NCBI GenBank assembly: GCA_016206875.1
Contig: JACQQR010000267.1
Coordinates: forward strand, 1-38,807
Reading direction: 5' to 3'
Length of the DNA stretch: 38,807 bases
Source: Candidatus Omnitrophota bacterium
Lineage (GTDB): Bacteria > Omnitrophota > Omnitrophia > Omnitrophales > JACROU01
Shown here: one piece after another, positions 1-38,807 of the stretch
How positions within the stretch are numbered: position 1 is the stretch's first letter
How the letters are laid out: each line of letters begins with the position of its first letter
Notes under the pieces: generated by a model
The model's database searches: none
What the model was told of the DNA's origin: nothing
Seen by the model: the letters and a program-made list of their open reading frames with translations, nothing else
Made by a program: the position numbers and the translations under genes

Positions 1-109
1 AAGCAGAGGGAGAGGGCGGACGCGGAACGCGCCGGGGTGAGGGTGTCGCCACTGAAACCCTCACCCTTAATCCCTCTCCCTTTCTCGCCTTCGGCGGAAG
101 GGAGAGGGG
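1..109. repeat. Hairpin-rich intergenic repeat built from GGGAGAGGG/CCCTCTCCC and GGGGTGAGGGT/ACCCTCACCC arms. The copy is partial because the window edge cuts it.
   Basis: GAGGGAGAGGG lies at 6-16. GGGGTGAGGGT (34-44) pairs with ACCCTCACCC (57-66). TTAATCCCTCTCCCTT (67-82) pairs with AAGGGAGAGGGG (98-109) around a CGCC-TTCG-GCGG inner hairpin (86-97). The same module order and orientation recur at 38641-38757. Confidence 0.6.
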
Positions 110-167
110 CAGCTGAACGGTTACAGTTGAATTTGGGGATAAGTTTGTTTTAGAATTATCCACAGGG

Positions 168-201
168 AAAGCCCCCTATAGAGAGTAAGGGGGCTTTTTT
201 T
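168..201 (+). terminator. Intrinsic terminator, probably for a gene upstream of the window
   Basis: AAAGCCCCCT (168-177) pairs with AGGGGGCTTT (188-197) across a 10-nt loop, and a T-run follows to 201. Confidence 0.6.
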
Positions 202-254
202 ATGGGTAAAGTTAGACGGCTATTTTCTCGATATTGCCTATTGCAGCGCAAGTA

Positions 255-330
255 AATTGAAAATGGGCGTAGCCCATTGTCAAACTGCATAGTACCGCGA
301 ACCCCCAATATTAAATGTTTTGCGGTACTA
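255..330. repeat. Copy A of a two-copy ~75-nt double-hairpin intergenic element
   Basis: AATTGAAAATGGGCGTAGCCCA and TAGTACCGC...AAATGTTTTGCGGTACTA are nearly identical to 20644-20717. It holds a small hairpin TGGGC-GTA-GCCCA and a larger hairpin TAGTACCGC/GCGGTACTA with a ~22-nt loop. Confidence 0.6.
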
Positions 331-358
331 TATTAAAGAAGGTGTTTATTTCGCAATT

Positions 359-1336
359 ATGAAAAAACGTATTGTAAGCGGAATTCGGCCTACCGGAAAA
401 TTGCACTTAGGCAATTTCTTGGGGGCCTTGGAGAATTGGAAAAAGCTCCAGGACGAAGATGCTTTTTTCATGATCGCCGATTGGCATGCATTAACCACCG
501 AATACGAATCTCACGCGCAAATAAGAAACTACGTTTTTGAAGCGGCTATTGATATTTTAGCCAGCGGAGTGTCGCCGGAGGAGTGCACTCTTTTTATTCA
601 AAGCGATGTCAAAGAGCATGCGGAACTGGGGCTCATGCTTTCCATGATTACGCCGCTTGCGTGGCTTGAGCGCAATCCCACGTATAAAGATCAGATTGAA
701 GAATTAAAAGGAAAAGACTTGCACACGCACGGATTTTTGGGATATCCGGTTCTCCAGGCCGCAGATATTTTGCTTTATAAAGCCGAAGGGGTTCCGGTCG
801 GCGAAGACCAGCTGGCTCATTTGGAGCTGACGCGTGAGATCGCGCGGCGGTTTAATTTTTTGTACGGAAAATTATTTCCCGAGCCCGAGGCCCTGTTAAC
901 GCCGGTGAAAAAACTTCCGGGGCTGGACGGCCGGAAAATGAGCAAGTCCTACGACAATTGCATTTATCTTTCCGATTCGCCTGAAGAGGTGCGTAAAAAA
1001 ATTATGGGCATGATGACCGACCCGGCCCGTAAGCGCCGTTATGACAAAGGCAATCCCGATGTTTGTCCGGTTTTTTATTACGACAAAATATTTAATCCCG
1101 CCGTAGTTCGGCAAGTAGATGCCGGATGCCGGAGCGCGGAGCTGGGTTGTGTGGAAGACAAACAAATGCTGGTCGAGGCATTGCTGAATTTTATGAAGCC
1201 GATTCATGATCGCCGGAAGCAACTTGAAAACGAACGCGCAAAAATCACGGAGATTTTGCGCGAGGGTGCGCGGCGGGCCGGCGCGGTTGCGCAAAAAACG
1301 CTTGCAGAAGCCAAAGAAAAAGTGGGGTTGGCTTAA
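359..1336 (+). CDS. trpS: Tryptophan--tRNA ligase
   Basis: The N-terminus MKKRIVSGIRPTGKLHLGNFLGAL carries a HIGH-type motif, and a KMSKS motif is present. Length (~325 aa) is typical. I chose the ATG at 359 over the upstream TTG at 320 because that TTG lies inside the repeat hairpin. Confidence 0.93.
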   Translation: MKKRIVSGIRPTGKLHLGNFLGALENWKKLQDEDAFFMIADWHALTTEYESHAQIRNYVFEAAIDILASGVSPEECTLFIQSDVKEHAELGLMLSMITPLAWLERNPTYKDQIEELKGKDLHTHGFLGYPVLQAADILLYKAEGVPVGEDQLAHLELTREIARRFNFLYGKLFPEPEALLTPVKKLPGLDGRKMSKSYDNCIYLSDSPEEVRKKIMGMMTDPARKRRYDKGNPDVCPVFYYDKIFNPAVVRQVDAGCRSAELGCVEDKQMLVEALLNFMKPIHDRRKQLENERAKITEILREGARRAGAVAQKTLAEAKEKVGLA

Positions 1337-1338
1337 AT

Positions 1339-2118
1339 ATGGAAACATTACATCAGTCCGTAATTGAGATTCGAACCGCAAATCTTTCCGTGCGGCTGCC
1401 CGTATTTGAGGGCCCGCTAGACCTTCTTCTTGAGCTGATCAAGAAAAATGAAGTGAATATCTATGATATTCCCATTACAGAAATTACCCGGCAATACATT
1501 GATTATTTAAATCAAATGAGAGAGATGGATTTGGAGGTTGCCGGTGAATTTCTCATTATGGCCGCCACGCTTCTCTATATTAAATCCAAAATGCTGCTTC
1601 CGGACGAGCCGGCGGAAGAAGAAGAACTGGAAGAAGACCCGCGTGAGGCGCTGGTTAGAAAGCTTTTGGAGTATCAGGCCTTTAAAGAAGCGGCGAGTGA
1701 GTTAGGAGAGATGGAGCTGGCCCGCTCAAAAATATTCACCCGCCAGCTGGCAGATTTTTATTTTAAAGATTTGGAAGAGGAAGCGGCTCTCCAGGCCCCG
1801 CTCAGCGCTGATTTGTCGGACCTGCTGCAAGCATTTCATAAAGTGTTGAAAGCCATTTCGCGCGAAAATATTCACGAGGTGTTCGAGCAGGTCATTACTA
1901 TCGATCAAAAAATTGAGCATATTCGCCGCTATATCCGTGAAAAAAGGGAATTTTATTTTTCAGAGCTTTTGCCGCAATCGGTTACCCGCAATGAGCTCAT
2001 CGTGACGTTTTTAGCGATGCTTGAAATCACCAGGCAAAAAGCAATTTATGTAGAGCAAAAGAAAATGTTTGAAGACATTCGCATTCGTTCGTTGTCACTG
2101 AACGGGCATGTCAGGTAA
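1339..2118 (+). CDS. scpA: Segregation and condensation protein A (kleisin)
   Basis: FEGPLDLLLELIKKNEVNIYDIPITEITRQYIDYL is a typical ScpA N-terminus. scpB follows directly. Confidence 0.9.
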   Translation: METLHQSVIEIRTANLSVRLPVFEGPLDLLLELIKKNEVNIYDIPITEITRQYIDYLNQMREMDLEVAGEFLIMAATLLYIKSKMLLPDEPAEEEELEEDPREALVRKLLEYQAFKEAASELGEMELARSKIFTRQLADFYFKDLEEEAALQAPLSADLSDLLQAFHKVLKAISRENIHEVFEQVITIDQKIEHIRRYIREKREFYFSELLPQSVTRNELIVTFLAMLEITRQKAIYVEQKKMFEDIRIRSLSLNGHVR

Positions 2119-2138
2119 TCCCGAAAGGAGAACATCTC

Positions 2139-3041
2139 ATGGCTTTATCCGTCGAGGAGTTAAAACAAAAAGAACGCGAGAGGGAATTAAAAACTAAAGA
2201 ACTGCGCCGTGAGTTGGAAGGGCAAATCGTAGAACAGCTCCCCGAAAACGCGTTTGAAGGCCGCAAAACGGCAGTAGAGCATTATGAGGAAATCAAAGAA
2301 GTAGATTTTTCGGCGATGAAACAAATCATCGAGGCGCTTTTATTCGTAGCCAGTAAACCGCTTATGCTTGGAGAAATTCGCAAAGTGGTGCGCGGCTATA
2401 AGCCATCGGAAATTGAGCAAGCGCTTAGCGAGCTCAGGCAATCGTACGAAGAGCGCGGAGCCAGTTTCCGTCTTCAAGAAGTGGCGGGTGGTTATGAGCT
2501 TTCCACGCGCCCTGAGTTTGCGCCCTGGATTTTGAAATTGGAAATGGAAAAGAAAGCTCGAGCCGCTACGCACGCGGCGTTGGAAACGCTGGCCATTTTG
2601 GCGTATAAACAACCGGTTACGCGCGTGGAAATTGAAGAGGTACGCGGGGTGGATTCTTCCGGAGTGCTTTCGAGTTTAATGGATAGGAATTTGGTGAAAA
2701 TTACGGGACGCAAAGAAGTGCCCGGCCGGCCGCTTCTATATGCCACCACGGATAAGTTCTTGGAACATTTTGGGCTGAAATCCATTGAGGATTTGCCTAG
2801 AATTGATGAGATCAAAGATTTGGTAGCCCGTATGATCAATCAAGAAGAACTTTCCGGACACAAAGAAGCTCGCGCGCAAAATCAAGCGGGCGAACCGGCG
2901 GAAGAAAAACAGGAAGAAGTTATACCGGGAGCAGAGGAGCGCAGGCAAGTGCTCGAAGAAATTTCCGAGGTCATCAAGAACGCCAAAGTTTCTATCGCTC
3001 CGGAAGTGCAAAATCCAATTAATCCCACAGGAATCGCTTAA
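2139..3041 (+). CDS. scpB: Segregation and condensation protein B, with charged N- and C-terminal extensions
   Basis: The core IIEALLFVASKPLMLGEIRKV ... LETLAILAYKQPVTRVEIEEVRGV matches the ScpB winged-helix repeats. A ~60-aa KE-rich N-terminal extension and a ~70-aa acidic tail flank it. Confidence 0.88.
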   Translation: MALSVEELKQKERERELKTKELRRELEGQIVEQLPENAFEGRKTAVEHYEEIKEVDFSAMKQIIEALLFVASKPLMLGEIRKVVRGYKPSEIEQALSELRQSYEERGASFRLQEVAGGYELSTRPEFAPWILKLEMEKKARAATHAALETLAILAYKQPVTRVEIEEVRGVDSSGVLSSLMDRNLVKITGRKEVPGRPLLYATTDKFLEHFGLKSIEDLPRIDEIKDLVARMINQEELSGHKEARAQNQAGEPAEEKQEEVIPGAEERRQVLEEISEVIKNAKVSIAPEVQNPINPTGIA

Positions 3042-4123
3042 TGACACTTGAAGAGCTTCGCAGCAAAATTGATCAGCTGGATGAAAAAATTATCCGGCTC
3101 TTAAACGACCGAACGGATATTGCCCTAAAAATCGGCGAGCTGAAGAAGCAAAAAGGCTCGGCGATTTACGCGCCGGATCGTGAAAGCGAAGTGTATTCCA
3201 AAATCGTGAAAATGGGCGCCACGGGGCCGCTTTCCAGCGAAGCGCTGAAAGCCGTGTACCGTGAAATTATGTCGGCCTCGCTGGATCTGGAGCGGCCGCT
3301 TACGATTGCCTATTTGGGCCCTGAAGCCACATTCACCCATCTGGCTTCTATTTCTAAATTCGGTGCAAGCGTTCAGTATAGGCCTTGCCAAAACATTGGC
3401 GATGTGTTTTTAGAGGTGGAAAAGGGGAACGCCGATTATGGCGTCATCCCGATTGAGAACTCCACGGAAGGCGCAGTCAACTATACGCTGGATATGTTTA
3501 TTGAATCGGATTTGAAAATCTGCTCGGAAATTGTTTTTGATATTGAACATCATTTAATGTCCTCTCATGAAATGAAGGACATCAAACGTGTGTATTCCAA
3601 TCCGCAAGTGTTTGGCCAGTGCCGGGTGTGGCTGGAAACGCATCTTCCGCGCGTGGAACTGATTGATATGATGAGCACGACTCAGGCGGCCCAGCGCGCG
3701 GCTCAGGAATCGGGTTCCGCCGCCATTGCAAGCAAGCTCGCGGCCACTTTATATAATCTACAAGTGCTCGCATCGCGCATTCAGGATATTTCCGGAAATC
3801 AAACCCGGTTTCTCGTGGTGGGAAGAACCATTTCCGGGAAAACCGGGTCTGACAAAACTTCTATTATGGTTTCCATCAAAGACAAAATGGGCGCGCTTTA
3901 TAAAATGTTAGGCCCCATCCAGAAATATAAAATGAATATGACAAAAATCGAATCGCGGCCCTCCAAGAAAAAAGCTTGGGATTATTATTTTTTCATCGAT
4001 TTTGAAGGGCATGTCGGAGACCCTAAAGTGAAACGGATGTTGCGGGAAATGGAAAAAACAGTGCGTTTTCTCAAAGTCCTCGGCTCTTATCCCTGTCAAC
4101 AAAAAAATAGTGACAGTCACTAA
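3041..4123 (+). CDS. pheA: Bifunctional chorismate mutase / prephenate dehydratase (P-protein)
   Basis: There is an N-terminal CM helix (LEELRSKIDQLDEKIIRLLNDR), a PDT domain (IAYLGPEATFTHLA ... TRF) and a C-terminal ACT domain (TSIMVSIKDKMGALYKML ... ESRP). The start overlaps the scpB stop as TAATG. Confidence 0.92.
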   Translation: MTLEELRSKIDQLDEKIIRLLNDRTDIALKIGELKKQKGSAIYAPDRESEVYSKIVKMGATGPLSSEALKAVYREIMSASLDLERPLTIAYLGPEATFTHLASISKFGASVQYRPCQNIGDVFLEVEKGNADYGVIPIENSTEGAVNYTLDMFIESDLKICSEIVFDIEHHLMSSHEMKDIKRVYSNPQVFGQCRVWLETHLPRVELIDMMSTTQAAQRAAQESGSAAIASKLAATLYNLQVLASRIQDISGNQTRFLVVGRTISGKTGSDKTSIMVSIKDKMGALYKMLGPIQKYKMNMTKIESRPSKKKAWDYYFFIDFEGHVGDPKVKRMLREMEKTVRFLKVLGSYPCQQKNSDSH

Positions 4124-4143
4124 AGTGACAGTCACTATTTTTT
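4101..4143. terminator. Palindromic element A7-TAGTGACAGTCAC-TAAA-GTGACAGTCACTA-T6 (copy 1 of 3), a likely bidirectional intrinsic terminator
   Basis: This is a near-perfect 43-nt palindrome. The pheA stop codon TAA (4121-4123) sits in its loop, and the last pheA codons (SDSH) are encoded by the left arm. A T-run at 4138-4143 follows. Confidence 0.6.
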
Positions 4144-4153
4144 CTCTAATTCC

Positions 4154-5248
4154 ATGAAGCAGCCAGCGTATAAATCCCATATTGAAGCTATTCAGTGCTA
4201 TGAGCCCGGAAAGCCCATCGAAGAGGTCCAGCGTGAGTTGGGCCTTCGTAACGTCATCAAGCTTGCCTCCAATGAAAACCCGCTGGGGCCCTCGAAAAAA
4301 GTGATCGCGGCCATACAAAAGGCCGGGCGCTCCGTGCATTTATACCCGGACGGCGGCATGTTTCGTTTAAAAAAGGCCCTGGCAAAATATCACGAGGTGA
4401 AGCCTTCAGAAATTATTGTGGGCAACGGCTCCAACGAAATCATTGAATTATTAGTGCACGGTTTTATCGAGCCCGGGGACGCGGTGGTATCTTCTGATTT
4501 AACCTTTTTAGTGTATCCGCTTGCGACGCAAGCGGCGGGCGGAAAATACATTCACCTGCCCATGAAAAATTTCCGCTATGATTTACGGGCTCTCGCAAAA
4601 GCGGTGTCGGTCAAAACCCGTTTGGTATTTATCGCCAATCCCAACAATCCGACCGGTTCCTACGTGAGCCAGGAAGAGCTGGACCGCTTTATCGACTCCA
4701 CCCCGCCGAACGTGATTATTTGTTTGGACGAAGCGTATGTGGATTTTACCGATGCCAAAGATTTTCCGCGCTCTTTGGATTACATCAAAAAGAAGCGCCG
4801 CCAGAATGTTGTCCTCCTTCGCACCTTTTCAAAGTCATTTGGGCTGGCAGGCTTGCGATTGGGATACGGGCTTGCTAATGAGACATTAATCGGGTATCTT
4901 CATAAGATACGCCAGCCGTTCAATGTGAATTCTGTGGCGCAAGCGGCAGGGGAAGCAGCCCTGGCGGATACGGCGTATCTTTCTCAAACCCGGAACATTG
5001 TGCTTCAGGGAAGAAATTTTTTGGAAAGCCAGTTTCGCGGTTTAGGGCTTTATTATGTGCCCAGCCAAGCTAATTTCGTTTTAGTCTGCGTTAAGAAGAA
5101 TGCGCGGGAAATATTTCAAAAGTTACTCAAGCGCGGCGTGATTGTGCGTGACATGCGTGCCTACGGACTGAATGAATGGATTCGAGTGACTGTGGGCAAG
5201 CCCGCGGAAAATCGGTTATTTGTACGCGAATTGAAAAAAATACTCTAA
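4154..5248 (+). CDS. hisC: Histidinol-phosphate / aromatic aminotransferase (class II PLP aminotransferase)
   Basis: It has LASNENPLGPS and the PLP-lysine motif RTFSKSFGLAGLRLGY. Its position inside an aromatic amino-acid block suggests an aromatic aminotransferase role. Confidence 0.88.
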   Translation: MKQPAYKSHIEAIQCYEPGKPIEEVQRELGLRNVIKLASNENPLGPSKKVIAAIQKAGRSVHLYPDGGMFRLKKALAKYHEVKPSEIIVGNGSNEIIELLVHGFIEPGDAVVSSDLTFLVYPLATQAAGGKYIHLPMKNFRYDLRALAKAVSVKTRLVFIANPNNPTGSYVSQEELDRFIDSTPPNVIICLDEAYVDFTDAKDFPRSLDYIKKKRRQNVVLLRTFSKSFGLAGLRLGYGLANETLIGYLHKIRQPFNVNSVAQAAGEAALADTAYLSQTRNIVLQGRNFLESQFRGLGLYYVPSQANFVLVCVKKNAREIFQKLLKRGVIVRDMRAYGLNEWIRVTVGKPAENRLFVRELKKIL

Positions 5249-5276
5249 ATTCTAAAGGTAGGAGTGAAATTCAATC

Positions 5277-6293
5277 ATGATTGTTGTCATGAAGCATAAT
5301 GCAACCCCGAATCAAATTCAGCACATCTGCGAAAAAATTCAGGAATTGGGCCTGATTCCCAATGTATCCAAAGGGGTGGAACGCACGGTGATCGGCGTTA
5401 TTGGCGAGGAAGAAAAAATCCGGCTTCAGCCGCTTGAAATTTTTCCCGGTGTTGAAAGTGTTGTTCCTATCCAACGGCCTTATAAATTGGTGAGCCGTGA
5501 GTTCAAACAGGAAAATTCGGAATTTGACATGGGTCGAGGAGTCAAAGTAGGCGGCAGGCGCATTGTGGTGATGGCGGGCCCTTGCTCGGTGGAAAATCGC
5601 GACATGCTTCTTGCGATTGCCAAAGAGGTGAAGAAGGCGGGCGCAACATTTTTGCGCGGCGGCGCTTTTAAGCCGAGAACATCGCCTTATTCCTTTCAAG
5701 GCTTGGGCGAAGAAGGTTTGAAATATTTAAGAGAGGTGGCGGATGAAACAGGGCTTTTAGTGGTCACCGAGGTTATGGACACCCGGCAGGTGGAATTGGT
5801 GGCCAAATATTCCGATATGCTCCAGATCGGCGCGCGGAATATGCAAAATTTTGACCTCTTGCGGGAAGTGGGCACTTCCAAAATGCCGGCTCTCCTGAAG
5901 CGCGGTTTAAGCTCTACAATTAAAGAATGGTTGCTTTCAGCCGAGTACATTCTTTCCAAAGGAAATTTCAAAGTGATGTTGGCGGAACGCGGAATCCGCA
6001 CGTTTGAAACCGCAACACGCAACACACTCGATTTAAACGCCATTCCTGTTGTCAAAGAAGAAACACATCTTCCCATTCTTGTGGATCCTTCGCACGGAAC
6101 CGGAAAATGGGAATATGTAGCCCCGCTGGCGAAAGCGGCGGTGGCCGGAGGCGCCGACGGAATTATGGTGGAAGTCCACCAGAATCCCGAGGAGGCCAAA
6201 AGCGATGGAGAACAGTCGCTTCTTCCGAAGAAATTTTCTAAACTAATGGATGAGCTCAGGCAAGTAGCCAAAGCCGTGGGAAGAGAAATTTAG
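5277..6293 (+). CDS. aroF: 3-deoxy-7-phosphoheptulonate (DAHP) synthase, type I-beta, with an N-terminal ferredoxin-like regulatory domain
   Basis: The N-terminal ~65 aa form an ACT/FL-like domain ([26 protein letters not shown]). The catalytic barrel follows, with [20 protein letters not shown] and VDPSH motifs. Confidence 0.9.
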
Positions 6294-6342
6294 GAGGAAG
6301 GAGAGAGCACAGATCTCCTCTCTCCTCCCTCCTATTCAAAGT

Positions 6343-7203
6343 ATGTCCAAAAAAACTATCGTGATTATTGGCTTAGGCCTGATGGGCGGATCCTTAGCGC
6401 TGGCCTTAAAGCGTAAGCCAAAATCCTTTCGCGTATTCGGCGTATCCCGTTCTCAAGTGAAAATCCGCCAAGCCATTCGAAACCGCATTATCGATGAAGG
6501 CTCCACCCACGTAAGGGATATTCCTCGAGATGCTTTTTTGGTTTGCGTCGCTACACCCGTCTCCGGCATTGCCCGCATCGTCAAAGAATTGGACAAAAGA
6601 GTTGCTGCTACGATTCTTGTGACTGATGTGGGAAGTGTTAAAGAGCCGATTCACAGAGAGCTTGCCTCCTACGGTTTGAAACATGTTGAATTTGTGGGCT
6701 CGCATCCCATGTGCGGGGACCATCACACCGGCTTGGCGGCCGCCCGTAACACGTTGTACGAGGGTTCATTAGTTTTTGTGACCCGGGACTCGGGAAGCAA
6801 AACGTCGATTCAAAAAGTAGCCGGTTTTTGGCGTCAGGCAGGAGCGGGGAAAATCGTGTTCCTTCGGGCCGCGCGCCATGATGAAATTGTTGGGGAAATC
6901 AGCCATCTTCCGCATTTAATTTCTTCTTTGCTGGTCTTATGCGCATCACCGGAGAATGTAAAATTAGCGGGCCCAGGCTTTCGGGACGCTACGCGTATCG
7001 CCCAAGGAGATCCGGAGCTTTGGGTGGATATCGTGGTCGGGAATCCCTATCTTGTCTCGAGCCTCAAGAAATTTGAGAAGGCAGTGCGCGATTTACAAGG
7101 GGTATTAAACACAAAAAATTGGAAGAAACTCGGACAGTTGCTGGCGGCGGCTTCTTCCCGCAGGAAGTCGCTTGGGAGCAACTTTCATTCTGTCCCGCAA
7201 TAG
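6343..7203 (+). CDS. tyrA: Prephenate dehydrogenase
   Basis: It has a Rossmann motif IVIIGLGLMGGSLALAL and the HPMCG catalytic region. The aromatic-pathway neighbours fit. Confidence 0.88.
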   Translation: MSKKTIVIIGLGLMGGSLALALKRKPKSFRVFGVSRSQVKIRQAIRNRIIDEGSTHVRDIPRDAFLVCVATPVSGIARIVKELDKRVAATILVTDVGSVKEPIHRELASYGLKHVEFVGSHPMCGDHHTGLAAARNTLYEGSLVFVTRDSGSKTSIQKVAGFWRQAGAGKIVFLRAARHDEIVGEISHLPHLISSLLVLCASPENVKLAGPGFRDATRIAQGDPELWVDIVVGNPYLVSSLKKFEKAVRDLQGVLNTKNWKKLGQLLAAASSRRKSLGSNFHSVPQ

Positions 7204-7242
7204 ACAAGAGCTACGGTCATGCATCCGGTTTTAAGATTTTGT

Positions 7243-7271
7243 ATTTCTTTCTGGAAGTGCTGTGATATAAT
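7243..7271 (+). promoter_or_regulatory. Candidate extended -10 promoter for rpsA
   Basis: TGATATAAT lies at 7263-7271 (TG-n-TATAAT), with a weak -35 region (ATTTCT at 7243-7248). It sits ~50 nt upstream of the rpsA ATG. Confidence 0.4.
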
Positions 7272-7321
7272 CGCAGGCGCAAGAGGTAAAAAATTCGATT
7301 TAAGGAAGGGTGGAAATCCGA

Positions 7322-8959
7322 ATGGTTCGTGATGCGTTTGAAAGTCAAGGGGGGCACGTAAAAGTTTATCTGGAGGAAGGGGAAGAGGCAAAATTAAAAG
7401 ACGGTTCGATTTATGAAGGCACCTTTCGCAGTTTTCAAGAAGGCGAAATTGTATCCGGGGTTGTGGTTGCGATTCATAATAATAAGAAAGAGGTGTTGGT
7501 TGATTTTGGCTATAAATCCGAAGGCATTTTGAAATTGGATGAGTTTACTGAGCCTTCCACTATCCAAATTGGCATGACATTGGATGTGCTTTTGGAAAGC
7601 CGCGAAGATGATGAAGGCATGGTGATTGTTTCCAAGAAAAAAGCGGATCGAATGAAATGTTGGAATGAGCTGTTTTCCAACATGAAAGAAGGGGATGTAG
7701 TTGAAGGCCGTATTTTCAAAAAAGTGCGCGGCGGTTTTATGGTAGATATCGGCATGGAAGCTTTCCTCCCGGCCAGCCTGGTCGCATTGAAACCCACCAA
7801 AAATCCAGACCAGTTTCTGGGGCAGACCTGCAAATTCAAAATTGTGAAAATGAATTCAAAAAGAAAAAATGTGGTGTTGTCGCGCAAAGATTTTCTTGAG
7901 AACGAGAAAGCCGAAGCGCGCACCAAAATGCTCGGCACCATTCAAGTGGGCCAGGTGGTTCGCGGGCGTGTTAAAAACATCACTGATTTCGGCGCGTTTA
8001 TTGATTTGGGCGGAGTAGATGGCCTGCTGCACGTGACCGATATGAGCTGGGGCCGTATTTCTCATCCCTCTGAAGTCGTGACACTGAATCAAGATCTGGA
8101 TTTGATGGTCATTGGATTTGATCCGGATACGCACAAGATTTCTCTGGGCCTGAAACAACGTCAGCCCAGCCCGTGGGATCATGTGGCTAAAAATTATCCG
8201 GTGAACACGCGGGTGCGCGGAAAAGTGGTGAACATTTTGCCTTACGGCGCTTTTGTCGAAATCGAGAAAGGCGTGGAAGGCTTGGTGCACATCAGCGAGC
8301 TTTCCTGGACACGCCGTGTGGCTCATCCTTCCGAAATGCTCAAGATTGGCGATCAGGTGGAGTGCATCGTGCTTTCTTGCGATAGAGAAAATAAAAAGAT
8401 TGCGCTCGGAATCAAGCAAATCGAATCGAATCCCTGGCTGGATGTGGAGCAAAAATACCACGCGGGTGATGTGATTGAAGGAAAGGTGAGAAACCTAACC
8501 GATTATGGTGTTTTTGTGGAATTGGAGCCGGGTATCGGCGGCTTGGTGCATGTGTCTGATATATCTTGGTTTAAGAAAATCAATAATCCCGGGGAACTGT
8601 TTAAAAATGGAGATGGCTGCAAAGTGAAGATTCTTTCCATTGATGCAAAAGAGAGAAAAATTTCGCTGGGTATTAAGCAGTTGTTTGAAGACCCCTGGCA
8701 AGAATTGCCGGCTCATTTGGCTGTCGGAGCCACCGTCTCCGGCAAGGTAACCAAAATAGTCAATTTCGGGCTTTTTGTGGAATTGCCCGGTGGTTTTGAA
8801 GGATTAGTTCATATTTCCAAAGTGGGGGAACTTGGGGGCAAGAGTCTTGAAGAGACCTTCAAAGTGGGCCAAAATCTTGAGGTGGGCATTCTTAAAATTG
8901 ACGAAGAAAACCGCAAGATTGCGCTGACGCTTACCAAGGAAGTATTCGCAGAGAAGTGA
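7322..8959 (+). CDS. rpsA: 30S ribosomal protein S1
   Basis: It contains six tandem S1/OB repeats (recurring G.V....V..I..FGAFV.L..G..GL.H.S). I chose the ATG at 7322, which has GGTGGA/AAGGAAGG upstream; the GTG at 7310 abuts the SD. Confidence 0.93.
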   Translation: MVRDAFESQGGHVKVYLEEGEEAKLKDGSIYEGTFRSFQEGEIVSGVVVAIHNNKKEVLVDFGYKSEGILKLDEFTEPSTIQIGMTLDVLLESREDDEGMVIVSKKKADRMKCWNELFSNMKEGDVVEGRIFKKVRGGFMVDIGMEAFLPASLVALKPTKNPDQFLGQTCKFKIVKMNSKRKNVVLSRKDFLENEKAEARTKMLGTIQVGQVVRGRVKNITDFGAFIDLGGVDGLLHVTDMSWGRISHPSEVVTLNQDLDLMVIGFDPDTHKISLGLKQRQPSPWDHVAKNYPVNTRVRGKVVNILPYGAFVEIEKGVEGLVHISELSWTRRVAHPSEMLKIGDQVECIVLSCDRENKKIALGIKQIESNPWLDVEQKYHAGDVIEGKVRNLTDYGVFVELEPGIGGLVHVSDISWFKKINNPGELFKNGDGCKVKILSIDAKERKISLGIKQLFEDPWQELPAHLAVGATVSGKVTKIVNFGLFVELPGGFEGLVHISKVGELGGKSLEETFKVGQNLEVGILKIDEENRKIALTLTKEVFAEK

Positions 8960-8977
8960 TGTGAAAATTGGGTTGTG

Positions 8978-9037
8978 AAAATTGGGTCACACCTATTCTT
9001 TACATAATGTAAAAAATAGGTGTGACCCAATTTTTTT
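8978..9037 (+). terminator. Long palindromic intrinsic terminator after rpsA
   Basis: AAAATTGGGTCACACCTATT pairs with AATAGGTGTGACCCAATTTT. The loop is itself palindromic (TTTACAT/ATGTAAA). A T7 run lies at 9031-9037. Confidence 0.75.
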
Positions 9038-9051
9038 CAATTGTTTCCTTT

Positions 9052-10284
9052 ATGCCTTCAATTCGCGATCAAATCCAAATTTGTAAACGAGGCGCCGTCG
9101 AAGTCATTTCCGAACGGGACTTGGCTGAGAAGCTTGAACTTGCCGAAAAAAAACGCGCGCCGCTGCGTATCAAATACGGAGCCGATCCTTCGGCCCCGGA
9201 TATTCATTTAGGCCATACCGTAGCGCTGAGAAAATTGCGTGAGCTCCAGGACGTGGGCCATGTTGTGGTGTTTATTATTGGAGACTTCACGGCGCGCATC
9301 GGAGATCCTTCAGGCTCCAACGAAACCCGCAAAACAAAAACCGAAACAGAAGTCGCCCAAAACGCGCAAACCTATCAAGACCAGGTGTTTAAAATTCTTG
9401 ACCGGAAAAAAACCGAGGTGCGGTTCAATTCCGAATGGCTTGACCGCATGAAGCCCAATGATTTTCTTGCGCTGACCTCTCATTACACCGTAGCGCGCCT
9501 TCTCGAGCGCGATGATTTCCAGAAACGGTTTGAGGCTAACCGGCCCATTGTCCTTTTAGAATTTCTTTATCCGTTGCTTCAAGGGTATGACTCGGTGGCG
9601 GTTCGAGCCGACATGGAAGTGGGAGGAACGGATCAAAAATTTAATTTGCTCGTAGGCCGCGAGCTTCAGCGCACTTACGGCCAGCCGGCGCAAGTGGTGC
9701 TCACGCTTCCTATCATTGAAGGGCTGGATGGGGTGCAAAAGATGTCCAAGTCGCTGGGAAACTACATTGCCGTGAATGATTCTCCCAAAGACATGTTTGG
9801 AAAGGTGATGTCCATTCCGGACGCTTTAATGACGCGCTATGCCCAATATGTGACCGGTTGGGATCCGGCCACTTTTGAAAAATTTAAATTGGATTATGAA
9901 AGCGGAATTTTGCACCCGCGCAGTTTTAAAGCCGCCATCGGCCAGAGAATCGTCGGCCTTTTCTACGGCGATGAGAAAGCCGCAGCAGCCCGGGAAGAAT
10001 TCGACAAAATTTTCAAAGAAAAACAAACTCCAAGTGAGGTTCCTGTTTACGAAATCGCCGCTTCCAAACTTGACGCCGGCCATTCTATCAATTTGGTGAG
10101 CCTGCTCGTTGAATGCCGCTTGGCGGAGAGCCGCTCTGAGGCTCGCCGTTTCATTGAGCAAGGGGGAGTGAAAATCGACAATGCCAAAGTCAGTTCCGTT
10201 CAGGACAGGGTCTCACTGGCTCACCCAGTTATGATTCAATGCGGAAAACGCAAGTTTGTCAGGGTCAGGAAACGGGAAGCATGA
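9052..10284 (+). CDS. tyrS: Tyrosine--tRNA ligase
   Basis: It has the HIGH motif (DIHLGH), KMSKS and a C-terminal S4-like domain (SRSEARRFIEQGGVKID). I chose the ATG at 9052 because the GTG at 9022 lies inside the rpsA terminator stem. Confidence 0.92.
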   Translation: MPSIRDQIQICKRGAVEVISERDLAEKLELAEKKRAPLRIKYGADPSAPDIHLGHTVALRKLRELQDVGHVVVFIIGDFTARIGDPSGSNETRKTKTETEVAQNAQTYQDQVFKILDRKKTEVRFNSEWLDRMKPNDFLALTSHYTVARLLERDDFQKRFEANRPIVLLEFLYPLLQGYDSVAVRADMEVGGTDQKFNLLVGRELQRTYGQPAQVVLTLPIIEGLDGVQKMSKSLGNYIAVNDSPKDMFGKVMSIPDALMTRYAQYVTGWDPATFEKFKLDYESGILHPRSFKAAIGQRIVGLFYGDEKAAAAREEFDKIFKEKQTPSEVPVYEIAASKLDAGHSINLVSLLVECRLAESRSEARRFIEQGGVKIDNAKVSSVQDRVSLAHPVMIQCGKRKFVRVRKREA

Positions 10285-11219
10285 ATGCGCCGCTTCTTAA
10301 AGTTAGAAATCTGGTCAAAGAATTTGGAAATTTCAGGGCGGTCTCCGGCCTCACTTTTGATGTAGACTTGCACCAAGTGTTGGGCCTCCTGGGCCCAAAC
10401 GGCGCGGGGAAAACCACCACCCTACGCATGCTTTCCGGTTTTCTCACGCCGACGCAAGGCGATATTTTCATCGCCGGCTGTTCTATGCGCGAACATCCGC
10501 TTACAACGCGCAGCCAAATTGGGTACCTTCCCGAAAGCGTTCCTCTGTACAAAGAAATGAAAGTTTCGGAATATTTAAGTTTCATCGGCGGCTTGCGAGG
10601 CCTTTCCAGGGGCGGCATCAAAAAAGAGCGGGAGCGCTTGCTGGAAGATTTGGAATTGCAAAATGTAAGTTCCCGATTGATAGGGAAATTATCCAAAGGC
10701 TATAAACAGCGGGTAGGCCTGGCCCAGGCCTGGATGGGAAATCCCCGCTTGATTTTACTCGATGAACCTACTTCGGGGCTGGATCCGGAACAAACGGTTG
10801 AAATTCGTATGCTCATTGCAAAGATCAAAGAAACTTCCTGCGTCATTCTTTCCACGCACATTTTGTCCGAGGTGGAAAAAATGGCGGATAGGGTCCTCAT
10901 TTTAAACGAGGGGGCCATAGCGGCTTCGGGAAGCCCGGCTGAGTTAAGCCGCCGCCTGGCCGCCGGTAAGACATTTCGTCTTGCCGTGCGTGGGGCAGAA
11001 GAGAAAATTTTCGAGGTGTTCGATTCTATGCCCGAGATCCTCTCCGCGCGAAAACGTTTTGAAAAAGAAGGGATACTTTATTTCTCCATTCAAACCGGCC
11101 CGGAAAAAGAAATCCAGCCCCAAATAGTTCAACGGTTGGTGCATAACGGGCTCGAACTCATAGAGCTTGCCGAGGAAGAAGCGAAGCTGGAAAAGATTTT
11201 TTTGCAGTTGATACATTAA
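10281..11219 (+). CDS. ABC transporter ATP-binding protein (ABC-2 / GldA-like)
   Basis: It has Walker A GPNGAGKTT, signature LSKGYKQRVGLAQA and Walker B LILLDEPTSGLD. The ATG overlaps the tyrS stop as ATGA. Confidence 0.9.
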   Translation: MNAPLLKVRNLVKEFGNFRAVSGLTFDVDLHQVLGLLGPNGAGKTTTLRMLSGFLTPTQGDIFIAGCSMREHPLTTRSQIGYLPESVPLYKEMKVSEYLSFIGGLRGLSRGGIKKERERLLEDLELQNVSSRLIGKLSKGYKQRVGLAQAWMGNPRLILLDEPTSGLDPEQTVEIRMLIAKIKETSCVILSTHILSEVEKMADRVLILNEGAIAASGSPAELSRRLAAGKTFRLAVRGAEEKIFEVFDSMPEILSARKRFEKEGILYFSIQTGPEKEIQPQIVQRLVHNGLELIELAEEEAKLEKIFLQLIH

Positions 11220-11220
11220 T

Positions 11221-11997
11221 ATGAAAAAACTGGCGATTCTTTACATTCAAGAGCTCAAAAACGCATTTCATTCTTATATTGCCTACATCCTTCTTGCGGT
11301 ATTTATCGCCATTTCCGGATTCTTTTTTGTAACATTGTCCGCTCATTTTTCATTGATTTCACAACAATGGAAGGCCGCACCGGGAATTCCCGAAATGAAC
11401 TTTAATTTAACGGAAATTGTTTTAACCGGACTTTTTGTGAATGTAGCCGGCCTGGCGCTTTTTTTTACTCCGCCTCTTACCATGAGAAGTTTTGCGGAAG
11501 AAAAACGCCAAGGCACGTTGGAACTGTTGCTCACATTGCCTATCAGCGATACGGAAGTGGTGCTGGGCAAGTTTTTTTCGTGTTATACGCTTTTTGTGCT
11601 CATGATTCTTCCGCTTTGGCTGTATCCACTGTTGATTCAACAGGCCGGGGGATATTTTGAATGGGCTACTGTGGCTTCAGGATTTTTGGGTATGCTGCTT
11701 TTGGGGGCTTCTTTTATTTCTTTGGGGATTTTTATTTCTAGCCTCACCACCAGCCAAGTCGTTAGCGCCTCACTCTCCTTCGGGGCATTTCTTTTTCTGT
11801 GGATGGCGGGCAGCTTGGAAAATGTGCCGGAGCTGGAACCTTTAATTTGGCTGGGAAATTTTTCGATGTTGGAGCATTTTAAAAGTTTAGCCAGAGGAAT
11901 TCTGGATTTGCGGGATATCGTCTTCTATCTTTTTTTTACGCTATTTTTTCTTTATGCCACTACAGTGCGGTTGGAAATCAGAAGTTTCAGGCGGTAA
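11221..11997 (+). CDS. ABC-2 type transporter permease (GldF-like)
   Basis: It is a polytopic hydrophobic protein with about six predicted helices, and it starts 1 nt after the ATPase gene. Confidence 0.82.
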   Translation: MKKLAILYIQELKNAFHSYIAYILLAVFIAISGFFFVTLSAHFSLISQQWKAAPGIPEMNFNLTEIVLTGLFVNVAGLALFFTPPLTMRSFAEEKRQGTLELLLTLPISDTEVVLGKFFSCYTLFVLMILPLWLYPLLIQQAGGYFEWATVASGFLGMLLLGASFISLGIFISSLTTSQVVSASLSFGAFLFLWMAGSLENVPELEPLIWLGNFSMLEHFKSLARGILDLRDIVFYLFFTLFFLYATTVRLEIRSFRR

Positions 11998-12002
11998 AAG
12001 AG

Positions 12003-13385
12003 ATGAATCCAAATCATTCAAAAATGAGACGGTGGGGGAAGTTCCATTCAGCCGCTTCGCTCATTTTGCTTGCGGGCATTTTCGTCACATTGTATACGCT
12101 CGCCGCTCATTGGAATATTCGTTATGATTTGACTGATTCCCAGACTTATAGCCTGAGCCCGGTGACGCTTAAGGTGCTTGAAGAAATAGGCGCAGAGCCG
12201 CTTACAATCACCGGATTTTTTCCGGCCTATAGCGGTGATCGGGAAACATTTAAAGAACTCATGAAATTTTATCAGCCACTGCTTCATCAGTTGGATGTTC
12301 AGCTGGTGGACCCGGCCCGTTCGCCTTCGAAAGCGCGGGCATATCGCATTGACGCTTATGGGACGATTGTGATTGAGCTGCATGGACGCCGGGAAAAGTT
12401 TACGGGCGTCGATGAAGAAAAAATCACCAATGCACTGTTGCGCATTCTTCGCAATCAAAGAAAAAAAATTTATTTTCTCTCCGCTCATGGAGAAGCTTCT
12501 ATTTTGGATGAAAAAGCCAAAGGGTTTTCCATGCTCTTTGAGCGTCTTCAGGATGAAAATTATGAAGTGTTGCGCGGTGAATTAAAAGCAATGCCGGAAG
12601 ATACGGCTTGTTTGATTCTCGCCGGTCCGAAAACTGATTTGGAAGAAAACGAGCTTGCTTTATTGGATGCGTATCTGAGAACTGGAGGAGCGATGCTGGC
12701 GCTGGTGGATCCCGTAGACCCGGGCACACTCGCACAGTTTGAAAAATGGCTGAGCCGTTATGGCATTCGATTGGGCGGGGACATTATTGTCGATAAGCTG
12801 GGTAAAGCACTGGGCGCTGATTTTCTCGTTCCGGTCATCACGCAATATGAACGTCATGAAATCACCGAAGACTTTTCCATGACCTGCCTTCTTCCTGTGG
12901 CCAGGTCTGTGGGAGCCAGTGAACCCTTACCCCCCGGAATTGAAGTCAAGCCCTTGGCTTATAGCGGCGTCTCCAGCTGGGCGGAAACGGATTTGGAAAA
13001 TTTGCAACATGGGGAAGCATTTTTAGATCCATCCACTGACCTAAAAGGTCCCGTGCTCATTGCGGCCGCGGCTACGGGGAAGACGAACGAGAAGGATCAC
13101 AAGCCGTGGCGCATTGTGATTTTCGGCGATTCGGATTTTATTTCCAATGCCAATATCAATATTGCCGGCAACCGGGATTTTCTCTTAAGCAGTGTTGCTT
13201 GGCTCGCCGGAGAGAAAACATTAGTCAGTATACGCCACCCCAAAAGGCCCGATACGCCGCTCGTGCTCCAGGCAAAAGACAAACAGATGTTTTTTTGGCT
13301 TCCCGTACTTTACATTCCGGCCGCGATTCTGTGTGCCGGTATCTGGATCAACGGGTTGCGTCGAAAAAATCCTGAAATCGCATGA
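12003..13385 (+). CDS. GldG-like ABC transporter auxiliary protein (ABC_transp_aux type)
   Basis: It has N- and C-terminal membrane anchors. The motifs IYFLSAHGE, LILAGPKTDL..ELALLDAYLRTGGAMLALVDP and IVIFGDSDFISN are typical of GldG-family proteins, and it follows the ABC-2 ATPase/permease pair. Confidence 0.78.
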   Translation: MNPNHSKMRRWGKFHSAASLILLAGIFVTLYTLAAHWNIRYDLTDSQTYSLSPVTLKVLEEIGAEPLTITGFFPAYSGDRETFKELMKFYQPLLHQLDVQLVDPARSPSKARAYRIDAYGTIVIELHGRREKFTGVDEEKITNALLRILRNQRKKIYFLSAHGEASILDEKAKGFSMLFERLQDENYEVLRGELKAMPEDTACLILAGPKTDLEENELALLDAYLRTGGAMLALVDPVDPGTLAQFEKWLSRYGIRLGGDIIVDKLGKALGADFLVPVITQYERHEITEDFSMTCLLPVARSVGASEPLPPGIEVKPLAYSGVSSWAETDLENLQHGEAFLDPSTDLKGPVLIAAAATGKTNEKDHKPWRIVIFGDSDFISNANINIAGNRDFLLSSVAWLAGEKTLVSIRHPKRPDTPLVLQAKDKQMFFWLPVLYIPAAILCAGIWINGLRRKNPEIA

Positions 13386-14776
13386 AAGCCCGCCGGACAC
13401 TTTTTTTTCTTTTTATTTTTTTAGCTGCTTTTTCTCTGCTTTGGTATGTTAATTTCAAGGAAAACGGGCGCAAAGAGGCCTTGTTGAAACTTGTAAAAAG
13501 CAACGCGCTTTTTCAACATCCGATTGGCGATGAAATGAATTATATCAGCATGGAACATCCGCATCAGAAGCCCATAGTGCTTCAAATGGAAAATGGCAAC
13601 TGGAGAATCACCAGCCCGATCCAGGGGCACAGCGACGTCATGATTGCCAGGGGGCTTGTAGCCGCCCTTCGGTTCGGACGCAAAGAAGAAGTGTTTGAGC
13701 CCGAGAATGGGGAACAGGCCGCTTCCTATGGTTTGAAAGACACGGCCTTGCGCATTGGAGTGGGCACAAAAAAATCACATCGGAAACAAACGTTATTGCT
13801 CGGCCGGAAGGCGCCGCTTGGGAATCTTTACTACGCCCGGTGGGAAGGTTCCTCCCAAGTATTTTTAGTTTCAGAAAATTTGAGAAAAGCTTTCGATCGC
13901 TCGCTGGCCGGCATACGAAGACGGCTTGTGTTTGATTTTGCGCCGGACCAGGTTAAAGGTTTTAGGATATCGTTTGCCGGCCATGCCTTTGACATTGTTC
14001 GGGACGGAACCCGATGGAAGTTTTCCGGAAACTCTTCTCACGGCGGTGAGCCGGTTGACCCGGAGCAAGTGGAGGCCTATTTGGATTTGCTGAGGGGCAT
14101 TTCGGTGAGTGAGTTTGTTGACGGCCAGAATGTGAATTGGCGAGATGAGCCTTATGGAATTCGGCTTGGGCAGAATTATGTGAACGTGTATTTTGATGAA
14201 GCAAAACCTCAAATTTTGTGGATCGGATATCCTTCTCGCGAAGTGACGGGCACGTACATTCACATGCAGGGAATTTTCTCTTTGGCCCTCATTTCCTCAA
14301 AAATCGCAAAAAGACTTTCGCGCCCGGCGTCTGAATTTTACGAACGGAGAATTTGGAAAGAACCGAAACGAGTGGAGCGTATTTTGATTCAAACAGGAGG
14401 GCTTCAGCTGGATTTTAGCCGCGCAAGAGCGGGCTGGAGCCGCGGAAAAAATATTCTACTCACAAAAGAACAAAATAAATGGATGGAAAATACAATCGCG
14501 ATGATTCAGGAATTTAAGTACATTTCCTCGTATGAGAGCAATTTAAAAGAGGAGAAAGCAGGCAATGCGGTGTGTGTGGTGAAAGTGTTTTCGTCTGAGG
14601 GCCACTCCCGTGAGCCGGATTTAGAGATTCGAGTGGACGGTGAGACGCCGTTCCACGCCCAGGCTTTTGGCCGGAGGGGCATATCAGCAGGGCAAGAAGC
14701 CCGAAATTATCAAGTCTTCAAACTGGAATCCAAAGACGGAGAAATGCTTTCGGACTTGGTGCGGCATTTGATATAA
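13382..14776 (+). CDS. Membrane-anchored hypothetical protein, probably DUF4340 family
   Basis: It has an N-terminal signal/anchor (LFFLFIFLAAFSLLWYV). It overlaps the GldG-like stop as ATGA. I assign the family from its position after gldG-like genes and its overall architecture, not from a search. Confidence 0.55.
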   Translation: MKARRTLFFLFIFLAAFSLLWYVNFKENGRKEALLKLVKSNALFQHPIGDEMNYISMEHPHQKPIVLQMENGNWRITSPIQGHSDVMIARGLVAALRFGRKEEVFEPENGEQAASYGLKDTALRIGVGTKKSHRKQTLLLGRKAPLGNLYYARWEGSSQVFLVSENLRKAFDRSLAGIRRRLVFDFAPDQVKGFRISFAGHAFDIVRDGTRWKFSGNSSHGGEPVDPEQVEAYLDLLRGISVSEFVDGQNVNWRDEPYGIRLGQNYVNVYFDEAKPQILWIGYPSREVTGTYIHMQGIFSLALISSKIAKRLSRPASEFYERRIWKEPKRVERILIQTGGLQLDFSRARAGWSRGKNILLTKEQNKWMENTIAMIQEFKYISSYESNLKEEKAGNAVCVVKVFSSEGHSREPDLEIRVDGETPFHAQAFGRRGISAGQEARNYQVFKLESKDGEMLSDLVRHLI

Positions 14777-14777
14777 C

Positions 14778-15455
14778 ATGGCAAGTCTTCGGGAAAACAT
14801 CCAAAAATTGAGGAAGGAAATCAGTTCAGTTGCCGTTACTTCTGGAAGGAACCCGGACGAAATCCGGTTCATTCTTGTCAGTAAAACAGTTTCTACGGAT
14901 ACCATCAAAGAGGCTTATGATGTAGGCGAGAGAAATTTTGGCGAAAACCGTGTGCAGGAATTTTTGGCGAAAAAAGACGATTTGCCAAAAGACATACGAT
15001 GGCATTTCATCGGGCATCTGCAAACCAATAAAGTAAAAGAAATTATAGGCTGCACGGCATTGATTCATTCTGTAGACAGTTTGCATTTGGCCAAAGAAAT
15101 AGAAAAAGTTTCGGGCAAACTGAACCGGATCACGGAGATTTTGCTCCAAGTAAATATTTCTCATGAGCCCGAAAAATTTGGATTTAAAGAAGAAGCGCTG
15201 GAAGATGCCGTTTCAGAAATAACGCGCTTCGGCCACATCAAAATTCGCGGGTTGATGGGTATGGGCCCGCTCGGCTCGGATGAAAAAAAAATCAGGGATT
15301 CATTTATTTCATTAAGGAAGCTCAGAGAAAAAATGCAATTTAGTTTTCCGGATTTAGACTGGTCGGAGCTTTCCATGGGCATGAGCGGGGATTACCCAAT
15401 TGCCGTCGAAGAGGGCGCTACTATGCTTCGAATCGGGCGGAGGGTCTTCGGCTAA
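14778..15455 (+). CDS. yggS: YggS-family pyridoxal-phosphate homeostasis protein
   Basis: It has ILVSKTVS (PLP lysine), FGENRVQE, WHFIGHLQTNKVK and LSMGMSGDY motifs. Confidence 0.9.
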   Translation: MASLRENIQKLRKEISSVAVTSGRNPDEIRFILVSKTVSTDTIKEAYDVGERNFGENRVQEFLAKKDDLPKDIRWHFIGHLQTNKVKEIIGCTALIHSVDSLHLAKEIEKVSGKLNRITEILLQVNISHEPEKFGFKEEALEDAVSEITRFGHIKIRGLMGMGPLGSDEKKIRDSFISLRKLREKMQFSFPDLDWSELSMGMSGDYPIAVEEGATMLRIGRRVFG

Positions 15456-15501
15456 GAGGACAGGCGAGGAAAAACAAAGATTTGATAAATAAGGAATGAT
15501 C

Positions 15502-16302
15502 ATGAAGCCTACCATTGGTTTTGTCGGCGCAGGAAATATGGGGCAGGCCATCATACGGGGCATGTTGGCCCGGAAAGTATATTCTCCGTCTCAAATTTGT
15601 GTGTATGATGTACTGAAAAGCAAGGCCAGGGGCGTGGCTCGTGCCCTTCGTGTTCATGCCCTCGAGCATCCGAAGGAATTAGTCCAAAAAGCGGATATTT
15701 TACTTTTGGCCGTAAAACCTCAAAATTTAAGCCAAACTGCATCCGCGCTTGCTCCGTACTTTATGGTGCCTCCTCAACTGATTAGTATTTTGGCCGGAGT
15801 GCCTATACGGGCTATTAAGAAACGTTTGGGTCAAAAAGCAGCGGTTGTACGGGCTATGCCGAATTTGGCCGCAACTGTAGGCCAATCTTGCACAGCCATA
15901 ACGGGAGATAAGCGCTTACTCAGCGAAGCGCGTACGATATTTGAAACTTGCGGTATCGTACTTGAGCTTCCGGAAGAAAAGTTTCATGCCGTAACGGCTT
16001 TAAGCGGGAGCGGGCCGGCCTACTATTTCTTTTTGATGGAACTTGCTATGATAGAGGCTAAAAAATACGGGTTTAGCCCAAAGGAAGCCAGACGGCTGGC
16101 CGTACAAACGGCAAAGGGGGCGGCACTCTTAGCCCAATCGGCGCAAGAAAACCCGGAAGAATTGCGTAAGCAAGTCACCTCTAAAGGCGGCACGACCGAA
16201 GCCGCTTTACAAGTGCTATTCAAAAGAAAGTTTCCTCAGATTTTTTCTATGGCCATTGATGCAGCAGTACAACGAGGCAAACAACTAGAAAAGGCGGTGT
16301 AA
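15502..16302 (+). CDS. proC: Pyrroline-5-carboxylate reductase
   Basis: It has IGFVGAGNMGQAII (Rossmann), RAMPN and TSKGGTTEAAL motifs. The ATG at 15502 has better SD spacing than the one at 15496. Confidence 0.9.
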   Translation: MKPTIGFVGAGNMGQAIIRGMLARKVYSPSQICVYDVLKSKARGVARALRVHALEHPKELVQKADILLLAVKPQNLSQTASALAPYFMVPPQLISILAGVPIRAIKKRLGQKAAVVRAMPNLAATVGQSCTAITGDKRLLSEARTIFETCGIVLELPEEKFHAVTALSGSGPAYYFFLMELAMIEAKKYGFSPKEARRLAVQTAKGAALLAQSAQENPEELRKQVTSKGGTTEAALQVLFKRKFPQIFSMAIDAAVQRGKQLEKAV

Positions 16303-16304
16303 CG

Positions 16305-16601
16305 ATGTTCGTGCTAGCCAACTTTATTAAAGCAATCGCTCTCATTTTACAAACCGTTCTCGACATTTATTTTTGGATCATCTTGATTCGGGCCCTTCTT
16401 TCTTGGGTGAATCCCGACCCGTTGAATCCGATTGTCCGATTTTTAGAACGGGTGACGGAGCCTGTTTTGTCTCCTATCCGGAAGTTGGTGCCTCCGATGG
16501 GGATCGATTTTTCACCGCTCATCGCCGCGTTGTTGATTTATTTTATCAAGATCTTTGTGGTGGGAAGTTTATATGACCTCGGCTTTTCGTTGAGGGCATA
16601 A
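16305..16601 (+). CDS. yggT: YggT family membrane protein
   Basis: It is a ~98-aa two-helix membrane protein with the LLSWVNPDP...P pattern, in the conserved position after yggS-proC. Confidence 0.8.
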   Translation: MFVLANFIKAIALILQTVLDIYFWIILIRALLSWVNPDPLNPIVRFLERVTEPVLSPIRKLVPPMGIDFSPLIAALLIYFIKIFVVGSLYDLGFSLRA

Positions 16602-16613
16602 CGGACAGAAGCC

Positions 16614-16841
16614 ATGAACATTCAAGTGACTGTGAAAACAAAAGCAAAAGTGCAAAAATTGATTGAACTAGAAGAAAATCAATATAGTGCCCACGTAAAG
16701 TCTCCTGCTATTGAAGGCAAGGCCAATCAAGAGCTCGTCCGTCTCTTGGCAGAAAAATTTGGTGTGCCTAAAAGCCGTGTTGAGATTGTGCGCGGCGAAA
16801 AAAGCCGTTTAAAATTGGTGGAGATTCAAAATGAGTTCTAA
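16614..16841 (+). CDS. DUF167 (YggU-like) protein
   Basis: It is 75 aa, with EGKAN.ELV..LA..FGV.KS.VEIV.G..SR.K, the typical DUF167 core. Confidence 0.75.
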   Translation: MNIQVTVKTKAKVQKLIELEENQYSAHVKSPAIEGKANQELVRLLAEKFGVPKSRVEIVRGEKSRLKLVEIQNEF

Positions 16842-17712
16842 ATCCATCGCGCTGAAATCGAAAGCGCAAAAAAGAAAAGCCCAAAACCTGCCGGCACTCC
16901 TGGAAGAAACGCGGGAAGCGGCCGATTTTTTGAAGAAGAAAACAGGCGGATTCACGCCCCAAATCGGAATGATTTTAGGTACCGGCCTTGGGGCTTTGGC
17001 TGCTAAAATATCTTCGAAGCAGGAAATATCCTACCAGGAAATTCCTCATTTCGCTTCTTCCACGGTGAAATCTCATGCCGGAAAATTGGGTTTTGGCGAG
17101 CTTGCGGGAAAAAAGGTGATGGCCATGGAGGGCCGTTTTCATATGTACGAAGGATTTTCACTGGCGCAGGTGACATTTCCTGTTCGCGTGATGAAGGCTC
17201 TCGGCGTAAAAACACTCATTGTTTCGAACGCTTCCGGCGGGCTGAATCCACAATATCAAAAAGGCGACTTGGTGATTGTCACCGATCACATTAATTTTAC
17301 GGGATTCAATCCTTTGATCGGGCCGAATCACGAGAGCCTGGGCCCTCGTTTTCCCGATATGTCAGAACCTTATGCAAAACGGCTCATCGCGCTTACCGAG
17401 CAAGCGGCGCTTGATGAAAAACTTACCGTGCGTAAAGGGGTTTATATTGGCGTCACCGGACCCAATCTGGAAACCGCGGCGGAATATAGAATGATGCGTC
17501 TTTGGGGAGCCGATTTGGTGGGGATGTCCACAGTCAATGAAGTCATTGTGGCCCGTCATGCAGGGTTGGAAGTGCTCGGTCTGAGTGTTGTTACCGACAT
17601 GGGGCTTCCGGATGCGCTTCATCCTGTCCGTATCGAAGAGATTATTCAAATTGCGGAATCTCAAGGACCCAAGCTGGACAGACTGTTGGAAAGAGTTATC
17701 GGAAAAATGTAA
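16831..17712 (+). CDS. punA: Purine nucleoside phosphorylase (trimeric PNP/MTAP family)
   Basis: It has GMILGTGLG, HAGKL, EGRFHMYEG, SNASGGLN and GMSTVNE motifs. The exact start is uncertain because the N-terminal lead is unusually long. Confidence 0.85.
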   Translation: MSSKSIALKSKAQKRKAQNLPALLEETREAADFLKKKTGGFTPQIGMILGTGLGALAAKISSKQEISYQEIPHFASSTVKSHAGKLGFGELAGKKVMAMEGRFHMYEGFSLAQVTFPVRVMKALGVKTLIVSNASGGLNPQYQKGDLVIVTDHINFTGFNPLIGPNHESLGPRFPDMSEPYAKRLIALTEQAALDEKLTVRKGVYIGVTGPNLETAAEYRMMRLWGADLVGMSTVNEVIVARHAGLEVLGLSVVTDMGLPDALHPVRIEEIIQIAESQGPKLDRLLERVIGKM

Positions 17713-17791
17713 TCTAATGCCGTGTACCCATAATAATTAGATTGACGCGGTACTGGCCTTTCATAATTCTCCCCAAAACCACCTGAATCTT

Positions 17792-20632
17792 ATGGAACAA
17801 AGTTCAAAAAGCTATAAAAACACTGTGTTTTTGCCGAACACGCCTTTTCCCATGAAAGGTTCGCTTCCCGAGCGCGAACCCGCTTGGCTCAAAGAATGGG
17901 AAGCGCAAGGGCTTACGGCGGCACTTCGCAAAAAATCTGCGGGAAAGCCAAAATACGTTTTGCATGACGGCCCGCCTTACGCCAATGGAAATATCCATAT
18001 TGGCCACGCGCTCAATAAAGTGCTCAAGGATATCGTGGTGAAATATAAAACCATGAATGGTTTTGACGTTCCGTACATTCCCGGATGGGATTGCCATGGT
18101 CTGCCCATTGAGCACGCCTTGTTCAAAGAAATGGGCAAGCGCAAAGAGGAAGTGGAGCGGGGTTCATTCCGCCGTGAAGCGCGTGCCTATGCCGAGCGGT
18201 TTGTGGCGATTCAGCGAGAAGAATTTAAGCGCTTGGGGATTTTGGGCGATTGGGAACATCCCTATAAGACCATGGATTTTTCTTATCAGGCCGTGATTGC
18301 CGATAGTTTCTTAAAACTGTATGAGGCAGGTTACATTTATCGCGCCTTGAAACCCGTGCCCTGGTGTTTTGAATGTGAAACGGCTTTGGCCGATGCCGAG
18401 TTGGAATACCAGGACAAAACTTCGCAATCGATTTATGTGGCCTTTGAACTTTCGAAAGTCAGCGCTCGTAATTCAAAGCTGCTCGCGTGGGTTTCGGGCC
18501 GGCCTGTTTTTGTCGTGATTTGGACCACGACACCTTGGACACTTCCCGCCAATGTGGCGATGGCCTTTCATCCGGATTTGGTGTACTCCATTGTCTCCAG
18601 CGGGGAAAAAGTATTCGTATTGGCAAAAGATTTGGTTACTTCCTTGGCTCAAAAATTCGGCTGGACGGAAGTGAAGGAACTGGGGAGCCTCACGGGGAGT
18701 GAGTTGGCCGGCATTGAGGCACAAAGGCCGTTGGCGCCGGAAGCGATTTCCGTAGGCGTCACTGCCAGCTATGTTTCCAATGTCGACGGCAGCGGTATCG
18801 TGCACATTGCCCCGGGCCACGGGGAAGAAGATTTTGAGGTGGGCCGTAAATTTTCTTTGCCCGTTCTTTCTCCCGTTGATTCCAAAGGGCGCTTCACTCA
18901 GGAATTTGCGTTGCATCAAGGCTTGCATGTATTTAAAGCCAATAAAGAAATCGTCAGCCTATTAAAAGAAAAAGGCATGCTGTTGGCCGGCCAGGATCAT
19001 TCTCATTCCTATCCGCATTGCTGGCGCTGCAGGCAGCCGATTATCTTCCGTGCCACAAATCAATGGTTCTTGAAAGTGGATCACAAAGATTTGCGGAAAA
19101 AAACTTTAGAAACCATCGACTCAAATATCCAATTTACGCCCGCTTGGGGAAAAAATCGTATCGGCTCCATGATGGAATCGCGGCCCGATTGGTGCCTTTC
19201 GCGCCAACGATATTGGGGTGTTCCGATTCCCATGGTCACGTGCACGAATTGCCATGAAATTGTCTATACGCCGGATCAGCGCACAAAGGTGCGCGAAATC
19301 TTTGCGGCGAAAGGCGCAGACGCTTGGTTTGAAGAGCCTACGGGGAATTTTTTACCGGCTTGCACAACATGCAAATGCGCAAGCCCCAAGCTGGAAAAAG
19401 AGACAGACATTATCGACGTATGGTTTGATTCAGGGGTTTCCGCGCAGGCTGTGCTCAAAGGAAATCCGGGGCTGGCGTACCCTGCGGATTTATATTTAGA
19501 AGGCTCCGACCAACACCGAGGCTGGTTTCAGACTTCACTGATTGCAGGAACGGCCCTAGACGGGCATGCGCCATTTCGCGGAATTTTGACCCACGGCTTT
19601 GTGGTGGACGGCGAAGGAAAGAAAATGTCTAAGTCAGCGGGAAACGTGATTGCTCCTCAACAAGTTTTTTCGCAATTTGGGGCGGATGTGCTGCGGCTTT
19701 GGGTTTCTTCGTGCGATTATAGTGTGGACGTGCGGCTCTCCAAAGAAATTTTGGAGCGCATGGTGGAAGCGTATCGGCGCATTCGAAATACCTTCCGCTA
19801 TCTTCTCGGCAATTTGGCCGATTTTTCGCCGGCTTGTGACTGCTTAGCGCCTGAGGCAATGACTGAACTGGATCGTTGGGCGGTGGCTAAAACCATGCGT
19901 TTGCTCGAAGAGGTCACCGCCAGCTATGAGCATTTCCGGTTTCATGAAATTTACCGCCTGGTTCATAGCTTTGCGACTACATTCCTCAGCAATTTTTATC
20001 TGGATGTATTGAAAGACAGGCTCTATACCTTTGCGAGAAACGATGCAAAAAGAAGATCCTCTCAAACCGCGTTATTCTACATTTTGAGAATTCTGGTGAA
20101 AATTTTAGCTCCTATTTTGCCTTTTACCACGCATGAAGTTTGGAAAGCTTTTTCCGTCGATCCGGAAAACCTAACTGTGCACCAGTCTCATTGGCCTCGC
20201 TTCGAAAAAGAATGGGAAGAATCCGTTCCTGGGAAAGACTGGGAAGATTTGCTTGCCATTCGGGATTTGGCAAACGCAAAAATAGAAGAAAAGCGCGCCC
20301 AAGGGAAGCTAGGCAGTTCTTTGGAAGCAGCCCTGGAGATTTCAACTTCATCAGTACGGTTGCTTGAACTTCTCAAAAAACACCACGCAGATCTGAAAAC
20401 CATTTTTATCGTATCCGATATTTCCCTGGAAAGATCCTCTGAGGAGGCCGGCTCGGAGTCGGTGGTTTTGCCATCGGATGGCTCCAGTCATGCTCTTAGC
20501 CTCACTGTAGGGCGTGCTCAAGGCAGTAAATGTGAACGCTGTTGGAATTATTCGGCACGTGTAGGGAGTTTTCCCGAACACCCGACGCTTTGCCAACGGT
20601 GCATCGACATTGTCCGTGCTTTTAGGCCCTAA
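17792..20632 (+). CDS. ileS: Isoleucine--tRNA ligase (type 1, with C-terminal zinc finger)
   Basis: It has PPYANGNIHIGHALN (HIGH), KMSKS, a CP1 editing insertion and C-terminal CERCWNY...CQRC cysteine clusters. Confidence 0.95.
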   Translation: MEQSSKSYKNTVFLPNTPFPMKGSLPEREPAWLKEWEAQGLTAALRKKSAGKPKYVLHDGPPYANGNIHIGHALNKVLKDIVVKYKTMNGFDVPYIPGWDCHGLPIEHALFKEMGKRKEEVERGSFRREARAYAERFVAIQREEFKRLGILGDWEHPYKTMDFSYQAVIADSFLKLYEAGYIYRALKPVPWCFECETALADAELEYQDKTSQSIYVAFELSKVSARNSKLLAWVSGRPVFVVIWTTTPWTLPANVAMAFHPDLVYSIVSSGEKVFVLAKDLVTSLAQKFGWTEVKELGSLTGSELAGIEAQRPLAPEAISVGVTASYVSNVDGSGIVHIAPGHGEEDFEVGRKFSLPVLSPVDSKGRFTQEFALHQGLHVFKANKEIVSLLKEKGMLLAGQDHSHSYPHCWRCRQPIIFRATNQWFLKVDHKDLRKKTLETIDSNIQFTPAWGKNRIGSMMESRPDWCLSRQRYWGVPIPMVTCTNCHEIVYTPDQRTKVREIFAAKGADAWFEEPTGNFLPACTTCKCASPKLEKETDIIDVWFDSGVSAQAVLKGNPGLAYPADLYLEGSDQHRGWFQTSLIAGTALDGHAPFRGILTHGFVVDGEGKKMSKSAGNVIAPQQVFSQFGADVLRLWVSSCDYSVDVRLSKEILERMVEAYRRIRNTFRYLLGNLADFSPACDCLAPEAMTELDRWAVAKTMRLLEEVTASYEHFRFHEIYRLVHSFATTFLSNFYLDVLKDRLYTFARNDAKRRSSQTALFYILRILVKILAPILPFTTHEVWKAFSVDPENLTVHQSHWPRFEKEWEESVPGKDWEDLLAIRDLANAKIEEKRAQGKLGSSLEAALEISTSSVRLLELLKKHHADLKTIFIVSDISLERSSEEAGSESVVLPSDGSSHALSLTVGRAQGSKCERCWNYSARVGSFPEHPTLCQRCIDIVRAFRP

Positions 20633-20643
20633 TACGGCATAAC

Positions 20644-20717
20644 AATTGAAAATGGGCGTAGCCCACCCACAAACCGTATAGTACCGCATTCCCAAAATCA
20701 AATGTTTTGCGGTACTA
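20644..20717. repeat. Copy B of the two-copy ~75-nt double-hairpin intergenic element
   Basis: It shares with 255-330 the block AATTGAAAATGGGCGTAGCCCA, then ..AAAC..TAGTACCGC.., then AAATGTTTTGCGGTACTA, in the same orientation. It starts 12 nt after the ileS stop. Confidence 0.6.
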
Positions 20718-20771
20718 AATGGGCTTTCACTTCTAATTGGCGCTACAGGAAACTTTCGAAGTGCCGTTACA

Positions 20772-20800
20772 TTGACAACGTGATGGCAGTCAGTTATCCT
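20772..20800 (+). promoter_or_regulatory. Candidate sigma70-type promoter for the histidine kinase operon
   Basis: TTGACA (20772-20777), a 17-nt spacer, then TATCCT (20795-20800). It lies ~65 nt upstream of the ATG at 20867. Confidence 0.3.
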
Positions 20801-20866
20801 TCTGGTTGCATAATCCAAAAACAAAGAAGAAGCAATTGGCCCCGCTGGTTTGGCAAAGAGAGGTCT

Positions 20867-22453
20867 ATGCTCTATCTGAGAAAACGCAAAATTGCGCTGA
20901 AAAAAGGGATGATGCTCGCCGGTTTTTTTGCCGTAGCCGTGGCCGCGCTTGAGATTAAAGACGTCATTACTTTTTTTCTGCCGCTTAAATTTTTAACTTC
21001 CCGAATTTTTGACATCGCCCTCGTTATCCTAACTTGCTTAATCTCTTATAAACCCTTAGAGCAACTTATTCATTACTTATTTCGCGAATGGTTATTTAAA
21101 AAGGGCGTCGGTTATCAAGTGCAATTGTTTCATTCGGCCGGCCATTTGATTTCCTGCCTGGATTTGAGAGAATTTTCAAATTTGGTGGTCAATACATTTT
21201 GTGATTTGCTGCACGTGAAGTATGTAGCGTTCTTGATTTTGGATTCTGCCCGCAAAGAATTTGTGCCCGGCACCCTAACCGGATTTCATTTCCGCGAAAT
21301 TCGAAATATTCAATTAGGGGTGAATTCCCCCTTAATTGAATATGTGCGCGGGATGGAGCGTCCTATTCTGCGTTACGATGCGCTCAAAGTGCTCAGTTGG
21401 ACGGATGCCTCCAAATTGAGCACAGATTTTGAATTGCTGAGAGCCCAGGCCGTGATTCCCGTGTACGGCGATCACCCAAAACGGGAATTATTGGGCATCA
21501 TTACGTTAAGTTCCAAGCCGACACATTTGGCGTATTTGCCTCATGAATTAAAATTATTTCATGATTTTTCCAATAAAATCGGCCAGGCGCTCGAAAACGC
21601 AATTCGTTACAATGAAATAAAATTCCACTATGAAGAGTTAAAAGATTTTCAATCCCGCCTGGTTCAGGTGAACAAATTCTCCGCGATTGAGCAGTTGGCT
21701 ACGGGGATTGCCCACGAAATACACAATCCGCTCACCATCATTTCCGGAAAAGCGCAAATGCTGCTTCTCAATAAGGATAAAAATCTTCTTACGTCCAAAG
21801 CCGAAGAAGATTTAAAATTAATTGTCCAGCAAACCAGCCGCGCGGCCGAGATCACACGCAAGCTCTTGATGTTCTCCAAGCCAAGCCCAGAACGTAAGGA
21901 AACGCTTTCTTTCAAGAATATTATTGATGATACATTCTCGTTAATCTCCTACCAAACTTCCATCGAGCACATTGAAATTATTAAAGAGCTTGATCCAAAA
22001 ATTCCCGAGTTTAAAGGGTATGTTGAGGAATTCCGGGAAATCTTTTTGAACTTATTTTTGAACGCGATCCAGTCGGTGGATAAATTCGGCACGGTGCGTG
22101 TTTTGGTTCAATATATGGAAGGCACCCAATGTCTGAATATTCAAGTGGAGGACTCGGGCTGCGGCATCAAGGAAGAGCATTTAGCCAACGTATTTGACCC
22201 ATTTTTTACGACCAAGCAAAATAGCCTGGGATTAGGCCTGTTTGTCACACAAAGAATCATTCAAAGAAATGGAGGTTCCATTCACATTGAAAGTGAGCCT
22301 ACACAAGGGACGCGGGTATCCTTTACTTTGCCCATGCTTTTAGGCAGTGAATTGCCTACGGGTGAGGGGGTGCTGTTAGGCGAGGAAGCAAAAGAGAAGG
22401 TCACTCTTGGCGGGGAAATGGCTTCTAGCCGCCGGCCAGGCAAGGAGGTTTAA
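20867..22453 (+). CDS. Sensor histidine kinase (two TM helices, GAF-like domain, HisKA, HATPase_c)
   Basis: It has the H-box GIAHEIHNPLTII, N-box FLNLFLNAIQS, a G1 box DSGCGI and a G2 box GLGLFV. The N-terminal hydrophobic helices are MMLAGFFAVAVAAL and IFDIALVILTCLI. I chose the ATG at 20867 over the track start at 20702, which runs into the repeat element. Confidence 0.88.
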   Translation: MLYLRKRKIALKKGMMLAGFFAVAVAALEIKDVITFFLPLKFLTSRIFDIALVILTCLISYKPLEQLIHYLFREWLFKKGVGYQVQLFHSAGHLISCLDLREFSNLVVNTFCDLLHVKYVAFLILDSARKEFVPGTLTGFHFREIRNIQLGVNSPLIEYVRGMERPILRYDALKVLSWTDASKLSTDFELLRAQAVIPVYGDHPKRELLGIITLSSKPTHLAYLPHELKLFHDFSNKIGQALENAIRYNEIKFHYEELKDFQSRLVQVNKFSAIEQLATGIAHEIHNPLTIISGKAQMLLLNKDKNLLTSKAEEDLKLIVQQTSRAAEITRKLLMFSKPSPERKETLSFKNIIDDTFSLISYQTSIEHIEIIKELDPKIPEFKGYVEEFREIFLNLFLNAIQSVDKFGTVRVLVQYMEGTQCLNIQVEDSGCGIKEEHLANVFDPFFTTKQNSLGLGLFVTQRIIQRNGGSIHIESEPTQGTRVSFTLPMLLGSELPTGEGVLLGEEAKEKVTLGGEMASSRRPGKEV

Positions 22454-22456
22454 GAC

Positions 22457-22822
22457 GTGGTAAAGTTACTGGTAGTGGACGATGAGCAGGAGATATGCGA
22501 TTTTTTGAGGGAGTTCTTTGAGGAAAAAAATTTTAAAGTAAGAACGGCTCTTTCCGGAGAAGAGGCTTTGCGGTATGTGGCGGAAGAGCAACCGGATGTT
22601 TGCCTTTTAGATATTAAAATGCCGGGAGAAGACGGACTTGAAGTACTCAGAAAAATTAAAAGGAAATATCCGGCCGTGAAAGTGATTATGGTTACAGCCC
22701 TTGAGGCGGCCGAAAAAATGGAAGAGGCAGCGCGGATGGGAGCGGATAATTATATTATCAAGCCTCTCAGCCTGGAGTATTTAGAAAATGACGTGTACAA
22801 AAAAATATCCGGAAGTTCGTAG
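22457..22822 (+). CDS. Stand-alone response regulator receiver (CheY-like)
   Basis: It has LLVVDDE, LLDIKMPGEDGLEVL, IMVTA and IIKP, with no output domain. The GTG start sits 7 nt after AGGAGG. Confidence 0.9.
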   Translation: MVKLLVVDDEQEICDFLREFFEEKNFKVRTALSGEEALRYVAEEQPDVCLLDIKMPGEDGLEVLRKIKRKYPAVKVIMVTALEAAEKMEEAARMGADNYIIKPLSLEYLENDVYKKISGSS

Positions 22823-22831
22823 AAAGGTTCT

Positions 22832-24094
22832 TTGCATACGAAAATGAATTACCAGGAAGTGTTAAAAAACGCCGCTCGAAGCATGGTGCGATTCAAAAAT
22901 CCGCATCATTTACTTCGCATGATTGCTCGTTTCATCGCCAAAGAAGTTCATCTCACTCATGCCAGCATCCTGCTCCATGATTCCGTTAGAAACCGCTACA
23001 TTTTTATTGATTCCAAGGGAGAGTTGAAAATTCCCGTCCGTTTGATTCGTGTGGATGCGGATCATCCGCTGATTCGCTGTCTCCAGGGAAAATGTGAAGT
23101 CCGTATACTGAAAAAAGATGTGCTTTCCTTAAGACATTTGGATGACATTTTGAATCATTTCCATACCAGCCCGGTTTCAAAACTTGAAGTTCAAAAAATC
23201 ATCGATTTGATGAAGGCGCTCAAGGCCTCACTTTGCGTTCCCAGCATTTACCGGGGAGAGCTGCTTGGGGTGCTTATTTTAGGCACAAAACGTTCGGGAG
23301 GGGATTTCACCGATGAAGAAATTTCCCATTTTCAAACTTTGGCCCATGATGCAGCGATGACGATCAAGACGGCTGCCTATCAGATGGAGCTTCTGGAACG
23401 GAATAAGCAGCTAGAAGAGCAGGTAACTGAAATTACCCGTTTACGAAAAAAAGAGCAGGAAACCTATTATCAAATTATGCTTTCCTTGGCTGAAGAAGTG
23501 CGGGAAAAGGATGATAGCACCTTTGGGCATTTGGCGGCTGTGGAAAAACTGGGAGTAATGACGGCTGAAGAAATGGGGATGGATTTAAACGGAAAAAAAC
23601 GGGACGTTTTGATTGCGGGTCTCAGGCTTCATGACATTGGGAAAATCGGAATTCCTGACGCCATCTTGAAAAAAGAAGACAGTCTGAATCAAGAAGAATG
23701 GGTGATTATGAAACAACATGCCGCAAAAGGCGCCAAAATTTTAGCGCCGCTGGCCGATTTTAAAGAGGTGGCTGAAATCGTTCATTGCCATCATGAGTTT
23801 TATGATGGGAAAGGCTATCCGCGGGGTTTAAAAGGGGACCAGATTCCCATTGAATCCGCCATCATTTCAGTGGTCGACGCGTTCCATGCCATGGTTTCGG
23901 AGCGCTGCTATAAAAAAGGATATCCTTTGGAATTTGCCATTCATGAACTGGAGTCCAACTCGGGCAGGCAATTCCATCCTAAGGTAGTGGAAGCTTTTAT
24001 GTCTGTTCTCAAGACGAAGATGCTCGGCTATTATGAAGCCAGAATGCATGAAATCCATGGAAACAACGCAATCCACGAGCGCAAAGCAAGTTGA
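22832..24094 (+). CDS. GAF domain / HD-GYP domain protein (putative c-di-GMP phosphodiesterase)
   Basis: The C-terminal part has HLAAVEKLG, RLHDIGKIGIPD and HHEFYDGKGYPRGL, the HD and GYP signatures. The N-terminal ~190 aa are GAF-like. An alternative ATG start lies at 22844. Confidence 0.88.
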   Translation: MHTKMNYQEVLKNAARSMVRFKNPHHLLRMIARFIAKEVHLTHASILLHDSVRNRYIFIDSKGELKIPVRLIRVDADHPLIRCLQGKCEVRILKKDVLSLRHLDDILNHFHTSPVSKLEVQKIIDLMKALKASLCVPSIYRGELLGVLILGTKRSGGDFTDEEISHFQTLAHDAAMTIKTAAYQMELLERNKQLEEQVTEITRLRKKEQETYYQIMLSLAEEVREKDDSTFGHLAAVEKLGVMTAEEMGMDLNGKKRDVLIAGLRLHDIGKIGIPDAILKKEDSLNQEEWVIMKQHAAKGAKILAPLADFKEVAEIVHCHHEFYDGKGYPRGLKGDQIPIESAIISVVDAFHAMVSERCYKKGYPLEFAIHELESNSGRQFHPKVVEAFMSVLKTKMLGYYEARMHEIHGNNAIHERKAS

Positions 24095-24172
24095 AACTGA
24101 AACTTCCTATGTGTAGACATTCCCATTGAAAGAACCTCAACTGAATCAAGCAAAAGGGATTTGCTTGCCGGC

Positions 24173-25456
24173 ATGAGAATCGTCGCAATAGCCAATCAAA
24201 AAGGCGGATGCGGTAAAACAACCACGGCCATTAATGTATCAGCCGCTTTGGCCATCCTCGGTAAAAAAACGCTTTTGGTGGACTTAGATCCTCAAGGGCA
24301 TTCCACGCTGGGCTTGGGGTTCCGGTTAGAAAGTTTCGAAAAAAACCTTTATGATGTGCTCAGCCCCAATGCCGATCAAATTTCGCTTGAAGAAGTGATT
24401 CAACGGATTCATCCCAATCATCATTTAGTGCCTTCCTGCATTATCTTGAGCGCCATTGAGCAGCAACTGGCCGGTGTGTACGGAAGGGAAGAAAAATTGA
24501 TGGAAAAATTAAAGCCCGTTGAGATGTTGTATGATTATGTCATCATAGATTGTCCGCCCAATTTAGGGCTATTGACTTTTAATGCGCTTCGCGCGGCCGA
24601 GGAGCTGGTGATTCCCGTTGAGCCGTCTTTTTTTTCTGTTCATGGGTTAAAAAAGATTCAAGAAACAGTGGCCTTGTTGGAAGAAACACTCAGGCACCGC
24701 CTTGCGGTACGCGCGCTGCTTACGCTTTTCAATGAGCGATCGAACTTCAATCGAAAGATTCTCGCTCAAATGAAAGAATTATTTCATGACCAAATGCTTC
24801 ATACCGTAATTCATCAAAATATAAAACTTCGTGAAGCGGCCGAGGCGGGCAAATCCATCTGTGATTTTGACACACAATGTTCTGGTTTCCGTGATTATAC
24901 AAACTTGGCTTTAGAGCTCATGAGCCGCCCCGGCGGGAATCCGGATGTTTCAGCCGGGGAGTTCAAAGAACCCTCCTGCGAGTTGAATCAACAAATAGTT
25001 ACGGTCAGCGAAGAAATCAAAGGGCAAATAGCGGATAGTTTTCATCGCGTGCCTGTCCAGGGCGAAACAGGGTCAGAAAGGCCGTCTGAAGTGATTCCGG
25101 TCAAGCCTCAAAAATCCGAGTGGCCCGGCCCTAAGTATCCGGTTTTGCTTAAAGAGGGAGTTATTTTCGGATTATTTCATCTGGAAGCGAAAAAGATTCA
25201 GATAGCCGGTGATTTCAACAATTGGGTGAATGAGCCGTTACAGCTGGCCAACGAAGAACCGGGACGCTGGATTAAATATTTTTCTTTAAGCCCGGGACGC
25301 TATCGGTATAAATTTATTGTGGACGGGGAGTGGACATTGGACCTGGAAAATCCGCTGACAGAACCTAATCCCTACGGGGGAACGGATTCGGTCATTGTGG
25401 TGGGCACCTCCCATAAAGAGATACCTAATGAACGAAGCTCAAAAAATCAAGCATGA
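24173..25456 (+). CDS. ParA/MinD-family ATPase fused to a C-terminal AMPK-beta-like glycogen-binding (CBM48 / E-set) domain
   Basis: The N-terminus has the deviant Walker A MRIVAIANQKGGCGKTTT, then DLDPQG and IIDCPPNLG. A ~70-aa low-complexity linker follows. The C-terminus KIQIAGDFNNWVNEPLQL...GRYRYKFIVDGEWTLDLENP...GGTDSVIVV aligns by eye with the AMPK beta GBD (SFNNW...YKFFVDGQW..D...P). Confidence 0.85.
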   Translation: MRIVAIANQKGGCGKTTTAINVSAALAILGKKTLLVDLDPQGHSTLGLGFRLESFEKNLYDVLSPNADQISLEEVIQRIHPNHHLVPSCIILSAIEQQLAGVYGREEKLMEKLKPVEMLYDYVIIDCPPNLGLLTFNALRAAEELVIPVEPSFFSVHGLKKIQETVALLEETLRHRLAVRALLTLFNERSNFNRKILAQMKELFHDQMLHTVIHQNIKLREAAEAGKSICDFDTQCSGFRDYTNLALELMSRPGGNPDVSAGEFKEPSCELNQQIVTVSEEIKGQIADSFHRVPVQGETGSERPSEVIPVKPQKSEWPGPKYPVLLKEGVIFGLFHLEAKKIQIAGDFNNWVNEPLQLANEEPGRWIKYFSLSPGRYRYKFIVDGEWTLDLENPLTEPNPYGGTDSVIVVGTSHKEIPNERSSKNQA

Positions 25457-26267
25457 GCTGAAAGATGTTGTGAGTGTTTTTTTATCCAAATCCGGTCCGA
25501 CTGAAACCAAAACGGATTCCCGCACTCAAGCGCTTCAAATGGAAACACAGATTCTGTCTTTTTGTTCGCCTTTTCACGAGGAAATAACTTTTGCATGCAA
25601 TGCATTATTCCCCGCCTCCCAGGCAGTTGCAAAAAAAATGCCGGAGCGCTACTTCATTACAGAAACGCTGAATCCCTCCGCCTTCCGGTTCTTGAATCGC
25701 TTGTATCCATCTCTGGCTCACGAAAAGCCCAAAAATGAGATGGCCCCCGGATATTTTTGGATTCAGCAGCCGGCCTCGTTTTTATTTGAAGAATCAAAAA
25801 ATATTTCCGGCGCTCCTATCCAAGGAACCCGTCCCGTACTCATTTGTTTGGATTTTGTGCAAGGCAACCGGATTGGATTTGAACCCTTCATTAAGGTGCT
25901 CGATCAACTGGTGTTGGTTCTGTCTCCTTCTATCGAAGATTTGGTGAATGCGTACAAGGTCATTAAGACTTGTTATTATTTGAACCGGCAAATCGATATT
26001 TTCATGATTTTCAACGCGTCTATGACTCCCCATCAAGTGGAGGTTTTATTCACTCGATTTTCACAAATTGTGGGGGAGTTTCTGGTGCTGTCCATCCGCT
26101 GTTTAGGGGCGGCGAAATTGGATTTGAAGCCGGAAACATTCGACCGCTCGGTTTTTTCCCAGATGAATTTTGATCCCCTATTTTCCGGAAATAGTTTAAA
26201 ACAAAAGCAAAAAGGTTATTCATTGGAAAGAATAAAATTTCTTCAAAAAATTAAGGAAATCATTTAG
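25428..26267 (+). CDS. Hypothetical protein with a degenerate (Walker A-less) MinD/FlhG/ParA-like fold
   Basis: VLICLDFVQGNRIGFEPFIKVLDQLVLVLSPSIEDLVNAYKVIKTCYYL and IDIFMIFNASMTPHQVEVLFTRFSQIVGEFL align by eye with the Walker B to switch II and downstream region of MinD/FlhG. SFCSPFHEE replaces the GKGGxGKT position. It overlaps the ParA-CBM48 gene by 29 nt. Confidence 0.5.
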   Translation: MNEAQKIKHELKDVVSVFLSKSGPTETKTDSRTQALQMETQILSFCSPFHEEITFACNALFPASQAVAKKMPERYFITETLNPSAFRFLNRLYPSLAHEKPKNEMAPGYFWIQQPASFLFEESKNISGAPIQGTRPVLICLDFVQGNRIGFEPFIKVLDQLVLVLSPSIEDLVNAYKVIKTCYYLNRQIDIFMIFNASMTPHQVEVLFTRFSQIVGEFLVLSIRCLGAAKLDLKPETFDRSVFSQMNFDPLFSGNSLKQKQKGYSLERIKFLQKIKEII

Positions 26268-26269
26268 GC

Positions 26270-26878
26270 ATGAATATTCAAGTGATTCAGCCCGGCCGGC
26301 TGGAAATAAAAGAGATGGCCTCTTTATCGGAGGCGTTGGTTAAAAAATTATATCCGGAATTTCAACCCATTCGTTTGCCGGGCTGGTTAGCGTCCAAAAC
26401 GGAAGAGGGGATATGGATTTACGAATGTTCACAGAAAATACTGATTGTTTTTTTCTGGCGGGAGGCCCCTGAGCTTTTAGAAAATCTAACCCGTCTTACG
26501 AAAATACAATCATCCTGGTCTAATTTTGTATCCGGTTTTGACGCTCAAAATCACATTGCCACAGCCATTTTTGCCAAAGAAATTCCTTCTTCGATTTTAA
26601 AATTATTTTCACAGGATTCTTCCGTTCGGCTGTTTGAATTAACACTTCAAGATGAAGAGCAAACTTTATTTGTCAAAGAGAAAACGGAGAATCATTCATC
26701 CCCGGAGAAGAAAAAAATAAAATCCGAAATCGCCCCGCCTAAAAGCGCCGGACCGGAAGGCGCTGTGAGGCAAGAAGCCGCTTTCTCCTCCTTTTTTTAC
26801 AAAATGGGAAAGCTCTCCGAAGAAGAATTAACCCGGTTTGTTGAGTTGGAAGCCGATTTAGCGCAAACACAATTTTGA
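26270..26878 (+). CDS. Hypothetical protein, no family recognised
   Basis: The ORF is 202 aa and starts 2 nt after the preceding stop. It has a ~140-aa N-terminal globular region, a Lys/Pro/Ser-rich linker and a C-terminal amphipathic segment (FFYKMGKLSEEELTRFVELEADL). Confidence 0.6.
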   Translation: MNIQVIQPGRLEIKEMASLSEALVKKLYPEFQPIRLPGWLASKTEEGIWIYECSQKILIVFFWREAPELLENLTRLTKIQSSWSNFVSGFDAQNHIATAIFAKEIPSSILKLFSQDSSVRLFELTLQDEEQTLFVKEKTENHSSPEKKKIKSEIAPPKSAGPEGAVRQEAAFSSFFYKMGKLSEEELTRFVELEADLAQTQF

Positions 26879-26881
26879 CAA

Positions 26882-26914
26882 ACAGGGCGAGATTCAGTTT
26901 ACTTGCCCTGTTTT
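26882..26914 (+). terminator. Intrinsic terminator closing the ParA-CBM48 module
   Basis: ACAGGGC (26882-26888) pairs with GCCCTGT (26905-26911), followed by TTTT. A possible promoter, TTTACT-16-TATAAT (26898-26925), overlaps it and faces the next gene. Confidence 0.5.
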
Positions 26915-26983
26915 CTCATTATAATGAACGCCTTTATTGCCTGAAGGTTCCGCGCCGGCGGCGTTTCTCTAAAGAGGTTATGA

Positions 26984-27700
26984 ATGCCTACATTTAAGCA
27001 AGACTTAGAAGTGTTAAAGAAGGTGCAAGTATTGGACAAAGAAGTGTACGATTTAGGCGTTCTTCTCTCGCAGTTGCCCGAGCGCCTTGCCGTTTTGGAC
27101 CGTGATCTGGAAGAGAAAAAAGCCCGCTACTTGCAAGTGGAAGAAGAAATCAAACAGCTGCATCTCGCCGTAAAAGAAAAAGAATTGGACCTCGGCAAGA
27201 AAGACAGTGAAATTAAAAAATTAGACGGCCATTTATCCCAAGTAAAGACCAATAAAGAATACTCGGCCATCCTCCAGGAAATTGCCAATATCAAAGCCGA
27301 TAAGGGAATTTTTGAAGAAAAGATTCTTACGGATTGGGACCGCGCGGATCGGTTACATGCCCAGCGCGAAGAAGAGAAGAAAAAAATCGACGCGGAACAG
27401 AGCAAAACGGATCAATTAAAAGCGGCGATTCAATCAGAAGCTAAACAGGCAGAAGAAAAAATTAAACAATTAAAATCAGAGCGCAAACAAGTATTAGAGC
27501 CCGTGAGCAAAGAAATGAAAGAGCTGTACGAAAAAATTCTCGCCAAACGCGAAGGAATCGCCCTGGCAAAAATAGACGGTGAAAATTGCGGTGGGTGCCA
27601 GTTTCTTCTTCGTCCTCAAATCATCAGCGAAGCACAGCTTGAAGAGAATGTCACGCTCTGCGAGCGTTGTACTCGCATTCTCTACGTCGAACCCAAGTAA
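26984..27700 (+). CDS. COG1579-type coiled-coil protein with a C-terminal C4 zinc ribbon
   Basis: It has a long heptad-rich coiled coil, a KTNKEYSAILQEI motif, and CGGC...CERC cysteine pairs at the C-terminus. Confidence 0.82.
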   Translation: MPTFKQDLEVLKKVQVLDKEVYDLGVLLSQLPERLAVLDRDLEEKKARYLQVEEEIKQLHLAVKEKELDLGKKDSEIKKLDGHLSQVKTNKEYSAILQEIANIKADKGIFEEKILTDWDRADRLHAQREEEKKKIDAEQSKTDQLKAAIQSEAKQAEEKIKQLKSERKQVLEPVSKEMKELYEKILAKREGIALAKIDGENCGGCQFLLRPQIISEAQLEENVTLCERCTRILYVEPK

Positions 27701-27826
27701 TTCCCTCAACGTTACGTTATTTTAGCCTGCCTTCAATGGGTTAGCCGGCGGACTCATTGTGCCATATTGTCATGTCCTCCTTGCTTTCTGTCCCTGATTC
27801 CATTTAATCCCATATTAAAAATATTA

Positions 27827-27855
27827 TTGACACACTTTCTACTTAGACATACACT
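27827..27855 (+). promoter_or_regulatory. Candidate mraZ (dcw) promoter
   Basis: TTGACA (27827-27832), a 17-nt spacer, then TACACT (27850-27855). It lies 45 nt upstream of the mraZ GTG. Confidence 0.5.
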
Positions 27856-27867
27856 GTGCCCGTCATA

Positions 27868-27895
27868 AAGTGGTGAAAAGTGGTGGAAAGTGGTG
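27868..27895 (+). promoter_or_regulatory. Putative MraZ operator: three direct AAGTGGTG repeats at exact 10-bp phasing
   Basis: AAGTGGTG occurs at 27868, 27878 and 27888. A fourth degenerate unit, ACAGTG, overlaps the GTG start codon at 27900. This matches the known habit of MraZ binding phased GTGG/TGGG-type direct repeats in its own promoter region. Confidence 0.6.
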
Positions 27896-27899
27896 AACA

Positions 27900-28346
27900 G
27901 TGTTCTACGGTGAATACGCACATAATATCGATAAGAAAGGCCGCTTAATTGTGCCGGCGCGCTTTCGAGAAATTTTTAAAGAGCGCTATGCGGAAAAGTG
28001 TTACGTCACGCGCGGCTTGGACAAGTGCTTATTTTTATTCACCGAAGAAGATTGGAAACAGCAGGAAAAAAAATTTAAAGAACTTTCGTTTACCCGGGAA
28101 GAGGCAAGAAAGTTTAACCGATTATATTTTTCCGGAGCCGCGGAAGTCATTTGCGACGCGCAAGGCCGGATATTAATTCCTCAATATCTGTTGGATTATG
28201 CGCTGATCAAAGAAGATGTAATGATTGTGGGTGTTTCGGACCGCGTGGAAATTTGGTCAAAAGACAAGTGGGGTGAATTTTTTAATTCATCCATTGATAG
28301 TTTCGAATCCCTGGCAGAAAAGCTGATTGAAGATAAAAAGGATTGA
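27900..28346 (+). CDS. mraZ: Transcriptional regulator MraZ
   Basis: (GTG)FYGEYAHNIDKKGRLIVPARFRE lines up with the canonical MraZ N-terminus. The second SpoVT/AbrB-like repeat, DAQGRILIPQYL, is present. Confidence 0.92.
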   Translation: MFYGEYAHNIDKKGRLIVPARFREIFKERYAEKCYVTRGLDKCLFLFTEEDWKQQEKKFKELSFTREEARKFNRLYFSGAAEVICDAQGRILIPQYLLDYALIKEDVMIVGVSDRVEIWSKDKWGEFFNSSIDSFESLAEKLIEDKKD

Positions 28347-28380
28347 AATCCATAAAACCTATAGCGAAAGGAAGGTGAAC

Positions 28381-28725
28381 ATGGAGTTCGCACGCAGAAC
28401 CGGAAGAGGCACGGGAGTGAATGTCATTCGTTGCAACAATTTAAGGGCTTCTTATGTTGTGGATCTCAGAAACAAAATGAATCGTCTCATGAACCGTAAA
28501 AATTTCCGGTTGGTTGTGGATTTGGGCTCAGCCCGGAAAATGGATGCGGCCGGACTCGGCATTCTCGTTGAGCGGTTGATGAGAAATCGCCAGCAAAAAG
28601 GCAATGTCAAATTGTGCAGCGTGCGTCCAGAAATTTCACGGATGATGATGCGTGTTGGAGTCAATCGTGTATTCGAAGTGTTTAATACCAGGGAAGAAGC
28701 GTTAAATAGCTTCCGGGAAATGTAG
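28381..28725 (+). CDS. STAS-domain protein (anti-sigma-factor antagonist-like)
   Basis: LVVDLGSARKMDAAGLGILVERL ... LCSVRPEISRMMMRVGVNRVFEVFNTREEAL is a typical SpoIIAA/STAS core. I chose the ATG at 28381, which follows GGAAGG. Confidence 0.8.
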   Translation: MEFARRTGRGTGVNVIRCNNLRASYVVDLRNKMNRLMNRKNFRLVVDLGSARKMDAAGLGILVERLMRNRQQKGNVKLCSVRPEISRMMMRVGVNRVFEVFNTREEALNSFREM

Positions 28726-28726
28726 T

Positions 28727-29617
28727 TTGCATGAGTCGGTTTTAAAACAGGAAGTGCTTGCCTATTTAAACCCAAAGCCGGGTTCCGTGGTGCTGGATGC
28801 CACAGTGGGAAGTGGCGGGCACACTGAAGCCTTGGCCGAGAAAGCTCTACTCAGCCGAAACGCACAGGATGGATTGATTCTGGGTTTAGATCAGGACCCT
28901 GAAGCGATTCGCACGAGTCGCTTGCGGCTCGCTCGCTTCGGCGCTCGCGTTGTGCTTGTTGAATCCAATTTTCGTAATCTAGATCAAGTGCTCAGTCAAT
29001 ATCCCCAATTACAATTTGACGCCATTCTGTTTGACTTGGGATATTCGCTTGACCAAGTGCGTGCGGCTGGGCGGGGTTTCAGTTTTATGTCGGATGCGCC
29101 TCTGGATATGCGCATGAGCCTTAAGTCCCCGCTTCTTGCAGCCGATTTTATCAATGATACGTCAGAGCAAGAATTAGCCAGGATTTTTTGGGAATTCGCA
29201 GAGGTGCACAACAGCCGGCGGGTGGCCCGAATCCTTGTAGAGGAGCGCAAGAAGAAGCGCATTCAAACGACATTGGAACTGGTGCATCTCCTGGAAAAAG
29301 CGGGTGTTCGCCGCCGCGGGAAAATTCATCCTGCAACACAAATTTTCCAGGCATTACGGATGGCCGTAAATGACGAATTAGGCGCCTGTCAGGAAGGCAT
29401 TCATAAAGCCCTGGATGTTTTAAAACCGTTCGGCCGGCTCGCCGTGATTACATTTCATTCCGTAGAAGACCGGCTCGTGAAATATTTATTCCGGGAAGAA
29501 GAAAAAAAAGGCCGGATTCGATTGGTGAATAAAAAAGTTATCGTGCCCTCAAGGCAGGAAGTGCTCAGAAATCCACGGTCGAGAAGCGCAAAATTGAGAG
29601 TGGTTGAAAAACTTTAG
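28727..29617 (+). CDS. rsmH: 16S rRNA (cytosine1402-N4)-methyltransferase
   Basis: It has HESVLKQEVL, LDATVGSGGHTEAL, DLGYS, SFMSDAPLDMRM and FHSVEDR motifs. The TTG start sits directly after the STAS stop. Confidence 0.92.
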   Translation: MHESVLKQEVLAYLNPKPGSVVLDATVGSGGHTEALAEKALLSRNAQDGLILGLDQDPEAIRTSRLRLARFGARVVLVESNFRNLDQVLSQYPQLQFDAILFDLGYSLDQVRAAGRGFSFMSDAPLDMRMSLKSPLLAADFINDTSEQELARIFWEFAEVHNSRRVARILVEERKKKRIQTTLELVHLLEKAGVRRRGKIHPATQIFQALRMAVNDELGACQEGIHKALDVLKPFGRLAVITFHSVEDRLVKYLFREEEKKGRIRLVNKKVIVPSRQEVLRNPRSRSAKLRVVEKL

Positions 29618-29685
29618 GTCCTGCCGCCGCCGCTGTGGGGAAAATATCGGCGGAACCTAATGCAGCATACTGATCGAAGGCCGCC

Positions 29686-30048
29686 ATGATTCGAAAATTT
29701 TTGATATCTCTTTCCGTGATTGCCGTGCTTCTGGGTTATGTGGCCCAGGAAGTGAATCTGATTCGTCTTTCCTATGAAATTGATCGCAAAGAAAAAATAT
29801 TTCAGGAAATTCTGGAAGAAGAGAAGCAGTTAAAATTTAAAGTGGCTTATTTAAAATCTCCCGGCCGGCTGGACGCCATGATGGAAGCCGCCAAAATCAA
29901 CTTTCACCTGCCGCGTGAAATTCGAATTGTGAAATTAAGTCTCCAAGAGGGTATGCCGGCGCAAAATACGCCGGCGGGTTCGGAGGGGCGCTTTGGAAAC
30001 TGGCTTAATTGGATTCAAGAAGCCCAGGCAAAAACAACTCGCGGTTGA
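29686..30048 (+). CDS. ftsL: Cell division protein FtsL-like
   Basis: It is 120 aa, with a single N-terminal TM helix (LISLSVIAVLLGYVA) followed by a coiled coil. Its position between rsmH and ftsI fits. Confidence 0.7.
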   Translation: MIRKFLISLSVIAVLLGYVAQEVNLIRLSYEIDRKEKIFQEILEEEKQLKFKVAYLKSPGRLDAMMEAAKINFHLPREIRIVKLSLQEGMPAQNTPAGSEGRFGNWLNWIQEAQAKTTRG

Positions 30049-31834
30049 GAGCCGGATAGGCTCTACTAAGGCGTTCTCCTTTTCAAGGGCGCCCTTGGCT
30101 CTTCGGCGCCCTGCCATTTCTGAACAGAGAGTGCGAGTTCTTTTTCTCATCGTCTCTTTCCTGTTCCTTGTTCTTATGCTGCGACTGACCAGTTTGGCCT
30201 GGTTTCAAAGGGAAAAATTTTCCGAAAGGGCGAAGCGACAGCATAATTTGATTGTAGAAATTCAGCCAAAACGCGGAATTATTTACGATAAAAATCTCAA
30301 GGAGATGGCTACTTCCCTGAGAGTGCCCTCCATTTATGCGGTGCCCCGGTTGATCCTCGAGAAACATAAAAACCAAGTTGCCCGCGAGCTCTCCAAAATA
30401 TTGGGTGTGGAATATCCGCTTCTTCGCGAGCGTCTATCGCGGGATAAATCTTTTGTGTGGATTGCCCGGCGCGTGCCGGAGGAGCGTGCAAATGCCGTTC
30501 GAAATTTAAAAAATCTGAATATAGGCATTGTTCCGGAATACAAACGCTTTTATCCCAATTCTTCTCTGATGTCCAATGTCGTCGGTTTTTGCGGAATCGA
30601 CAACAACGGCCTGGAAGGTTTGGAACTGCATTTCGACTCCTATCTAAAGGGAAAAACGGGATTTCGTTATACCCAGCGGGACGCCATGGGCCGTGAAATC
30701 GTCGCCCGGGAAGAAAAACTGATTCCCGCGGTGAATGGATATCACATGGTGCTTACCATCGACCAGTACATTCAATATCTCACAGAAAAGGAGCTGGCGG
30801 CGGCTTGCACGCAGTGGAATGCCAAAGGGGGAGTGGCGATGGTGATGAATCCCAATGATGGGGCTATTATTGCCATGGCTTCCTGGCCTTCGTATGATCC
30901 CAATCATATTCAAGATTCGCCTGCCGCAAACCGGCGGAACCGTACGGTCACGGATATTTTTGAGCCGGGTTCTGTGTTTAAAATCGTAACGATGTCGGCG
31001 GCGTTGAATGAAGGCGTAAGTTCCATTCATGATAAATATTTTTGCGAGAACGGGGCCTGGACGGTTGGGCGGCGGGTGTTGCATGATGTGCATCCTTACG
31101 GCACACTCAGTCTCGAAGAGGTTCTGATCAAATCCAGCAATATCGGAACGGTGAAAGTGGCTTCCCGTTTAGGACCCGAGAAGCTCTATTCTTATATCAG
31201 ACAGTTTGGGTTTGGCGAACTGACCGGGGTAGAGGTGCGGGGGGAAGTGCCCGGAATCCTCCGTCCGCCAGGCCGGTGGTCGGGCACTTCCATGTCTGCT
31301 ATTCCTATCGGCCAGGAAGTGGCCTCTACGGCGATTCAATGCTTATCCGCTTTGAATGTGATTGCCAACGGAGGAACACTGTATAAACCCCATCTTTTGA
31401 ACAAAATTATTGATGACAAAGGCATTGAAATAGCGACGAAGAAAATAGAGTCAAGAAGAAATGTTCTCAAACCCGAAACTGCGAGAACCATGAAGAAAAT
31501 TCTTCAAAAAGTTATTGAAGAAGGGACGGGTAAAAACGCCATCATTGAAGGGATCCCTGTTGCGGGAAAAACCGGAACGGCTCAGAAAATTCTATCCACG
31601 GGAGGATATTCCCACAGCAATTTCTTTGCTTCTTTTATCGGCTTTGCGCCGGTGGAAAATCCTTTGTTGAGCATGATTGTAGTTTTGGATGACCCGCATC
31701 CCAGTTATTATGGAGGCACAGTGGCTGCGCCTATATTTAAAAAAGTGATGGAACAATCTCTTTTATATATGGGATATAGGCCTTCGAAGAAGGATTCAAC
31801 TGGATCCTGGGAACAGGGGAAAAAAGCTGCGTAA
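29993..31834 (+). CDS. ftsI: Penicillin-binding protein 3 / peptidoglycan D,D-transpeptidase FtsI
   Basis: It has a TM anchor (VLFLIVSFLFLVLMLRL), a PBP dimerisation domain and the transpeptidase motifs SVFK, SSN and KTGTA. The start is uncertain: TTG 29993, TTG 30095 and GTG 30131 are all in frame before the TM helix. Confidence 0.88.
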   Translation: METGLIGFKKPRQKQLAVESRIGSTKAFSFSRAPLALRRPAISEQRVRVLFLIVSFLFLVLMLRLTSLAWFQREKFSERAKRQHNLIVEIQPKRGIIYDKNLKEMATSLRVPSIYAVPRLILEKHKNQVARELSKILGVEYPLLRERLSRDKSFVWIARRVPEERANAVRNLKNLNIGIVPEYKRFYPNSSLMSNVVGFCGIDNNGLEGLELHFDSYLKGKTGFRYTQRDAMGREIVAREEKLIPAVNGYHMVLTIDQYIQYLTEKELAAACTQWNAKGGVAMVMNPNDGAIIAMASWPSYDPNHIQDSPAANRRNRTVTDIFEPGSVFKIVTMSAALNEGVSSIHDKYFCENGAWTVGRRVLHDVHPYGTLSLEEVLIKSSNIGTVKVASRLGPEKLYSYIRQFGFGELTGVEVRGEVPGILRPPGRWSGTSMSAIPIGQEVASTAIQCLSALNVIANGGTLYKPHLLNKIIDDKGIEIATKKIESRRNVLKPETARTMKKILQKVIEEGTGKNAIIEGIPVAGKTGTAQKILSTGGYSHSNFFASFIGFAPVENPLLSMIVVLDDPHPSYYGGTVAAPIFKKVMEQSLLYMGYRPSKKDSTGSWEQGKKAA

Positions 31835-31841
31835 CAATGAA

Positions 31842-32279
31842 ATGTTTAAACATGTTTGCCGATCATTCCTTTTCGCTTGTATCTTGTTACATTTCATACT
31901 CGTTCCTGCCCATGCTCATGAACAAAAATTATATTCAGTGCTCACGGTCAAAGGTCATGCGTTGAACATCGAGTGGGCTTATACCCTAGAGCAAAGAAAA
32001 AAGGGGCTCTCGAAACGGTTTTCTCTGGCAGAAAATGAGGGCATGCTTTTTGATCAGGGCAGGGAGACGGAACTATCCTTTTGGATGAAGGATACGGCTA
32101 TTCCTTTAAGCATTGCGTTTATCGGAGAAGACGGGAGCATCCAGCAAATAGAAGATATGACGCCTTATTCAAACCGGCGTATTCGTTCGAAGAAAAAGGC
32201 CCGTTATGCCTTAGAGGTGAATCGCGGCTGGTTTTCCCGCCGTAACATCCGTCCCGGAGATACTGTGAGCTTGCCGTGA
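31842..32279 (+). CDS. DUF192 (COG1430) family protein with a signal peptide
   Basis: It has an N-terminal hydrophobic leader, then GLS.R..L.ENEGMLF......SFWMKDT.IPLSIAFI..DG.I and ALEVNRGWF, the typical DUF192 pattern. Confidence 0.75.
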   Translation: MFKHVCRSFLFACILLHFILVPAHAHEQKLYSVLTVKGHALNIEWAYTLEQRKKGLSKRFSLAENEGMLFDQGRETELSFWMKDTAIPLSIAFIGEDGSIQQIEDMTPYSNRRIRSKKKARYALEVNRGWFSRRNIRPGDTVSLP

Positions 32280-32287
32280 GCTTACCG

Positions 32288-32316
32288 TAGAAAAAGCTTT
32301 CCGTTTGGCTTATAAT
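32288..32316 (+). promoter_or_regulatory. Candidate promoter for tRNA-Pro
   Basis: TAGAAA (32288-32293), a 17-nt spacer, then TATAAT (32311-32316). The mature tRNA 5' end lies 12 nt downstream. Confidence 0.35.
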
Positions 32317-32327
32317 TCGTGGCTCAT

Positions 32328-32405
32328 CGGGATGTGGCTCAGCTTGGCTAGAGCGCTTCGTTCGGGACGAAGAGGTCGGGGGTTCGAATCCCCCCATCCC
32401 GACCA
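32328..32405 (+). tRNA. tRNA-Pro (anticodon CGG) with encoded CCA
   Basis: I folded the cloverleaf by hand. The acceptor is CGGGATG/CATCCCG, the D stem GCTC/GAGC and the anticodon stem CTTCG/CGAAG with loop TTCGGGA (CGG). The T arm is GGGGG-TTCGAAT-CCCCC, with discriminator A and then CCA. Confidence 0.9.
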
Positions 32406-32416
32406 AATGAGGAACT

Positions 32417-32480
32417 GTCCCCTCCGCCTTGAAATGGAATGCGGTACTTGGCGGATTCGCCCTTTGGCGGAGGAGGGGAC
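32417..32480 (+). other. Structured tRNA trailer / hppA leader: long bulged hairpin with an inner hairpin
   Basis: GTCCCCTCCGCC (32417-32428) pairs with GGCGGAGG(AGG)GGAC (32466-32480) with a 3-nt bulge. An inner GGCG-GATT-CGCC hairpin lies at 32450-32461. No T-run follows. Confidence 0.4.
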
Positions 32481-32524
32481 TGTCTCTCACCTGATATAGC
32501 TGGGGAATATAGAAAGGGGTTGCT

Positions 32525-34825
32525 ATGAGTGAGCATGCAATTGTTCTACCAAAATTAGGGCCGGTGGAAATCGGTTTATTATGGTTTGTTCTCGCTTCAG
32601 CGTTGATTGGGCTTCTGTACGGCGCTTTTTTAGCATGGAAAGTGCTTAAAGAAAGCCGCGGCTCTCGGGAAATGATTGAAGTGCAGCAAGCCATTCAGGA
32701 AGGCGCGCGAGGTTATTTGTTCCGCCAATTTTCCGTGATGTCTGTGATTGTAGTCGTCGTCGCTATCGGACTTTTCTTTATTTACAAGCCTCTCTACCCC
32801 ACACTGCCTCATATCCCCTGGGGCGTGGCCATTGCCTTTTTAGCGGGTTGTATAGCTTCAGCCGGCGCCGGTTATGTGGGAATGCATTTAGCCGTGCGGG
32901 CCAACGCGCGTGTAGCGAATGCCGCTTTATCGAGTTTTAAAAAAGCCCTGGAAATCGCTTTTCAGGCCGGAACAGTATCCGGCATGTTCACCGTAGGATT
33001 GGGTTTGATGGGCGCCACATTAATTTTTCTCATTTTCGGTGAGAACGCGATGAAAGTTTTAATCGGATTCGGCTTTGGCGGATGTTTGGTGGCCTTATTC
33101 ATGCGTGTCGGCGGCGGCAATTACACCAAAGCGGCTGATGTAGGAGCCGACTTGGTAGGCAAAGTAGAAAAGAATATTCCCGAAGATGACCCGAGAAATG
33201 CGGCCGTGATTGCAGATAACGTGGGGGATAATGTGGGTGATTGCGCCGGAATGGCCGCGGACGTCTTTGAAAGTTATGAAGTTACGCTGGTGGCCGCGAT
33301 TATTTTAGGGGCGGCTACGCTCCTGGATCCCACCTTTGTGGCAATGTACGGAGGGATGGCTGCCGCGTCTGCCATGGCTCTAAAACTCATCATTTATCCT
33401 CTTTTGGTGCGCGCCGCAGGCGTGTTCGCCAGCATTATCGGCACCTGGAGCGTGCGGGGTGAAGACAAGGAAGATTTTAATCCTATGTGGCCTATCAACG
33501 TGGGTTTTTGGGTGGCCGCGGGAATTTCCACAGTGGGGTTTTTTATCGTGAATTTGCTTTATCTGCACGGACCGGACGGAAAAACCGATTTCCGGTTTTT
33601 CTTTGCGACATTGGTTGGAATTATTTTGGCGCTTGTGATCAGCCATTTAACCGAATATTTCACGGCAGTGGATAAGAAGCCCGTTGAAGAAGTGGCTTAT
33701 TCCGCTAAAACCGGGCCGGCCACCATGCTCTTGAGCGGTTTTAGTCTCGGCCTGGAAAGCAGCGTGTGGAGCATTGTAGCCATCGCCTTAACCATCATCA
33801 GTTCCTTTTTGATTTTTCATGGAAACTTGGCGCTGAGCGCTTACGGTGTCGCCTTATCCGGCCTTGGTCTTTTAACTACCACCGGATTTATTTTGGCCAT
33901 GGACACCTACGGGCCGATTTCTGACAACGCCAACGGCGTTTTTGAAATGTCCGGAGCGCTCAAGGAAGAGGACAAGCACAAAAATGTGAAAGCAAGCCGC
34001 ATCGTAGCCAAGCTGGACGCAGTAGGGAATACAACAAAAGCCCTCACAAAAGGTTTTGCCATCGCTACAGCCGTGATTGCAGCCGTTTCTTTATTCCGCT
34101 CTTATGTGGAAGAAGCGGGTCTCGTCGAGACAGGGATTCAAATCAATTTTCCGGAAGTATTTATTGGGTTATTGATTGGCGGAGCGGTTCCGTTCTTATT
34201 TTCTTCTTTTGCTATACGCGCCGTGGGGCGTTCCGCGTTTATGGTGGTTGAAGAAGTGCGTCGCCAGTTTAGGGAAATTCCGGGATTGATGGAAGGCAAA
34301 GCAAAACCTGAATATTTTCGTTGTGTGAATATCGTGACCGCCGCCGCGCAAAAGGAATTGTTGGCTCCGGCTATTTTAGCTATCTGCACGCCGGTGCTCG
34401 TTGCCTTTGCCCTAGGCTATGCGCAGCCTCTTCAAGGGGCTGCCGCGTTGGGCGGATATTTGGCGGGAGCTATTTTAAGCGGCCAATTGATGGCTGTATT
34501 TTTGTCCAATGCCGGCGGGGCTTGGGATAACGCCAAGAAACGCATTGAAGAAGGTCTTCTGGGCGGAAAGGGCACTGAAGCGCATAAGGCAGGCGTCATT
34601 TGCGACACGGTGGGCGATCCGTTTAAAGACACTGCAGGCCCGGCGCTGAATCCTTTAATCAAAGTCATGAACTTGGTGGCGATTTTAATCGCTCCTATTG
34701 CTATTAAAGATATCTCTGTTGAAGTCAGAACGCTGATTGTTGTAGTGATGCTATTAGCCTTGGGCATAGCCGTCTACATGAGTAAAAGGGAAATTGCCTA
34801 CGAGGTGGGCATCACAAAGAAATAG
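32525..34825 (+). CDS. hppA: Membrane-integral H+-translocating pyrophosphatase, K+-independent signature
   Basis: It has DVGADLVGKVE, DNVGDNVGDCAGMAADVFESY, DTVGDPFKD and about 16 hydrophobic segments. GNTTKALT carries Lys and Thr at the two positions that distinguish K+-independent enzymes. Confidence 0.93.
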   Translation: MSEHAIVLPKLGPVEIGLLWFVLASALIGLLYGAFLAWKVLKESRGSREMIEVQQAIQEGARGYLFRQFSVMSVIVVVVAIGLFFIYKPLYPTLPHIPWGVAIAFLAGCIASAGAGYVGMHLAVRANARVANAALSSFKKALEIAFQAGTVSGMFTVGLGLMGATLIFLIFGENAMKVLIGFGFGGCLVALFMRVGGGNYTKAADVGADLVGKVEKNIPEDDPRNAAVIADNVGDNVGDCAGMAADVFESYEVTLVAAIILGAATLLDPTFVAMYGGMAAASAMALKLIIYPLLVRAAGVFASIIGTWSVRGEDKEDFNPMWPINVGFWVAAGISTVGFFIVNLLYLHGPDGKTDFRFFFATLVGIILALVISHLTEYFTAVDKKPVEEVAYSAKTGPATMLLSGFSLGLESSVWSIVAIALTIISSFLIFHGNLALSAYGVALSGLGLLTTTGFILAMDTYGPISDNANGVFEMSGALKEEDKHKNVKASRIVAKLDAVGNTTKALTKGFAIATAVIAAVSLFRSYVEEAGLVETGIQINFPEVFIGLLIGGAVPFLFSSFAIRAVGRSAFMVVEEVRRQFREIPGLMEGKAKPEYFRCVNIVTAAAQKELLAPAILAICTPVLVAFALGYAQPLQGAAALGGYLAGAILSGQLMAVFLSNAGGAWDNAKKRIEEGLLGGKGTEAHKAGVICDTVGDPFKDTAGPALNPLIKVMNLVAILIAPIAIKDISVEVRTLIVVVMLLALGIAVYMSKREIAYEVGITKK

Positions 34826-34869
34826 TGACTGTCACTTTAGTGACTGTCACTATTTCTTTTTTCTTTTTT
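34821..34869. terminator. Palindromic element copy 2 (inverted orientation: GTGACTGTCAC-TTTA-GTGACTGTCAC) plus a T-rich tract; hppA terminator
   Basis: AATAGTGACTGTCACTTTAGTGACTGTCACTATT is the reverse complement of the 4106-4140 core. The hppA stop TAG (34823-34825) lies in the left arm. TTTCTTTTTTTCTTTTTT follows. Confidence 0.6.
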
Positions 34870-34871
34870 GG

Positions 34872-34910
34872 GAGAGGTGACAGTCACTAAAGTGACAGTC
34901 ACCTCTTTTT
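34872..34910. terminator. Palindromic element copy 3 (GAGAG-GTGACAGTCAC-TAAA-GTGACAGTCAC-CTCTTTTT)
   Basis: It has the same 26-nt core as at 4110-4135 but different flanks. A T5 run ends 4 nt before the next ATG (34914). Confidence 0.55.
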
Positions 34911-34913
34911 ATT

Positions 34914-35636
34914 ATGCGATATGTTGTTTTTTCCGACACCCATTCCAATCTTGAGGCACTGGGCACATTCCTCGATTACACAAAAAATCTAAACATCGAT
35001 CGCTATCTCATGCTTGGGGATATAGTGGGTTATGGCGCCAATCCTCAAGAAGTGTGCGACTTGGTTTTTAAGACTGCAGACACTATTCTTCTTGGCAACC
35101 ATGACCAGGCTATTTATGACGATACCTTGCTGGACTGGTTTCATGATGAGGCTAAAGAAGCTATTCTCTGGACCCGTAAGCACCTCAATGCCTCCACTGT
35201 AGAGCGGCTCGCTTCTTTAGGTTACACCAGAGTGGAAGAAGGGTTTACCCTGGTTCATTCAAGCCCGTACCAGCCTGAAACTTTTCCCTATATTGACGAC
35301 CGGAAATCCTCCTTGAAAGCTTTCCGTGCTTTTGCAACACCTCTTTGTTTTGTGGGGCACACGCATGTGCCCGCCTTATTTTCTAAACAACAACACGCCG
35401 CTTATTACCTGAAAGAAGGCACTTATCAATTATCCAAAGGAGATCGATATATAATCAATTGCGGAAGTTTGGGGCAGCCGCGGGATCCGGATAAAAGGCT
35501 TTCTTTCGGCGTTTTTGATGAAGAGGCATATACCGTGCAAATTATCCGTCTGAATTACCCCAGTCATGAAACCGCCCAAAAAATCCGCGATGCGGGTTTG
35601 CCTCGTTATTTTGCTGCGCGCCTTTTATCGCAATAG
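34914..35636 (+). CDS. Metallophosphoesterase (calcineurin-like, YfcE/MJ0936-type)
   Basis: It has the motifs FSDTHSN, GDIVGYG, GNHD, GHTH and NCGSLGQPRD. Confidence 0.85.
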   Translation: MRYVVFSDTHSNLEALGTFLDYTKNLNIDRYLMLGDIVGYGANPQEVCDLVFKTADTILLGNHDQAIYDDTLLDWFHDEAKEAILWTRKHLNASTVERLASLGYTRVEEGFTLVHSSPYQPETFPYIDDRKSSLKAFRAFATPLCFVGHTHVPALFSKQQHAAYYLKEGTYQLSKGDRYIINCGSLGQPRDPDKRLSFGVFDEEAYTVQIIRLNYPSHETAQKIRDAGLPRYFAARLLSQ

Positions 35637-35643
35637 GAAATAA

Positions 35644-37674
<2,031 letters not shown>

Positions 37675-37677
37675 TTT

Positions 37678-38577
37678 ATGCAAACACAAAATCAACTGAT
37701 GGATTGGCTAAGACAATTTCTCAACTACCTGGCCGTAGAAAGAAGATTGGCCTCAAATACGCTCCTGGCTTATGAACGGGATTTAAAAGATTATCTCGCC
37801 TTTCTTCATTCAAAAAAGATCCGGGATTTAGCTGGAGTAACCCCCAACGCCATACGGGAATTTCTGTTGGGTTTGAAGGATAAAGGATTCACCACGTCCA
37901 CGCTTTCGCGCCGGCTGGTGGCTATCAAAGTATTTCACAGATTTCTGGTGCGGGAGCGCTATTTGAAACAGGACCCGACCTCTATCCTAGAGTCTCCAAA
38001 AACCTGGAAACGCTTGCCTCATTCTTTATCTCAAGCGGATGTTGAGAGAATATTGCAAGCGCCCAGTCCCAAAACAAGCCAGGGAGTGCGGGATAAAGCC
38101 ATTCTGGAGCTGTTGTATGCCACAGGCATGCGTGTTTCAGAGATGGCTGACCTCAAGCTGTCGGATATTCAATGGGAAAGTTTGGTTCTGAAATGCACGG
38201 GAAAAGGAAATAAACAAAGAATTGTGCCGCTTGGCTCCATAGCCGCCCGGGCTGTACAGGAATATTTACGGCGCATCCGGGGAAAAATTTCCACACGGGC
38301 CAATGAATTATTTCTGAGCCGTCAAAAAAAGAAATTGACTCGCCAAAGCCTGTGGCAAGTGATTAAACAACGCGCCCGGGCGGCTGGAATTACGAAACGA
38401 ATTACGCCGCACACCTTTCGCCACTCCTTTGCCACGCATATGCTGGAAGGAGGAGCGGATCTCCGTGTAGTGCAGGAACTATTAGGGCACTCCGATATTA
38501 GCACCACACAAATTTACACCCATGTTTCCACCGACCGCCTTAAAGGCATACACGCCAAATTTCATCCCCGTGCGTAA
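37678..38577 (+). CDS. xerD: Tyrosine recombinase XerD (chromosome dimer resolution)
   Basis: LLYATGMRVSE, HTFRHSFATHMLEGGADLRVVQELLGHSDISTTQIYTHV and the terminal FHPRA match XerD closely along the whole length. Confidence 0.85.
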   Translation: MQTQNQLMDWLRQFLNYLAVERRLASNTLLAYERDLKDYLAFLHSKKIRDLAGVTPNAIREFLLGLKDKGFTTSTLSRRLVAIKVFHRFLVRERYLKQDPTSILESPKTWKRLPHSLSQADVERILQAPSPKTSQGVRDKAILELLYATGMRVSEMADLKLSDIQWESLVLKCTGKGNKQRIVPLGSIAARAVQEYLRRIRGKISTRANELFLSRQKKKLTRQSLWQVIKQRARAAGITKRITPHTFRHSFATHMLEGGADLRVVQELLGHSDISTTQIYTHVSTDRLKGIHAKFHPRA

Positions 38578-38591
38578 AGAGAACCTATGCT

Positions 38592-38806
38592 GGGTGCATA
38601 CCAAAAAAAGCAGTGAAAATCAACATTATTGTATACGCGGCCCCTCTCCCTTTTAAGGGAGAGGGGGAGGGGTGAGGGTTTGGCGCTACCACCCACCCTC
38701 ACCCTGCCTGCCGGCAGGCAGGCTTTAATCCCTCTCCCTCTCGCGAGGGAGAGGGGCCGCATTTAAAAGTGACCTCAATTTTCACTGCCTAAAGTGATAT
38801 GCACCC
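38592..38806. repeat. MITE-like element: serial GGGAGAGGG/GGGTGAGGG hairpins bounded by 29-nt imperfect inverted repeats
   Basis: The left end GGGTGCATACCAAAAAAAGCAGTGAAAAT (38592-38620) matches the reverse complement of 38778-38806 at 23 of 29 positions. The interior holds CCCCTCTCCCTT/AAGGGAGAGGGG, GGGGTGAGGGT/ACCCTCACCC, the palindrome TGCCTGCCGGCAGGCA and TTAATCCCTCTCCCTC/AGGGAGAGGGGC. It runs to the window edge. Confidence 0.55.
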
Positions 38807-38807
38807 C

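Follow-up and report, generated by a model that had tools for sequence, protein, structure and literature searches.

A ParA-type ATPase fused to a CBM48 module and its two co-conserved partners: a candidate positioning system for glycogen granules in Omnitrophota

We identified in a 38,807-nt stretch of Candidatus Omnitrophota DNA (the window) an operon of three genes, g1, g2 and g3, that may encode a ParA-type system tethering or positioning alpha-glucan granules, a reading in which we infer the link to glycogen from sequence and to which we give roughly an even chance. It is also conceivable, with the balance leaning somewhat against it, that the operon represents the first machine dedicated to ATP-driven partitioning or positioning of the bacterial glycogen granule, comprising a distinct cargo-binding ParA clade, interchangeable partners and one portable peptide.

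Operon layout and the domains of g1

An ORF check of the window found all three ORFs where the original prediction had placed them, and the features of the operon are as follows.

24173-25456, + strand: g1, 427 aa, Soj-like ParA ATPase, linker and CBM48
24173-24928, + strand: ATPase domain of g1 (aa 1-252), Soj/ParA-type deviant Walker A in the clade-specific form KGGCGKT
24929-25159, + strand: flexible linker of g1 (aa 253-329), rich in P, E, S and G
25160-25456, + strand: C-terminal CBM48/AMPK-beta-type module of g1 (aa ~330-414) plus a short tail, PF16561 and PF02922
25428-26267, + strand: g2, predicted FlhG/FleN-like fold with a destroyed P-loop, from family-profile matches to FlhG and FleN
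25443-25490, + strand: N-terminal peptide of g2 (aa 6-21), KIKHELKDVVSVFLSK, a degenerate copy of the family motif
26270-26878, + strand: g3, third gene, without a recognised family
26270-26689, + strand: N-terminal alpha/beta domain of g3 (aa 1-140), weakly NucS/EndoMS-like in its AF2 model
26783-26869, + strand: C-terminal conserved helix motif of g3, lying after a disordered linker, from the alignment of a-type g3
26881-26914, + strand: hairpin with U-rich sequence after it, probable intrinsic terminator at the operon end

The start of g2 is the ATG at 25428, which is supported by the conservation of the N-terminus in g2 orthologues; the predicted layout, with a 29-nt overlap between g1 and g2 and a 2-nt gap from the g2 stop to the g3 start, was recovered. 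The hairpin that had been proposed to end the unit folds stably (-18.5 kcal/mol, z = -5.6, with 0/200 shuffles as stable) and is followed by U-rich sequence, UUUCUCAUU. It is a probable intrinsic terminator closing the operon, and was missed by a simple terminator scan because its loop is 10 nt long.

The Pfam searches that had been suggested for the two ends of g1 both returned matches above cut-off. At the N-terminus (aa 1-250) these were AAA_31 (6e-55, 186 bits) and CbiA (1.6e-19, 70 bits), and the best PDB sequence matches were the ParA of 8RAY (1.2e-49) and Soj (1e-41). As had been claimed, the deviant Walker A ATPase is intact: g1 has the signature lysine (KGGxGK[ST]), the Walker A'/switch Asp and the Walker B Asp, and its motifs KGGCGKT, DLDPQG and IIDCPP are near-invariant in an alignment of 120 homologues, where K10, D37, D39 and D126 never vary and Cys13 occurs in 120/120. 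At the positions corresponding to the nsDNA-contact residues of Soj (PMC6393308), 65-93% of these homologues are basic. By alignment to the HpSoj/BsSoj DNA contacts, R189 is kept in 110/120, K/R220 in 111/120 and K/R234 in 93/120 homologues, the g1 of the window having no basic residue at position 234. Judged by these features, g1 is an intact Soj-like ParA ATPase, for which DNA binding and dimerisation are predicted.

The linker between the two domains of g1, previously described as flexible, varies from 13 to 176 aa among the 120 homologues (median 39) and shows no conservation. Beyond it, the proposed AMPK-beta/CBM48 domain was recognised by both relevant Pfam models, with AMPK1_CBM (PF16561) on aa 337-411 (E=1.2e-12, 48.3 bits, cut-off 26.8) outscoring CBM_48 (PF02922; 3.4e-6, 27.7 bits, cut-off 22.4), and it matched the AMPK beta1 CBM in the PDB (1Z0M) at 8.8e-9. 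Through the 1Z0M alignment we mapped the carbohydrate contacts of AMPK beta1, which we take to be W100, K126, W133, L146 and N150, onto g1: W351, K380 and W387 are identical, and Y401 and D405 are conservative replacements. Conservation at these sugar-contact positions is 83-100% over the 120 homologues (W351 120/120, K/R380 119/120, W387 117/120, Y/F401 100/120, D/N405 117/120). The C-terminus of g1 is therefore read as a CBM48 that keeps the glucan-contact residues of AMPK beta, with glucan binding predicted.

The partner proteins and the g2 N-terminal peptide

Since a word-indexed homologue search gave only 3 g2 and 6 g3 relatives, both families were gathered by gene position from the fetched loci; the g2 gene directly follows the ParA gene in 20 or more of them. 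As a single sequence, g2 has no match in Pfam or NCBIfam. Its family profile, in turn, matched FlhG (4RZ3, 1.5e-16) and FleN (2e-13), and an Omnitrophota-only profile matched FlhG (4RZ2, 8e-10) over g2 aa 139-248. In the window the P-loop position has the sequence CSPFHEEIT, and it is degenerate in all g2 sequences, so the earlier description of g2 as a MinD/FlhG-like protein lacking the P-loop was right, and we regard g2 as a predicted FlhG-fold protein of this kind. Its link to the ParA/MinD superfamily runs only via the FlhG/FleN PDB sequences; nothing significant came from comparing g2 with g1 by BLASTP (E 0.33) or the g2 family with the g1 ParA-domain profile by hhalign (E 0.081), and the AF2 model of g2, built from 3 sequences, has a pLDDT of 38. 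A MinD-like amphipathic membrane helix at the g2 C-terminus was considered and is unsupported, as the last 15 aa have a hydrophobic moment no higher than that of shuffles, in a crude test that the E. coli MinD helix also failed.

Orthologue alignments of g2 revealed the N-terminal motif LG(R/K)GLx(D/E)ISHxFLS, whose consensus form is KRLGRGLEDISHLFLS; the copy in the window is degenerate, with His where most sequences have Arg/Lys. It resembles the N-terminal LG(R/K)GLxAL of ParB in canonical loci, a motif by which ParB binds ParA (PMC12462528), and the g2 peptide is presumed to be likewise a ParA-binding, ATPase-activating motif. A metagenome scan for g2-type peptides yielded 49 loci, in 40 of which the motif lies in an ORF of at least 60 aa. 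Directly upstream of 38 of these 40 ORFs lies a KGGCGKT-clade ParA or its CBM end, while the other two have no ParA match upstream. The peptide has three carriers, namely, the FlhG-like protein, the g3 domain itself, and a DUF4912 protein whose gene neighbours that of a GH57 glycogen branching enzyme. Since related lineages place the same peptide on the g3 domain or on DUF4912, it appears to behave as a portable address tag for the ATPase. The original prediction had contrasted the putative cargo domain on the motor with characterised ParA systems that use a separate adaptor; however, because g2 has a ParB-like N-terminal peptide, a separate partner seems to exist here as in other ParA systems, and the system is not free of adaptors.

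The third protein was said to belong to no recognisable family, which agrees with our searches: g3 has no sequence match in Pfam, NCBIfam or PDB, its family profile found nothing among PDB sequences and Pfam, and only 13 relatives were found among 1.84 billion representative proteins. Its AF2 model has a mean pLDDT of 70 (about 80-88 in the N-terminal domain), and the top Foldseek matches are all nuclease folds (EndoMS 5GKE/5GKJ, XisH / 2INB, NucS 2VLD and N.BspD6I), at a best E of 5e-3 and a TM of about 0.37, which is a weak match. By hhalign, g3 matches the widespread b-type g3 (E 1.9e-4). The catalytic D...(D/E)xK residues are absent from the a-type g3 of the window in the alignment, and the b-type keeps the acidic residues with no Lys (IIDFDT); the model thus bears a weak likeness to an inactive nuclease fold of the NucS-like kind. 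We also considered g3 as a basic, non-specific DNA binder, which finds no support, as g3 domains are acidic to neutral (net charge -9 to +1). At the C-terminus, the block SFFYKMGKLSEEELxRFLxLExDL is invariant in 11 a-type sequences and appears as LSxEExxxF in other phyla. Loci have this tail only if they also have an FlhG-like domain; peptide-g3 fusions lack it. FlhG binds the LSxxEIDALL motif of FliM/FliY, and by analogy g2 probably binds a short acidic peptide of the LSxEE type.

Distribution, gene neighbourhood and rival readings

ParAs fused to a CBM were found in six or more phyla, including Omnitrophota, Planctomycetota, Myxococcota, Gammaproteobacteria, Gemmatimonadota and Acidobacteriota, and the 28 linked ParAs form an exclusive clade in an NJ tree. 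On this sequence evidence the KGGCGKT ATPases are a large, multi-phylum clade of their own, and the architecture is neither rare nor peculiar to this genome. The proposal that the two downstream genes be checked for co-conservation was borne out: the triad is kept in every close locus examined, and g1, g2 and g3 are a conserved unit across phyla. Several clade members lacking the CBM (L022, L090, L091, L094, L101 and L128-L130) have the same partners, so the core machine does not strictly need a CBM.

Four loci encode a GH57 branching enzyme and/or a peptide-tagged DUF4912 protein a few genes downstream, one of them (L095) by an N-terminal fragment only, truncated by the locus end; the GH57 enzyme lies 0-5 kb downstream in L087, L137 and L140. 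Such neighbours occur in no more than 3-4 of about 66 loci, three of them from one lineage. No glycogen genes lie within the 38,807 nt of the window. Among the Omnitrophota MAGs of Ace Lake, the majority have genes for glycogen synthesis (PMC8542988). The granule hypothesis of the original prediction has gained support from the conserved sugar-contact residues and the GH57/DUF4912 genes near four loci; the CBM-less members with shared partners speak against it.

In the mechanism that we propose, ATP-bound g1 dimers would be held on the nucleoid via the conserved basic patch, and the two linker-borne CBM48 modules of each dimer would grip alpha-glucan (glycogen) granules. The N-terminal peptide of g2 would dock at the ParA dimer interface and bring about ATP hydrolysis and release, as ParB does on ParA. 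Joined to g2 through its C-terminal LSxEExxxF tail, g3 would supply a conserved end-module, acting either as a hub or as an anchor on the side of the cargo. Overall, glycogen granules would be tethered dynamically, spaced and inherited along the nucleoid. An ATPase gripping its cargo through a domain of its own departs from the classical ratchet, whose activator is borne on the cargo, and the dynamics are therefore speculative.

Glycogen could instead be the signal and not the cargo, with the CBM48 serving as an AMPK-beta-like sensor or sink that sequesters the ATPase or tunes it to the state of the carbon store, while the machine positions another object, defined by the g3 domain. We consider this unlikely. 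It would explain how the core machine of members with identical partners can do without the CBM, and would suit both the AMPK-beta type of the CBM and the g3 domain, the partner element that recurs most constantly and that in many soil loci is joined directly to the ParA-binding peptide. However, the neighbourhoods yielded no candidate for another cargo, the association with DUF4912 and GH57 points towards the granule, and about 90% of the clade members sampled retain the CBM. That the C-terminal beta-sandwich of g1 is a protein-interaction or autoregulatory domain binding no glucan is a poorer prospect, and we think it quite improbable. Folds of the E-set/CBM48 type do serve in protein contacts elsewhere, the CBM of AMPK packs against its kinase domain as well, and the equivalents of AMPK beta1 L146 and N150 are Y/F and D/N, not identical; but two stacking Trp and a Lys that are nearly invariant in 120 divergent homologues are hard to explain without sugar binding.

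A system positioning the division site or divisome, like PomXYZ, MipZ or MinCDE, had been suggested from the mraZ-ftsI genes about 1 kb downstream. A mraZ-STAS-rsmH-ftsL-ftsI cluster does lie there, and the order triad, CT398-like gene, mraZ, STAS, rsmH, ftsL, ftsI is kept in the window, L001-L004, L006, L089, L139 and L141. Yet this adjacency is confined to one Omnitrophota lineage: MraZ/RsmH/FtsI neighbours are absent from the other clade loci (GTDB L007-L030 and metagenome L090-L138; 0 of roughly 60), and in L005, L087 and L140 the triad stands apart from the dcw cluster. The upstream obg-proBA-nadD-CNNM genes are as syntenic as the downstream ones, and thus the mraZ-ftsI neighbourhood reflects lineage gene order; moreover, between the operon and the gene after it lie a hairpin and a promoter-like site. 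These observations weaken the suggestion, which we now hold to be very unlikely. Finally, the closeness of the g1 ATPase to chromosomal ParA/Soj and the weak likeness of g3 to a PD-(D/E)xK nuclease fold might suggest plasmid or chromosome DNA partition, or an anti-phage defence pairing an ATPase with a nuclease, both of which we find scarcely credible. The operon has no partner of the ParB, HTH or CTPase kind, and canonical ParA-ParB pairs, which look different, exist separately, Omnitrophota included (L079). Besides, g1 scores below the ParA_partition equivalog (NF041546, 109 bits vs cut-off 180) and sits in a housekeeping chromosome context, and g3 is not basic and has no nuclease residues. 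PADLOC gave no meaningful match to anti-phage defence.

Comparison with known systems

The closest resemblance of g1 is to chromosomal ParABS: its ATPase domain shares 40-50% identity with M. xanthus ParA (8RAY) and with Soj, along with every catalytic motif and a basic patch at the nsDNA contacts, and g2 has an LG(R/K)GL-type N-terminal peptide like that of ParB. However, there is no ParB, parS or CTPase here; the Walker A is KGGCGKT, the clade is separate, a CBM48 sits on the ATPase, and the partners are a predicted FlhG-like pseudo-ATPase and a putative nuclease-fold protein. With McdAB, which positions carboxysomes, and the other orphan ParA cargo systems (PomXYZ, ParC/PpfA and MipZ) the operon shares a ParA/MinD ATPase next to one or more small, fast-evolving partners and a presumed cargo that is a cytoplasmic body, not DNA. 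In those systems cargo is reached via the partner only, whereas here a cargo-type binding domain is fused to the ATPase, and they have no counterpart of the partner set of pseudo-FlhG and NucS-like fold.

The fold of g2 is that of FlhG/FleN, the likeness being clearest in the region that runs from Walker B through the C-terminal half (4RZ2/4RZ3, 5J1J), and its N-terminal peptide would address another NTPase, as that of FlhG does FlhF; but g2 has a destroyed P-loop and lacks a DQAxxLR motif, neither flhF nor flagellar genes are nearby, and a C-terminal membrane helix is, as noted, unsupported. The AMPK beta CBM and plant PTST/SEX4/LSF belong to the same CBM48 subfamily as the g1 module, with the same Trp-Lys-Trp sugar platform, and in them the module brings a non-enzymatic partner to glycogen or starch, but they are eukaryotic kinase, phosphatase and scaffold proteins, none fused to a ParA ATPase. 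PhaM, a passive DNA- and granule-binding protein with no ATPase, tethers PHB granules to the nucleoid. The outcome proposed here would be the same, a storage granule coupled to the nucleoid for distribution at division, although PhaM involves no ATPase system and a polymer other than glycogen.

ParA/MinD ATPases are a general bacterial means of placing chromosomes, plasmids, carboxysomes, chemoreceptor arrays and the divisome, and glycogen is the most widespread bacterial carbon store. In the searchable literature we found no positioning system of the ParA/MinD type for glycogen, and no description under ParA with CBM48 or glycogen, KGGCGKT or DUF4912, which agrees with the original statement that no characterised ParA was known to have this architecture; an Omnitrophota survey paper mentions neither glycogen nor ParA. 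A recent study reports that glycogen bodies in E. coli change where the nucleoid and the division site lie (PMC12706056). The KGGCGKT-CBM clade is a directly testable candidate for glycogen positioning with a clear parts list. A predicted cargo-binding domain on the motor itself is a design not described for ParA systems, and a short, portable, putative activation peptide common to unrelated partner domains would also be new for them. If the proposal is true, three families annotated as 'hypothetical' would gain a function, and so would DUF4912.

The operon and its fused ATPase

All three ORFs lie where they had been predicted, on one strand of the window, a whole contig (38.8 kb) from a Candidatus Omnitrophota MAG, and a stable fold was computed for the hairpin proposed to close the unit:

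24173-25456, +, g1, ParA ATPase fused to a CBM48 module, 427 aa (NCBI MBI4398998.1, annotated 'AAA family ATPase')
25428-26267, +, g2, FlhG/FleN-like partner without P-loop, 279 aa, its first 29 nt shared with g1
26270-26878, +, g3, third protein, 202 aa, beginning 2 nt past the g2 stop (MBI4399000.1, HY586_07715, 'hypothetical protein')
26881-26914, hairpin after g3, dG -18.5 kcal/mol, z -5.6, U-rich sequence behind it

Outside this triad the contig carries housekeeping genes (scpAB, aromatic amino-acid genes, tRNA synthetases, H+-pyrophosphatase and the dcw cluster), and no glycogen genes are among the contig's genes. Directly upstream of g1, at 20702-24094 (+) and separated from it by 78 nt, are genes for a histidine kinase, a single-domain response regulator and a GAF + HD (HD_5, HD-GYP-like) protein; their conservation, in the closest relatives only (loci L001 and L002), makes co-transcription with g1 or regulation of it possible.

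Residues 1-250 of g1 match AAA_31 (6e-55) and also CbiA in Pfam, and are closest to the M. xanthus-type ParA 8RAY (1.2e-49), then to Soj. The catalytic residues show no variation in 120 homologues, and Walker A reads KGGCGKT throughout, as against KGGVGKT in canonical ParAs. At positions aligned with the non-specific-DNA contacts of Soj (PMC6393308), basic residues are kept in 65-93% of the homologues, which makes nucleoid binding by g1 plausible. Beyond an unconserved linker, 13 to 176 aa long among homologues, the predicted AMPK beta/CBM48 domain was recovered by Pfam at residues 328-411 (AMPK1_CBM 1.2e-12, above the gathering score; CBM_48 3.4e-6) and aligns with the AMPK beta1 CBM 1Z0M at 8.8e-9. 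The residues aligned to the sugar contacts of 1Z0M, namely, W351 (120/120), K/R380 (119/120), W387 (117/120), Y/F401 (100/120) and D/N405 (117/120), are kept across proteins only 38-63% identical, which argues for real glucan binding by this module.

Partner proteins and the presumed ParA-binding peptide

The g2 sequence alone has no family match in Pfam or NCBIfam and no significant similarity to g1. Profiles of its positional orthologues match FlhG (4RZ2/4RZ3) and FleN among PDB sequences, at 8e-10 when restricted to Omnitrophota and at 1.5e-16 and 2e-13 with 18 sequences from multiple phyla; as the P-loop is also lost (its position reads CSPFHEEIT), the original prediction of a P-loop-less MinD/FlhG-like protein was correct. 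It overlooked the N-terminus of g2, which across phyla reads (K/R)xLG(R/K)GLx(D/E)(I/V)SHxFLS, with a degenerate version, KIKHELKDVVSVFLSK, in the window. This presumed ParA-binding peptide is similar to the LG(R/K)GL-type motif at the N-terminus of ParB, seen in canonical ParA-ParB loci fetched as by-catch.

As predicted, g3 has no recognisable family in single-protein and family-profile searches of Pfam, NCBIfam and PDB sequences, and the window type has just 13 relatives among 1.84 billion representatives. An AF2 model from 11 sequences, usable for residues 1-140 (pLDDT about 80-88), has weak best Foldseek matches (best E 5e-3) to EndoMS/NucS, XisH and other PD-(D/E)xK nucleases, whose catalytic residues are absent from g3. 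The protein is acidic to neutral and therefore not an obvious DNA binder. Its C-terminal helix, SFFYKMGKLSEEELxRFLxLExDL, is almost invariant and is reached through a disordered linker. A more widely distributed b-type g3 (L005, L014, L016, L017, L020-L022, L026 and others), ending in LSxEExxxF, aligns with the window type at an hhalign E of 1.9e-4 over 140 columns. Where the system consists of two genes (L026 4175-4921 and some 20 loci from soil metagenomes, such as L099 2361-3041), the b-type g3 domain retains acidic residues (GEIDLLAVD...IIDFDT) at the nuclease-motif site and misses the Lys, and residual metal binding may persist.

We scanned a metagenome collection with the back-translated pattern L-x-[KR]-G-L-x-[DE]-I-S-H-x-F-L-S. 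A motif-bearing ORF of at least 60 aa is present in 40 of 49 loci and lacking in the other nine; directly upstream of it in 38 of the 40 is a KGGCGKT-clade ParA, mostly with a CBM, or, where the contig breaks off, the CBM end of one, while L104 and L135 have no ParA match. None of roughly 60 canonical ParA loci contains the strict motif. The carriers have the following architectures:

(i) peptide and FlhG-like g2, then g3 with the LSxEE tail
(ii) peptide fused straight to the g3 domain, the protein stopping tail-less after it; common in soil loci
(iii) peptide, FlhG-like domain and tail in a single protein, g3 absent (L139)
(iv) peptide, Lys-rich region and DUF4912 (+ Glucodextran_B) (L087, L140; N-terminal fragment in L095)

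The tail is found only where the FlhG-like domain is found, from which we infer that it docks on this domain; FlhG binds the FliM/FliY peptide LSxxEIDALL, which is similar to the tail. The architecture (iv) gene adjoins a GH57/BE_C glycogen branching enzyme gene a few genes downstream of the triad, and in L137 a GH57 gene directly follows g3. In the L087/L095/L140 lineage the DUF4912/GH57 genes are always separated from g3 by a Cu-oxidase_4 (PgeF/YfiH-like) gene (L087 4397-5146, L095 5055-5822, L140 12793-13560), and a type IV pilin-like (N_methyl) gene is upstream of ParA in L087 and L140. L116 (2614-4225) and L127 (6303-7914) encode a 425-aa KGGCGKT ParA, whose C-terminal extension of ~150 aa matches neither the CBM nor any other Pfam family, followed by a 104-aa protein with little beyond the ParA-binding motif.

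Clade and neighborhoods

The CBM is present in 119 of the best 120 g1 homologue clusters and goes with KGGCGKT, being found on 27 of 30 such ParAs. The two downstream genes are co-conserved, in that g2- and g3-sized genes follow the ParA-CBM gene in every close relative examined despite differing flanks. Scanning GTDB species genomes, we found full-length fusions in Omnitrophota, Planctomycetota (Sedimentisphaerales, Phycisphaeraceae and Planctomycetia), Myxococcota, Gammaproteobacteria (e.g. Thiogranum), Gemmatimonadales and Vicinamibacterales. In a neighbor-joining tree of ATPase domains, built without bootstrap, 28 CBM- or g2/g3-linked ParAs form a clade exclusive of canonical ParAs.

CBM-less members with the same partners occur in the Nitrospirota-like loci L022, L091, L101 and L130, often with a MerR gene upstream. 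This MerR-family HTH gene (MerR_1 7.6e-16) immediately precedes the clade ParA in loci of Myxococcota, Gammaproteobacteria and the Nitrospirota type (L016 5157-5861, L017 5146-5601, L021 5383-5913, L022 5415-5900; also L091, L101 and L130), where it may regulate the operon or contribute a DNA-binding part. In another Omnitrophota subgroup (L008 7068-7834, L010 7106-7417, L011 7182-8021, L025 2012-2728), the genes after ParA-CBM are not g2 and g3 but encode a DUF4870-like membrane protein of ~105 aa and a protein very rich in Lys whose C-terminus weakly resembles EF-Tu domain 2; the L011 protein begins MSFLKKISDVIKEVFW, with a faint resemblance to the motif.

Candidate functions

A division-site role, proposed from the mraZ-ftsI genes about 1 kb downstream, is weakened, as these MraZ/RsmH/FtsI neighbors are confined to one Omnitrophota lineage, in which unrelated upstream housekeeping genes are just as syntenic. 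A defence or DNA-partition reading is unsupported: PADLOC gave no meaningful match, the g1 ATPase domain falls below the NCBI ParA_partition cut-off, and separate canonical ParA-ParB pairs exist, Omnitrophota included (L079). A gene for a CT398/CdsZ-like coiled-coil Zn-ribbon protein (26984-27700, +; PF24481/PF02591; NCBIfam CdsZ 1.6e-20, below cut-off), with its own promoter-like site (26898-26925), separates mraZ from the triad in the window as well as in L001-L004, L006, L089, L139 and L141. The dcw cluster is itself unusual in composition, with a STAS-domain (anti-sigma-antagonist-like) gene (28327-28725, +) between mraZ and rsmH that is kept in all related Omnitrophota loci.

A link to glycogen is suggestive, because the sugar platform of the g1 CBM is conserved, DUF4912/GH57 neighbors bear the presumed ParA-binding peptide, and glycogen synthesis is reported to be encoded in most Ace Lake Omnitrophota MAGs (PMC8542988). 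On the other hand, CBM-less members retain the same partners, and GH57 neighbors occur in few loci. In agreement with the original view that no characterised ParA has this architecture, full-text literature searches found no description of a ParA with CBM48 or glycogen, KGGCGKT or DUF4912, and a recent ParA/MinD review mentions neither glycogen nor fusions. A distinct ParA clade with a cognate ParB-like presumed activation peptide and modular partners is firmly supported, and the triad would be a positioning system of the ParA/MinD kind, new in architecture and probably also in cargo.
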